A stretch of DNA of 60,197 nucleotides. It comes from Candidatus Bathyarchaeota archaeon (GTDB lineage Archaea; Thermoproteota; CALKCG01; B24; DRYS01). The position numbers were made by a program, and so were the translations under genes. The notes beneath the pieces are model-generated. The model searched no databases. It had not been told where the DNA came from and saw nothing but the letters and a program-made list of their open reading frames with translations. Positions 1-60,197 of this stretch are shown here, one piece after another. Position 1 is the stretch's first letter; every line of letters starts with the position of its first letter. The stretch is taken from assembly GCA_018396535.1 (NCBI GenBank), contig JAGTQC010000009.1, forward strand, positions 1 to 60,197, read 5' to 3'.

Positions 1-294
1 CGGCTCTCTAGCGAGTGGACATCTGCTAGTTTGGGGTTCCCAACATTCGCCAATCACCATATTCTCCTTTATATTATTTCTTATACTACTTAATTTTTCA
101 TTAGCTTTTTTTATATCATCTCTAATTCTATTATATTCTAATTTTAAATTATTTATTTCCTCTACTAGCAATCTACATTTTTCATTTAGATCTCTTATCT
201 TATCTCTTAATTCATAGAATATCTGTTCTAGTCTTTTCTTCTCATTTAAAATTCTTCCTAACTCTTCTCTAGCTTCACTTAGCTTCTCATTCAA
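1..294 (-). CDS. Coiled-coil protein, N-terminal part; runs off the window (possibly interrupted near position 60)
   Basis: Not in the ORF track. Open frame from TTG at 294: MNEKLSEAREELGRILNEKKRLEQIFYELRDKIRDLNEKCRLLVEEINNLKLEYNRIRDDIKKANEKLSSIRNNIKEN..., with a clear heptad pattern; no stop before the window edge. Confidence 0.7.
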   Translation of the reverse strand, partial: MNEKLSEAREELGRILNEKKRLEQIFYELRDKIRDLNEKCRLLVEEINNLKLEYNRIRDDIKKANEKLSSIRNNIKENMVIGECWEPQTSRCPLAREP

Positions 295-332
295 ATCCTA
301 TTCAGCTAGTTATATAAGTAATGCTCCTATAA

Positions 333-569
333 TTAAACGTTAGATAACTCCTCCCACGTAGTCATCGTTATCTCTCCACCACACTTCTCACACTTATATC
401 TTCTCTCAATCAGCATTAACCCTGTTATATTGTTGCGTGATATTACACGCATATTAATCTCAGAGTATGTATGCATACAGAAAACCATCCTTGAATATAT
501 TTCCTCAAGCTCCTCTACGTTTACCCTACCAGACCTATTCATCCTACTAAGCTCGATCCATCTCTCCAT
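333..569 (-). CDS. Small hypothetical protein, probable zinc ribbon
   Basis: 78 aa with CMH...CEKC; TATA-like TTTAAA just upstream on the minus strand. Confidence 0.55.
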   Translation of the reverse strand: MERWIELSRMNRSGRVNVEELEEIYSRMVFCMHTYSEINMRVISRNNITGLMLIERRYKCEKCGGEITMTTWEELSNV

Positions 570-982
570 AGAGACTCACAAAAGCTGGGTGCTTAACTAT
601 AATTTAAATAACTGATACTCGAAAATAGCTGAGTGATAACGCTAAACATCTTTCCTCACGACCTAATTATGATCGAAGTACATGTACTCCCCTCTATGGA
701 TGTATTACTAGCGAATATACCGACGTTTATTACATCGTTAGCTAGAGACTATAGAAACCTATAGGTTACACTTCTCGCTATCCATAGCTATATACAGTTT
801 TAAATAAAAACGTTAGACTCTACTTCTATTCAGAAAGTCTTTGAACGATAGTCTTCCCTTTAAGAAATAGCTAGTTGAATTTTAGCCTTAACCTATGGTA
901 TTCACAGCTTCTCATACTCGTATTATCTTGTATAGGAAAGTTTATATCGTTATGAATAAGCATGTTTTGCTTACATGTCGAC

Positions 983-1318
983 ATGAGGTTCTGTCCTATC
1001 TGCGGGTCGAGAGTTAAGAGTGAGAAAAAGGGTTCCTCCACGATATTCATCTGCCTCAAATGTGGTCATACATATGTAGGTAGCGGAGATACTGTTAGAA
1101 GCGAAAACCGTATTCAAGTTAAGGAGAGAGAAGCCATATCTATAGTTGAGAGTAGCGTGGATACATATAAGCCGCTGCCTACAACTATCATCGAATGTCC
1201 TAAATGCGGTTATATGAGGGCCTATTGCTGGATATCCCAAACAGAAGATATAGATAGGGATGCAACTAAATTTTTTAGATGCGTTAGATGCGGCTATGTA
1301 TGGAGAGAGTACACCTAG
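983..1318 (+). CDS. Transcription factor S (TFS/RpoM) family paralogue with non-canonical acidic hairpin
   Basis: Two zinc ribbons (MRFCPICG...CLKCG; CPKCG...CVRCGYVWRE). Start moved to ATG 983 (MRFCP). Hairpin reads QTEDIDRDAT. Confidence 0.9.
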   Translation: MRFCPICGSRVKSEKKGSSTIFICLKCGHTYVGSGDTVRSENRIQVKEREAISIVESSVDTYKPLPTTIIECPKCGYMRAYCWISQTEDIDRDATKFFRCVRCGYVWREYT

Positions 1319-3039
1319 TATACGTACTGCGGATGAAATGTATATCTTAAGACCATCTTAGATAGATCGCTATTCGGATCGTAAACTTTATGCATGATCA
1401 CCCTGTTTATCCTAGATAACCTCCTTATATTGTCAGGGTAATATCCACCTTGCTGGATATGGAATATTGCTATCTGATGCTCATACTCAGCTATCCTTTC
1501 AAGATCTCTATACGCTTCATCTATGTTCTGGAATCCACCATCAGTTACTATGATAATAAAACATCTATTCCTCGCTTCATCTGTGAATCTTCTGATACTA
1601 TGTGTGGGTAGTATAGTCAATTCCCCTTGATGATAAGATAGTAGGATCTCCTTCAACTCCTCTTCGTCGTTCCAACCTGCTTCGAAATATCTAGATGAGA
1701 AGTTCACTACAGAAACTTTCCCTCCCATTCTAACAGCATTAACGTAAGCTATGAAACCAGCTATCGAAGCCGGATCATAAGCTGACATCATACTACTACT
1801 CGTATCCAATACTATAATCACATAGGGCGAGATACCCTCCTTAGGTATAGCTCCACATCGCAGCTCTGTCTGAACCCATTTAGTAGTATTTACCTCTAAT
1901 CTAAGCTTACCCTCCTCTACACTAGCTTCGATATCTAAATCCTCTATTTCATCTTCTATAGACCACTCTATGGGGTATGTATCATCTCTAATACTCATAC
2001 CTCTCTCACCCATATGCATCGAATACTCTAATATAGATGCTAACGCTCTAGCTTTATACCAGTATCTAAGCCATAATGCCTCCTCAAACTTATCCTTCTT
2101 AAATTTCTTCGAAAGCTTACTATACCTAGTCGGTATCCTTGGTTCTCTACCTCTACTCACCATACCAACCCTCTTCATATCCTGTTCTAATCGTTTACTA
2201 AATACATCCACCTGTTTCTCATTGCCAGTTAACCTAGGTTTTATCCATTCTTCATACAAAGCTTTAGCCTCAACCCTATCTCTAGCTTTACCTAAAGTCT
2301 CCTCGGCTATTCTATCCACTCCTCTATCTCCTAAATCCTCTCTCAACATAAGCGGCATCTGCTTCATCTTCTTAACAACCCTTTTACTATATGCTCCTCC
2401 TCTATACCATCCAAGCCTATACAGTATCGCCGCTATATCCCTAACTTTCGCTATCCAAGTTTTAGGTTGGACTATTATACCAGCTATCATTCCTCCATAT
2501 ACTTCTAAGTCCTTCGACATCTTCCTTCCTCTAATCTTTGGATGGAAGAATCTGTATACCGAATAGTATATGTCTAGAGGGGGTTTAAGATTATCAGCCG
2601 ATAAATCTACCAATACGTGATAGGGCTCTTCTCCAAACCTAGCAGGAAGATATATACAATCTACTTGTGCATCACAGAATAATGTTAATGCTAGCTTTGC
2701 TATTATTCGGTCAGGAACTACTTCGAAAGCTGATCTATATAATAGATTAGCAGTAGCTATATCGTATGGACAATAATGTGCATGAGAAAGTGTATGTCTA
2801 TAGTACCAGAGAAGGTAGAGTTGAGGATTATCAGCTTTAAGAGCATGATCTACAGGTATACCTATAAACCCTTTTATAGAATTAAACCCACCCATCCAGC
2901 TTCTACTAACAGTTCTTAGAAAGCTGCATGGAGGCTTGAATAATTCTTGAAAAGCTTGCGTATAAGCATCGATAGCATCTTTAAGTAGACCTTCTAGCTT
3001 CTCTACCTTGTATCCTTCAGTATGCCCTCCATGCCCCAT
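1315..3039 (-). CDS. VWA-domain protein, partner of the MoxR ATPase; N-terminal metallopeptidase-like region
   Basis: MIDAS DTSSS, VVNFS, IVTDG; N-terminal HTLSHAHYCP; overlaps the upstream MoxR gene. Confidence 0.85.
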   Translation of the reverse strand: MGHGGHTEGYKVEKLEGLLKDAIDAYTQAFQELFKPPCSFLRTVSRSWMGGFNSIKGFIGIPVDHALKADNPQLYLLWYYRHTLSHAHYCPYDIATANLLYRSAFEVVPDRIIAKLALTLFCDAQVDCIYLPARFGEEPYHVLVDLSADNLKPPLDIYYSVYRFFHPKIRGRKMSKDLEVYGGMIAGIIVQPKTWIAKVRDIAAILYRLGWYRGGAYSKRVVKKMKQMPLMLREDLGDRGVDRIAEETLGKARDRVEAKALYEEWIKPRLTGNEKQVDVFSKRLEQDMKRVGMVSRGREPRIPTRYSKLSKKFKKDKFEEALWLRYWYKARALASILEYSMHMGERGMSIRDDTYPIEWSIEDEIEDLDIEASVEEGKLRLEVNTTKWVQTELRCGAIPKEGISPYVIIVLDTSSSMMSAYDPASIAGFIAYVNAVRMGGKVSVVNFSSRYFEAGWNDEEELKEILLSYHQGELTILPTHSIRRFTDEARNRCFIIIVTDGGFQNIDEAYRDLERIAEYEHQIAIFHIQQGGYYPDNIRRLSRINRVIMHKVYDPNSDLSKMVLRYTFHPQYVY

Positions 3040-4181
3040 TTCTCTTCCAGCCTCCTAAGCTCTTCTGCGAACACAGGATCCTCTAGAGATAGTTCCTTAG
3101 CATAACTGTAAAGTTTCTGATCGAATTTCTCTGATAACTTAAGTAGTATCAACCAGTGTCCTCTAGCTTCTCTATCCTTAACCTTCTCCCTTTCCTTAGA
3201 AAGGATCTCAGCCCAGCTACCAAGTATATTTCTAGAATCTGTTAGTGAAGCTCTATGAATTAAGGTCCATGGTACAAGCTCCCATAGCGAATCATCTGTT
3301 AACTCTCCATCAAGCCATAACTTAGCTTTAGCTAGCTCTGTAAGAGATATCACGCTCCTCTCGCTTGGCGGCTCCTTTATTTTACTACAAGTTTCTTTAA
3401 CAAAGTGGCATCCGCTACATAAAGCTGGAGGCTTAACATCTGTGAATTCCTTATCCCTTATACATGCTTGGAGATCTCTCACAATCATGTTTATCATACC
3501 TAAAGTCTCTATGTCAAGCTCTATTTCGGAAACTTCTCTACGTATCTCATCTAACTCGTTTACATCCAGTATCTGAGGCATACTCTCTACTAAACTGCCT
3601 TTAAACTTCTTCAAAGCTTCTTCTAGCTTAAACTTCTCACTTAAGCTTAAAGTTCTTAGTAATATACATATATCGAACCTGTCATAGAATGGTGGTGGAT
3701 GAATGAATGTACCTACATCATTCGGATTTTCGTTAGCTATAAGTATATAGTCGCCTACCCTTAGTCTCTTACCGTAAGACCATACTTCACCAAACTGCAT
3801 GAGGTGATATATTCCAGCTGTAGTATAGGGGTTTAATCTATTAACCTCATCTAAACCTTTACCTCTACTTTTCACGAATTCAGACCATACGATCCTCTCA
3901 ACTCCCTCCCTCTCGAGCGAAGGTATGTGAAGTCTACCTATAACCTCTCCTCTCCTAACCTCAGATGCACCTGATACAACTATGAAATCATCTCCACATA
4001 AGCCTCTAAGAAGTAGCAGCATTAACGTCGATTTCCCCGCTCCTCTAGGAGCTCTTATGAGGGTAGCACTTCTACGATGTAGTTGATTGAGTACAGCGAC
4101 TTCTACAGCCTTCTCGTTACCTATAAACCTAGCTTTTATCTCTGATATAAGCGTTCTAACTTTTACTTTCAGGTCACTCAT
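3003..4181 (-). CDS. MoxR-type AAA+ ATPase
   Basis: Walker A APRGAGKS, Walker B LDEVNR, sensor ANENP, DRFD and PSER motifs. Confidence 0.88.
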   Translation of the reverse strand: MSDLKVKVRTLISEIKARFIGNEKAVEVAVLNQLHRRSATLIRAPRGAGKSTLMLLLLRGLCGDDFIVVSGASEVRRGEVIGRLHIPSLEREGVERIVWSEFVKSRGKGLDEVNRLNPYTTAGIYHLMQFGEVWSYGKRLRVGDYILIANENPNDVGTFIHPPPFYDRFDICILLRTLSLSEKFKLEEALKKFKGSLVESMPQILDVNELDEIRREVSEIELDIETLGMINMIVRDLQACIRDKEFTDVKPPALCSGCHFVKETCSKIKEPPSERSVISLTELAKAKLWLDGELTDDSLWELVPWTLIHRASLTDSRNILGSWAEILSKEREKVKDREARGHWLILLKLSEKFDQKLYSYAKELSLEDPVFAEELRRLEEKWGMEGILKDTR

Positions 4182-4182
4182 A

Positions 4183-4467
4183 CTACCACAACCCTAAAAG
4201 TTTAGTTAGGAATAACCCTGACAGTATAGCTACGATCACCATCAGTAGTTTGATATAGAATCTAAGCCTATCTACCGTGGATGTTAATAATTCTATCTCC
4301 CTTCTCAGCATGTAGGCTTCAGAAGATGATATCAGAAACCTATTGTAAGACCTACCCATATAGAATTCTGGGAGCGATATTCTTTCAGCTTCCATAGAGA
4401 CTGGTTGTATAAACCCCTTATACTTCCTAGCCTTAATCTCCATATATTTTCTGAATAGCTCTTCCAT
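4183..4467 (-). CDS. Small tail-anchored membrane protein, first gene of the MoxR/VWA operon
   Basis: Short coiled coil followed by a C-terminal hydrophobic helix (IKLLMVIVAILSGLFLTKLLGLW); 1-bp gap to MoxR. Confidence 0.7.
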   Translation of the reverse strand: MEELFRKYMEIKARKYKGFIQPVSMEAERISLPEFYMGRSYNRFLISSSEAYMLRREIELLTSTVDRLRFYIKLLMVIVAILSGLFLTKLLGLW

Positions 4468-4523
4468 TTGGTTTAAATAAAACTAGGAGCTACAATTTTA
4501 ATTTTTCCTAGTAGAGTCAGAAG

Positions 4524-5558
4524 CTAGGTAGCCATGCTTCTAGATCTAAGCCTAGCTTTAAGCTCTATAAGATCCTTTAGTATAGCATGAGCTGTTTCGA
4601 CCCCACCCGCTCCCTTACCGACGACTGTTATACTTCCTAGATCTTCTACATGAAAGGTTAACGCATTAAGATTACCGGGGACGGCTAACGGGCTACTCCT
4701 AGGAATTTCGATAGGAATCACGGTAGCTTTACCCATGCTATCTACAGATCCTATAAGTTTAATCGTAGACCCTCTTCTAAGAGCTTCAGCTAGATCTTTC
4801 TCTGTCACATCTCTTATACCCCTAACATATACATCCCTTAACGTTATCCTAATACCTAGTATATGCACGGCTAGTATAACTATCTTACAAGCTGTATCCC
4901 ACCCATCTATATCCATAGATGGATCTGCTTCAGCATAACCGAGTCTTTGCGCCTTCTTTAAAGCTTCCTCGAAGGATAACCCCCCCTCCATCGAGGATAG
5001 TATATAGTTGCATGTGCCATTTAGCACCCCTTCTAAACCTAAGATAAGATCACCAATTAAACACTTCTCAGCGAATCTTATGAAAGGTGTACCTCCACCT
5101 ACTGTTCCACTAAACATTATCTCCCTTCCTGTATAGCGTGCTAGCTCCAGTAAGCTAGGCATAGCTAAAGCTAATGGACCCTTATTAGCCGTAATTACGT
5201 GTAAACCAGCTTTCAAAGCTTCTCTTATATGAGTCAAACCTGGTTCTCCGTCAACTATATTCGTAGGTGTAACTTCTATCAATATATCAGCATCAGCGAG
5301 TCTATCTGATATAATCTCTATAGCTTTAACACCTATCTTACCGCAATCAGGGTAGAATCCTACACTCCCCTTTTTCTGCTTAACCTCCTCTAATTTAGAG
5401 TAATCCAATCCCCTAGGATTTATAGCTACACCACTACTATCTGCGACAGCGACAAGCTTTGGATATAATCCAATCCTCTCTAGATAAGATCTCCTAACCT
5501 CTATGAGTCTAGCCACAGCTCTACCTACATTACCATAACCAAATAGAACTATCTTCAT
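4524..5558 (-). CDS. hom: Homoserine dehydrogenase
   Basis: GYGNVG Rossmann motif, TANKGP, LNGTCNYIL, GYAEADPSMDIDGWD. True start ATG 5558 overlaps the thrC stop (ATGA). Confidence 0.95.
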   Translation of the reverse strand: MKIVLFGYGNVGRAVARLIEVRRSYLERIGLYPKLVAVADSSGVAINPRGLDYSKLEEVKQKKGSVGFYPDCGKIGVKAIEIISDRLADADILIEVTPTNIVDGEPGLTHIREALKAGLHVITANKGPLALAMPSLLELARYTGREIMFSGTVGGGTPFIRFAEKCLIGDLILGLEGVLNGTCNYILSSMEGGLSFEEALKKAQRLGYAEADPSMDIDGWDTACKIVILAVHILGIRITLRDVYVRGIRDVTEKDLAEALRRGSTIKLIGSVDSMGKATVIPIEIPRSSPLAVPGNLNALTFHVEDLGSITVVGKGAGGVETAHAILKDLIELKARLRSRSMAT

Positions 5559-6790
5559 GAAACTAGTATCCTCCTTAAACTCTCTAGATCTGGATCTACT
5601 TCTATAGGCATTTCGCAGAGTTTTAGAACGATTTCCGGATCCTTCAATCCGTGACCGGTAGCTATACATACCGTTAACTCATCTCTATCTATAACACCAT
5701 CATCAACTAACCTCCTTAAACCAGCTATAGAAGCTGCACTAGCAGGCTCTACGAATATCCCCTCTCTTCTAGCGATAAGCTTTTGAGCATCAAGTATCTC
5801 TTCATCAGATACATCGATCATAGAACCTTTAGATTCAGATACGGCTTTAAGCGCCTTCTTCCAACTAATAGGATTCCCTATCCTTATAGCAGTAGCTATC
5901 GTCTCAGGGTTTTCGATAGGCTCTAAATCTTGTCTATCAGATCTATATGCCTTCACAAGTGGATTAGCATTCTTAGCTTGCACTCCATGCATTCTAGGCA
6001 TCTTTTCAGCTAATCCCAATATTCTTAATTCGCTAAATCCTTTCCAATAGGCTGATATATTTCCTGCGTTACCCACCGGTATAACTACGTTATCTGGGTT
6101 TAAGCCTAGTTGATCATGCAATTCTAAAGCAGCTGTCTTCTGCCCTTCTACCCTAAAGGGATTTATGCTATTGAGAAGGTATATCCTTCTCTCCTCTAAG
6201 CAGAGTTGTATAGCTGTTTTTAAAGCTAAATCAAAATTACTCTTTACAGCTAAAACTTTAGCTCCATAGATCATAGCTTGTGATAGTTTACCTAATGCAA
6301 CTTTACCAGCAGGTATCAATACATAGCAGATCAAACCAGCTCTAGCTGAATATGCAGATAGACTCGCAGCAGTATTTCCAGTTGAAGCACATAATGTCGC
6401 TTTAAAATCAAGCTCTAAAGCTTTCGAAACACCTACAGTCATGCCTCGATCTTTGAAACTTCCTGTAGGATTATCGCCTTCGCATTTGACGTAAAGATTC
6501 TTAACCCCTATAGTCTCAGCTAATCTGTAACATCTCAGCAATCTTGTACCGCCTTCATTCATGCTTACTATCTTCTTATCATCGAATATGGGTATAAGCT
6601 CCCTGTAACGCCAGACATTCAGAGGACGCTTACGCCATAAATCTAGGTTTACTATACTGTTCAACTCATTTACATCTAAGTATACTTCAAGTAACCCGCT
6701 ACACCTATTACATATATACACGATCTCATTTATACCATATATCTGACCGCAATCTATACATCTAATGCTGAATAGTTCATTTAACCTCAT
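5555..6790 (-). CDS. thrC: Threonine synthase
   Basis: NPTGSFKDRG PLP lysine motif, ASTGNT, PVGNAGN; N-terminal zinc ribbon. Confidence 0.95.
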   Translation of the reverse strand: MRLNELFSIRCIDCGQIYGINEIVYICNRCSGLLEVYLDVNELNSIVNLDLWRKRPLNVWRYRELIPIFDDKKIVSMNEGGTRLLRCYRLAETIGVKNLYVKCEGDNPTGSFKDRGMTVGVSKALELDFKATLCASTGNTAASLSAYSARAGLICYVLIPAGKVALGKLSQAMIYGAKVLAVKSNFDLALKTAIQLCLEERRIYLLNSINPFRVEGQKTAALELHDQLGLNPDNVVIPVGNAGNISAYWKGFSELRILGLAEKMPRMHGVQAKNANPLVKAYRSDRQDLEPIENPETIATAIRIGNPISWKKALKAVSESKGSMIDVSDEEILDAQKLIARREGIFVEPASAASIAGLRRLVDDGVIDRDELTVCIATGHGLKDPEIVLKLCEMPIEVDPDLESLRRILVS

Positions 6791-7703
6791 GAACGCCTCT
6801 ACCTACTTTTGTAGTATACAATTTACAGTCTATACCTTTCTCTTCAAAAATCTTCTTGAAGGAATCAGCTATAGTTTTTAAATCTTCTAGATATGTTATA
6901 ACTATATATGCTGGTCCTGCTCCACTTAAGGCTACGCCTATTCCAAGCTTATCAGCTAATGTACGAACTTCATCATAAAGTTTTGTAAATCCATGCAAAG
7001 CTCTGATACGCTCGACGCACTCATCCCTCATTCCATCCTTAAGTAGATCTATACGTCCTAAAACTAAGCCTAATGCTGTTAGACTTCCATATCCTACGTT
7101 ACGATATGCAGATGTTAGATCTATAGTAGGTGGTAAAATCTTTCGTGCTTCATATGTAGATGCCTTGCTTATACTATTAGGTAGTACGATCGCTACGCCT
7201 AGTTTATCACTAGGTTGGAATGAGTAGATCTTCGGAGGATTACCAGTTACTATAGTGAATCCTCCGCATATAGCAGGTGCGACGTTATCTAGATGTGGTA
7301 CTCCGGCAGATACTATTTCACCTAAAGAAGCATACCTTATAAGCTCATCCCTAGGTAAATCGAGAGAATATAGCTTATCTATTGCATAAGCTACGGCTGC
7401 AGCCGTAGCAGCAGATGAGCCTAAACCTGATCTTGGAGGTATACCTTTCACTATCCTTATTCTAATAGCTTCTTTTATTTCAAAATCTTCCATCATCTTC
7501 AAAGCAACATATCCACCCGTATTTTCCCTAGGATCCAGAGGTACTCGATAGCCATCAACAGATATTTCTACCTCACTCTTAGTCTTAGCTTCTATTGAAA
7601 CTTCTACTATATCATATGGATCTTCTAGAGCTAGACCGAAGCAGTCGAATCCCGCTCCAAGGTTAGCTGATGATGCCGGGGCTCTAACCCTTATAGATTT
7701 CAT
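6777..7703 (-). CDS. thrB: Homoserine kinase
   Basis: PASSANLGAGFD, GHMP motif PPRSGLGSSAA, HLDN, SGAGP. Confidence 0.95.
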   Translation of the reverse strand: MKSIRVRAPASSANLGAGFDCFGLALEDPYDIVEVSIEAKTKSEVEISVDGYRVPLDPRENTGGYVALKMMEDFEIKEAIRIRIVKGIPPRSGLGSSAATAAAVAYAIDKLYSLDLPRDELIRYASLGEIVSAGVPHLDNVAPAICGGFTIVTGNPPKIYSFQPSDKLGVAIVLPNSISKASTYEARKILPPTIDLTSAYRNVGYGSLTALGLVLGRIDLLKDGMRDECVERIRALHGFTKLYDEVRTLADKLGIGVALSGAGPAYIVITYLEDLKTIADSFKKIFEEKGIDCKLYTTKVGRGVHEVK

Positions 7704-7772
7704 ACAGGTTCACTCCAAATTACTATTCAGACTCCCTACTCTCTATGATTTAACATTTTATCATCTCAGTAC

Positions 7773-8846
7773 CTATACCCTTCTATGCTTATACTCTATA
7801 TAACATGCCCCTTCTACTGATACCATACATGGACCTATAGGGTTTAATGGTGTACAGGTAATAGAGAATAACGGGCATTCCCTAGGTTTCGCTAGACCTC
7901 TAAGAACCTCCGAACATCGACAACCCTTGGGTTCGCTATATTCTTCGAGTAGTTTTAATTCATCTTGGAAGACTAATCTAGCATCCCGATCTTCATATTT
8001 TCGTTTAAGACGCATACCTGAATTCTCTACTCTAGATAATCCTCTCCATTCAAGATCGGTATATTCAAAAACTTCTTCGATAAGCTTTAAAGCTCTAGGG
8101 TTTCCCTCCCTCCTTACAGCTCTACTATATTCATTCTCAACTTTTGCCTCTCCTCTTTTAACTTGTCTAGCAAGCATATATACGGATACTAATACATCCA
8201 AGGGCTCGAACCCCGATATTACGTGCGGAATCGGGAATCTAGATACAATTCTCTCATATGGTTCTAAACCTATTATCGTGCTCACATGTCCAGGATCTAT
8301 AAATCCATCTATCTTAACTTCACCTAGAGAGAGTAACGCTTCGATAGCTGGAGGTATACGTCTATGACAGTTTAAGATATAGAAATTTCTAGGCGGATCA
8401 GATAATATCGTATATGCTGTAGATGGAGCAGTTGTTTCAAAACCTACCGCTAAGAATACTACATCCCTATTAGGATTCATTTTAGCTATCTCGACTGCAT
8501 CATCAATACTATAAACTATACGTATATCCGCCCCATCTCCTCTAAGCGTAAGTAAGCTCCTTCCCCTAATTCTAACCCTAGCTGCATCGCCATATGTAGT
8601 TATGATCTTCCCCCTCGCTGCTAACACCATAGCTTCCATATATTCTCTAGATGTTGTAACACATATCGGGCATCCTGGACCTGCTACAAGCTCTATACCA
8701 TATGGCTCAAGCAACGTATCCAGACTATACCTTACTATGGTATCTTGATGTGTACCGCATACATTCATAAACTTAGCCTTAATGTTGAGATCCTTAATCT
8801 TTTCAAGGATCTTATTAGCCGTGGATTTATCCCTAAACCTAAACAT
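7773..8846 (-). CDS. hypD: [NiFe]-hydrogenase maturation protein HypD
   Basis: CGTH, GPGCPIC, GFETT, PGHVS and C-terminal Fe-S cysteines; start probably MFRFRD. Confidence 0.95.
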   Translation of the reverse strand: MFRFRDKSTANKILEKIKDLNIKAKFMNVCGTHQDTIVRYSLDTLLEPYGIELVAGPGCPICVTTSREYMEAMVLAARGKIITTYGDAARVRIRGRSLLTLRGDGADIRIVYSIDDAVEIAKMNPNRDVVFLAVGFETTAPSTAYTILSDPPRNFYILNCHRRIPPAIEALLSLGEVKIDGFIDPGHVSTIIGLEPYERIVSRFPIPHVISGFEPLDVLVSVYMLARQVKRGEAKVENEYSRAVRREGNPRALKLIEEVFEYTDLEWRGLSRVENSGMRLKRKYEDRDARLVFQDELKLLEEYSEPKGCRCSEVLRGLAKPRECPLFSITCTPLNPIGPCMVSVEGACYIEYKHRRV

Positions 8847-8848
8847 AG

Positions 8849-9223
8849 CTAGACTTCGATACATATACCTTCAATAACACAATCTCTACCCTTAACAAGC
8901 TTCGATATATTATTACATCGAGGGCATCGAACGATCGGAGGTGAATAATGGTATAACGGGTTATCCTTACACTCGACTATCCATTGGTAATTACACTCTA
9001 TACATTTAGCTACGGCATCCTCTTCTGATACGGAAAATACTACTCCATTTAAACTAGGCTCCATACTAGCTATAGCCTCTAGAGAGAACTTAAGCTGGTC
9101 TGGGTTTATGAACGAGAATTTACCTATTCTTATCTTAATCTCTAGTACCCTCTTTGCATACCTCCTTTTAGCCTCCGCTAAGGCTATACTTATTATCTGG
9201 GATGCGATCGAAAATTCATGCAT
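8849..9223 (-). CDS. hypA: Hydrogenase nickel chaperone HypA
   Basis: MHE N-terminus and two CxxC motifs. Confidence 0.95.
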   Translation of the reverse strand: MHEFSIASQIISIALAEAKRRYAKRVLEIKIRIGKFSFINPDQLKFSLEAIASMEPSLNGVVFSVSEEDAVAKCIECNYQWIVECKDNPLYHYSPPIVRCPRCNNISKLVKGRDCVIEGICIEV

Positions 9224-9258
9224 AGATTATATCACTAGTAAAGTAAGACTGAATTAAT

Positions 9259-9933
9259 TCATAAGTTTAAAGCATGTATAATGTCATCTATACCAATACC
9301 ATCCCTGCATATAGCTTTAACGACATTAGCCCTGGGGTTTATGCTCCTTATATCTTGAACAAGTTTATCTGAATCTACCTTCATAGCTTCAGCTAGATCC
9401 ATCTTATTTATGACAACTATATCCGCATCCATAAACATAAATGGATGTTTAATAACAGTGTATGGTCCCTCTGTTATACTTATTACGACTATACGTTTAT
9501 GACTTCCCAATGGAAACTCAGCCGGACATATAAGGTTACCTACGTTCTCTATGAATATGAGATCTAAACTGGACAATTCAAGTTTTTCTAAAGCTTTCCT
9601 TATCTGACTCGCATCAAGGTGGCATTCCCTACCTGTATTAACCTGCACTGATTTTACTCCCTCCTTGAGAATCATATCTGAATCTATACTGGAAGTTAAG
9701 TCCCCCTTTATAACGGCTATACGATACCTGTCTTTAAGTCTTTTACAAATTTGTATTATTAGAGTAGTTTTTCCTGATCCTGTAGCACCCATAACATCTA
9801 TAGCTTTTATACCATAATTATCTAGAATTCTGCGATTCTCTTCGGCTAATAACATATTACGTCTGATTATACTTTCCTCCAACTCTATATCTAGTCTTTC
9901 CCCCTCATCTTCCGTTACGATAATTTTACTCAA
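9259..9933 (-). CDS. hypB: Hydrogenase nickel GTPase HypB
   Basis: GATGSGKTT, CHLDA, ENVGNLICP, NKMD. Confidence 0.95.
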   Translation of the reverse strand: MSKIIVTEDEGERLDIELEESIIRRNMLLAEENRRILDNYGIKAIDVMGATGSGKTTLIIQICKRLKDRYRIAVIKGDLTSSIDSDMILKEGVKSVQVNTGRECHLDASQIRKALEKLELSSLDLIFIENVGNLICPAEFPLGSHKRIVVISITEGPYTVIKHPFMFMDADIVVINKMDLAEAMKVDSDKLVQDIRSINPRANVVKAICRDGIGIDDIIHALNL

Positions 9934-9945
9934 TATTACCCCCCT

Positions 9946-10179
9946 TCATTTAGCAAAATCTTCTAAAGATATCACCTTCCTCCATAACTCTATGGTTTCA
10001 CGGACATATTCTTCAGGTACAACTTGAATAGCATAGCCTGCATGTACAAGAACATAGTCTCCCGGTTTCGCTTTTTCAAGTAAAGCTAAGTTAACCTTTC
10101 TTATAGTTCCATCGCCAAAATCCACTTTACCAATTATGCCATTTACCTCTATGAGTAGGCCAGGTACTGCTAAGCACAT
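9946..10179 (-). CDS. hypC: Hydrogenase assembly chaperone HypC
   Basis: MCLAVPG and GDYVLVHAGYAI. Confidence 0.95.
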   Translation of the reverse strand: MCLAVPGLLIEVNGIIGKVDFGDGTIRKVNLALLEKAKPGDYVLVHAGYAIQVVPEEYVRETIELWRKVISLEDFAK

Positions 10180-10258
10180 AAGTTTTCATCACCATTTATT
10201 TTTAATCAGTAGCATATTATATATGCAAGCTTCGTATATGTAAAGGTTACGATATCAA

Positions 10259-10510
10259 TCATTCATGGAGAACCCTCTCCACTTCTTCTAGAAGTCTAGC
10301 TACCCGTTTACCTCTTTCTGTAAGTCTTATAATTCTCACACCCCCTCCTCTATCCTCTGTTATAAGACCTTTTTTCAATAATCCTTCGACCGCTCTATAT
10401 AGTGTGATAGGACTCATCAAATTCCTTCTAACAAGCTGACTTATCATTTGAGGTTTATCTAAGATAGATAAAGTCATTAATAGTTTAGATTCATACTCGG
10501 TTAATACCAT
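10259..10510 (-). CDS. Winged-helix (MarR/ArsR-like) DNA-binding protein
   Basis: MSPITLYRAVEGLLKKGLI...IRLTERG; likely start ATG 10510 after a GGGGT SD-like site. Confidence 0.8.
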   Translation of the reverse strand: MVLTEYESKLLMTLSILDKPQMISQLVRRNLMSPITLYRAVEGLLKKGLITEDRGGGVRIIRLTERGKRVARLLEEVERVLHE

Positions 10511-10734
10511 ACGACCCCACATTGAATCTATCGGGGTTAAGCTATATAGAAGTTTTATGCCGATTATATAGCTAGGCATCTTTCTATAGTTTGGGTTGAC
10601 CCCCTCCATACAATTATACATTCTTCGCTTAAATTTGATAGTGAGGGGGTGGATGTTATTTTAACTATATTCATGTCATATGAACAGAAGACTTATCTAC
10701 TATATGCGGAGCCTATTCTTCATCGTGGTGTATT

Positions 10735-11496
10735 ATGGGTAGATTGAAAGGGATACTCAAAGATGGTAAGATTGCTTTAGGAACATGGATAACTATAAAT
10801 CATCCAGATGTAGTTGATATACTTTCTACTTTACCGTTTGATTGGTTCGTATTCGATATGGAACATTCTCCACTTGAAGTAAGCGATGTAGAAATCCTTA
10901 TGATGCCTTTAAAAGGTACAGAGATAACGCCTATAGTAAGGGTCCCGTGGAATGATATGGTAATCATAAAGAGGGTTCTAGATGTAGGAGCTGAAGGTGT
11001 ACTTATTCCATGGGTTAATTCACGTGAGGAAGCCGAAGCTGCTGTAAGATATGTAAGGTATCCTCCTAGAGGAGTTAGAGGTGTTGGTCCTAGAAGGTGT
11101 ATAAGGTATGGGGAGAGACCCTTCCTAGACTACTATAAAAGATTTGAAGATGAAGAACTCGTATTAATAATACAAGTAGAGACGGCTAAAGCTATAGAGA
11201 ACCTCGAAGGTATACTTTCGGTTGAAGGTATAGATGTAGCTTATGTAGGCCCCATGGATCTATCGGTTAATCTAGGTATACCTACGATGTTCGATCATCC
11301 GAAATTCAGAGAGGCTCTAGATAGGGTACTGAAAGTATGCGAAGAATATGGTGTAACACCAGGTATACATACATTTAGTATAGAGCAGGCTAAGAAATAT
11401 GCGAATGAAGGATTTAGATTCATAGCATTGATGAGCGATCAGAGAAGTTTAACAACTGCCTTTAAATCCATGCTTTCAGAGTTTGGTAGGTTATAG
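10735..11496 (+). CDS. HpcH/HpaI class II pyruvate aldolase
   Basis: DMEH, VRVP, LDVGAEG, QVET, GPMDLS. Confidence 0.92.
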   Translation: MGRLKGILKDGKIALGTWITINHPDVVDILSTLPFDWFVFDMEHSPLEVSDVEILMMPLKGTEITPIVRVPWNDMVIIKRVLDVGAEGVLIPWVNSREEAEAAVRYVRYPPRGVRGVGPRRCIRYGERPFLDYYKRFEDEELVLIIQVETAKAIENLEGILSVEGIDVAYVGPMDLSVNLGIPTMFDHPKFREALDRVLKVCEEYGVTPGIHTFSIEQAKKYANEGFRFIALMSDQRSLTTAFKSMLSEFGRL

Positions 11497-11526
11497 CTAA
11501 TAATATAACACGATATAATTAAACCT

Positions 11527-14500
11527 TTATGTTTCCCCACTACGTTTACTGGTTAGGGTTCTCATACCTCTCGGTAGTCTCAATTCTTTAAATAGGTTAT
11601 CAAGCTCTACTATCTTTACATTAATACTTTTCATCTGTTCTTCTAATGGTGAAACTTTTTCTATATACTCTTCTTCACTGAGCTCTCCCAAGTTTTTCGC
11701 TACTTCGAGTTTCTCTAATTCTGAACTTATACGCTTAACCTCATCTATAAGTATATCGTAATATGGTTCAAGCTCTAAAGCTAGAGGTCTAAGCTTCCGC
11801 ATAAGCTCCTCTATTTGAGCTGTATATTTTCCACGATATTCTTCGTATATAGCTGACGAAACTTTAGGTCTCATAGATTCTAGCTTCTCTAATTTACTCT
11901 TTGCAAGTTTAATTTCATCCTGTATAAGTTTAACTTCAGCTAATATATCCTCTGGCGTTCTCTCCCTTCTTGTAGGAGCGGTTCTTACTATCTTTATCTT
12001 CAGCTTAGATTCTTTCCAAACTGTATAACCTAAGCTAAGCTTTTCGAGTCTATATAGAAATTCATGTAGAGATTTTGATCCCTTAAATTCTGCTGGAAAC
12101 TCTACTATCGGATATATAGTCTCATCCCTTCTAACACCTATAAGCCTACAGTTTATCATAAGTTGATTCTCAGATAATATAGGAAATCTGAATTCGAAAG
12201 TCCCATCTTGGAATAGCTGTCCCGTAGATTTCGTAGATCTAAGTTTGGTTGAAAATAGTTCATCGAAGTATGCGTAGAGAAGATCCCCTTCGAACATCGT
12301 AGTTCTTATAGGTAATGGAAACTCTCCTCTCTCACCGATTATTCTGAGATCTCTTTCTACGCTCCTTCTAGCTTCTCTACTTACTAAAGCTAATGTTTTA
12401 GCTTTAATAGCCGATAAATATACCGATAACAGAGGTATCAATGTACCTATAAGTAGCGATAGTAGGATTGTATGAGTCCCCCATGGTATAGATTCTAAGC
12501 TTACCAATCCTCTGATAAACGGTAATAGCATCGATATCCTATCTACTACTAGGTATAGTATATATGTTCCGAAGTACCCTATGAAGCTGGAGAATAAGCC
12601 GAGTATCATTCCCTCAGTCAGAAGCATATTGATTATAGATCTAGGAGTACCCCCTAGCACTGCTAGTATTCTAAGATCTCTATTCCTCTCGTATATGGTC
12701 GAATACATGGTGAGATAGACTATCATGCATATTATGATTATAGGTACGACAATACCACTTAAACCTAGCACTCTATACATATGAACCTCTTCGTAGGATA
12801 TCAAATATCCATCCACGGGTACACGGACATCACAGCCAAAGAGGTAGACAAGTTCCTCTGCCTTACGTACTAAATCTATATCTTCATCCGTAGGTATTAT
12901 GAAAAGCCAGGGTATATCGAAAACCTTTATACCTGCCACCGTCATGGGTAAACTGTTCATGGTAACTATAATTGTATGATCCGGATTTTTGAACATAGGC
13001 TCCCCATCTGGCCTTCTAACTTCGGTTAAAGCACCTGGATTAAACAAACCTTTGACCTTCACTCTACCTACTGGTATATGTATGTCACCATCTGGAGTCC
13101 ATAGAATCAAGTTGACCTGTATAACTTCTCCTATCGGTATACCAAGAGTTGAAGGTATGAGTGCGGCAGTCTCATTGGATACTAGATATCCACCCAGTAC
13201 GTAGGTATCTAGCTTATATAGTTTTGCAAAAATCTCTGGATCTATACTATAGACCTTCATCATACTCCAACTCATATCTCTGTAGATTATCTCAGCTTCA
13301 GCGCTTGCAACTCTTTCAAACGAGAAATCTATATTAGCCATACAGTATGATATATTAGCGATCCATTTCTGCGTACTCAGCCATACTATTGTATCCTGGG
13401 TTATAAATCGTTTCTCGTATATATCCGTGTATAAAGCTATAAATCTACCGTAGGAAGCTTCGAAAGGCTTTCTCTCGGTCTCCATGATACCATGCATACC
13501 TATTACTCGAACGAAGGATATACACGCTCCTACCACAATGGCTATACTTAAAACTATCATCAGTGTACGATGAATTCTACTTTGAAGATTTCTTATTGCT
13601 AGGTTTATAGGTAGCTCTACCTTGGATGATGTTATCAAAGCCAATAGATATAGGAATATGAATGATATAGTTCCGGCTGAAAAACATGCTATAGCAGAAG
13701 AAACGGGTTCTATACTTGATATCTTCGTACCGAGAAGTGCTGATGTGAACATTATAAACCCTGCTCTAAGCTCAGGTAATGTATAGAAGAACACGCTCGC
13801 TAATATGAAGAATAGGGCTATATGGATTGGAAACTTTATTCTCTCCTTTCTAATGGTTAGATTTAGTATCAATGCTGAAAATCCATACGAAAAGGCTAAG
13901 GCTACAAACACTCCTATAACTACTGTCCTATCTTGATTACCGAGCTTACTATCCAGATTTAGAAGCTTAGTTTGTAGAATGCTTATTGTGAACATAGCTT
14001 CACGATACAGTCTCTTATCAAATAATGTATCTAGATATGATAGGTACGATCTTATAGATTCAGCTTCCCTTTCTTCTTCGTATAAATCTAATCCTATCCT
14101 AGAATACCATTCCACTTTATCGAGTGTTCTTTTTATCCACTCGTTAAGGCTATCGAATGTGTAAATCTTCATCCAATTTACAAGATTATCAGTTTCTCCT
14201 ACAGTTATAGTTGTCGTGTATCCTCTATAGACAACTCTCCCCATAGTCCTTGAGATAGCTAACCTTATAGGGTAATCTAATGGTACAAAGTAGACGCCTT
14301 CGTACGCTGGGTTACTCGCTGTTACTCCTATAGGTATAGCACTCGGCTCTACTATTAGGTCAAGTTTAATAGGATTGTTATAATTCGAAAATGGATCTGC
14401 GCAACTTATGTTTACAAGCTTAGCTTTAGCTAACGTTACTATGAACCTATACACAGTTCTATTACTGTATTCCATCAATACTTCGGGATCGATACTTAAT

Positions 14501-14886
14501 CCCGTATATCTCGTCTCCTCTCCTGTTCTGATAGCTGAATGTCTAACATTCTCTATCCTAAATTTTTGTATACCTGTAACTATGTAATCCCCGTATACCG
14601 TTAGACCCCTAAGCGATGGGGGATTTATCGATCCGTTGATGATGAACTTATACTCTATATATCCAGATCCATTAGTTAAATCATCTATCGTTAAAGTTGA
14701 AAACTCCAATTTTAAGCGTAAATATGGTATTGGGGCACCCTTTACAGCATTGATAGCTAATACCCTGATGACATATTCTACGGTTTTCGCACTATCAGAG
14801 GCGTAAGCAGCGAAGTTTAAGTTTAATAGAAGCTGAATAATGATCATCATCAGGATAGGTAAAATAATCCTCTTTTTACGCATCAC
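11527..14886 (-). CDS. FtsX/MacB-like ABC permease with C-terminal cytoplasmic CdvA-like coiled coil
   Basis: Signal peptide, ectodomain, several TM helices, LAIRNLQSRIHRTLMI and YERNRDLRILAVLGG...EG motifs; C-terminal ~125-aa helical domain with two SHOCT/CdvA-like motifs. Confidence 0.85.
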   Translation of the reverse strand: MMRKKRIILPILMMIIIQLLLNLNFAAYASDSAKTVEYVIRVLAINAVKGAPIPYLRLKLEFSTLTIDDLTNGSGYIEYKFIINGSINPPSLRGLTVYGDYIVTGIQKFRIENVRHSAIRTGEETRYTGLSIDPEVLMEYSNRTVYRFIVTLAKAKLVNISCADPFSNYNNPIKLDLIVEPSAIPIGVTASNPAYEGVYFVPLDYPIRLAISRTMGRVVYRGYTTTITVGETDNLVNWMKIYTFDSLNEWIKRTLDKVEWYSRIGLDLYEEEREAESIRSYLSYLDTLFDKRLYREAMFTISILQTKLLNLDSKLGNQDRTVVIGVFVALAFSYGFSALILNLTIRKERIKFPIHIALFFILASVFFYTLPELRAGFIMFTSALLGTKISSIEPVSSAIACFSAGTISFIFLYLLALITSSKVELPINLAIRNLQSRIHRTLMIVLSIAIVVGACISFVRVIGMHGIMETERKPFEASYGRFIALYTDIYEKRFITQDTIVWLSTQKWIANISYCMANIDFSFERVASAEAEIIYRDMSWSMMKVYSIDPEIFAKLYKLDTYVLGGYLVSNETAALIPSTLGIPIGEVIQVNLILWTPDGDIHIPVGRVKVKGLFNPGALTEVRRPDGEPMFKNPDHTIIVTMNSLPMTVAGIKVFDIPWLFIIPTDEDIDLVRKAEELVYLFGCDVRVPVDGYLISYEEVHMYRVLGLSGIVVPIIIICMIVYLTMYSTIYERNRDLRILAVLGGTPRSIINMLLTEGMILGLFSSFIGYFGTYILYLVVDRISMLLPFIRGLVSLESIPWGTHTILLSLLIGTLIPLLSVYLSAIKAKTLALVSREARRSVERDLRIIGERGEFPLPIRTTMFEGDLLYAYFDELFSTKLRSTKSTGQLFQDGTFEFRFPILSENQLMINCRLIGVRRDETIYPIVEFPAEFKGSKSLHEFLYRLEKLSLGYTVWKESKLKIKIVRTAPTRRERTPEDILAEVKLIQDEIKLAKSKLEKLESMRPKVSSAIYEEYRGKYTAQIEELMRKLRPLALELEPYYDILIDEVKRISSELEKLEVAKNLGELSEEEYIEKVSPLEEQMKSINVKIVELDNLFKELRLPRGMRTLTSKRSGET

Positions 14887-14887
14887 C

Positions 14888-17800
14888 TCACCCCTCCTTA
14901 GCTATCCTTCTAAGCTTTTCAGTATACTCTGCCTTCAACTTCCTATATATTTTCTCTTCTATTTCTCCGTTAGCATAAAGTCTTTCAAGCTTACTGAGCA
15001 TACTCTTCAACTTAGAGTATTCTGCTGAAACCTCTCTAGTTCTATGTCTCCATATAAACGCTAAGGCGACCCATATCCCTGTGAATACACCCATATACCC
15101 GTATAGGTTTACTATGAATCCGCATCTAGCTGAGAGAATAGTCGTATCTGTAAGCTCTACTCTATCTCTATACTCATAAAGGCCACTGAGTACATGTACT
15201 TCATATATACGGTTTAACGGAAGCTTAACTCTTACAACATCAATCCCTCTTTGCTCGAACCTCAACGTAAATACTTTCTCCTCAAGTCTATACATTGGTG
15301 TTGTCACGATTCTCACATGAGTAACCTCTACTATACTATCTCTTAACGTATTCAACCATAAATCTAAGGGTATAATAGTTAAGGATACTACTTTTGCTAC
15401 AACGTTAACCTCCTCGATATCTTGCGTTATCTCTATAGAATCTTGCGAATATACTAGTTCACCAAGATATTCTACTCTTATAGAGTATATCCCAGAGGGT
15501 ATATAGTTAAAGGTTGTATACCCATGGATATCAGTATATCCTATGCGCATTACGCCCTTCTCAGGTTCTATAATATATACTGTCGCGTTATATAATGGAT
15601 CATTCTCTAGATCTACAACCTTAACCTTTACGTTAAGGGTTACCAGGGATAGATTGAAAGCTTCACCATCCATTTGTATGTTTATACATTGTTTAAGGAA
15701 GATTTCACCTAATCCTCCCACGACGTAAATAGTATATGTGCCGTTAAATACATCATCTATCTTCGCCCATCCATCTATTCCAGTTGTATTAGCATAAGTT
15801 ATATGTTGGTTATCGTTAGATACTAAGACCACCAATAGGTTAGGTAGAGGTTTACCGAGTGAATCCGTTATCTTAACCCCTACATCATATGCCCATGTGC
15901 GTATTGGTATTACGGTGCTACTCTCTATTAACCCCTCCCAATAGCCTATAAGCTTAGAATCTGCTAAAATCCTAACGCAATATAGTCCTGGATCTAGTTT
16001 TGCTTTGCAGTAGCCAGTTTGGTTTAGAGTTAACGTATAGATTTCCCTCTTATACTCCATGGATTCAATGATCATAGATATGGGATACCTAGTTGGTATA
16101 GTAGAGTTTCCATCATAATCGACCGCTCTGAATGTGATATCTACGAATGGCAATAGGTATGGTAATCTTGTGGTTATCGGAAAATACGCATAGCTATTAC
16201 CTACAGATGAATTTATGAAAACTGTCAATAGATAATTCCCTTCTCTAGTGAACTTTAAATGCCATATTAAATCGTAAGTTGATTCATATCTAAGATTATA
16301 CAGAATTCTCGTAGTTTCTTCTAAACTCTCCATATGTCTTGTATGAGATTCTATTGAAATTGTTACGTTATCTATATCTACTAGAGGTATCAGATTTATT
16401 TTAAATTCAAATTCTCTATCTACTTCTATCGTAGATGGTGATATAATTGATATCAGGATAGGTGGATTCTTAATATATACTATGGGTCTATATTTCATGT
16501 TAGTTAAATAGTTCGTAAGATTCATCCTAGTAATAGGTGTATTAACTATTTGGAGTCTGCAGCTATATTTCTCTATTAAAGAAGTGGATATAGGTATTCT
16601 TTGAAATGCTATTAAATCGTAACTAGGTATATCTGATTTAAGAATTATACGTGAAATCAATTCACTAGGCTTTAGATAGATTATAAGTCCTTCCTTACCA
16701 TCTTGTGATGATAGATATATTAGATCTGATGTAGGGATGGACACTCCTAACCCTGCTCTCGGTATATATAGTTCCTCTGTTGTATTATAAACATAGCATT
16801 TATGGAATAAATTCTTCGGTAGAAGGATATGAATAGGTATCATTGTACCTGTTTCCATACATTTCACGTAGATTTCTGAATCTATGTATGGTGCGTAAGC
16901 ATAAAACCTTATTAAGACGTTAAATTCTAGTTTACCATAGCTTGTACTGTATCTAACTTCCGCCATAAGTGGTCCTTTGATTAGCTTCCATTCATCCACT
17001 CTATCTAAGCTTATGGAATCTATGGTCGATCCGTTAGTAAGTATAAGTCTAATATTGGGAAATCCCCATGAAGGATCTATTAAATCAACTCCTTCAATAC
17101 TATCAATTAACCTAGATATACCTACACTTGAATTCACATTAACATATGCTTTATAGAAGCTATTCTCTATAACTACATATTTTTCGTTGATAATATTTGA
17201 TACCTTAAGATCGGTAGTTACATTGTATGTCTCTCTAGGTTTAGATAATGAATAATATAGCCTATAAGTCTTATTTTCATATCTGCTTATATCTATAGGA
17301 AATATCATTTTTACATATTTATAATAGCTTGTATCAGGATAATATTCTGCTTCGATTATCTGGAAAGGTATTGTAAACATGTTATTATCAATCAATTTAA
17401 GACTGCCATTTATTGCTATACCAAAAGAGAACAAAGCACTTATTTCTACGTACTCTCTATGATAATCTACCGGCAAAGTATTATTTATATATATCTCTAA
17501 ATAATTCTCCTCTTCTATTACTTTTTCAACTAACAATTCATAAATCATATCATCCTTAATAACATCTATATGGAAAGATGCTAGTTTCGATCCAGTTTTA
17601 CTGATAACATCTACTCTATACGTACCGTTAAATATATTTTTGAAAATGGCAGTACCGGTTGCATCAGTTATATTTCTATATATTATCGACTTAGAGAAGT
17701 TTCCTAATAAATTTAAAATCACTTTACAATCTGATAATGGGGTTTTGTTCCATCCTAATATTTTTATCTTAAAATCATATAAAAAGCATTTAATATTAAC

Positions 17801-19567
17801 GAATGTAGGTCTATATATAGGTATAATTTCTTCTCCTATTATACTTATATTTTCAAACAATATTGTTAACTTATATATATCTGGATATACTTGGATATAT
17901 TTAAAACCTGAACTGTTAACCGAGGAAATATATAGATATTTAGAAGTTAACCCTTCAAGTTTTATCGAAATTACATTCAAACTATTATCTATTTTATCTT
18001 CCCCATCAAAATCTAGAAGTTGAATGTTTAAATCTACATATGGCATAATAGACGGTAAAGTTACGTTTAATTGTATAAATGCATATGATACATTAACTTG
18101 ATTATATAATAATATAGTTACTAAATACGATCCTTCTTTATTAAATTTTATATTCCAAGAGTATCTCTTTATATCCCCCTTCTTTAATTCTCCTATATAT
18201 GTTGCAGTTAAATTTAAATATGGCTTTAGATCATCTTCTAAACGATAACATGTAACATTTAACCATAGATTGCGCATTCTTTCATAACATATTACTTTAG
18301 TTTTTAAATCTATATTAGTATCAATTATGATAGATAATGGAGCTTCAGCTTCTATTTTAGCGAAAGGCTTTTTCAAATCAATTTTTAATCCTTGTTTAAA
18401 AAGTAATAGAAGAGCATCTAAGTATTCCTTACTTAACTTATTCTTTGTCACTCTAAATATTGATTTATACATTATATATCCTGATTTTGGTAATGTTGTA
18501 TTATTTGCTTGTAAAGCTAATATTATATAATCTACGGCTTCTGATTGTATTATCAATCTAGATGTGGTAAAATTTATAGGTTGAAAATAGATTATAAATC
18601 CATATTCATCATTGTATAAATATATAAGATTTGAAGAGCTATAAGAAATTCTACCTTTTATTGATGTTAAATCTAATTCTATATTCGAATTATATAAATA
18701 CAATTTTGTGAATACTCCTTTAGGTATTGCGAAGTATAATGGATATATGAACTTGAATTTAGAGAAAGCATCGCTATACAGCATACCTTCGTATACAATC
18801 GTAGGATTATATGCGAAGAATTTGAAAGAGCCTTCTATTCGTACAAAATCATATGTACCATTATATTGTACTTCACTCACTAGTGTACCGTTCAACGTTA
18901 TCCGTAATTTTGGATAAATAAATCTATCATTCGTTATAACACCTAGATCTTCTGAGTGTAGATATACTCCTGGAAAACTTACTATAGGATCTATGATGCT
19001 GTTTCCCTCAATATCTTTTATAGATAACCATTTTATACCTCGAGTAGAATTTTTTTGAATTTCGATATTATAGAAACTATTTTCTATATTAATACTTATA
19101 TTCTTATCTTTAACTATTAAATCTGATTTAATATTGTATGTATATACATATTTATTTGTAGCAGAATATTCAAGTATAAATTTCTCTAGCTCATTTTTAG
19201 CAACACTAGCTAAAAATGTTAGACGTAATGTTTTATAGTAAGGTGTTCCTTTATAAAATTCTTCATTTAAAATTTGAAATGGTACAGGTAAACCTTCACT
19301 GTTTTTCAAAGATATACTTCCATTTATCGCTTCTCCATAAGAAAATTCTACATCTATAAAAATAGGTTCGTAACTTAGATCGATTGGTAAGGTATTATTT
19401 ATAATAATCTCCCTTGATTCATATCCAGTATATACCTTCTTTATATCTATAGGTGGAGGCGGAGGATTAATCTGTGTATATGGGTAATAGTATTCAGCGA
19501 ATAAAGGAGTTATAAATGTTAGCATTAAAATTATAAAGTTTATTATGAATATATATTTTCGTTTCAT
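14888..19567 (-). CDS. 1559-aa type I membrane surface protein: two ~640-aa repeats, carboxypeptidase-regulatory/Ig-like domains, C-terminal TM and SHOCT-like tail
   Basis: Signal peptide; repeated INNTLP[IV]D...AINGS...PFQI...IENSFY; repeated TDxxG...NGTY beta-sandwich motifs; many N-x-S/T sequons; TM then KLERLYANGEIEEKIYRKLKAEY. Confidence 0.85.
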   Translation of the reverse strand: MKRKYIFIINFIILMLTFITPLFAEYYYPYTQINPPPPPIDIKKVYTGYESREIIINNTLPIDLSYEPIFIDVEFSYGEAINGSISLKNSEGLPVPFQILNEEFYKGTPYYKTLRLTFLASVAKNELEKFILEYSATNKYVYTYNIKSDLIVKDKNISINIENSFYNIEIQKNSTRGIKWLSIKDIEGNSIIDPIVSFPGVYLHSEDLGVITNDRFIYPKLRITLNGTLVSEVQYNGTYDFVRIEGSFKFFAYNPTIVYEGMLYSDAFSKFKFIYPLYFAIPKGVFTKLYLYNSNIELDLTSIKGRISYSSSNLIYLYNDEYGFIIYFQPINFTTSRLIIQSEAVDYIILALQANNTTLPKSGYIMYKSIFRVTKNKLSKEYLDALLLLFKQGLKIDLKKPFAKIEAEAPLSIIIDTNIDLKTKVICYERMRNLWLNVTCYRLEDDLKPYLNLTATYIGELKKGDIKRYSWNIKFNKEGSYLVTILLYNQVNVSYAFIQLNVTLPSIMPYVDLNIQLLDFDGEDKIDNSLNVISIKLEGLTSKYLYISSVNSSGFKYIQVYPDIYKLTILFENISIIGEEIIPIYRPTFVNIKCFLYDFKIKILGWNKTPLSDCKVILNLLGNFSKSIIYRNITDATGTAIFKNIFNGTYRVDVISKTGSKLASFHIDVIKDDMIYELLVEKVIEEENYLEIYINNTLPVDYHREYVEISALFSFGIAINGSLKLIDNNMFTIPFQIIEAEYYPDTSYYKYVKMIFPIDISRYENKTYRLYYSLSKPRETYNVTTDLKVSNIINEKYVVIENSFYKAYVNVNSSVGISRLIDSIEGVDLIDPSWGFPNIRLILTNGSTIDSISLDRVDEWKLIKGPLMAEVRYSTSYGKLEFNVLIRFYAYAPYIDSEIYVKCMETGTMIPIHILLPKNLFHKCYVYNTTEELYIPRAGLGVSIPTSDLIYLSSQDGKEGLIIYLKPSELISRIILKSDIPSYDLIAFQRIPISTSLIEKYSCRLQIVNTPITRMNLTNYLTNMKYRPIVYIKNPPILISIISPSTIEVDREFEFKINLIPLVDIDNVTISIESHTRHMESLEETTRILYNLRYESTYDLIWHLKFTREGNYLLTVFINSSVGNSYAYFPITTRLPYLLPFVDITFRAVDYDGNSTIPTRYPISMIIESMEYKREIYTLTLNQTGYCKAKLDPGLYCVRILADSKLIGYWEGLIESSTVIPIRTWAYDVGVKITDSLGKPLPNLLVVLVSNDNQHITYANTTGIDGWAKIDDVFNGTYTIYVVGGLGEIFLKQCINIQMDGEAFNLSLVTLNVKVKVVDLENDPLYNATVYIIEPEKGVMRIGYTDIHGYTTFNYIPSGIYSIRVEYLGELVYSQDSIEITQDIEEVNVVAKVVSLTIIPLDLWLNTLRDSIVEVTHVRIVTTPMYRLEEKVFTLRFEQRGIDVVRVKLPLNRIYEVHVLSGLYEYRDRVELTDTTILSARCGFIVNLYGYMGVFTGIWVALAFIWRHRTREVSAEYSKLKSMLSKLERLYANGEIEEKIYRKLKAEYTEKLRRIAKEG

Positions 19568-19573
19568 AGATGT

Positions 19574-20392
19574 TCACCAGTTTTCTATTGCATTACTAAG
19601 TTCTATAATTTTTATATCTGTTTCTTCAATCTTTGTTTTTAATTGGTTTATTTTTCCTTGCACTTCCATGAGCTTTCTCTCTACATCTACTCTTTGCTTC
19701 GTATAGTAGTTATGATCGTATTCTCCTACCATAAATCTTGCCCATAATTCTTTTAGTCGCTCTTCTAGTTCAGAAGCTTCTCTTTCTAATTCAGACATTT
19801 CTCTAAGAAGACCATCTTTTTGATTAAACCAATTTTCAGTTATTGAGCTTAGAAAATGCTTTATAAAATCCTTATTTTTAACATTATTTTTATTTTTAAT
19901 GTTTTCTTCTATATAGCATGAAGCTATGAAGATTTTTGTATCTACATTTAGATCCTCAGATAGGCTTTGATTAATTTTAACTAGGGTGTCATTTAATTCA
20001 TTCTGTTTTTGTTTCAGATTTCTAATTTTTGATTGTAACTGTATTGTTTCAGGAGAATATCTACTTGAAGTATATTCATATGGCTTAATTTCCGGAGTAG
20101 ATTCTATTTCTAATCTTATTTTTTCAAGTTCTGTAAGAACATTTATTTTAAGATCCTCTAATTTAAATCTAGTTTCAAAATATTCTTCCACGACTTTTAA
20201 TAATTGAGACATATATTCTTCACGTAGAGATTGGAAGACAGATTTAGATATCTCTCTATGAGAACTAAGTTCGTCAAGTTTTCTTAATCTTAGAACTATA
20301 CCCTTTATATTTTCGCATATATTAGTGAATTTTGCCAGAAGTTCTTTTCCTTTTTCTATAGGATCTATAGGACTGCTATAAGCTGAAGCCAT
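19574..20392 (-). CDS. Soluble CdvA-like coiled-coil protein (no PRC barrel evident)
   Basis: All-helical; motifs LRKLDELSSHREISKSVFQSLREEY and LKELWARFMVGEYDHNYY resemble the two helical-hairpin motifs of CdvA. Confidence 0.7.
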   Translation of the reverse strand: MASAYSSPIDPIEKGKELLAKFTNICENIKGIVLRLRKLDELSSHREISKSVFQSLREEYMSQLLKVVEEYFETRFKLEDLKINVLTELEKIRLEIESTPEIKPYEYTSSRYSPETIQLQSKIRNLKQKQNELNDTLVKINQSLSEDLNVDTKIFIASCYIEENIKNKNNVKNKDFIKHFLSSITENWFNQKDGLLREMSELEREASELEERLKELWARFMVGEYDHNYYTKQRVDVERKLMEVQGKINQLKTKIEETDIKIIELSNAIENW

Positions 20393-20419
20393 ATCATGTT
20401 GAAATGTGTTCCTTAGCGA

Positions 20420-20427
20420 TATTTAAA
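20420..20427 (-). promoter_or_regulatory. TATA box of the three-gene operon
   Basis: TTTAAATA on the minus strand about 28 bp upstream of ATG 20392. Confidence 0.6.
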
Positions 20428-20471
20428 TGTTATATATATAATTAGGATCTAGGTAAGTTGCCCCATTATGC

Positions 20472-20541
20472 TGTAGGGTGGTCTGATTGATGATATTCAA
20501 TCATCAATCTTAGCCGAGAGTAGTCTTCATCCCACCCTATA
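20472..20541. ncRNA. Putative structured small RNA (C/D-box-like on the minus strand)
   Basis: Terminal stem 20472-20481/20532-20541 enclosing a perfect 10-bp hairpin 20485-20494/20500-20509. Confidence 0.35.
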
Positions 20542-20623
20542 TAGATATTATCTTCTCATAAGTCTTAATAAGCGTAAACATTTAAGTAGCCATACTAGAT
20601 TTATTCTCCGGATGTGTAGGGGG

Positions 20624-21496
20624 ATGTCTTCGAGACCATTTAAGCTATCCGTCATATCAGATGAAGTCTCTCAGGATCTAGTAAGGGTTGCAGAATTTGC
20701 TAAAAAATTTGAACTTGACGCTATAGAGATACGGACTATATGGAATAAGCCCCCTCATCAGCTACTCGACCATGTAGATGAGATAACTGGTATATTAGCA
20801 CGTTATGGTCTTAGAGTGTGTAGCATAGCTTCTCCATTCTTTAAGTGTAATATAGATAGCAAGGATGAGTATCTATTACATCTAGACATACTGCGTAAAT
20901 GCTGTGAACTTGCTAAAAGGCTCGATGCAAATATAGTTAGAGGATTTACCTTTTGGAGAAAAGGAAAATACGAGGATTACGAATCTAAGATAATTGAATT
21001 ATTCCAGAAGCCTTTAGAAATAATCGAAGATGAAGGAATTGTCTTAGCCATAGAGAATGAACCTGCGACTTTCACTACGAATGGTAGGTTAGTATCGATG
21101 ATAATAGAGAAATTATGTTCCAAATATGTGAAAGCTGTATGGGATCCTGGTAACGATATAAGTGATCCATATGGAGAGATACCATACCCAGATGGATACA
21201 ATTATATAAAGAAGCACGTAATCCATGTTCACATTAAAGATGCAAAGAAAGTTGATGGAGAAGTTATACCAGTACCTATAGGGGAGGGGGATGTAGACTT
21301 TGTAGAGCAGTTCAAAGCTTTAATGAATGACGGATATAGAGGTTATCTATCACTCGAGACACACTGGAGGCCTGGGAAAAAACTTACAGAAGAACAAATA
21401 GTCAGACCTGGCGGAGCCAGTTTTTCTGAAGCAGGGGAAGAAGCGTCCGATATATGTATGCGTAATCTTATAAAGATTCTAGAATCTATCATATAG
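20624..21496 (+). CDS. Sugar phosphate isomerase/epimerase (xylose isomerase-like TIM barrel)
   Basis: IENE, WDPGN, HVHIKD, SLETH. Confidence 0.9.
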   Translation: MSSRPFKLSVISDEVSQDLVRVAEFAKKFELDAIEIRTIWNKPPHQLLDHVDEITGILARYGLRVCSIASPFFKCNIDSKDEYLLHLDILRKCCELAKRLDANIVRGFTFWRKGKYEDYESKIIELFQKPLEIIEDEGIVLAIENEPATFTTNGRLVSMIIEKLCSKYVKAVWDPGNDISDPYGEIPYPDGYNYIKKHVIHVHIKDAKKVDGEVIPVPIGEGDVDFVEQFKALMNDGYRGYLSLETHWRPGKKLTEEQIVRPGGASFSEAGEEASDICMRNLIKILESII

Positions 21497-21653
21497 ACTG
21501 TTGTTTAGAATAAATAAAATTTCGAAATATTAATTTTTATATTTTAATAAATTATTTAAAATAAATTATTTGTATAACATCTTTTTTACTTTAATATATT
21601 AAGAATTGTTACCAACATCGGAGTATTAACCCCCATAGTAAAGTTTAAAAGGA

Positions 21654-22601
21654 TTGTATGTTATCGATTATCTAGGCTATACCTTGAAGTATAGGTGCGA
21701 TCTAGGGTTAAATTCGATATTATTCATTTTAGCTTTGCTATCTATTTCCATTTTCCTTACCAATATGGTATCCTACGGGTATATCGTAAGGTTTTCTGGA
21801 TTACCTTCATCTAATAGAGCGGTAGTTTTAGATCCGTTTAATAGGCAGTTCAAGAGTATAGATGGATATCAAACTAGTATAAACGCTATAATCGAATATC
21901 TTAGATTAGCAAACTACACAGTAGAATATTACAAGGATAGCGAAGTTTCACTCGATCTATGGAAAGATATATGCTCTGGTAATTACGGTGTTGTTTACCT
22001 TAATACTCATGGCTATGTCAATGAGGATGGATATGTATATGTATATTTGGGAGAATTAGTAGATGAAGAATCTATATCGGATGATAAAGGTATCCTTCAT
22101 CTTCCACTCGAAGAAGGTATGAATGAAATATACATCGTCGTGCTCCCAGAGTTTATCAGATACTATGGTGATATGGCCGGAAAACCATTGGTATTCATAG
22201 ATGCCTGCTTTTCAGCATACAATCCTACGATGGCTTCAGCATTTATAGATGTAGGGGCAGGATGTTATATAGGTTGGAGTGGGTCTGTAGGCGTAGCTAT
22301 GGGTGCTAAAATTGATGCAGAGTTCTTCGGGTATTTAGCTAGAGGAGATACCATATTTGTAGCGTTATCTAAATCTGGTATAGATCCTATAACAACATCT
22401 CGGCTTGTAGCTTATGGTGATCCATATATGGCGCTTGTAGATACCGGTTACAGAGGCTCATTACATATGATAATGTCTACTATATTCTTTCTTATATTAT
22501 CAATCTTACTTATTATACTAAGTTTCAAAAAACCTAGATATGTATATGGATACCTACACCGTGTTCTAAGATGGCTCGCCAATCTATTACATATTGCATA
22601 G
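21654..22601 (+). CDS. Membrane-anchored extracellular clan CD (caspase/gingipain-like fold) cysteine protease-like protein
   Basis: N-terminal hydrophobic segment, VVYLNTHG and VFIDACFS dyad motifs, GAGCYIGW, YGDP, C-terminal TM helix; start uncertain. Confidence 0.7.
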   Translation: MYVIDYLGYTLKYRCDLGLNSILFILALLSISIFLTNMVSYGYIVRFSGLPSSNRAVVLDPFNRQFKSIDGYQTSINAIIEYLRLANYTVEYYKDSEVSLDLWKDICSGNYGVVYLNTHGYVNEDGYVYVYLGELVDEESISDDKGILHLPLEEGMNEIYIVVLPEFIRYYGDMAGKPLVFIDACFSAYNPTMASAFIDVGAGCYIGWSGSVGVAMGAKIDAEFFGYLARGDTIFVALSKSGIDPITTSRLVAYGDPYMALVDTGYRGSLHMIMSTIFFLILSILLIILSFKKPRYVYGYLHRVLRWLANLLHIA

Positions 22602-22744
22602 TGTGAAATGCTTATATAATTTCCAAATCCTAGGCAATATTACTTGGATATATTCATAGGTAGCTCTAGGAAATTTAGGCTTAACTTCAAAATCATACAC
22701 TTAGTATAAATATACCATAAGGGTATTATACCATTTTAACTTCA

Positions 22745-22784
22745 TACTAGATAATCTAGTAGAAATCTCTGGAAAAGGTATTCC
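22745..22784. promoter_or_regulatory. Two operator-like palindromes upstream of the ESCRT-III gene
   Basis: TACTAGAT-A-ATCTAGTA (22745-22761) and GGAA-AAGGTA-TTCC (22771-22784). Confidence 0.4.
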
Positions 22785-22796
22785 TAAAACAAAGAC

Positions 22797-23357
22797 ATGC
22801 TTGACCACGGAGAATTCAACTACGAGAAGTTCAGACGCAGTATATTCAGATTATCGCATAGACTTAAGGTTGAACAGATTAGATTGGAACAGACTATCAA
22901 CGAGATGAAAGTTTATCTTCGTGAGCTCTACGATAAATGCGAATCTGCTTTTAAGTTTGGTCAACCTTTAAGAGCAAAAATGTATGCCGATGAAAGCGTT
23001 AAGGTTGAGGAACTAGTAAGACAGTTACTACATGTTCAGCTTATCATAGAGCGGGTATTAATTAGGCTTGAAACCTTAAAAGAGGCAGGTAAGATATTAT
23101 CGCTCCTATCTCCTATCAGTGAAGCCTTAAAGTATGCTGGTGCGATTATCTCAGGCGTTATTCCAGAAGCATCTAAGAGAATAGATAAAATGTTATCGGA
23201 TATAGAGCCTCTCCTAAACATAACTACGAATGCGATCGATAAAAGCGAAACAGAAAGGATATTAGAGGAAGCTAAAGCCGCGGTAGAGGAACGAATTAGA
23301 ACTATACTCCCGGAGCCTCCGAAAGAGTTATATAAGCTTCTAGAGGAAACCGGGTAA
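22797..23357 (+). CDS. Archaeal ESCRT-III / Snf7 family protein (short CdvB paralogue, no wH domain)
   Basis: RAKMYADE...QLIIERVLIRLETL...ISGVIPEAS core, then ERILEEAKAAVEERIRTILPEPP with a MIM2-like proline motif. Confidence 0.85.
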   Translation: MLDHGEFNYEKFRRSIFRLSHRLKVEQIRLEQTINEMKVYLRELYDKCESAFKFGQPLRAKMYADESVKVEELVRQLLHVQLIIERVLIRLETLKEAGKILSLLSPISEALKYAGAIISGVIPEASKRIDKMLSDIEPLLNITTNAIDKSETERILEEAKAAVEERIRTILPEPPKELYKLLEETG

Positions 23358-23377
23358 AACCAGATCTATGTAATTGT

Positions 23378-25204
23378 TCAATTTTCAATACTAACGATTT
23401 TACTAATAACACTAGCCTCAGATGAAAGCCCTAGTTCAACCATAGTAGACCTCCTTGGTATACCTATATTGCTCCATCCCCTCTTATCATAGTATAGGTG
23501 AAGCATCCATCTATAACCATCTAAATCTAGGGTTTTACCTTTAAATGGTCCCTTAGTAGGTGGATCTTTAAACCATCTAGCCGGAGGATAATCCAGTAGC
23601 GGGCTCCACTCACACCTCTCTCTTATCCAGAAAGCTCTTATCAACGTGTATATTCTATCTGCCACCTTAAAGAATTCATCTAAACTTAGTTTCAATCCTG
23701 TAGCAGCTTCGAAGAAATCGATATACCATTTTAATTCGAATCCGAGTTCAACCCAGGGCAGCCTACACACAGTCAGGGATTCAAATATACCTCCTCTTAT
23801 CCTCTGAAATTCTATAAGCTTATCAACTTTAGCAGCAGTGTAGCCAAGCCTATCATTTTTTACCTCCCATGATATTATCCATGCATCCTTGTGATGTGCT
23901 CCTATAGGTGATGTACCATAGGCTAGCGCCATACCAGGAGCTGAGTGACAGTTATAGCCAGATATCTCCAATCCTTTGACATGCATAGCCCATTCTGCTG
24001 AGCCTGAAATCTTCGATGAAGCTTTACAAACACCATCAGCTAATAGATCACCTATTCCTCGCCTATTCACTATATCCTCAGCTAAAGCTAATGCATCATC
24101 AAAAACCCCCCACTCATATCGTTCGCTGATAAGTTTCTTCTCAGATGCTTCGAATGCGAATCCTAGGATATTTCCTAGCGATATAGTATCTACCCCAGCT
24201 TCATCTGCGAACCGAGTTAAAGCTGCTATCTTTCTCAAATCATATAGGCCTATATTCGCTCCAAGCATGGCTACGTTTTCGTAGTCTAACTCTGATTGGA
24301 ATCCATAGTTATCCTCGACGATATTTCCGCATTTAGCGTTACAATACGGGCATCCCCTACGTCCAATTTTCATCCTTTCCATCATATATCCTCCTATATT
24401 TTCAGCATACTCGAATACTCCTTCACGGAAGTTCATACATGGGAGAACGGCATTCTCTTGACTCCACTCTACAGTAGACATAGTTCCTTGTCTAATCCAG
24501 AAACTGTAGTTTGGAAGATTTATTATTGTATGATAGGATTCATAAGCAAGTTTCTCTAAGTTTCTAAGGTTAGCTACAGGTATATCCCTCTCACCTTTAA
24601 ATACTATAGCTTTAAGATTCTTAGAACCCATAACTGCTCCAATTCCAGTTCTACCTCCCGCTCTACCTGATTGAGAAATTACGTTGGCATATCTAACTAG
24701 ATTTTCACCTGCGACTCCTATAGATAATACTCCTGTATCCCTACCATACTCCTTTATAAGCTCAGCTTCTGTTTCGCTTGTTGATAATCCCCTAAGATCT
24801 TCTCTTACCTGTATCTCCACTTTATGATTATCGATCACTAAGATCGAAAGCTTCTCAGCTCTACCTTCTATTAATACTACATCATACCCTGCTTTCCTCA
24901 TATATACTGCTGCTAACCCTCCTATATTGCCATCCCCATATCCGTATGTTAACGGGCTCTTAGAAGCTAGGACAATTTTACCGCTACTAGGAATAGGCAA
25001 TCCTGTAAGTGGGCCTCCAGCTATAACAAGTTTATTTTCGCTTGATAAAGGATCAATACCGATAGGTAGGTAATCCCATAGAATCTTAGCTGCAAACCCT
25101 CTACCGCCTATGAACATTGTTTTCAAAGAATCACTATAATCATCGGTAATAGTCTTTCCTCTGGTTAAATCGACTCTAAGTATATACCCCATCCATCCGT
25201 TCAT
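23378..25204 (-). CDS. Tungsten-dependent aldehyde:ferredoxin oxidoreductase family protein
   Basis: GWMGYILRVDL, KSPLT, GRTGIGAVMGSKNLKA, CPYCNAKC, DYEN, HVKGLE. Confidence 0.93.
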   Translation of the reverse strand: MNGWMGYILRVDLTRGKTITDDYSDSLKTMFIGGRGFAAKILWDYLPIGIDPLSSENKLVIAGGPLTGLPIPSSGKIVLASKSPLTYGYGDGNIGGLAAVYMRKAGYDVVLIEGRAEKLSILVIDNHKVEIQVREDLRGLSTSETEAELIKEYGRDTGVLSIGVAGENLVRYANVISQSGRAGGRTGIGAVMGSKNLKAIVFKGERDIPVANLRNLEKLAYESYHTIINLPNYSFWIRQGTMSTVEWSQENAVLPCMNFREGVFEYAENIGGYMMERMKIGRRGCPYCNAKCGNIVEDNYGFQSELDYENVAMLGANIGLYDLRKIAALTRFADEAGVDTISLGNILGFAFEASEKKLISERYEWGVFDDALALAEDIVNRRGIGDLLADGVCKASSKISGSAEWAMHVKGLEISGYNCHSAPGMALAYGTSPIGAHHKDAWIISWEVKNDRLGYTAAKVDKLIEFQRIRGGIFESLTVCRLPWVELGFELKWYIDFFEAATGLKLSLDEFFKVADRIYTLIRAFWIRERCEWSPLLDYPPARWFKDPPTKGPFKGKTLDLDGYRWMLHLYYDKRGWSNIGIPRRSTMVELGLSSEASVISKIVSIEN

Positions 25205-25286
25205 GTTCAACGAAAGGAAGTTTACTCATACCGATCCATTTATAAAGGTTGTCTTCAATACTACATTTGGTTTTTGGGTGTCGGTT

Positions 25287-26105
25287 ATGTATAAACAACT
25301 TAGAGTAGCTATAATAGGCGTAGGTAAAATGGGCGAGGCTATAGTAGCTGGATTAATCGCTTCAAATAGATGTATGAGTGAATATATTGTATGCTATGAT
25401 ATATCAGCTGAAAGAAGAGAATACATGCGTAAGATATATGGTGTGAAATGTTTCGATAAGCCATCTGAAGACTTAAAGAACGTCGATATGGTATTCATAT
25501 CGGTTAAGCCTAAAGACGTACCTATAGTATTATCTGACATAGTACCATACTTGGATAGATCGTCTGTATTAATATCTGTAGCAGCTGGTGTATCATTGAG
25601 TTATCTAAGAAAGTATATACCTAAACCTATACCTATCGTTAGGATTATGCCGAATTTAGCATGCATGATCCGTGAAGGTATGATAGCATACTCTGCAGAG
25701 TATGCTATCGATCCAGATATAGAGAGGAATATTGTAGACATGCTATCGCTTTTAGGGAGAGTTGTAAAGATTGATGAACAATATATGGATGTAGTTACGG
25801 CTCTAGTTGGAAGTGGACCTGCGTACGTAGCGTTTGTGATCGAGGCTTTAGCGGATGCAGGGGTAAGGCTTGGTATACCTAAAGATCTCGCTATAACTAT
25901 GGCTGCACAGACTGTACTAGGGGCATCTAAGCTTATACTTGATAAAAGAATCCATCCAGCTATACTAAGGGATATGGTAGCTACCCCAGGTGGGACTACT
26001 GTTGAAGGTCTCCTTGTATTGGAGGAAAACGCTGTTAAATCAGCTTTCATACACGCTATATCTAGAGCAGCTACTAAAGCTTCGGAGCTTCATCTTCAAA
26101 GTTAA
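25287..26105 (+). CDS. proC: Pyrroline-5-carboxylate reductase
   Basis: IGVGKMG, VKP, RIMPN, GSGPAY, VATPGGTT; start moved to ATG 25287. Confidence 0.95.
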   Translation: MYKQLRVAIIGVGKMGEAIVAGLIASNRCMSEYIVCYDISAERREYMRKIYGVKCFDKPSEDLKNVDMVFISVKPKDVPIVLSDIVPYLDRSSVLISVAAGVSLSYLRKYIPKPIPIVRIMPNLACMIREGMIAYSAEYAIDPDIERNIVDMLSLLGRVVKIDEQYMDVVTALVGSGPAYVAFVIEALADAGVRLGIPKDLAITMAAQTVLGASKLILDKRIHPAILRDMVATPGGTTVEGLLVLEENAVKSAFIHAISRAATKASELHLQS

Positions 26106-26150
26106 CTTTCTAGTCTAGTATCTATTATAGACTTTAAAGTGGGTTCTGAG

Positions 26151-27470
26151 ATGAGTAGAATTAAAGTTGCATTAATAGGTGCAGGTAGTTACGTCTTCGG
26201 TCTAAGATTAGCTGTAGATTTAATATCTTATCCAGAGCTTAAGGGATTAGTATTAAGTCTTATGGATATAGATAGAGACAGATTAGAGTTTACGACTAAA
26301 CTCGTTAAGATAGCCGCAGAACAGAGTAAAGCTGAGGTTGGTATACATTCTACGACAGATAGACGTGAAGCACTTAAGGATGCAGATTATGTTGTTACAT
26401 CGATAAGAGCTGGAGGTATGGAGGCTACCCGTCTAGATCTCGAAATACCAGCAAAATACGGAATAGAACAAGGGGTTGGAGATACAATCGGTCCTGGAGG
26501 TGTATTCTATGGCTTAAGAAATGGCTTCGCTCTACTGGAAATATGTAAGGATATGGAGGATCTCTGTCCTGATGCATGGCTTCTAAATTACACTAACCCT
26601 ATGGCGATTCTATGCTGGGTTATCAAAGAACTAACTAAAGTGAAATTTATAGGTCTATGCCACAGTGTACCTAATACGGCTCATCTACTCGCTAGCTATA
26701 TAGGTGCGCAGCTTAATGAAATATCCTATCTAGCAGCAGGTATAAATCATATGGCTTGGTTTATAGACTTTAGATGGCGTGGAGTGAATGCATACCCTAT
26801 ACTGAGGGAAAAATTTTCAGATCCATCGATATACGATAATCCAAATCACCCAGCATACTATGACCTTGTTAGGATAGAAATATTCAAAGCTCTAGGATAT
26901 TATGTAAGCGAATCTAGTAATCATCTATCAGAATATCTTCCGTACTTTAGGAAGAATCTGAAACTTATAGAAAGATATAGAGTGCTAAGCTCATCTAGGA
27001 GGTTGGAAGTGCAGGAGAAAAGTAGAAGGATGCGTGATGAAAAACTCCTTAAAATACTTCAGGAGGGTGAACAGCTCCCTCTACGTAGGAGTGGAGAATA
27101 CTGTGCTCAGATAGTATACGCTATTGAAACGAATACTCCTACAAAGATTTACGGGAATGTAGAAAATACTGGGTTGATAACAAACCTACCTTACGGATGC
27201 ATAGTAGAAGTACCATGTGTAGTTGATGGTGGAGGTATACATCCATGCTACATCGGTAGCATACCGTCTCAATGTGCAGCTTTAAATCGGATGAATATAA
27301 ACGTACAAGAACTAGCTGCTAGAGCAATAATCGAGCGTAGTAGAGAAAGAGTGTTTCAAGCGTTACTAGTAGATCCTCTTACGAGTAGCTTACTTACTAT
27401 AGATGAGATAAGAAGACTTACAGAAGAGATGTTTGAAGCCCAATCCAAGTATTTACCGAAGCTGGAATAG
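26151..27470 (+). CDS. Glycoside hydrolase family 4, alpha-galactosidase (MelA-like)
   Basis: IGAGS, GDTIGPGG, NYTNP, GLCHS, AGINH. Confidence 0.92.
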   Translation: MSRIKVALIGAGSYVFGLRLAVDLISYPELKGLVLSLMDIDRDRLEFTTKLVKIAAEQSKAEVGIHSTTDRREALKDADYVVTSIRAGGMEATRLDLEIPAKYGIEQGVGDTIGPGGVFYGLRNGFALLEICKDMEDLCPDAWLLNYTNPMAILCWVIKELTKVKFIGLCHSVPNTAHLLASYIGAQLNEISYLAAGINHMAWFIDFRWRGVNAYPILREKFSDPSIYDNPNHPAYYDLVRIEIFKALGYYVSESSNHLSEYLPYFRKNLKLIERYRVLSSSRRLEVQEKSRRMRDEKLLKILQEGEQLPLRRSGEYCAQIVYAIETNTPTKIYGNVENTGLITNLPYGCIVEVPCVVDGGGIHPCYIGSIPSQCAALNRMNINVQELAARAIIERSRERVFQALLVDPLTSSLLTIDEIRRLTEEMFEAQSKYLPKLE

Positions 27471-27560
27471 GCTTATGCATCGATCGATACTATAATAACT
27501 ATACGATGTAACCTTATATATAGACCTAGCTACAGTTCGATTCCTAATAGGGGATGTATA

Positions 27561-30536
27561 TTGCTTGATAAAGATGTTTTCAAAAACCCACCATCAGAAT
27601 TCAGAGGAGTACCGTTTTGGTCTCTAAACGATAGGCTATATCCCGTTGAGATTAAGCGCCAGATAGATCTATTGTGGGATGCCGGGTATGGTGGCGCATT
27701 CTTTCATGCAAGAGAGGGGTTAGCCACCCCGTTCTTAGGTCGGGAATGGTTTGATGCTTTTGAAGCAGCTATCGAGGAAGCAGAGTCTAAAGGCATGTAT
27801 ATCTGGATATACGATGAGCTTTGGTGGCCTTCAGGCTTTGCTGGAGGTATGGTTCCAGCTATAGATCCAGGGTATAGAGCTAAGGCTATTCTTATGATAC
27901 CTGGAGAGAGAGCTTATGATGGTAGCGATGTAATAGCTACTTTCAGATGTAGAGTTAGGGGTGGTTTACCTATAGAATATGAGCGTGTAGAACCGGGGGA
28001 GGAGTCTGGAGATTATGTGTACCTTACCTTTGTCAGATATACGGCTTCTACCGGTGAAACATGGTTCTGCGGCTTCAGCTATGTAGATCTCCTAGATCCT
28101 AATGTTGTAAAGAAGTTTATCGAAATAGCCTACGAGCCTTACGCCTATAGGTATTCGAAGAATTTCGGTGGAGTGATACCTGGCATATTTACGGATGAAC
28201 CTAATTTCTCTGCTAGTAGGCCTCCTAGGGTTCGTTTACCTGCTGTTATTCCTCCTAGAGGTCCTAGGTTTCCTGTCGTAGCTTTACCGTGGACAGATAA
28301 GCTTCCCGTTATATTTAAGGAGAAGTATGGCTATGATATACTAGATAGGCTTCCAGAATTGTTTCTGGATATAGGAAACTATACGGAGACTAGGTATCAC
28401 TTCTGGAAGCTTGTTACTTCGTTATTCGTAGAATCATTCTCTAAACAATTGTATGAATGGTGTGAAAAGCATAATCTGAAATTCACTGGGCACTATCTAG
28501 CTGAAGATACTCTTCTATCTCAGATAACATCTATAGGAGCTGCTATGCCTCATTACGAATACCAGCATACACCGGGGATAGATCATCTAGGTATGCAGAT
28601 ATGGAGAAGCCTCCTAACAGCTAAACAGGTAGCCAGCGTAGCTAACCAGCTAGGTAAGAATAGGGTACTTTGCGAAGCTTATGGATGTCTAGGTAATTAC
28701 CCATCGTTTGCTGATAGAAAATGGATAGGCGACTGGCTCTACGCTATGGGTGTAAACCTTCTGAATCATCACTTAGTACCATACTCTATGAGGGGAAGGA
28801 GAAAGAGGGATTATGGTCTAAATATACATTGGAGTCAACCGTGGTGGAGGTATAATAGGGTTATAGAGGATTATTATGCTAGGCTAAGTTACATTCTATC
28901 TAGGGGTTATAGGCCTACTAAATTATTAGTAATCCATCCTATAGGTGGTGCATGGTCGCTCTATAGTCCATTGAATAGTTCTAAGGTAGTAGAGCTGGAT
29001 AAAGTATTCGAGAGGCTTCTAAGAATGCTTCTATCCATACATATGGACTTCGATCTCGGCGACGAAATTCTCATAGAGAAATATGGTAGAGTAGCTGATG
29101 GAAGATTCTATGTAGGTATGGTAGGGTATGAAGCTGTACTAATTCCTCCATCCCCATCGCTTTCAAGTTCTATAGTTAGACTCTTGGAGGAGTTCGTAGA
29201 ATCTGGTGGTCTAGTATTAGCTGTATCCCCAACCCCCTACATGGTCGATGGAAAACCCAGTGAGGCTATCGGTAAGTTAATCAGTAGGGCTAAGGTTCTA
29301 GATAGGATAGATAGAAATCTACTTGAAGATTCGCTTAAAGATCTGAGGAATGTGGTAATTGAAGGTGATCCATATGGAGATGTATTATCGCATCTAAGGA
29401 TAGATGGAGATAGCCATATACTTTTCATAGCTAACAGTAGTAGGGTTAGAGAGTACGATCTGAAGATTAGAGTTGATGGATTGTATACTGTAGAGTTATG
29501 GGATCCATTTACAGGATCCATAGAAGCCTATCCTGTAGAGTATGTAGAAGGGAAGACGCTGTTTAAGCTTAATCTACCGCCTATAGGATCTGCGTTATTC
29601 GTTCTTAAGCCTGGATCTACCGGATCTATCAATACTATGCGTAGATGTAAACTTGTTTCAGAAATTCCTATTGGTGGTGTCTGGAGCGTTAGGAGGAGGA
29701 ATCTAAACGTACTTGTTCTAGATTATTGTAGATATAGCGTCGGAGGTGCTTGGAGCGATTTAATGCCCTTGTGTAGAGTACAGGAAGCCATAGCTCAATC
29801 TGGTTTAGGGTCAAAGTTTAAACTTAGATTTGAATTTCAATCTGAAGTAGATTTCATAGATCGTAAAGCATATCTAGTAGTTGAAAAAGGTAATGAATTT
29901 AGGATAGAAGTTAACGGTATACCTATAGAAGATTGGTCTGCAGGATATTGGATAGATTCAAGCTTTCTGATGGCTGATATATCTAGATTAGTAGGTAGGG
30001 GTATTAATACGATAGAGCTGGAGGGTGTGGTAGGCTTGGAACCTGAGCTTGAAAATATATACGTACTCGGGGATTTTGGTATAGAGGTATCTGCTAAAGG
30101 AGGTTCAAAGATAATAGAGGAGCCGCATGAAGTCGAGCTAGGCGATATGACGCGTAAAGGCTACCCCTTCTACGTAGGAGAGCTAGAGTTAACAAGGGAA
30201 TTCGAGTTAGATCATGTAGATGGATGCAGTATTCATGTTAAATTCGATAGGTTAGATGCGGCTCTTGCACTAGTATACCTAAACGATACCGAGGTAGCTA
30301 AACTCATATTACCGCCATATGAAGTAGATGTTACTAATTATGTTAGGAAAGGGGTAAATACCGTAAAGGTGGTATTGGTAGGTACCCTTAGGAATGCTCT
30401 AGGTCCTCTACATCATAAGCTAGGTGATCCAGACTGGGTTAGTCCGGAAAGTTTCAGAGATCCAGCTAACTGGACGGATGAATATATGCTTAAACCATTT
30501 GGAGTATATGGCGTTAAGCTCAGGATATACTGTTAG
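27561..30536 (+). CDS. Large glycoside hydrolase, GH106 (alpha-L-rhamnosidase-like) family
   Basis: PFWSLN, HAREGL, YDELWWPSGFAGG, FTDEP, PGIDHL; C-terminal beta-sandwich. Confidence 0.85.
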   Translation: MLDKDVFKNPPSEFRGVPFWSLNDRLYPVEIKRQIDLLWDAGYGGAFFHAREGLATPFLGREWFDAFEAAIEEAESKGMYIWIYDELWWPSGFAGGMVPAIDPGYRAKAILMIPGERAYDGSDVIATFRCRVRGGLPIEYERVEPGEESGDYVYLTFVRYTASTGETWFCGFSYVDLLDPNVVKKFIEIAYEPYAYRYSKNFGGVIPGIFTDEPNFSASRPPRVRLPAVIPPRGPRFPVVALPWTDKLPVIFKEKYGYDILDRLPELFLDIGNYTETRYHFWKLVTSLFVESFSKQLYEWCEKHNLKFTGHYLAEDTLLSQITSIGAAMPHYEYQHTPGIDHLGMQIWRSLLTAKQVASVANQLGKNRVLCEAYGCLGNYPSFADRKWIGDWLYAMGVNLLNHHLVPYSMRGRRKRDYGLNIHWSQPWWRYNRVIEDYYARLSYILSRGYRPTKLLVIHPIGGAWSLYSPLNSSKVVELDKVFERLLRMLLSIHMDFDLGDEILIEKYGRVADGRFYVGMVGYEAVLIPPSPSLSSSIVRLLEEFVESGGLVLAVSPTPYMVDGKPSEAIGKLISRAKVLDRIDRNLLEDSLKDLRNVVIEGDPYGDVLSHLRIDGDSHILFIANSSRVREYDLKIRVDGLYTVELWDPFTGSIEAYPVEYVEGKTLFKLNLPPIGSALFVLKPGSTGSINTMRRCKLVSEIPIGGVWSVRRRNLNVLVLDYCRYSVGGAWSDLMPLCRVQEAIAQSGLGSKFKLRFEFQSEVDFIDRKAYLVVEKGNEFRIEVNGIPIEDWSAGYWIDSSFLMADISRLVGRGINTIELEGVVGLEPELENIYVLGDFGIEVSAKGGSKIIEEPHEVELGDMTRKGYPFYVGELELTREFELDHVDGCSIHVKFDRLDAALALVYLNDTEVAKLILPPYEVDVTNYVRKGVNTVKVVLVGTLRNALGPLHHKLGDPDWVSPESFRDPANWTDEYMLKPFGVYGVKLRIYC

Positions 30537-31405
30537 AGGATGGTCTCAGAGAATAGTTCGATGAAGCTATCGGTATCCACCTCTACCGGTATCCTAATCC
30601 TTGATCCACCGCTATATTCTATAGTACAGCCTCTGGTAGGCCCCTCTGAGAGCTCAACTTTAACTTCAACCTCTCTATATCTAGCTAAGTTTGGCTTTAC
30701 AGCTAGAGCGATTGTAAGCGGGTCATGAAGTATAGGGTTAACTCTACCAGTATGCTCCATCCATGCCCTCATCATATTGTATATAAGCTTATGCTCAGTT
30801 TTAACGCTTGATTTAATCTTTTCGATAAGACTCGTAGGCATGATACATCTAAGAGTTGTATCTAAAGTTACTAGTATAGGTTTAAGATTGTGCAGAACGT
30901 TATATGCGGCTTCAGGATCGCATCTAATATTGTACTCAGCTCTACCTCCATAAAGATAGCCGCCCATCGATACTAACTTGCATTTGGATAGTTTATCAGG
31001 GTATAGTAGGAAAGCTAAAGCTATGTTGGTCATCGGTCCTATGGATACGATGGTTGTCCCAGCTTCAGCTTCGTGGGCTATAATACTGTAGGCATCTATA
31101 GTTGATATATTCTGCTTTTCTTCTATATGATTATCGAGGATGGATGCTTGGCATGGGATACTAGAGGGTTTAAACCCTAAGAGTGTATACATCGAGCCTA
31201 AAGCTACAAGCTTCTTTAGACCTAGGCTTGAGAGAAGCTTAGATGCAAGTCTTCCTCTAGAAAATATATCGCCATATACTACAGTTACAGATCTAAGTTC
31301 GGCTTCGCTAAGCTTCGATGCGAATAGTAGTGCTAAAGCATCGTCGATATCATCGCCTATATCCGTATCTACATGTATAGGGATTATACTACGCATATAT
31401 TCCAC
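30533..31405 (-). CDS. Nucleoside hydrolase (IUNH family)
   Basis: DTDIGDDIDD, GPMTN, MGG, EYNIRCDPEAA, HDP. Confidence 0.92.
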   Translation of the reverse strand: MEYMRSIIPIHVDTDIGDDIDDALALLFASKLSEAELRSVTVVYGDIFSRGRLASKLLSSLGLKKLVALGSMYTLLGFKPSSIPCQASILDNHIEEKQNISTIDAYSIIAHEAEAGTTIVSIGPMTNIALAFLLYPDKLSKCKLVSMGGYLYGGRAEYNIRCDPEAAYNVLHNLKPILVTLDTTLRCIMPTSLIEKIKSSVKTEHKLIYNMMRAWMEHTGRVNPILHDPLTIALAVKPNLARYREVEVKVELSEGPTRGCTIEYSGGSRIRIPVEVDTDSFIELFSETIL

Positions 31406-31457
31406 CCGATAGATTTAACTCTCATACATTTTAGATTTAATCTTGGCGGCGATCTAA

Positions 31458-32444
31458 ATGCACTCAGTTAGGGATGATACTAATAGGAAGGAGATAGAGA
31501 TACTTAGGATACTTAGTGAACATCGAGAACCTGTAGGATCTACGATCATAAGGAATGAGCTTTCTAAGAGGGGTTTCCTTCTAAGCGATAGAGCTGTAAG
31601 ATACCATCTTAAGATATTGGAGGAGCGAGGATTAGTTAAAGGGGTTGGAGTTGAAGGTAGGATTATCACGGATAAAGGTTTGGATGAGCTTAGGAGATCG
31701 TTAGCGTATGAGAGGATCGGTTCTATACTAACTAGGTATCTATCGCTAGCTTATAGAGTTACATACAGCTTAGATGATGAAAGAGGAGATGTTGTAGCGA
31801 ACGTTATGGTGGTAGATAAGGATTATAGAGAGTATGTGATGAATATCCTAAAGCTTTTAAAAGATAGGGATCTATTACCAGCACCATACTATAAGATCAT
31901 AGATGGAGAAGAAGAGTATAGAGGTGTATACGCTCCTGAGGGTAGGATAATAGTTTTTACTGTATGTAACCTTACGATAGATGGTATACTAATACATTCA
32001 GGTGTACCGTTAATCCTTAGGTATGGCGGTCTCGTACAATTCATAGATTATAAGCCATTAAGGTTTACAGAACTTATAGCTTACGAAGGTACCACCATTC
32101 CTCCACTAGAAGTTTTTATATATAGAAGAATGACATCTATAATGCGTTATATAAGTTCTGGATCAGGATTAATACCTGCAAATCTTAGAGAAATCCCTAT
32201 GGAAGCATATAACGAGGTTAAAGATATCATAGATACATTACATGATAAGGGTTGGAGAGGGATAGTTATGTTAGGTAAGCCTAATGAGCCTATCCTAGGT
32301 ATACCAGTATCCATGGATAGGTTTGGTTTATCTATGGTAGGCGGACTCATACCTTCAGCAGCGTTGGTAGAGATAGGTATAGCCGTAGATATATTCGCAC
32401 CGCATCTATTGATGCCTATAGAAGATATGGAGTTTATAGCTTAA
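31458..32444 (+). CDS. NrpR-family regulator (wHTH plus one NRD domain; NrpRI-like)
   Basis: EILRIL...VGSTII...RAVRYHL wHTH; TVCNLTIDGIL, RFTELIAYEGTTIPPLEVF, ANLREIP. Confidence 0.88.
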   Translation: MHSVRDDTNRKEIEILRILSEHREPVGSTIIRNELSKRGFLLSDRAVRYHLKILEERGLVKGVGVEGRIITDKGLDELRRSLAYERIGSILTRYLSLAYRVTYSLDDERGDVVANVMVVDKDYREYVMNILKLLKDRDLLPAPYYKIIDGEEEYRGVYAPEGRIIVFTVCNLTIDGILIHSGVPLILRYGGLVQFIDYKPLRFTELIAYEGTTIPPLEVFIYRRMTSIMRYISSGSGLIPANLREIPMEAYNEVKDIIDTLHDKGWRGIVMLGKPNEPILGIPVSMDRFGLSMVGGLIPSAALVEIGIAVDIFAPHLLMPIEDMEFIA

Positions 32445-33454
32445 GCTAGGAATTTAAGCTTGCTATAATCCACTATATTCAGAGGTTTCTCACCTGAGAA
32501 GAACCTTCTGAAATCCTCTACTACCACCCCGAATAGCATACTTATCCTTTCATCTGATAAACCCGCTATATGGGGTGTGAGAAATACGTTATCCAAATCA
32601 TAGAGAGGGCTATCCTCTGGTAGAGGCTCCTTTTCGAATACATCTAACGCAGCCCACGCGATCCTCCTACCCCTCAAAGCTTTAATCAAAGCCTCCTCAT
32701 CTACCAAGGCTCCTCTAGCAGTATTGATTAGTATAGCGTTAGGTTTCATAAGGTTGAACTCCCTTTCACCTATCATATGATATGTTTCAGATGTCGAAGC
32801 AGCATGTAAGCTTACTATATCCGACATAGATAGTAGCTTATCTAAATCCGTCTTCTCTACTCCATAACTCTCTACTTCATCTATACTTACGTAAGGATCG
32901 TATACCAGGATCCTCACATTGAATGGTTTAAGAAGCTTAACGAGTTCACGAGCTACAAACCCGAATCCTACTAAACCTATAGTTTTCCCTCTAAGATCAT
33001 ATGTATGCACAGTCCTCTCCTCCCTATACCTCCAATCCCTCCTACGCATAGCCTCTATATGCTGTGGTATAGCTCTCAGGCAATTCAGTATCATAGCTAG
33101 GGTGAACTCTGCTACACCGACACCTATAGCTGAAGCAGCGTTCACTACAACTATACCTCTTTTAAAAACCTCATCTGTAACGTATGGCTTAACGCTTCCA
33201 GCAGCATGACCTATAATCTTAAGCCTATCAGCGTTAGCTAACACCTTCTCAGTAAACCTAGGTGAACCCCAGCTTGTTATACAACCATCCACCCCTCTTA
33301 TAAGCTCTGCAAGCTCATCCTCTGTTAGATTCCTATCGTACGGGTTAAACATTACGTCTGCGAAACAGCGGAGTTTCTCCTCATCATCAACTCTAGAAAC
33401 CCTTCTATACAACCCCCTCGGTATAGTAACTAAAACCTTTACATTACGGTTCAA
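32441..33454 (-). CDS. D-2-hydroxyacid dehydrogenase family protein
   Basis: GFGFVA, YDPY, NTARG, LDVFEKEP, TPHIAG. Confidence 0.92.
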   Translation of the reverse strand: MNRNVKVLVTIPRGLYRRVSRVDDEEKLRCFADVMFNPYDRNLTEDELAELIRGVDGCITSWGSPRFTEKVLANADRLKIIGHAAGSVKPYVTDEVFKRGIVVVNAASAIGVGVAEFTLAMILNCLRAIPQHIEAMRRRDWRYREERTVHTYDLRGKTIGLVGFGFVARELVKLLKPFNVRILVYDPYVSIDEVESYGVEKTDLDKLLSMSDIVSLHAASTSETYHMIGEREFNLMKPNAILINTARGALVDEEALIKALRGRRIAWAALDVFEKEPLPEDSPLYDLDNVFLTPHIAGLSDERISMLFGVVVEDFRRFFSGEKPLNIVDYSKLKFLA

Positions 33455-33473
33455 AGAAGCACCTCCACAGATA

Positions 33474-34277
33474 CTATAAGCTACATATTATCTTCCTTAT
33501 ATACGCTATATCTCTCCTAGTAATATCGATAATCTTATCTATGCTTTCATCGTATTCGCTATGAAGGGATACAGGGCCTTCGAAGCCTATGCTTCTAAGT
33601 ATTTCGAAAACCTTACCCCATGGAACCAACCCTTCACCTAGTGGAACAGTATGAGCAACCCATCCCCGCTCTGTTTTAAACCATCCGAAATCCTTAACCG
33701 CAACCATAACGATTCTATCACTAAGCATATCCATACCCATAAGCCATCCTGCAAGCCCCCCCTCCACAGCCATATGACCAGGATCTATATATGCACCGAT
33801 ATATTCTGGATCAAACCCCTCTAGTATGGATCCTAGTATCGCAGGCTCAGCTGTCATGTACATACCTGAATGCGTATGTAACCCAGCGGTTATGCTATAC
33901 TCTCTGCAAAGCTTCTCTATACCTTTCAGACTTCTCCGTATATCCTCAATCTGCTTTCTAAGATATCCAAACCCCATATACCTCCAGTAACCTAGCTTAA
34001 CATACTCTACTCCAAGCCTAGATGCTATCGAGAATACTTCCTTAGCATAGGGTTCGTCAGAAGATGTTATAGACGTCGTTATCATAGGAACCGTCAACCC
34101 TCTACTCCTAAATATATCTACAGCTTCTACAAGCTTCTCTGAGACACTACTAGGTTCTATATATCCTCCAGGTCTGACCGTTAAATCTATCCCTTCAAAC
34201 CCCATACTGACAGCTAGATCTGCAAACCCCTCCATAGGCATGGATTGGAACATCTTAGAGAATAGTATAATCTTCAT
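33474..34277 (-). CDS. Sugar phosphate isomerase/epimerase (TIM barrel)
   Basis: DLTVRPGG, HTHSG, DPGH, AVKDF, SLHSEY. Confidence 0.88.
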   Translation of the reverse strand: MKIILFSKMFQSMPMEGFADLAVSMGFEGIDLTVRPGGYIEPSSVSEKLVEAVDIFRSRGLTVPMITTSITSSDEPYAKEVFSIASRLGVEYVKLGYWRYMGFGYLRKQIEDIRRSLKGIEKLCREYSITAGLHTHSGMYMTAEPAILGSILEGFDPEYIGAYIDPGHMAVEGGLAGWLMGMDMLSDRIVMVAVKDFGWFKTERGWVAHTVPLGEGLVPWGKVFEILRSIGFEGPVSLHSEYDESIDKIIDITRRDIAYIRKIICSL

Positions 34278-34295
34278 AGTAATACACCTCTAAGC

Positions 34296-35312
34296 CTATC
34301 CTATAGTTGAGGAAGCTATAAGCTCTACAAACTCCATAGTCTTAACAGCATCATCGAAGCTAGTCTCAGGCTCCACGTCATTCTTTATACAATCTATGAA
34401 ATATCTATTTTCCTGAAGGAATCCATATGTTATATGGAAATCTCTGATACCGCCGACTAAATCTAGGTTTCTTAGAATCTCGATTTCTCCATAAGGTTTA
34501 TCTTCTCTAAGAATGTATGCTACCTGCTTCTCAGGAGGATCTAATGGTAGGTCAACCATAGCCCATATACCTTTAGAATGCATCTCGAAATAGTGGATCC
34601 TACCTCCAGATGAGTAGTTTGAGTATAGATGACCTACACATCCACTATCAAACACTATTAGAGCGTTAAAGCTATTCGGATAATCAACATAGAACTTCGA
34701 TACATAGCTAGAAACCTTTACAGGTTCACCTCCCATAAACCTCAACGCATCTACAGCATGAATAACATCTGCAACTAGATAGCTTACAGAACCCCAAGGC
34801 TGAGGCTCGTTTAGGGCATTCTTATGGAAGACTGCTAGACAATGCGTTATCTTCCCATACTCCTCTACTATACTCTTAGCCTTCCTAAATACTGGTATAA
34901 ACCTCCTATTAAATCCAACCATACCTTTACACCCATACTTCCTAGCTGCTTTAGCCATCATCCTGGTTTCAGATGATGAAACTCCAGGAGGCTTCTCTAT
35001 GAATACACTTAACCCACGTTTAAGACATTCGATAACTATGGAGGTCATAGGTTCAGCATCGGCGTAGAAGCCTACAGGTATCGGAGACATAACAACGTAG
35101 ACAGCATCTAGAGATACTGTATCTAGCATATCCCTATAACGTTTAAACCTATATTCTATACCGTACAGGTCCCCTATAGATCTAAGCCTCTCCTCATTGA
35201 GATCGCATATAGCTTTCAACTCTACATCAGGAAAGCTGGCGAGAGAAGGGTAATGTACCCTAGTCGCATGCCGACCAGCACCTATAAACCCTACTCTAAC
35301 CCTATCGCACAA
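34296..35312 (-). CDS. Gfo/Idh/MocA oxidoreductase
   Basis: GFIGAG, EKP, GFNRRF, DVIHAVD. Confidence 0.92.
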   Translation of the reverse strand: MCDRVRVGFIGAGRHATRVHYPSLASFPDVELKAICDLNEERLRSIGDLYGIEYRFKRYRDMLDTVSLDAVYVVMSPIPVGFYADAEPMTSIVIECLKRGLSVFIEKPPGVSSSETRMMAKAARKYGCKGMVGFNRRFIPVFRKAKSIVEEYGKITHCLAVFHKNALNEPQPWGSVSYLVADVIHAVDALRFMGGEPVKVSSYVSKFYVDYPNSFNALIVFDSGCVGHLYSNYSSGGRIHYFEMHSKGIWAMVDLPLDPPEKQVAYILREDKPYGEIEILRNLDLVGGIRDFHITYGFLQENRYFIDCIKNDVEPETSFDDAVKTMEFVELIASSTIG

Positions 35313-35435
35313 AGCTATACCTCCACCTCGCTTATAGGATGATCAACTATGGATATATATAGAAGATGGATTACGATAACCGGCATACCTATTATCAACA
35401 ATAGCTGCCTAGCATCAGCCTTCCACACCGTACTA

Positions 35436-36374
35436 CTAACTAGATATAATACTTCTAATATATTCTACTCCATCCCTAACTTCCTTATCAACGTCTTCAA
35501 ACGAGACAAGTTTATGTTTAACATATCTAGGTGAACATATCTCGTATGATACATATCTATCATAACCTATATCTCTAAGCGTATTTATGAATGGTTTCGC
35601 TATCCTACCGAATAACCCTGTACCTAGCGGTACTCTTTCTAGCCTTGTAGCTCTTATAGCCGATCCTCCACCACCTTGTATCCATATGAATTTTCCACTC
35701 CTCTCGATCGAATCTCCTACATGTACATGTACAAGTATATCCCTAACCCTATGATAAATCCTTCGTAAATCTTCTTCGATGTTATCAGAGTATGGATCTA
35801 CATCGCCAGTCCATAAGAGTAGTTCTGGATCTATACATGCCTTAAGGTTTGATGATCCAACCTCATCTATCATGGATAATACATCCTCGTAGGATTCTAT
35901 TATAGGTGGATGATTTTGTAGAGCTAGGATTACATCATACTCCTCTGCGAATCTAGAAGCCTCCTTCAATCCATCCCTACATAGCTCCCACTGCCTCCAG
36001 TATGGTATACTCGGATCTACATCTCTCATCCCCGCTGCGAAAACTCTAACCGTTTTTACATCTAAATCCGATGCAAGTTTAATAACTTCCTTAGCGTATA
36101 ATATGTTAAGCTCCCTTCTAAACTCGTCTGGCCCCGAGAAATCGGTGTAGGATGCTAGGACCGGTATCTCCACGTTATATGATGAAGCCTCCTCCACTAT
36201 CCTACGCCTAGTTTTCGAATCTAGATCTATAGGAGATGCATGAGGTCTCTTAGCCATAAGCTCTACTCCATCATACCCATACTTAGCGACTCTAGCTATA
36301 ACCTCCTCGATACTTAGAGGCTTACCTATATAGAAGAATCCTGAATAGCTTACAGAGTGGAGGGATACCTTCAT
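35436..36374 (-). CDS. Sugar phosphate isomerase/epimerase (TIM barrel)
   Basis: GYDGVEL, LQNH, HVHVGD, VSYEIC. Confidence 0.88.
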   Translation of the reverse strand: MKVSLHSVSYSGFFYIGKPLSIEEVIARVAKYGYDGVELMAKRPHASPIDLDSKTRRRIVEEASSYNVEIPVLASYTDFSGPDEFRRELNILYAKEVIKLASDLDVKTVRVFAAGMRDVDPSIPYWRQWELCRDGLKEASRFAEEYDVILALQNHPPIIESYEDVLSMIDEVGSSNLKACIDPELLLWTGDVDPYSDNIEEDLRRIYHRVRDILVHVHVGDSIERSGKFIWIQGGGGSAIRATRLERVPLGTGLFGRIAKPFINTLRDIGYDRYVSYEICSPRYVKHKLVSFEDVDKEVRDGVEYIRSIISS

Positions 36375-36414
36375 ATCATCTTCTAAACTATATTCTACGA
36401 TCTATTAAAGATAG

Positions 36415-37119
36415 CTAGTATACGATCCCCATCCTCCTCAGTACATCTACTACATACTTCTCAGCTTCATCTACGATCCTCTTGAATAGATCCTCCCCAT
36501 CCTCTCTAGATGCTCTACTAGGCTCCCCCCATACACCTGTAGGCGTTAATTCATCCATAGGCATGTAATCTAGGAAATCCCTAGTAGCTCTAGGTTTATA
36601 ATCCCCCTGCAGCCCGCCGACTAGATCCGGCTTCAAGTATAGCATTAAGGATGTTTCATGAAAACCTGCATGTATATCCTCGGCATATCTAGAACCGAAG
36701 TACATACCACCTAAATCTACAAGTACTGCTAAAGGTTTTCTACCAAATCTATGATTCATCTCTCTAACTATACTTTTAAGATTATAGTTTCCTCCATGCC
36801 CATTAACTATTACTAAAGCTTTGAATCCATGAGCCCTAAGCGATAGAGCTATATCCCTTAGTAGGAAGTATAATGTAGAAGGCTTAAGCCATATAGTAGA
36901 TGTATAATTGCTATGCTCTATAGAGCAACTGTAGGGTATGGGTGGTAGTAGGAGCCCCCCTATCCTACTAGTTAAAGCTCTACCAACCTCGTAGGCTATA
37001 ATTGTGTCAGTAGATACCGGTAGGTGTAGACCATGCTGCTCCATAGAGCCTATAGGTTGTACAGCTATAGCTGGTTTAACCCTAGATATATCTAGCTCAC
37101 TATTCTCATACGAAAGCAT
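36415..37119 (-). CDS. Creatininase/creatinine amidohydrolase family protein
   Basis: GSMEQHGLHLPVSTD, NGHGGN, HAGFHETS. Confidence 0.92.
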   Translation of the reverse strand: MLSYENSELDISRVKPAIAVQPIGSMEQHGLHLPVSTDTIIAYEVGRALTSRIGGLLLPPIPYSCSIEHSNYTSTIWLKPSTLYFLLRDIALSLRAHGFKALVIVNGHGGNYNLKSIVREMNHRFGRKPLAVLVDLGGMYFGSRYAEDIHAGFHETSLMLYLKPDLVGGLQGDYKPRATRDFLDYMPMDELTPTGVWGEPSRASREDGEDLFKRIVDEAEKYVVDVLRRMGIVY

Positions 37120-37247
37120 AGGATAACGTTTACCTTTCAGGTATAATAAAACTAACCTAGGATTACGTAGTCAAGCATTATACGGTTAACTCTAAGTGAT
37201 ATATAGCAATCTTTATCTACTATCCTAAGCTTCGATAGAGTTGGGGT

Positions 37248-38327
37248 ATGGATGTATATAGTAGGGTTATGTGCGTTCTGAATGGAGGTATACCTGATCG
37301 TATACCTATGCTAATATATTCAAACCATCTACCTAGAGGTAGGTTTGAGCGTGAAGTTAGGAATATGGGTTTAGGATTAGATGTTAGGTGTAGCGTTTAC
37401 AAAGCTTACATGCCTAACGTTAGAGTTGAGGAGAGGAGATCTGGAGACTACGTCTATACAATCTACCATACACCTAAGGGCTGCCTCTCGATGACTACTA
37501 GAGTTGGATTAAGATTCCAGCTTCCAGGTGGAAGCTGGGTAGCTGAGCATCCAGTTAAGAGTGTAGAGGATATCGAAGCTTTAAAGTATATGATTAGGGA
37601 TACCGTCTATGAGCCTAGCTATGATGAGTATCTACAGCTTAAGAAGGATCTAGAAGGGGATGGGATTGTTACAGTAGGAGCCGATTACACACCTTTAATG
37701 AAGCTTATCGTAAGGTATATGGGGTTTAGGAATTTCGCTCTAATACTCATGAAGAAACCGAATATTATCGATGATCTAGTACGGGAAATCGATGAAAAAT
37801 ATGAGGAGATGTATAGGGTTATAGCCGATTCTCCAGCTGAGATAGTTAGGATAGGTGATAATATAGATGGTAGGATTATATCTCCTAAACTATTCGAGAA
37901 GTACTGCCTACCATACTATAATAGGTATTCTAGGATTCTTAAAGCTAAGGGTAAGAAGGTTATATCCCATATGGATGGTAGACTTAAAACTTTGAAAAAC
38001 CTTATAGCTAAGACTGAGCTAGATGCTATAGAAGCTTTCACACCTCCACCAGGTGGGGATCTATCGGTAAGCGAAGCTAGAGCAGCGTGGAGCGGTAAGA
38101 TTATATGGATGAATTTTCCAGAAGCGATCTTTCTAAGAAGCCCTGAGGATATAGAAGCATACACGTTGAATCTACTAGAGGAGATAGCTCCAGGATCAGG
38201 CTTCATACTGAGTATAACAGAGGATATACATCCAGATCATCTTAAGAAGGGGTTGGGGATACTAGTGGAGACCGTATACAAGTATGGGGAGATACCGATT
38301 AGGAAACCTATTCGAAGCTATGTATAG
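37248..38327 (+). CDS. Uroporphyrinogen decarboxylase-like (URO-D/MtaA-CmuA superfamily) protein
   Basis: PDRIP N-terminus, TPKG, GDN...ISPKLFEKYCLPYY, HMDG. Confidence 0.82.
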   Translation: MDVYSRVMCVLNGGIPDRIPMLIYSNHLPRGRFEREVRNMGLGLDVRCSVYKAYMPNVRVEERRSGDYVYTIYHTPKGCLSMTTRVGLRFQLPGGSWVAEHPVKSVEDIEALKYMIRDTVYEPSYDEYLQLKKDLEGDGIVTVGADYTPLMKLIVRYMGFRNFALILMKKPNIIDDLVREIDEKYEEMYRVIADSPAEIVRIGDNIDGRIISPKLFEKYCLPYYNRYSRILKAKGKKVISHMDGRLKTLKNLIAKTELDAIEAFTPPPGGDLSVSEARAAWSGKIIWMNFPEAIFLRSPEDIEAYTLNLLEEIAPGSGFILSITEDIHPDHLKKGLGILVETVYKYGEIPIRKPIRSYV

Positions 38328-38331
38328 ATAG

Positions 38332-39066
38332 GTGGTTTACATGCTCGATGTAGCAGCTATCCTCTCGAGGAAACCCTTCGCAGTCGTTGCTCATAGAGGT
38401 GCAAGTAGCTACGAGCCTGAAAATACTCTTAGAGCCTTTAGGAGAGCTATAGATATGGAGGCTGATATGATCGAAGCCGATGTAAGGCTTTCGAAGGATG
38501 GTGTAACAGTAGTTATACATGATGAGAGTCTTGATAGGACTACAGGTGTAAGCGGATTAGTTAGAGATTATACTATAGATGAGCTTAGAAAGCTTAACGC
38601 AGGTCTAGGTGAGAGAATACCTCTACTCTCCGAAGTTTTAGAACTCGTTAAGGATAGGATCGGCTTCATACTAGAGGTTAAAGAAGTTGAAGCATCGATA
38701 CCATCCCTAGAATTAGTCGAGGAGATGGGTATGATGAAGCAGGTTCTATTCGCATCATTCCATCTAGATGCTCTAAGGATCATAGCTGATTCTAGTAGAA
38801 GCGCATACCTATGCCTCATATACTCTAAACCTGGTAGACAGCTATTCGAAGCTAGGGATTTAGGCTGTATAGCTGTAGCTCCGCATTATAGGCTTCTATC
38901 AGTAGAATCCATAGCTTCAGCTCATAGGCTTAGGCTTAAAGTTAACCCATGGACTATAGACGATCCGGAGACAGCTATCCGAGTTATAGAAATGGGTGCA
39001 GATGCTATAACGACGAATAAACCAGATGTAATAGTATCTTTAAAGAAATCCTATGTATCGAGATAG
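38332..39066 (+). CDS. Glycerophosphodiester phosphodiesterase
   Basis: AHRG...PENTL, EADV, HD, WTID, TTNKP. Confidence 0.93.
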   Translation: MVYMLDVAAILSRKPFAVVAHRGASSYEPENTLRAFRRAIDMEADMIEADVRLSKDGVTVVIHDESLDRTTGVSGLVRDYTIDELRKLNAGLGERIPLLSEVLELVKDRIGFILEVKEVEASIPSLELVEEMGMMKQVLFASFHLDALRIIADSSRSAYLCLIYSKPGRQLFEARDLGCIAVAPHYRLLSVESIASAHRLRLKVNPWTIDDPETAIRVIEMGADAITTNKPDVIVSLKKSYVSR

Positions 39067-39083
39067 ATTCTAGACTAGCTAAG

Positions 39084-40136
39084 CTAATCTCTATGCATAA
39101 GGAATTTCCTGAAGAACTGTATAGATTTCCTTCCAGACCAGCTATGCTCTCCAGGAAACACCTCTATCCATAGATTCTCAGGGTAGCCGCTCACCTCGTA
39201 TGCTCTCCTAATAGTTTCATGAGCTTTTAAAGCTGAATGTATCCAGAAGCATGTATCCGATGCACCGCTTTCTATAAGTAGAGGTTTAGGAGCTATCGCA
39301 GCTATAACATCAGGTACATCCGCATACTTGTATAGGTATGGTACTATCTGAGATCCGCAGAAATTCGGTCTAGATATAGCATAGTGCTCAGTCGTAGTAG
39401 CATAGCATATTATATCCGCAGCTTTTATCCTATCATCTAGTAGAGCTAGGTATGTAGTCATAGTTCCTCCGAAGGATAAACCCATACATCCTATCCTATC
39501 AGGATCAACCTCCCTCCTAGTAGTTAGGAAGTCTATAACTCTCATACCATCGAATATATTAGAGCCTAGTAGGGTTCTACCCAGTATCAAGTGTTGTAGG
39601 AAGTGTACGTTACATATATCCCTACCAGGATATGGGTTACGATAGGCTATACGTTCACCGAAGCTTCTCCAATCAGGTACTATCGTTACAAACCCTGCTA
39701 TAGCCATCTGCTCGCCATAGTTATAGTTATGCATAGCTATATTCGCCTTCCTATTCGGATCGTTGAAATGTACTCCTGCAACAGGATCCTTACCATATGG
39801 TCCATGTCCATGAGCACAGAGTATAGCAGGCTTCCTACCACCCCCATTCTTAGGTATCAGTAGATATAATGGTACATAGCAATCCTCCTCAGATTGTATC
39901 AGCCACTTCTCCCTTACATAATACTCAGTCTCCTCTGAGGATAATAGTTGAGGATCCAGCGGCGCCGGCTTAGGGAATTCCCCCAAAAGTTCCAGTATCT
40001 TAGCTTTAAGCTTAGCTTTCCACTCCTCAAATTCCTCTCTACTCCTAGCTTGGAAGGACATAGATGGTTTAATCCTCTTATAGAGTTTTAAGATGAAGTT
40101 ATCCGTAATCTGAGGAGCATCTACTATATCGACCAT
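39084..40136 (-). CDS. Alpha/beta hydrolase (dienelactone hydrolase/esterase-like)
   Basis: HGHG, nucleophile GLSFGG, C-terminal D and GEH. Confidence 0.88.
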   Translation of the reverse strand: MVDIVDAPQITDNFILKLYKRIKPSMSFQARSREEFEEWKAKLKAKILELLGEFPKPAPLDPQLLSSEETEYYVREKWLIQSEEDCYVPLYLLIPKNGGGRKPAILCAHGHGPYGKDPVAGVHFNDPNRKANIAMHNYNYGEQMAIAGFVTIVPDWRSFGERIAYRNPYPGRDICNVHFLQHLILGRTLLGSNIFDGMRVIDFLTTRREVDPDRIGCMGLSFGGTMTTYLALLDDRIKAADIICYATTTEHYAISRPNFCGSQIVPYLYKYADVPDVIAAIAPKPLLIESGASDTCFWIHSALKAHETIRRAYEVSGYPENLWIEVFPGEHSWSGRKSIQFFRKFLMHRD

Positions 40137-40160
40137 AACCTATACACCAAAATAGATTAG

Positions 40161-41246
40161 CTATTTCCCAATCTTAAATCGCTCCCTAACGATAGTTATG
40201 TATTCTACGTAGTTACGGAAGGATATATCAGCAGATACGGCGTGATCCACACTCACTATATACCCACCCTCCTCTGTAAGCTTAATCTTCCTCTCAACTT
40301 CCCTTCTAAGAGCTGATCCACCCGTTGCTAATACACGCTTATCTATGTTTCCTATCATTAGTAACTTCTCTCCATACCTTTCTCTAAGCCTAACAGCATC
40401 CATACCGGCGGCAGCTTCAAGCGGATATATACAGTTCACACCCCCCTCTATGAATAGATCGTTTAAAACTTCGTGATTCCCATCAGTATCCACCATTATT
40501 ATATCTATACCCCTACTCCTAAGGAATCCTGTAAGCTTCTTATAGCATGGAAGCATGAATTCTTCGAAGAGTTTAGGCGATATATGCGGGCCTCTATTAT
40601 AACACATATCCTCCCATATACTTACATAATCTAGCTTAACATTCTCTACTATATCCCTACTAGCTTCTATTAGGAAATCAGCCCAGAAATCCATGATATC
40701 GTGGATCAAACCTGGATCCCTGTAGAATGATATGAGAAGCCTTTCTAAACCCATGAGGTATCTAGCTTGACCGAAAAACCCGGGCATAGAGAGGCCTACT
40801 ACCCTATCTGTAGCCCTATAGTAGTCTATAAGCTCGGGGCTCCATGTCTTAGGATATCTCCTAATATCTCTTGGATCAAACCTCCCCCTAATCCTAATCC
40901 AGTCAGACCAATTCTTCACAGGGAAATTTATGAATGTAGGCATAGAGGTGGATGTTTTAAGCACCCTCATAGTTATACCCATATCATTAACTTCAATCCT
41001 ATACCTATCATTCTCCTCGAGAACTCTAGGTATAAACCTCGGTATAGGTCCATAATCCATGGGGAATGATTCACGTTTATCGAATCCGAAGTAATCGTAT
41101 ACATCGACACCGGCTGGAAGACCCTCACCCCTCCATCTATTTACCGTCTCAACCCAGAAACCTAGAAACTCATAGTATGGAGGTCTATCAACATCTTTAA
41201 ATCTCATATACCTTGCGAAACGTTCTCTAGAACTCATAAAAGTCAT
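40161..41246 (-). CDS. Uroporphyrinogen decarboxylase-like (URO-D/MtaA-CmuA superfamily) protein
   Basis: SSRERF...DRPP, WEDM, ISPKLFEEF, DTDG, PLE, GNID, DH; start ATG 41246 after an AGGTG SD. Confidence 0.85.
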   Translation of the reverse strand: MTFMSSRERFARYMRFKDVDRPPYYEFLGFWVETVNRWRGEGLPAGVDVYDYFGFDKRESFPMDYGPIPRFIPRVLEENDRYRIEVNDMGITMRVLKTSTSMPTFINFPVKNWSDWIRIRGRFDPRDIRRYPKTWSPELIDYYRATDRVVGLSMPGFFGQARYLMGLERLLISFYRDPGLIHDIMDFWADFLIEASRDIVENVKLDYVSIWEDMCYNRGPHISPKLFEEFMLPCYKKLTGFLRSRGIDIIMVDTDGNHEVLNDLFIEGGVNCIYPLEAAAGMDAVRLRERYGEKLLMIGNIDKRVLATGGSALRREVERKIKLTEEGGYIVSVDHAVSADISFRNYVEYITIVRERFKIGK

Positions 41247-41393
41247 GGAATAACACCTAAAACTAGTATGACAGCGATTCAGACTATTATAGTTATCGAG
41301 CTTACATTCAAGATACTTCTGCATCTGATGGAAGGAAAAGAAAAATTGATATTATCCTATAATATCTCTACGTAGTCGCTGAGGTGTAGAATC

Positions 41394-44147
41394 TTGGAGA
41401 AGGCATGGCATGCGATGACTGAGGAGGAGGTATTAGCGATTCTTAAAACATCGCGTAATGGGCTTAGTAGTGAAGAAGCTAGGAGGAGGCTATCAGAGTA
41501 TGGGCTGAATAAGATTGTAACTAAGGGTGGTGTAAATCCCATAAGAGTATTCCTTAACCAGTTTAAGGATATCTTCGTTCTAATACTTATCGCAGCGATA
41601 ATAATATCCATGGTTACGGTTTTAATAAAGCCAGAGCCTCCGACGATGGAGGATTATATCGAAGCTCTAACAATAGGAGCTATAATAATGTTGAATGCTA
41701 TCATAGGCTTCATACAAGAGTATCGCTCTGAGAAGGCTATCGAAGCTATGCGTAGATTAACAGCGCCGAAAGCTAAGGTTATCAGGGATGGGAGGAGCAT
41801 CGTCATACCGGCTGAGGAGGTTGTCCCAGGGGATATACTCATACTCGAAACCGGGGATCGCATAGTAGCTGATGCACGTGTAATAGAGGCTATAGAGTTG
41901 AAGGCTGATGAAGCAATCTTAACCGGTGAATCTACCCCGGTTGAGAAGTATACAGGTATACTTCCTGAGAATACACCCGTAGGGGATAGGCGTAATATGG
42001 TGTTTATGGCTACGCATATTATCTATGGTCGTGGAAGGGCTGTAGTCACATCTACCGGTATGTATACCGAATTTGGGAAGATAGCTAAACTCGTACAGGA
42101 GGTGGAGGAGGAGGAGACCCCGCTTAAGGTTAAGCTTGAAAGATTTGCTAAGAAACTTAGTCTGTTAATCGTTTTGATATGTGCTCTCGTCTTCATAATA
42201 GAATCGACACATATCTATACCCGTGGATCTATAGAGATAGAGAGCTTCCTAGATGCGTTCATCACATCTGTAGCATTAGCGGTTGCAGCAGTTCCTGAAG
42301 GCTTAGTCGCAGTCGTAACAGTTACCCTAGCTCTAGGTGCGAGAGAGCTTGCTAAACGTAACGCTATAATCAGAAGGCTATCCTCAACCGAGACTCTAGG
42401 ATCTGTAACCGTGATATGCTCCGATAAGACCGGTACTTTAACTAAAGGTGAGATGACTGTACGGAAGATCTATCTAAACGGGAGGATCATCGATGTCACC
42501 GGTGTCGGCTACGAAGCTAGGGGTGAATTCCTATATGGAGGGGAGCGGGTTGATATCGGGAATGATACGGGTCTAGCTATACTATTAACCGGTGCAGCCT
42601 TATGTACGAACGCTCAGTATGATGGTAAGAGTATAATCGGTGATTCAACCGAGGGTGCTTTAATCGTCGCAGCGGCTAAAGCAGGTTTATGGAAGGATAA
42701 ATTGGAGGATATGTATCCACGCATCTATGAAATCCCGTTTACCTCTGAGAGGAAGAGGATGACTACGATCCATAAATCCATCGATGGAAGACTACTAGTG
42801 TTTATGAAGGGAGCTCCAGAAATGGTTTTAGAACGTTGCACCCACATCCTTAAGGATGGTGAGCTTAAAAAGCTTAACGATGAGGATAGGAAGGTGATAC
42901 TCTCGGTAAATGAAAGGATGGCTAGCGATGCGTTGAGAATCCTAGGCATAGCCTACAAAGAGCTAGCTTCTAATGATCTAGATGATCTGGTAGGTAGAGA
43001 GAAGGTTGTAGAAGGCTTGGAGGATAATATGGTTTTCCTAGGTTTAGTAGGTATGATAGATCCGCCTAGGGAGGAGGCTAAGATAGCCATTCAGCTATGT
43101 AGGAAAGCTGGGATAAAGGTTGTTATGATAACAGGGGATCATAAGCTAACGGCTGTAGCTGTAGCTAAGGAGTTAGGTATCATAGAGGAGGGTGATATAG
43201 CGTTAACAGGTGGAGAACTAGATAGGATGAGTGACGATGAATTTGAGAGGATAGTGGAGAAGGTTAAAGTCTATGCTCGTGTCTCACCTGAGCATAAGCT
43301 TCGTATAGTTAGAGCTTTAAAAAAGAATGGACATATAGTCGCTATGACTGGTGACGGAGTTAACGATGCACCTGCGCTTAAGCAGGCAGATATAGGTATA
43401 GCTATGGGTATAACAGGGACCGATGTTACTAAGGAAGCTGCTGATATGATTCTAGCTGACGATAACTTCGCTACGATAGTTAAAGCAGTAGAATATGGAA
43501 GGATAATATACGATAATATCAGGAAGTTCATCTTCTACCTCTTAAGATGTAATCTTAGCGAGATACTTATCGTAGGCTCCTTCGCTCTACTAAACCTAGA
43601 GATCCCGTTAACAGCCGGCATGATTTTATGGATAAATTTAGTAACAGACGGCGCCCCAGCTCTAGCTTTAAGTAAAGATCCGCCAATCGAAGATGTCATG
43701 TCTAGGCCTCCGAGAAATCCTGAAGAAGGTATACTGCAAGGGAAGGCTGCATCTATACTAGCTTCCATGATCACACAATTCGCTGGGACAGCTATTCTAT
43801 TCTACATAGCATACTATGTATGGGGTAAATCGTTGAGTGAAGCTAGAACGCTAGCTTTTATGCAGATAACGCTTCAAGAACTCGTACTAGTTTGGAACTG
43901 CCGTTCTGATACGAGGAATGCGTTTAAGGTAGGCTTCACTAATAACAAGTATCTATTAGTAGCCGTCTTATTCTCAGCTTTCATAACAGCTCTAATACCA
44001 TACTCTGGACAGATATTCGGTATACAACTCTTCAAGACAGTACCACTCGATCTTCAGGATTGGCTTCTCGTAATACCAATATCACTTTCAGGATTCCTCG
44101 TTATGCCAGAGATATTCTACAATAGGAAGATACTCCTATGGAGATAG
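41394..44147 (+). CDS. P-type cation ATPase (P2A, Ca2+-ATPase-like)
   Basis: TGES, PEGL, DKTGTLT, KGAPE, GDGVNDAP, LWINLVTDG. Confidence 0.95.
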   Translation: MEKAWHAMTEEEVLAILKTSRNGLSSEEARRRLSEYGLNKIVTKGGVNPIRVFLNQFKDIFVLILIAAIIISMVTVLIKPEPPTMEDYIEALTIGAIIMLNAIIGFIQEYRSEKAIEAMRRLTAPKAKVIRDGRSIVIPAEEVVPGDILILETGDRIVADARVIEAIELKADEAILTGESTPVEKYTGILPENTPVGDRRNMVFMATHIIYGRGRAVVTSTGMYTEFGKIAKLVQEVEEEETPLKVKLERFAKKLSLLIVLICALVFIIESTHIYTRGSIEIESFLDAFITSVALAVAAVPEGLVAVVTVTLALGARELAKRNAIIRRLSSTETLGSVTVICSDKTGTLTKGEMTVRKIYLNGRIIDVTGVGYEARGEFLYGGERVDIGNDTGLAILLTGAALCTNAQYDGKSIIGDSTEGALIVAAAKAGLWKDKLEDMYPRIYEIPFTSERKRMTTIHKSIDGRLLVFMKGAPEMVLERCTHILKDGELKKLNDEDRKVILSVNERMASDALRILGIAYKELASNDLDDLVGREKVVEGLEDNMVFLGLVGMIDPPREEAKIAIQLCRKAGIKVVMITGDHKLTAVAVAKELGIIEEGDIALTGGELDRMSDDEFERIVEKVKVYARVSPEHKLRIVRALKKNGHIVAMTGDGVNDAPALKQADIGIAMGITGTDVTKEAADMILADDNFATIVKAVEYGRIIYDNIRKFIFYLLRCNLSEILIVGSFALLNLEIPLTAGMILWINLVTDGAPALALSKDPPIEDVMSRPPRNPEEGILQGKAASILASMITQFAGTAILFYIAYYVWGKSLSEARTLAFMQITLQELVLVWNCRSDTRNAFKVGFTNNKYLLVAVLFSAFITALIPYSGQIFGIQLFKTVPLDLQDWLLVIPISLSGFLVMPEIFYNRKILLWR

Positions 44148-44210
44148 TTCTCGAATTATAATGGAGCGCTTACTTAAATCGTAGAGAATATTATGCTTAT
44201 ATAGCGAGAC

Positions 44211-45506
44211 TTGGAGATCGATAGCTCGATCCTAGCTATAGCTTCAAGACTTCTTCATAGATATGCTCTATGCGATTCCTGTTTAGGTAGACAATTCGCT
44301 ACACTAGGATACCGCCTTACTAATAGGGAGAGGGGTAGATCTATAAAGATAGTCTTATTAATGGATGCTGAAGCCTCCGAGGATATAGAAACCATACGTG
44401 TATTATCATCTATGGGTATGCTTCCAGAAGCTTCAGCATCACTACAGAGGAGGAAGATAGCTCCCCCTGAGCCGCAGGTATGCTTTATATGTGGAGGGGT
44501 TTCAGATAAACTTAAGGATATAGCTTCTAGGATTGTAGATGCCGTCTCCAGCTACGAATTCTACTCGTTCGTCCTAGGAATTAATATACCTGGCTGGATT
44601 TCTGAACGTGAGGATATGGTTAGGTCTATCTCCAATTCGATGTATTGTGAAAGTTTAAAATCAGAGTTTAGTCGTGAACTAGGTAAGCTACTATCCTCTA
44701 TCCTTGGAGTGAGATTCGATCCTGTTAGGCCGGATATTAATATAGTTGTAGATCCATTCTCCCTATCGATCGATGCATCACCCACACCTTTATACCTAGC
44801 TGGGAGGTTTAGGAAGCTTAAGAGCGAGTTACCTATTAGATCAAGGATGTGTAGAGCTTGTATGGGTAGAGGATGCGATCTCTGTAGGAGTCTCGGCGCT
44901 GAGGAGGTCTCCGTAGAGCATATACTTAGGAGGATATCCATCGAGCTTTACGAATGCGAATCTGTTAAGCTACATATACCCCTAAATGATGGTAGAGATA
45001 GAGTAGTCTTAGGATCGGGTAGAATATTTGTATTAGAGATTCGTAAACCTAGACGACGATCTATAAATCTCGACATATTCAAGGAGAGGTTAGACTCCAT
45101 ATCTGAAGGTTTAATCGACGTAGATAATCTATCCTATGTAGATAGAGGATTCATACGTAGGATGAAAACTATCCTCGAACCAGAAAGCTACATTCTCCTA
45201 CTCAAACCCTTAGAGTCTACGAGTGTATCTCCTAAAGTCGTGGAGTATTTTAGGAATTTGGAGGGGTTGAAGATTAAGCAGAAGTATCCTGGGTTTAAGG
45301 TTAGGGTGAAATCCATCTCCAAGGTATCTGTTGAAGTTAGACAAGATGGTCTAGTTGAGCTTAAGTTTACATCATCCGAGCCTCTCCATACGAAAAGCTT
45401 TATAGAAGGTGGGAGAGATACAAAGCCTACCGTTACAGATATTACAGGTGTATCCTGGATGCTAGTAGAGACCATAGTCTATGTAGGTGATGTAAGCTAT
45501 GCCTAA
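44211..45506 (+). CDS. pus10: Pus10 tRNA pseudouridine synthase homologue with degenerate active site
   Basis: LCDSCLGRQF, CFICG, KSEFSRELGK, GRIFVLEIRKPRRR; conserved position before rpl21e. Confidence 0.85.
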   Translation: MEIDSSILAIASRLLHRYALCDSCLGRQFATLGYRLTNRERGRSIKIVLLMDAEASEDIETIRVLSSMGMLPEASASLQRRKIAPPEPQVCFICGGVSDKLKDIASRIVDAVSSYEFYSFVLGINIPGWISEREDMVRSISNSMYCESLKSEFSRELGKLLSSILGVRFDPVRPDINIVVDPFSLSIDASPTPLYLAGRFRKLKSELPIRSRMCRACMGRGCDLCRSLGAEEVSVEHILRRISIELYECESVKLHIPLNDGRDRVVLGSGRIFVLEIRKPRRRSINLDIFKERLDSISEGLIDVDNLSYVDRGFIRRMKTILEPESYILLLKPLESTSVSPKVVEYFRNLEGLKIKQKYPGFKVRVKSISKVSVEVRQDGLVELKFTSSEPLHTKSFIEGGRDTKPTVTDITGVSWMLVETIVYVGDVSYA

Positions 45507-45807
45507 CTCTAAAGGATATAGATCTAGAACTAGGAAGATCTTGAGGAAGCGTGTTGATGAGAAGTATCTTAGCTTAAAGGTTACGCCTCTACTGTATAAC
45601 TATAAGCCTGGGGATAAGGTCGTCATAGATATAGATCCATCGATTCATGAAGGTATGCCTCATCGTAGGTATCAAGGTAGGGTTGCGGTTATATCCGGTA
45701 TGAGGGGTAGAGCGTATATACTCGAAGTTAAGGTTGGGGGGAAGGTTAAGCAGATTATAGCTAGACCAGAGCATATACGTCCCTGGATTCAATCATCTAC
45801 AGCTTAA
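45499..45807 (+). CDS. rpl21e: 50S ribosomal protein L21e
   Basis: SKGYRSRTR, GMPHRRYQG, RPEHI. Confidence 0.97.
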   Translation: MPNSKGYRSRTRKILRKRVDEKYLSLKVTPLLYNYKPGDKVVIDIDPSIHEGMPHRRYQGRVAVISGMRGRAYILEVKVGGKVKQIIARPEHIRPWIQSSTA

Positions 45808-45852
45808 AACTTAAAATATAGTTAGCTACCTAGTTTTCTAAGGGTATCAGAA

Positions 45853-46194
45853 TTGTCTAGTAAGATTAATGAGAAGTACCCTATATCTATACCTGAAGTT
45901 CTTAAGATACTTTTCAGTATAGGTGAAGGTAACCTTACATCTATACAGCAGAGGGTTTTAGACTATGCCTCAAAGTTCTCGAAAGTGAAACCAGATGATG
46001 CTCCTAAACTAATCTCTATACTAACTTCAGATTTTGGTGTAGAACCAGAGTTAGCTGTACAATTAGTCGATATAATGCCTCGAAGCGTAGAAGAGATTAG
46101 AACTATACTTAGAACTGGTAGATGGCGCCTCGCATCGACCGAAATCTTCTTGAAGATACTCGAAGTTCTAGATAGCTTCAGACTATCTAAATAG
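45853..46194 (+). CDS. rpoF: RNA polymerase subunit Rpo4 (F)
   Basis: ISIPEV, LDYASKFSK, LVDIMPRSVEEIR; synteny. Confidence 0.92.
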   Translation: MSSKINEKYPISIPEVLKILFSIGEGNLTSIQQRVLDYASKFSKVKPDDAPKLISILTSDFGVEPELAVQLVDIMPRSVEEIRTILRTGRWRLASTEIFLKILEVLDSFRLSK

Positions 46195-46241
46195 GGTATA
46201 GTATACGGTATAAGCATACACTAGGATAATGGGGGTAATAT

Positions 46242-46832
46242 ATGCAGATGTTTCTTAGTAGAAAACAGAAGATTTACGAGGATTACGGATACATCCTAGA
46301 CTACCCTGTACATAGACGTGTAGCTAGAAAACCTGCTCTAGGAGAGATTGCTCAGTTAGTCGGTGAGAGATTCTTCCTACTTCTAGAAGCTGTGGTTAGG
46401 CCAGGGGTATCTCTAGATATAGGTGAAAGGGTTTTCATAGGTAGGGATAGTCGTGATAAGATACTCTACGTGCTAGGATTGATAGAGTATCAAGATCTTA
46501 CCGATATAGCTAGATCCGAACTCGAACATGTAGTAGAGAACATAGTAAGGGTGAATGAGAAGCGGTTTGTAGAATTCTTCAACTCATCGACTCCTATATC
46601 TCCTAGAATGCATGCTCTCGAACTTATACCTGGTATCGGTAAGAAGTATATGTCAGTGATACTTAGGGAGAGGGAGAATACCCCATTTAAATCGTTTACC
46701 GATATACAGCAAAGGACAGGTATACCGGACCCAGCTAGATTAATAGCTAAACGTATAATAGAGGAGATAAGCGATCCTAACGTTAAGTATAGATTATTCA
46801 CGGCTAAGATAGCTAGATATGGTATAGAATAG
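46242..46832 (+). CDS. DUF655 family nucleic-acid-binding protein
   Basis: EDYGYILDY, FVEFFN, RMHALELIPGIGKK (HhH); synteny with rpoF. Confidence 0.92.
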   Translation: MQMFLSRKQKIYEDYGYILDYPVHRRVARKPALGEIAQLVGERFFLLLEAVVRPGVSLDIGERVFIGRDSRDKILYVLGLIEYQDLTDIARSELEHVVENIVRVNEKRFVEFFNSSTPISPRMHALELIPGIGKKYMSVILRERENTPFKSFTDIQQRTGIPDPARLIAKRIIEEISDPNVKYRLFTAKIARYGIE

Positions 46833-46843
46833 CTTCTAGAATA

Positions 46844-47281
46844 TCAACGTATATCCATAACCATTAGGTATCCATCCCTCCCGTTATAGTAGCCCTTCAG
46901 TATGGAATGTATTTTAAACCCAGCTTTACTGTACAATCTTATAGCAGCGTCATTATCCACCCTAACCTCTAGCAGTACCTTACGTATACCTAGACGCTTC
47001 ATATCATCTATAGCTTCTCTAAGAAGTGTACCACCTAACCCCATCCTCCTATAACCTGGATGAATAGCTATAGATAGTATATGCGCCTTAGATCCTAGAC
47101 ATATATAGGATATATATCCAACAACCCTACCGTTATACTCTACGATCAACGTGTTTCCCTCCATAAGAAGGTATGATAATAGATCTCTAGGATAGGATTC
47201 ATCCCCGAAGGAGAGCGTCTCTACTTCACGTATATCATCTAGATCACGTATACAACCATACCTAACCCTAATACTACTCAT
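46844..47281 (-). CDS. RimI/Ard1-type N-acetyltransferase
   Basis: HILSIAIHPGYRRMGLG, LEVRVDNDAAIRLY. Confidence 0.9.
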   Translation of the reverse strand: MSSIRVRYGCIRDLDDIREVETLSFGDESYPRDLLSYLLMEGNTLIVEYNGRVVGYISYICLGSKAHILSIAIHPGYRRMGLGGTLLREAIDDMKRLGIRKVLLEVRVDNDAAIRLYSKAGFKIHSILKGYYNGRDGYLMVMDIR

Positions 47282-47382
47282 TATAACATCGCAGGGTATA
47301 CTTACGTTAAAGATTTAAGCTTTCCTCCTACGAAGCTAATCTACGTCTGAATACAGATTTATCGTCTCAGGTGGGTTTCTGT

Positions 47383-48141
47383 ATGGCTAATCGTATCGTC
47401 GCTACGATACTATGCGGCGGTCCCGGTAGTAGGCTCAGACCTTTAACATACTATTTTCAGAAAGCTATGATCCCTATCGGATCTAGGCAGAAACCACTCC
47501 TAGAATATATAATACTACTTTTGAGAAAACATAATTTGAGAGATATAATTCTGCTTGCAGGATATAAGCATGAACAAATAGAGAATTACTTCGGTGATGG
47601 ATCTAGATTCTACGTTAACATAAGATACTCGCTAGATAAACCCGGGTTCAGCGGTACCGGGTGGGCTTTACTCAATGCTTACGAATCAGGTTTACTAGAA
47701 GGGTATGATGATATACTGGTATACTATGGGGATATACTATCGAATATAGATGTATCCGATTTCATACGATTCCATCTAGAGCGTAGAGCAATCATAACTC
47801 TCGCAGTAGCTAAAGGGTATAGGATACCGGTAGGGGTTGTGCACATAGATGGAGATAGAATTCTAAAGATGGAGGAGAAGCCTATCCTAAACCTACCAGT
47901 ATCGATAGGAGTCATAGCTATGAAGATAGATACTCTAGACTATCTAAGAAAATTATCTGAAAGGCATAGGGGTAGAGAGATGGATATAATGAGCCATTTA
48001 ATACCTATGCTTATATCGATGAATATACCTGTATACGCTTATCTAACCGATAGATTCTGGTATGATGTAGGCTCCACAGAGAGGTATGAAAAGCTGGATG
48101 TGAAATTGGTAGATGAGCTATTCAAATACCTATTTGAGTAG
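47383..48141 (+). CDS. NDP-sugar pyrophosphorylase family nucleotidyltransferase
   Basis: ILCGGPGSRLRPLT...K, YGD, WYDVG. Confidence 0.9.
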   Translation: MANRIVATILCGGPGSRLRPLTYYFQKAMIPIGSRQKPLLEYIILLLRKHNLRDIILLAGYKHEQIENYFGDGSRFYVNIRYSLDKPGFSGTGWALLNAYESGLLEGYDDILVYYGDILSNIDVSDFIRFHLERRAIITLAVAKGYRIPVGVVHIDGDRILKMEEKPILNLPVSIGVIAMKIDTLDYLRKLSERHRGREMDIMSHLIPMLISMNIPVYAYLTDRFWYDVGSTERYEKLDVKLVDELFKYLFE

Positions 48142-48245
48142 TGTAAAGGAAGCTCACCATACAAGACGATAATTTATTTAGGATAAATTTTATAACCTAA
48201 AACGCTACGAATCAAATATGCTTATAGCTCTAGGGGGTTTGTATA

Positions 48246-48521
48246 TTGAGTAGAGATCAAATTATAGGAGCCATACTCTTAGTCGGATGCATCCTAGGTA
48301 TACTAATCTATGGATGGCTGGTATTCGCTTCACAATGGGCTTTTCTAACCCTACAAGTAACAGGCTTCATAGCGGTTGCAGGTGTTTTAGCAATACTAGC
48401 ATGGATAGGCTATACCTTAGCTACAACGCCTCCACCTAAACCTATAGAGGATATAGAGAAGGAGATAGAGGAGGAATTGAAGAAGATAGAGAAGGAGGGG
48501 GAAAAACAATCACAATCATAG
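48246..48521 (+). CDS. Small two-TM membrane protein of unknown function
   Basis: Two hydrophobic helices, then WIGYTLATTPPPKP and an acidic tail. Confidence 0.8.
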   Translation: MSRDQIIGAILLVGCILGILIYGWLVFASQWAFLTLQVTGFIAVAGVLAILAWIGYTLATTPPPKPIEDIEKEIEEELKKIEKEGEKQSQS

Positions 48522-48767
48522 ATACCCATCTACACTCTTAGAATACCATTATAGCTAGAGTTATGAAGAATATTTTATACGCGTCTAGATATTGAAGCCA
48601 CTATAGGTTTACATAAGGTTATCGATTAAGTAGCTTTCCATCCATAAGCTTCACTATATTATGCATAACCTTATACGATCCAAAGAAATATTACCCAGAG
48701 TCGGGTTTAGGATTTAGGGAAAACCTTATAAACATAACCTCTTTATAGCCTAGAGATAAGATAGCCT

Positions 48768-49316
48768 ATGGATTTCTATAAGGTTATCCGAACTAGACGT
48801 AGTATTCGTTCATTCAAGCCAGATCCCATACCACCCGATATATTAGAGAGAATACTGGATGCTGCGCGTATATCGCCATCTGGATCTAATCGTCAACCAT
48901 GGTTATTCATACTAGTCGATGACCCAGATACTAAACGTAAACTCGCTGAATGCTGTAGTAGACAGATGTTTATAGCTGAAGCCCCTGTAGTAGTCGTAGT
49001 CTGCGGCTTCAATATACACTATAATAGGGGAGGCTACATGGGCGATCTAAGTATGCTAGTAGACTGCTCTATAGCTACGACTCATCTAATACTAGCAGCT
49101 AGAGCTGAGGGGGTAGGCTCATGCTGGATAGGTGCATTCGATAACAATTGTATAAAGAAGCTTCTAGGAATACCTGAAGATGTAAACGTGGTAGCGGTAG
49201 TTCCCCTAGGCTATCCTAAGGGTGATGCTTTCGTAGATGTATCTGTAGAGAGTCGTAAATCGCTCACTGATATCGTTAGGTTAAACAGATTCGATGGACC
49301 TGGATGGTCTAGATGA
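48768..49316 (+). CDS. Nitroreductase family protein
   Basis: RRSIRSF, PSGSNRQPW, GSCWIG, LGYP. Confidence 0.93.
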   Translation: MDFYKVIRTRRSIRSFKPDPIPPDILERILDAARISPSGSNRQPWLFILVDDPDTKRKLAECCSRQMFIAEAPVVVVVCGFNIHYNRGGYMGDLSMLVDCSIATTHLILAARAEGVGSCWIGAFDNNCIKKLLGIPEDVNVVAVVPLGYPKGDAFVDVSVESRKSLTDIVRLNRFDGPGWSR

Positions 49317-49511
49317 CTAGGTAAGCTTAACTACTAATCTTGAAGCTAACGCATCTATCTCTATAGATCTAAAACCCTCTATACACGCTAATCTCCTAGA
49401 CCCCATATCCCTTAGATCTATATTCCCGCCGCTTATCTCTACGAAGGCTACATCCCTAGCTATAAGTCTCCTCCCATCACCATCCTCGACGTAAATCTTG
49501 AGTAGGCACAC
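49317..49511 (-). CDS. CooT family nickel-binding protein
   Basis: 64 aa, MC N-terminus, beta-rich, LIARDV motif. Confidence 0.7.
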   Translation of the reverse strand: MCLLKIYVEDGDGRRLIARDVAFVEISGGNIDLRDMGSRRLACIEGFRSIEIDALASRLVVKLT

Positions 49512-49567
49512 TCCTATACCACACGATACTATCGCATAATTTACTAGATATAAAGTTGTATTGAGAA

Positions 49568-50812
49568 CTAGCTGGCCCTATCTACATGTATCTTCAAAAC
49601 CATGGATAGAATAAAACATATAGACATCACTATGGATAAGGTTACGACGAATAGTTTAGGATGAATCGAGTATATGTATCCCATAACTACTGGTGTAGCT
49701 ATGTTCACGATCGATGATAAGGTAGTCGTTATGGATAATACCTTAGCCCTATACCTATCATCGATATACTCTACTTCATTCGTTAAGAATGTTCTTGATA
49801 TGGAGTAGCTTACAGCCGAGTATAAGCCGAATAGTATACCAGTAGCTAAAACTCCGTATATACTCCTAGAGGATAGAAGAGTTAGAGTAGCGATAAAACC
49901 AGATAGATATCCTACCGATAGAGCTTTAACATAGCCAGTCTTAGATGATATCCTAGGTATTATGATTAGTAGTAGTGGAAGGGATGTAATCGAGGATGAG
50001 AATGGTAGAAGCGAAGCCTCCCCAGCTGTTAAACCTACCCCCATCTTATCGACTAAGTATAGGGGTGTATAGAGGGTTGAAGAATAGTATGTCGTAATCA
50101 TTATAGATAGTAGTATTAGGATTAGGAGTACACGTTCACGAATTATAACCCTAAGAACTTCTACATATCCTTTAAAACCCGATAGAACCCTCTCCCTCCT
50201 AACTCTAAAACTCACTTCAGGCTCCCTCAAGTATATCCATCTAACAATGTACATGAAGCTTAGAGATGCTATAGCTATAGTGAATAGAATCCTACAGCCT
50301 AGATCTATATCATATAATGCTATTATATACCCAGCTATCGGCGTCATCATCATACCTGTAGTATAAGCAATCGATACATAGGCATAAATACCAGATCTAT
50401 ACCTAGGCTCCGTATCCTCTACTAGTAGGCACTCCCATATAGGGTATACTATCGATGTACAACCCTCGATAATATATGCGATTAGAGCATGGATTATATC
50501 CCTAGATAGAAGCCATACAGTAAGCGCTAAGAGCCATGTCAAACTATCCAGAATCATAAAACTCTTCTTCCTGCCAAACCTATCAGCGACATATCCACCG
50601 ATTATCGGGAAGAAAATCATTATAGCTGTGTATATGGATGATAGTGTACCTATCTCCACCTCAGTTAATCCTATAGCCTTCCTTAGGAATATAGATCTGT
50701 AGAAGAATACCCAGCTCATAGGTATACTCCAAAATGGCTCAGTAGCTACGAGAATCTTCGCATTCCTACCCCAACCCTTAAACCATACTGTAAATCTATT
50801 GAGATCCACCAT
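49568..50812 (-). CDS. MFS transporter
   Basis: About 12 TM helices; motif A GYVADRFGRK. Confidence 0.92.
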   Translation of the reverse strand: MVDLNRFTVWFKGWGRNAKILVATEPFWSIPMSWVFFYRSIFLRKAIGLTEVEIGTLSSIYTAIMIFFPIIGGYVADRFGRKKSFMILDSLTWLLALTVWLLSRDIIHALIAYIIEGCTSIVYPIWECLLVEDTEPRYRSGIYAYVSIAYTTGMMMTPIAGYIIALYDIDLGCRILFTIAIASLSFMYIVRWIYLREPEVSFRVRRERVLSGFKGYVEVLRVIIRERVLLILILLSIMITTYYSSTLYTPLYLVDKMGVGLTAGEASLLPFSSSITSLPLLLIIIPRISSKTGYVKALSVGYLSGFIATLTLLSSRSIYGVLATGILFGLYSAVSYSISRTFLTNEVEYIDDRYRAKVLSITTTLSSIVNIATPVVMGYIYSIHPKLFVVTLSIVMSICFILSMVLKIHVDRAS

Positions 50813-50870
50813 GTAATCATCATCCCAGATGTAGGGAGAAGTAGATTATAAAGAATATATTAAGCATACA

Positions 50871-52202
50871 CTACATAGGCTTCGATACATGTATACCCCT
50901 AGCGACTATATAGGGAGCTAGTACAGGGGTCTCAACCTCCCACCACTTAATCTGATAGCATCTATCCGTAGCATGTTCTATCGAGGATAAGAATTCATGA
51001 AGCTTCCCAGTTATCCTCAACCCTTTAATAGCCTTCTCTATCTTCCCATCCCTAACCCTAAATGCAGCATCCCTAGTAACGGTGGAGAATAATCCATCGA
51101 CATAGCTTTGAAGCCTCGTATACCAGTTATTCGTTAAGATTAATCCATCACTAAGTGTAGATGGTAGCTCATCCTCCCCTAGATCACCGGGTTTAAATTT
51201 GAGATTCCAAGGCTCTGGTCTAACCCATCCAGCATTACCAGTACTCTCGGTATTAAACTTAGATGCAGTTTTAGAATTATGTAGTAAACTCTCGAAGACA
51301 CCCCCAGATATTATAGTAGTTATCCTCGTAGGCATACCTTCATCATCGAAGCTAGTAGATCTAGGTAGACTGTTAGTCATCCCATCATCCTCTATGCTAA
51401 CAATCTCAGAAGCTACTCTATCACCAGGTTTAAACCTTGAGAGGAAGGATAAGCCAAGGTAGACCTGGAGGGCTGAAGCCATCTCACCTATTACATTGAC
51501 TATGTTCCCGACTACCATAGGTGATAGAGCTACATCGTATACACCAGGTTCTATAGGTTCAGGATTCCTCGATAGATAAGCGTAAACCCCAGCTCTCCTA
51601 CCAACCTCCCTTACATTACATTCGTCTAGCATCCTTCCTCCATAAGACCATTGACCAACCCCATCCCTAGAGAATGCTCTAAGATAGCATTCAAACTCTG
51701 TAGAATCCTCTTGAAGCTCTACCCCCTCGCTAGTAGCTAGAGCTTTAGATGAAGATTTAGCTAAGAGTATACCAGCATAATTATCCGCACCCTCATCCAC
51801 AGCTTCTTCGATCATTATCCAAGCATAATCGATAGGGTTACGTCTCCCCTCCACTAGATCTACGATCCTCTCATCTACCAAATGTAGAGGGTTAATCCTA
51901 CGTGGTTCGGGTAGAGGGGCATATATAGATGAGGCTTCAATAGAGCTAGCAGATCTATATAGATCGATTAGCCTATGCTTCACCCTCTCTACGTCTAACG
52001 TTCTATAATCGCATAGGATTATTCTCCCATTCTTAGCTAGATACATGTGTACGCATACATCAGCCCATGATTGTGTAACCGTAGGCTCCCCTGAAAACTT
52101 TACCATAACCATCCTATCATATACTAGTTTACAAGCGGTTTCATCGAATCCTATCCTTAACCCTTCCCTCACCAAGGATTTAGAAGTTTCTAATATACTC
52201 AT
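50871..52202 (-). CDS. TldE/PmbA family protein
   Basis: FDDEG, STGNAG, WYTR; no HExxxH; paired with TldD. Confidence 0.9.
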   Translation of the reverse strand: MSILETSKSLVREGLRIGFDETACKLVYDRMVMVKFSGEPTVTQSWADVCVHMYLAKNGRIILCDYRTLDVERVKHRLIDLYRSASSIEASSIYAPLPEPRRINPLHLVDERIVDLVEGRRNPIDYAWIMIEEAVDEGADNYAGILLAKSSSKALATSEGVELQEDSTEFECYLRAFSRDGVGQWSYGGRMLDECNVREVGRRAGVYAYLSRNPEPIEPGVYDVALSPMVVGNIVNVIGEMASALQVYLGLSFLSRFKPGDRVASEIVSIEDDGMTNSLPRSTSFDDEGMPTRITTIISGGVFESLLHNSKTASKFNTESTGNAGWVRPEPWNLKFKPGDLGEDELPSTLSDGLILTNNWYTRLQSYVDGLFSTVTRDAAFRVRDGKIEKAIKGLRITGKLHEFLSSIEHATDRCYQIKWWEVETPVLAPYIVARGIHVSKPM

Positions 52203-53665
52203 AGAGTATGCACCCCCAGTTTAACATGCCTAAGCCTGACATCAGGGCTACCAAACCATACGGGTATACCCTGCATAGGTTCACCTTTACCACATAATCC
52301 AGCTTCAAATCTTAAATCACAGCCCTTAGCATCGATCTTAGAATAGAAATCGCTAGTCGTTATCTCTAGGATAGGATTTCTAACAGGCTCCCTTAATTCT
52401 CCACCTATTATTCTATAAGCTTCAAGCCCGACATATCTCTGATTCCACCTCTCATCATCTATATTCCACTCCATATACGATGATATATATACGCCATCAC
52501 GTATACCTTCTATTAACTCCTCTAAACTATAATCGCCGGGGGTTAGATACGTGTTACTCATCCTAACTATAGGTTCGCTACGATAATTTAAAGCTCTAGC
52601 AGATCCGTTACTTTCTACTCCGAAGACGTATGCCGTCCACCTATTGTGTAGAAAACCTTCTATCACACCTTCACGATAGAGGTATTTCTCTCCAGCAGCT
52701 ACGCATTCATCATCGTATAGATAGAAGCCGAAGCTTCCAGGTATAGTAGGATCATCCACTACGGTAGCATGTATAGAGCCGATTCTAGCACCTTTCATCG
52801 AAGGTTTTATAAAGCTTAACCCAGCTTGAGCAGCCTCTCTACCTAAAATCCTATCTGCCTCACATGGGTGGCCGCAGCTTTCGTGGACAATTAAACTCGC
52901 CACCTCACTTCCAACCACTACATCTACGATCCCACTAGGAGGCTTAACACTTTCGAGTAGAACTTTTTCAAGTCTACGAGATTCTTCGATAATATTCTCA
53001 TCTATATGCTGTTCTCTAAACTTCTCTAAACCACCTGAAAAACCATATTCATTAATCCTCTGTATAGATCCCTTGATAGGATCACGTAGGATGATGTTAT
53101 ACCGTAGTGATAGCCGTGGAATCCTACTACTAACAAACCCTCCATCACTATTTACTATAAGCTTCTCCTCGATCATCTCCATATACTCTGCTGAGAATAT
53201 CTCTAACTCTACATTCTTCACAGTATCCCTTAACATAGAGTATATTGATTTATGAAGTGAAAACTTATCCGATATATCGTGTGCATCGAAAGACTCCTTC
53301 TCTTTCACCTCATATCTAACAGATCCAAGTCTAGCTTTAGAGAAGCATATAGGTCTCCGCATATACTTACTCGAAGCTCTAGCTGTACTCAAGGCATAAT
53401 CTATACATTTAGAGATAGATTCATCATCCATACTATTAGTCGATGAAAAGCCCAAGGCTCCATCTACTAATACTCTTATAGCTAGCCCCTCATCTATCCT
53501 CTCATCTACCTTAATAGGTATGCCATTCCTAGATGATATCGATACCACTATATTCCTCTGAATACGTGCCTCAGAGTATGATGCTCCAAGTCTACGTGCC
53601 TCATCTACTATAGCCTCTAGTTTATCTTCCAAATCAGGACACCTAGCACATCTAGCTAGCATCAA
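52199..53665 (-). CDS. tldD: TldD family metalloprotease
   Basis: HESCGH, YDDE, RMSN, CGKGEPMQ; true start may be TTG near 53632. Confidence 0.9.
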   Translation of the reverse strand: MMLARCARCPDLEDKLEAIVDEARRLGASYSEARIQRNIVVSISSRNGIPIKVDERIDEGLAIRVLVDGALGFSSTNSMDDESISKCIDYALSTARASSKYMRRPICFSKARLGSVRYEVKEKESFDAHDISDKFSLHKSIYSMLRDTVKNVELEIFSAEYMEMIEEKLIVNSDGGFVSSRIPRLSLRYNIILRDPIKGSIQRINEYGFSGGLEKFREQHIDENIIEESRRLEKVLLESVKPPSGIVDVVVGSEVASLIVHESCGHPCEADRILGREAAQAGLSFIKPSMKGARIGSIHATVVDDPTIPGSFGFYLYDDECVAAGEKYLYREGVIEGFLHNRWTAYVFGVESNGSARALNYRSEPIVRMSNTYLTPGDYSLEELIEGIRDGVYISSYMEWNIDDERWNQRYVGLEAYRIIGGELREPVRNPILEITTSDFYSKIDAKGCDLRFEAGLCGKGEPMQGIPVWFGSPDVRLRHVKLGVHTL

Positions 53666-53689
53666 CTAGTTAAAAATTCTATAGGTATT

Positions 53690-56596
53690 CTACTCTACGT
53701 AGATAGCCGGCCTCCATGGAATAGATCTAGATGCTCTCCCTGTTGGATCATAAACATCCCCCTCCCCCTCTACGTATATTTCAACCCTGCATTTCAACTC
53801 CCTCTCTAGGAATGGTTTAGCATCCTCCAGATACCTCCTCAATACATCTAGGTTTATCCTAGAATACAATTCGACTTTAACTCTACCAAGTCTCATAGCT
53901 TCTCTAACAATCTCTGAAGCTAGTCTACTAATCCTATCCATATATCCTTTAAGCTCTGGATCAACCCTACACTTATCGATAAGCCCCCTCACATCTATGG
54001 AGCCTAGTTTAAACATTTCTGCAGCGTAGGATGCAACCCTCCACTTATAGGGTGAGGATAGATAGTAGCATATCCTCGAAGCAGGCTTCTTCATAAGCTT
54101 CAAGATCTCTCTACTATCTGATAGAAGACTTCTAAGCATATCTTCACATGCTTCTACCACTATATCCCTAAGACTTGGTGATGGTGATGGATAGATTTGG
54201 GTAGACGCCATCCCGCCTCCTCCTAATATGCTCCAAACCTCCTCAGCTGTAAACGGAGCTAGTGGAGCTAGGAGTAGAGCTCTAACCTTCCATAAACTCT
54301 TCAAGACAGCTTTAGCTACATCATCTAGACCCCCATCTACACTAACCCTAAGCTTATACCAAGATATATCGTCATCCAACCCATAGATTACGCTTTGAAC
54401 AGCATCCCTAACCTCTAATTCCTCGAGAGCCCTCCTAGCTTCATCTATCCTCGCTTGAAGCCTACTTAATATCCACCTATCTATTACCCTAAGCCTATCC
54501 ATCACAGAGTCCAACTCAGCTGCACTCTTAAGCTCCTCTGCATCCTTGATAAACCTCTCTAGCCAAGCTTTAAACGATAGAGCGATACTATGCTTAAAAT
54601 CTACATCTTGTAGTAGGCTTGCAGCGGATAGGAGCGATAGTCTTAGAGCATCCGCTCCATACTCCTTTATAGCGCTCCTCAACGGTATTATATTACCCAG
54701 GCTTTTAGACATCTTCTTCCCCTCCATCATAACGCTTCCGTTAACAACGATCTGTCTAGGCCACATCCTCTCATCGAATATCGCTACATGGTTGAATAGG
54801 AAGAATGCTAGATGGTTACTCACTAGGTCTCTACCTGAATGCCTACTATCGAGTGGATAGAAGTATTCGATCTCTATTCTTATAGATTCCAAGATATCTC
54901 TAGGTATACCGGTAGATTTTGATACACTATCTACATCCCCTCTCCCTAGGATTACGTAGTCGAAGAACTCTGGCTTCATACAATCTGGTTTAATACCATA
55001 TAGATTCACATACTTAGATATGAGGTAGTATACCATGTAGATCGTACTATCCGATAAGGATTCTATAATCCAATCAGGATTCCATGGAAGTCTAGTACCT
55101 AGCCCAATCCTCCTCGCACACGCCTTCTCCCTAAGCCAATCTACGACGTTATGAAACTCCGCCTTTAGTACCTCTGGTTTTATACTCATACTATCTATGA
55201 GTTTATGAACAACCCTCTTCCACTCTGGATCACCGTAGTCTATAAACCATTGATCCTCGAGTATCTTAACCATGCATAAAGCTCCACACCTACAGTATAC
55301 TGGATGATTCATTATATCGTAGATGTACGATGCTAACCCCCTAGATCTAAGATCATCAGATATCCTAACCCTAGCTTCAGATACTGGTAGACCACCATAT
55401 ATCGGTATATCATCCCTCATGAACCCTCTATGATACTCAGCTCTGTAAACATCCTGCGTAGCATCTTCAAGCTTCGGATCTCTCTGATCCATTACACGAT
55501 ACTTCTCTACCACATCCCTAGCAGGTATATCAGAGTAGCCTTCCACACGTATAACAGGTTTTATATCGATAGCATCGATTACCCTCTGCTCCACCCCATC
55601 TACACCCTTAGCTTTAACCTCCATTAAGGCTACATAGTCGTATGGCGCATGAGCTGGTACGGACATAACTATACCTGTACCATGAGTAGGATCGACGAAG
55701 TCTGCTGGTAGTATAGGTATAGCCATACCCGTAGCAGGATTTAGAGCAGTTAATCCTACTATATCCGATCCTCTAAGTACCTCACAAGCTTCTACACTCC
55801 TATTCTGCAATCTAAGCTTCTCTAGAGCTTTAACGCTAACTATCCAGTATTCCCCGTCAACTTTAGCCTTAACATACTCTCCACTAGAATTCACCCATAG
55901 ATTAACAGCTCCGAATACTGTTTCAGGTCTAAGAGTAGCTGCAGGTAGTATCGTCCCATCGCTAAGCTTAAAGTATAGTAGTGTGAAGGTACCTATCTCC
56001 GGCTCCACATCACCCTGCGTATCATGCTGACCTACAGGTCCAGAGCAGCTTGGACACCACCCTACTGGATGACTACCCTGCTTAACATACCCTCTCTCCC
56101 TCAGCTTTAAGAATTGCCATTCTATAAACCGGCTATATTGAGGATCTATAGTCGTAAACTCTCTCCTCCAATCTATCGAATACCCCATCTCCTCCATGCC
56201 GCGTTTAATCTCCTCATGGAAGTATCTAGCTACCTTTACAGGTTCATCGAATCCATCTACTACGGATTCAGGAATACCGTAGACTTCTACGAAGAGTTTT
56301 CTAAGCTCTCTATCCCCTCCCTTAAGTCTCTTAACCATAGCTACTATAGGTGTCCCTGTATAATGGAACCCCATAGGGAATAGTACATTGAACCCGCACA
56401 TACGCTTGTACCTAGCATATACGTCTGCTATCGTATACGTCCTTCCATGACCTATATGCTGCGGGCTATTAGGGTATGGGTAGGCTACGGTTATGAAAAA
56501 TTTAGGCTTACCAGGTTTAGGATCAGCTTCAAATATCTTAGACTCCCTCCACTTCCTAATCCACTTATCTTCGATAGAATCCACATTTATTTTCAA
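53690..56596 (-). CDS. leuS: Leucyl-tRNA synthetase (archaeal type)
   Basis: YPYPN..HIGH, ATLRPET, GIVMSVPAHAP editing motif, KMSKS. Confidence 0.97.
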   Translation of the reverse strand: MKINVDSIEDKWIRKWRESKIFEADPKPGKPKFFITVAYPYPNSPQHIGHGRTYTIADVYARYKRMCGFNVLFPMGFHYTGTPIVAMVKRLKGGDRELRKLFVEVYGIPESVVDGFDEPVKVARYFHEEIKRGMEEMGYSIDWRREFTTIDPQYSRFIEWQFLKLRERGYVKQGSHPVGWCPSCSGPVGQHDTQGDVEPEIGTFTLLYFKLSDGTILPAATLRPETVFGAVNLWVNSSGEYVKAKVDGEYWIVSVKALEKLRLQNRSVEACEVLRGSDIVGLTALNPATGMAIPILPADFVDPTHGTGIVMSVPAHAPYDYVALMEVKAKGVDGVEQRVIDAIDIKPVIRVEGYSDIPARDVVEKYRVMDQRDPKLEDATQDVYRAEYHRGFMRDDIPIYGGLPVSEARVRISDDLRSRGLASYIYDIMNHPVYCRCGALCMVKILEDQWFIDYGDPEWKRVVHKLIDSMSIKPEVLKAEFHNVVDWLREKACARRIGLGTRLPWNPDWIIESLSDSTIYMVYYLISKYVNLYGIKPDCMKPEFFDYVILGRGDVDSVSKSTGIPRDILESIRIEIEYFYPLDSRHSGRDLVSNHLAFFLFNHVAIFDERMWPRQIVVNGSVMMEGKKMSKSLGNIIPLRSAIKEYGADALRLSLLSAASLLQDVDFKHSIALSFKAWLERFIKDAEELKSAAELDSVMDRLRVIDRWILSRLQARIDEARRALEELEVRDAVQSVIYGLDDDISWYKLRVSVDGGLDDVAKAVLKSLWKVRALLLAPLAPFTAEEVWSILGGGGMASTQIYPSPSPSLRDIVVEACEDMLRSLLSDSREILKLMKKPASRICYYLSSPYKWRVASYAAEMFKLGSIDVRGLIDKCRVDPELKGYMDRISRLASEIVREAMRLGRVKVELYSRINLDVLRRYLEDAKPFLERELKCRVEIYVEGEGDVYDPTGRASRSIPWRPAIYVE

Positions 56597-56689
56597 ACCC
56601 TAGCTACACCCTTCCAGATTCTGCATCAGAGACAAAGGGGATGAAGAGATAAAGATATAAATCTATCTCGTATATCTCCATCTAAGGCT

Positions 56690-58015
56690 ATGAATCTAGG
56701 AGATGTAACATCGAGATATATGGAGCGAACACCTGGATCTCGTCTACTATACGAGAGAGCTGTGAAGGTTATCCCCGGGGGTGTATCCCATAATATAAGA
56801 TTCTTCGATCCATACCCATTCTATACCGTTAAAGCTAAGGGTGCATACATATGGGATGTAGATGGTAATAGGTATTGCGACTACTGGATGGGTCATACAG
56901 GATTGATACTAGGGCATTCACCAGATGTAGTCGTGGACGCTCTGATGAAGCAGATAGAGTATGGTACACACTTTGGTACAGCGAATAAGTTAGAATTGGA
57001 GTTAGCGGAGAAAGTTATAGAAATCGTTCCATGCGCTGAGATGGTACGCTTCTGTAATAGTGGAACAGAGGCAACTATGTATGCTGTGAGGTTAGCTAGA
57101 GCATATACAGGACGTAAACGTATCGTAAAGATAACGGGTGGATGGCATGGAGGAAATACTCTACTGAATAAATGTGTATCTCTACCATTGGATAAGCCTG
57201 AATCTACTGGTATAGCTCCAGAGGAGCAGATGTATGTAGATGCTATACCATTCAACGATCTAGAAGCATTTAGAAGAATATTATCCGATAAGAGGGGGGA
57301 GATAGCATGTATAATAATGGAGCCTATGCTTAAAGGATGCATACCAGCAGATAGAGAATATTTGAAGGGTCTTAGAGAAGAATCGTCTAGAAACGATGTA
57401 GTATTGATATTCGATGAGGTTATAACAGGCTTTAGGTTAAGCCTAGGAGGGGCTGAGGAGTATTATAATGTAGAAGCAGATATGGTTACTATGGGTAAGA
57501 TACTCGGTGGGGGATTACCTATCGGTGCTGTAGCAGGTGTATCAGATATAATGGAGAGAGCTAATCCTAGAAAGTATGGTAAGGGAGAGTTATGCTGGAT
57601 AGGGGGAGGAACCTTTTCAGCTAACCCACTCACGATGACAGCGGGTCTAGCTACTATAAGATTCCTAGAAGAGAATAAGGAGAGGGTATACGGTAAGATA
57701 GGTAGATTAGGAGATGAAGCCCGCAAACAGATAGACAAGCTATTTAGAGATCACGGTATCAAACACTCAGTCGTAGGGTTAGGTTCCCTCCTAAACATGT
57801 TTATTACTAGTGAAGATATAGAGATTAGGAGATACGAGGACTTCAAGCATATAGATCATGCATCTACATCGAGATTCTACAAGGCATTGATGTTGAAGAG
57901 TATATTCTTCCTACCAGAACATACAGGAGCTATATCCTACGCTCATAGTGACGGTGATATAAAGTATCTAATAGAATCGACCGAGGAAGTCCTAGTAGAA
58001 CTGAAGCAATCCTAA
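56690..58015 (+). CDS. Class III aminotransferase, glutamate-1-semialdehyde aminomutase-like
   Basis: NSGTEA, FDEVITGFR, MGKILGGG, GTFSANP. Confidence 0.88.
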   Translation: MNLGDVTSRYMERTPGSRLLYERAVKVIPGGVSHNIRFFDPYPFYTVKAKGAYIWDVDGNRYCDYWMGHTGLILGHSPDVVVDALMKQIEYGTHFGTANKLELELAEKVIEIVPCAEMVRFCNSGTEATMYAVRLARAYTGRKRIVKITGGWHGGNTLLNKCVSLPLDKPESTGIAPEEQMYVDAIPFNDLEAFRRILSDKRGEIACIIMEPMLKGCIPADREYLKGLREESSRNDVVLIFDEVITGFRLSLGGAEEYYNVEADMVTMGKILGGGLPIGAVAGVSDIMERANPRKYGKGELCWIGGGTFSANPLTMTAGLATIRFLEENKERVYGKIGRLGDEARKQIDKLFRDHGIKHSVVGLGSLLNMFITSEDIEIRRYEDFKHIDHASTSRFYKALMLKSIFFLPEHTGAISYAHSDGDIKYLIESTEEVLVELKQS

Positions 58016-58584
58016 CCTTTATACCTACCGATACGACGAGCTGAGGAGGCAAGAATGTATCCAAGCGGTATCGTATAAGCAGCTAGCGATGAATTGAATA
58101 CAGCTATAAGCGGTAAATACGCTAATACTACATGAATAGGTAGAGCATACCCTATCGGTGGAGGCTGCTGGAGACACATATAGTTTACTACACTCATTAT
58201 AGCAACCCTAAAAGCTATACCAGCTATAGTCATAATTAGGATGGAGAAACCCCATTTAATACCTGGATTCCTCTTTAAACCCCTCCTAATAACCCATAAA
58301 CCTATAAGCATACTAGTTACGGCTGCTAGATTATATAGCGGACCAGTAGGAAGCATACCTGGAAAAAACGCTAGGAGAGCTATCGTATTTATCAAAGCTA
58401 TAGAGAACCCTATCTTAAACCCATATAGAACGAATGCAGCTACTATCGGAACCTCCCAGAATTGGTAGTATAGGAACGGCGCATAGGGTGCTGGAAACTT
58501 TAATGGAGAAAAATTTAGAATTAATGTTAAAGCAGCGAATACTATCACCACAGCTACTCTATAACTTCTACTAGTAGCTATCAT
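58012..58584 (-). CDS. ECF transporter S component
   Basis: 190-aa multi-TM protein with PYAPFLYYQFWEVP and PLIAVFN. Confidence 0.8.
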   Translation of the reverse strand: MIATSRSYRVAVVIVFAALTLILNFSPLKFPAPYAPFLYYQFWEVPIVAAFVLYGFKIGFSIALINTIALLAFFPGMLPTGPLYNLAAVTSMLIGLWVIRRGLKRNPGIKWGFSILIMTIAGIAFRVAIMSVVNYMCLQQPPPIGYALPIHVVLAYLPLIAVFNSSLAAYTIPLGYILASSARRIGRYKG

Positions 58585-58628
58585 ACTATACCAACTCTTA
58601 TTATGGTAGATTCTACACTCCTATTTAA

Positions 58629-58668
58629 CTCTACTCATTTATGAATACTTACTCATAAATGAGTAGAG
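58629..58668. repeat. Perfect 16-bp inverted repeat with 8-bp spacer
   Basis: CTCTACTCATTTATGA-atacttac-TCATAAATGAGTAGAG. Confidence 0.9.
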
Positions 58669-58707
58669 AAAACCTTAATTCCAGATACAGAACTTAGATA
58701 AGATGAA

Positions 58708-58814
58708 GCGGGGGTAGCAGAGCCAGGCTAAATGCGCGGGACTCAAGACTATAAAGAGTGGGTTATCCCGTGGGCGTAGGCCCTACGTGGGTTCAAATCC
58801 CACCCCCCGCACCA
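58708..58814 (+). tRNA. tRNA-Leu(CAA) with 17-nt intron at position 37/38 (58748-58764) and encoded CCA
   Basis: Acceptor GCGGGGG/CCCCCGC, anticodon stem CGGGA/TCCCG with CT-CAA-G^A, long variable arm, GTGGG-TTCAAAT-CCCAC, ACCA. BHB motif: CUCA/UGGG helix with AGA and UUA bulges. Confidence 0.95.
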
Positions 58815-58934
58815 ATCATTTTAGGCTTGTTTTCAGCTGTTTTTGAGTAGGAAGTGAGCTTAATTCTTGCTTTGTTTTTGCCTGGATTTCTATTTTTTCT
58901 TCTCGGTTTGAACCCACACTTTAAATATTCCGGA

Positions 58935-59318
58935 ATGCATTACTGTTGAGGACCCTTATATAGGCTTTCATAGGAAAGGCCTGAACGGGTGTTTAAGGGT
59001 AGACTGAGAGTAAGGCACAGATAATTTATAGGTTTATTGAGGAGGATCGTGATAAGGCCTCCTTTGTACGTGAGATTGCATATCTTCTCGCTGATAGGGG
59101 GATTAGGCCGCTGGGCGTCATGTCTAACGTTAGGAGGCTTGAGCGTAAAGGCCTAGTCTATGTTAGGGGTTATAGGAGTGAGGGGTGCAAGACGCCTTTT
59201 AGGGAGGGCTATATTATCACCTGGATCGACCCATCCAAGCCTAGGGAGCAGGCCATATCAGAAGCCTTGAGAGACTGAGAGGATCCTTGCCGAGAAGTCT
59301 ACGCCGATAATTCAGTAA
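58935..59318 (+). pseudogene. Degraded winged-helix protein gene
   Basis: Stop-to-stop frame 59003-59278 reads ESKAQIIYRFIEEDRDKASFVREIAYLLADRGIRPLGVMSNVRRLERKGLVYVRGY...; no start at its 5' end; fragments in other frames on both sides. Confidence 0.65.
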
Positions 59319-59612
59319 GGGTGAGCCTCTGGAGGGTAATAAAGTTATCCGAGAGAAATATTATGGTGAAGGGTATCAGCCAGAAACCCAATAAAATGCT
59401 TATATGAGAGAGAAATATCCACACCCCCCTCCACCGGCTGGAAAACTTATAAAGGATGCTATTAACCTCCACCCCATATCTTTTAAGGACAAAATCCTAC
59501 CCAGAATATAAACCGCTAACCAGAAGGCTAGAATAAAGAGCGCAAAGACGAACTTTAGGAAAAGGCTTATTCTTGTAGTCGGACATTAACGTTAAGCTTG
59601 GAGGAAAGTGTA

Positions 59613-60197
59613 ATGAGGGTAGCTGTTAAAGTAAATGGGCTCACAAAGAGGTTTGGCGATAAAACCGCAGTAGACAAAGTTAGTTTTAATGTTGGGTTTG
59701 GTGAGGTTTATGGGATTCTCGGACCGAATGGTGCTGGAAAATCAACCCTAATCTCGATGATTGCTGGTGTGATCGAGCCTGATGAAGGAACTATTGAGGT
59801 GCTTGGTGGCGAAGTGAGGGATTCGGAGATTAGGGCTAAGATTAATTATTGCCCTCAGAACCCCGCCCTATATGACGATTTAACTGGTTTAGAGAATTTA
59901 ATATTTTATTCTAGCCTATATGGGATAACTGGGAGGAGGGCGCTGGAGAAGGCTAGGGAGCTAATAAAGAGAGTTGGGTTGGAGGGGTATGCGAATAAGC
60001 CAGTGAAAATCTATTCTGGCGGGATGAAGAAGAGGTTGAATCTTGCCGCTGCATTAATGAATGAGCCAAGATTACTCATATTAGATGAGCCGACAACGGG
60101 CATGGACCCGCAAATGAGGAGGGAGGTCTGGCAGCTGCTGAGTGAGATTAAGGATTCAGATAGGGCGATAATAATCTCAACGCATTATATGGATGAG
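59613..60197 (+). CDS. ABC-2/DrrA-type ABC transporter ATP-binding protein, truncated by the window end
   Basis: Not in the ORF track. GGAGG SD, ATG 59613, GPNGAGKST, YSGGMKKR, LILDEPTTGMDP, STHYMDE. Confidence 0.93.
   Translation, partial: MRVAVKVNGLTKRFGDKTAVDKVSFNVGFGEVYGILGPNGAGKSTLISMIAGVIEPDEGTIEVLGGEVRDSEIRAKINYCPQNPALYDDLTGLENLIFYSSLYGITGRRALEKARELIKRVGLEGYANKPVKIYSGGMKKRLNLAAALMNEPRLLILDEPTTGMDPQMRREVWQLLSEIKDSDRAIIISTHYMDE

Follow-up and report, generated by a model that had tools for sequence, protein, structure and literature searches.

The window analysed here is a 60,197-nucleotide stretch of contig JAGTQC010000009.1 from a Candidatus Bathyarchaeota archaeon. It contains three adjacent minus-strand genes, here named A (for a soluble protein), B (for a surface protein) and C (for a giant permease). 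The genes, their strand and the gaps between them (6 bp for A/B and 1 bp for B/C) are all as described in an earlier note on this DNA, which had claimed a tight operon. An ATG one codon downstream (14883) may be the start of C and is the start used by the Atlas record. The features of the locus are the following:

11527-14886, minus strand: gene C, 1119 aa
11575-11961, minus strand: tail of C, a complete CdvA-like three-helix domain (hairpins h1 and h2), predicted to be cytoplasmic
12367-13626, minus strand: MacB/LolE-type core of C, residues 421-840
14888-19567, minus strand: gene B, 1559 aa
14897-15043, minus strand: tail of B, hairpin h1 only, kept in 22 of 22 homologs
15650-19411, minus strand: tandem duplication of about 630 aa in B, residues 53-678 against the next block (30% identity, E 5e-67)
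19574-20392, minus strand: gene A, 272 aa
19643-19801, minus strand: hairpin h2 of A, residues 198-250, with R219 and E224 invariant
20168-20335, minus strand: hairpin h1 of A, residues 20-75
20612-22601, plus strand: two intervening genes, one for a TIM barrel resembling xylose isomerase, the other for a membrane-anchored protein that weakly matches a CHAT domain
22797-23357, plus strand: ESCRT-III gene, a divergent third paralog of 186 aa, probably outside the system

The spacing of the three genes and their conserved order suggest that they are co-transcribed; a scan of this archaeal DNA for bacterial-type promoters and terminators gave counts at chance level. In the neighbourhood survey the order A-B-C was unbroken in 26 loci from nine families, with varying flanking genes, which bears out the conserved co-occurrence of the three genes. 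The operon is divided in two genomes (G004 and G012), B-C is present without a neighbouring A in another (G097), and one genome has two copies. Gene A was found in 27 of the 401 genomes of the phylum. The distribution is patchy, with the operon in 12 of 301 genomes in another class and none found in two of the four families of the same order; a related-locus search queried with A found nothing. The operon is a rare, conserved unit of three genes whose hosts are uncultured heat-loving archaea. No published description of it was found in the literature searched, which covered few subscription papers.

Protein A is a soluble, all-helical CdvA-domain homolog with two hairpins and a long insertion between them. 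The top fold match of its predicted model (pLDDT 89) is CdvA 9s9g, with Z 12.9 and rmsd 1.7 over 124 residues, a Z near 13 being within reach of chance for helical bundles. The profile match to the same structure (E 4.5e-4) comes in two stretches, and Pfam CdvA is matched by 19 of the 32 family members (A itself at E 6e-4), every Pfam CdvA score, like every SHOCT score, remaining below the curated cut-off. All matches in an Atlas fold search with A had TM below 0.5. A PRC barrel gave no profile match in A, and the model is all-helical from residue 11; by inspection there is no E3B (ESCRT-III-binding) tail, the protein ending in a helix (227-271). The identification of A as the genome's own CdvA was rejected, the true CdvA being encoded in the cdv cluster on a different contig (C8).

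Protein B is a single-pass surface protein with a hydrophobic N-terminal signal, a C-terminal TM helix and a predicted cytoplasmic h1 tail. Its ectodomain is beta-rich, with Ig/carboxypeptidase-regulatory repeats and 34 N-glycosylation sequons. A putative sugar-binding domain (PcRGLX-like in the Atlas, 0.89-0.91) is missing from the short forms. The giant length of B is due to the tandem duplication, found by comparing the halves of the protein and missed by self-BLAST. Homologs range from 308 to 1559 aa, usually about 890 aa, with a short form of 308-480 aa, and giant size was rejected as a feature of the system. The tail is the most conserved part of the protein (mean column identity 61% vs 25% for whole B), and the alignment shows the hairpin retained also in B proteins of family f19. 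B ends right after the hairpin, and inspection found no E3B-like tail.

Protein C is a giant permease of the MacB/FtsX type (Pfam FtsX E 1.5e-8; model pLDDT 80), composed of an N-terminal anchor, an extra ectodomain, three extra TM helices, the MacB core, an alpha/beta domain and the CdvA-like domain. The core has one TM helix, a large ectodomain and three TM helices, which is the type VII permease plan; it matches LolCDE/MacB in Foldseek (E about 1e-9) and FtsX, MacB and YtrF with VIA Z 14-17. The ATPase-coupling helix motif is retained at residues 732-760, with G745, P748 and E758 invariant. The tail aligns to CdvA residues 68-195 over 128 residues (Z 10.5, rmsd 5.0), and 16 of the 22 C homologs match Pfam CdvA, with a best E of 6e-7. 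Conservation in C is highest in h2 (0.59 vs 0.41 in the ectodomain). This hairpin also matches Vps23 (Z 9.4, rmsd 1.2, 60 residues), though not above other hairpins. The alpha/beta domain had no match in the Atlas feature search, C gave no sign of a peptidase-like ectodomain, and the short basic tail at its end was not E3B-like by inspection. Where C lies outside the operon (G004 and G012), it is found among DUF6785/DUF6784 genes, beside a second giant FtsX.

All three products had been said to carry the motif L..L......GE[IL]....Y..L...Y. The five peptides quoted for it were all located (A36, A213, B1524, C999 and C1057); only that of B fits the consensus exactly, the other four matching loosely, and elsewhere in the genome an exact match occurs only in the true CdvA. 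As judged from profile comparisons, the resemblance among the hairpins of A, B and C exceeds chance. When searched against the 2612 ORFs of the genome, the A-h1, A-h2, B and C-h1 profiles each find their best non-self match in another operon member or in CdvA; with C-h2, an 88-aa SHOCT-like protein (E 0.01) and CdvA (E 0.014) score about equally. The hhalign probabilities were 95% for A-h1/B, 97% for A-h2/C-h2 and 91% for A-h1/C-h1, whereas helical control segments gave 1-16%, with one at 34%. A relation to SHOCT (PF09851) yielded 16.8 bits for the B tail and 15.4 bits for the C tail, short of the 27-bit threshold, and only three of 22 B tails and three of 22 C tails matched, all under the cut-off. 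CdvA outmatches SHOCT and covers the longer two-hairpin domain.

The five hairpins are parts of the CdvA three-helix domain. They belong to two classes, h1 and h2: A and C have both, and B has h1 only. In CdvA filaments, h1 residues pack head-to-tail onto h2 residues of the next subunit (PMC12818579), and the two classes correspond to the two halves of this contact. The CdvA contact residues A90, L94 and I100 map to h1, and I149, M153 and I156 to h2 (contact: PMC12818579). Positions equivalent to L94 and I100 are hydrophobic in h1 of A (in 32 of 32 family members) and of B, as is the M153 equivalent in h2 of A and C. Those of A90, I149 and I156 are charged or variable, so that about half of the hydrophobic contact is retained. 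A complex prediction for the C tail, A(168-272) and the B tail scored high, and the control scored equally high. The earlier proposal of a shared assembly tag fits a motif that is CdvA-derived, common to the three products and conserved, making a joint complex plausible. The note overlooked the two hairpin classes and their correspondence to the CdvA filament contact, as well as the membership of C in a dispersed type VII ABC system whose candidate ATPases are encoded at other sites in the genome.

No ATPase gene lies within the operon in any copy surveyed. The source genome encodes two LolD-type ATPases (C7:205067-205816 and C9:128239-128964) without an adjoining FtsX permease, both scoring best against LolD, and one lone small FtsX (C10:131250-131834). 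Of the 401 phylum genomes, 76 encode the ATPase subfamily, as do 25 of the 27 carriers of A, a co-occurrence that is overstated because the carriers are related. The small FtsX directly precedes ATPase-2 in 20 of 35 genomes, and in family f19 the ATPase-1 gene adjoins a separate gene for a PRC-less CdvA-domain protein. A related-locus search with an ATPase query returned mostly generic ATPases and one useful locus. In a deltaproteobacterial operon, a giant FtsX and a 704-aa OPT-like gene are accompanied by a small FtsX and both ATPases; C is homologous to this giant FtsX (hhalign 97.6%). Since the orphan ATPases and the small FtsX co-occur and share a bacterial operon with a homologous giant permease, C is probably not an ATPase-less permease; the ATPases may instead serve only other giant permeases.

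The reading we favour, at a probability of roughly 0.55, is an envelope complex of A, B and C, clipped by hairpins, with a dispersed type VII ABC system as its base. The three proteins would form one complex spanning the envelope, and it is quite likely that B, A and C are held together by the h1-h2 contact known from CdvA. Having just h1, B could do no more than cap a chain; in the absence of PRC barrels, a CdvA-type double filament is less likely than a short single-stranded oligomer. It seems reasonably likely that several giant subunits, C among them, are interchangeable and pair with a shared genome-wide motor, which would consist of the small ectodomain-less FtsX and the two LolD-type ATPases encoded elsewhere. 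More tentatively, ATP-driven movement of the C ectodomain might act on or with the tethered B in handling an outside substrate, a glycan or peptide that would be captured or passed to OPT/DUF6785-like importers. ESCRT-III would not be required in this complex.

It is unlikely that the hairpins are generic SHOCT/GvpG-like tags for self-oligomerisation or membrane proximity, in genes clustered for a shared function without hairpin binding. The same module does recur on unrelated proteins (an Asgard ribophorin I tail and the 88-aa stand-alone protein), the A domain is fused in frame to other membrane proteins in some genomes, and A and C, having both halves, could each self-polymerise. However, under a CdvA-type contact B would require a partner that has h2, the tails are kept across all B and C homologs, and three module genes lie in a single operon while the genome carries almost no further copies. 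A role of C in extracting or exporting B or other surface proteins in the manner of LolCDE, with A as a cytoplasmic chaperone or adaptor, is highly improbable: the top Foldseek matches of C are LolE/LolC and the ATPases score best against LolD, but the matches show 11-15% identity and apply to the MacB family at large, B retains its TM anchor and conserved cytoplasmic tail, and the context of C outside the operon is importer-like.

The remaining alternatives turn on the division machinery. CdvA filaments have no membrane-binding surface, and tethers of unknown identity are thought necessary (PMC12818579); B and C are membrane proteins with CdvA-compatible hairpins, and could anchor the true CdvA, or A as its stand-in, thereby linking envelope remodelling to the division ring or growth zone, a part played by FtsEX in bacteria. 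B and C would then splice into CdvA-type polymers as an archaeal FtsEX counterpart and candidate CdvA tether, even without ESCRT-III, which was not detected in ten operon-carrying genomes (91-99% complete), among them lineages labelled Thermoproteales/Thermoprotei. The f19 gene pair also speaks for such a role. We regard it as fairly improbable, given the patchy distribution, the constant separation of the operon from the cdv cluster, the two copies in one genome and the missing CdvA equivalog match in four of five ESCRT-less carriers; Vps4_C matches in these carriers were not taken as Vps4, being mostly AAA proteins of 720-890 aa. The operon was also rejected as part of the cdv cluster, the canonical cdvB-cdvA-cdvB-cdvC cluster lying on C8 and never adjoining it. 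The Snf7/CdvB gene reported 2.4 kb away is genuine (NF041008 E 1.3e-17, NF041005 E 1.1e-15), 2405 bp from A and on the opposite strand. The C-terminal winged helix of CdvB is its CdvA-binding part; the neighbour gave no match to one, while the C8 paralog has it. Recruitment of this or another ESCRT-III by the complex, loading B and C into vesicles or remodelling membrane, is quite improbable. In its favour are the resemblance of the hairpin to the ESCRT-I steadiness box (PMC11188069) and an ESCRT-III gene within 3.5 kb of the operon in six genomes (three of the source genus, G034, G392 and G104), amounting outside the source genus to one or two events with a chance of 0.1-0.26 or 0.004-0.04. 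Yet those nearby genes lie on either side of the operon, always on the opposite strand, and their products share only 25-27% identity with the neighbour and are not its orthologs; in the near-complete G011, ESCRT-III is far from the operon. With the ESCRT-less carriers and the lack of E3B tails, PRC and winged helix, the evidence speaks against the working link to ESCRT-III and the vesicle cargo loading that the earlier note had considered, leaving a small residual proximity signal, and the gene at 22797-23357 is most likely a mere neighbour.

Among known systems, CdvA (Sulfolobus; PF18822; 9s9g/9s9h/9s9i; PMC12818579), a three-helix domain with two hairpins as in A and C, matches A and the C tail best in both sequence profile and fold. 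Unlike CdvA, the operon proteins have no PRC barrel or E3B tail and are encoded outside the cdv cluster, with the domain fused to membrane proteins, cut to a single hairpin or, in A, split by an insertion. With type VII ABC systems (MacB, LolCDE, FtsEX, YtrEF, YbbAP), C shares the four-helix core, a large ectodomain after the first helix, the coupling helix and LolD-like ATPases as candidate partners; it differs in its added ectodomain, TM helices, cytoplasmic alpha/beta domain and CdvA-like tail, in having ATPases and a second permease subunit encoded elsewhere, and in its archaeal host. C is likewise homologous to the giant permeases of the giant-FtsX/small-FtsX/two-ATPase/DUF6785 (OPT-like) system, whose other members are in the source genome; the CdvA domain and the partners A and B are additions found with C only. 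In ESCRT-I, the steadiness box of the Vps23/Vps28/Vps37 headpiece (PMC11188069) is a putatively homologous helical hairpin joining three different proteins, whereas two of the operon partners are membrane proteins and no UEV, Vps28 or ubiquitin components were seen. SHOCT and GvpG (PF05120) offer short bi-helical motifs at cytoplasmic C-termini, as here. The CdvA-like families arCOG03733/03734 (Thermoproteales) and the Glu-rich Bathyarchaeal CdvA-like proteins (PMC11188069) share with the operon a PRC-less CdvA-like domain outside the cdv locus; no fusion or clustering of these families with an FtsX permease or surface protein is described there.

With A, B, C, the small FtsX and two ATPases, the favoured reading names the subunits of an archaeal type VII ABC system not described before, a list concrete enough to test. 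Once excised, the parts are small, soluble and thermophilic, which makes the main claim testable in vitro. The reading also has consequences for the idea that CdvA and the ESCRT-I headpiece share an origin, and for the question of CdvA's route to the membrane. If true, the polymerising domain of CdvA would be a reusable two-part clip for membrane complexes, beyond division and without ESCRT-III.

Genes A, B and C lie on a contig (C14) of an archaeal genome of 1.41 Mb that is 93% complete. The gene positions, the minus strand and the tight spacing (gaps of 6 and 1 bp) proposed in the earlier note were borne out, and the surroundings are as follows:

7773-9933: putative hydrogenase maturation genes, resembling hypD, hypA and hypB in sequence
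11527-14886, minus strand: C, permease of 1119 aa
14888-19567, minus strand: B, surface protein of 1559 aa
19574-20392, minus strand: A, soluble protein of 272 aa
21654-22601: gene for a membrane-anchored protein that weakly resembles CHAT (caspase-like) domains (E 0.002)
22797-23357, plus strand: divergent third ESCRT-III paralog

Each of the three genomes of the genus keeps the CHAT-like gene at this place, flanked by A and the ESCRT-III gene.

A motif common to A, B and C had been claimed, and all five peptides quoted for it were found in the proteins. Its consensus is exact only in B and in the genome's true CdvA, and loose in the others. The likeness itself is real, as settled by hairpin profiles built from homologs and searched against the 2612 ORFs of the genome. 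The best non-self matches of the profiles of both A hairpins, the B tail and the first C hairpin were other operon members or CdvA (e.g., first A hairpin to B, E 2e-5; B to CdvA, E 7e-5); for the second C hairpin, CdvA shared first place with a small SHOCT-like protein. Profile-profile comparison delineated two classes, h1 (first of A, B, first of C) and h2 (second of A, second of C), with scores of 91-97% within a class. The first A hairpin also matched both h2 hairpins at 88%, in keeping with duplication of one unit, and control helices scored 1-16%, one of them 34%. A free-standing protein of 88 aa (L092:2021-2287; G000:C7:194020-194286), which has one GvpG/SHOCT-like hairpin, may be a further partner.

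Kinship to CdvA is supported by both fold and profile. The top match of the A model (pLDDT 89) among 48,161 chains was Sulfolobus islandicus CdvA (Z 12.9, rmsd 1.7, 124 residues; second-best match Z 10.9), a score that is borderline by itself since the fold is a helical bundle. Independently, the A-family profile retrieved CdvA first from the PDB, covering both hairpins (E 4.5e-4). The C tail aligned along the entire CdvA helical domain (128 residues, Z 10.5). Pfam CdvA was matched by 19 of the 32 A-family members and 16 of the 22 C homologs, and SHOCT by only 3/22 B tails and 3/22 C tails. A is distinct from CdvA: both the PRC barrel and the C-terminal tail are missing from it, and the genuine cdvB-cdvA-cdvB-cdvC cluster sits on another contig (C8). 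In the CdvA crystal, protofilaments are extended through head-to-tail packing of A90, L94 and I100 against I149, M153 and I156, mutation of contact residues abolishes polymerisation, and cross-strand contacts are made by PRC barrels (PMC12818579). By alignment the first three residues map to h1 and the last three to h2. The equivalents of L94 and I100 are hydrophobic in every A and B sequence and that of M153 in every A and C sequence; those of A90, I149 and I156 are charged or variable, and the first C hairpin has a one-residue insertion. Two similar hairpins also occur in the cytoplasmic domain of ribophorin I (OST1) from Asgard archaea (PDB 8whn), which weakly matched A and the C tail (profile E 0.12, fold Z 9.8-9.9); this may be a further membrane protein with a CdvA-type tail.

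A is present in 27 of 401 Thermoproteota genomes, a collection with 16 genomes in the class of the window's genome; G034, discussed below, belongs to a different, larger class. Close C homologs are labelled Candidatus Bathyarchaeota, one Nitrososphaerota. The A-B-C order is unbroken at 24 loci plus L067 and L205, in nine families with mutually unrelated flanks. In G004 and G012 A and B are together with C elsewhere, and in G097 B and C have no adjoining A. Family f10 was left out because its contig is possibly mis-binned: its A-B fragment (L051, G113:C69) looks nearly identical to that of G011, from a different family. The length of B varies between 308 and 1559 aa, the window's copy being long because of a 630-aa duplication; Ig-like repeats, TM helix and tail are constant, and column identity is 61% in the tail versus 25% for entire B. 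Likewise, h2 is the most conserved region of C. In family f3 (L040, L042, L044) a zinc ribbon ends C after the CdvA-like domain. The entire A domain also occurs in frame after other membrane segments (L048:4400-6145, L060:3054-4940, P0034, P0038), with an MFS fragment, an 8-TM protein or a DUF362 protein; these fusions are either real or assembly artefacts. At L204:6101-7147 (P0016) an A homolog of greater length occurs with neither B nor C; it lies among unannotated genes, two genes away from a DNA polymerase of family B, and is possibly part of a mobile element.

C residues 421-840 are predicted to adopt the MacB/LolE/FtsX fold, with the ATPase-coupling helix intact, and no operon copy contains an ATPase gene. 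The genome holds two LolD-type ATPases (71% mutual identity) with no adjoining FtsX permease. It also encodes an isolated 194-aa FtsX that has no ectodomain, another giant permease that lacks the CdvA tail, and five DUF6785-like proteins (630-700 aa). The ATPase pair, 65-80% identical across classes, occurs in 76/401 genomes and in 25 of the 27 A carriers, which are kin, so the Fisher value overstates the co-occurrence; the other two have a partial copy (G350) or a broken A (G367). The small FtsX immediately precedes ATPase-2 in 20 of 35 genomes. One deltaproteobacterial locus encodes in a single run a 1759-aa FtsX homologous to C (97.6%), a 704-aa protein (OPT-like by eye, no Pfam match), a small FtsX homologous to that of the genome (E 7e-21) and both ATPases. 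Where C has moved out of the operon, it is surrounded by DUF6785/6784 genes. From this gene context, C is best taken not for a protein without an ATPase but for a giant subunit of a type VII system whose genes are dispersed. In family f19, in several genomes, ATPase-1 adjoins a separate CdvA-domain gene without PRC (L108:2472-3071, L114:710-1318, L120:2892-3506, L123:153-788; Pfam CdvA E 1e-12 to 1e-14).

The suggested link to the ESCRT-III gene found little support. Ten carriers of four families (91-99% complete, some labelled Thermoprotei or Thermoproteales) had no ESCRT-III by a profile sensitive to the divergent window copy; five were also negative with the less sensitive Pfam Snf7. In near-complete G011, ESCRT-III genes lie ~200 and ~600 kb from the operon. 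The part of CdvB that binds CdvA is a winged helix; it was not found in the paralog at 22797-23357 and is present in the C8 copy. The E3B peptide of CdvA binds CdvB (PMC12818579), and no E3B-type tail was seen in A, B or C. Six genomes, namely G034, G392, G104 and three of this genus, have an ESCRT-III gene no more than 3.5 kb from the operon, always on the opposite strand and with 25-27% identity to the window's gene; outside the discovery genus this represents one or two events (rough chance 0.10-0.26 or 0.004-0.04). ESCRT-III is thus not required and its neighbouring gene is probably incidental, an occasional link staying conceivable. G034 carries an extra cdvB and PRC-CdvA-like gene pair 3.3 kb upstream of the operon (L046:7591-8892), apart from its main cdv cluster.

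Recruitment of ESCRT-III by the operon, favoured by those six neighbourhoods, is improbable. That the hairpins are generic self-oligomerising tags is unlikely. A CdvA anchor for division is somewhat more doubtful than such tags. Export of B by the permease C is highly improbable. We favour, at a probability of about 0.55, a hairpin-joined complex of A, B and C that works with a shared motor on an outside substrate.

Published work has related CdvA to the steadiness box of ESCRT-I and described further CdvA-like families (PMC11188069); no description of the A-B-C operon was found in the literature on these subjects and on CdvA (PMC11188069, PMC12818579). Building on the homology, gene order and fold established here, and with confidence falling from binding to motor use to substrate, B and C would reside in the membrane with their hairpins on the inner side, where CdvA-type h1-h2 contacts would link A with C and attach B to either of them, B capping the chain. 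The shared small-FtsX/ATPase motor would move the C ectodomain, which would act together with that of B on an outside substrate, perhaps passed on to OPT-like importers.
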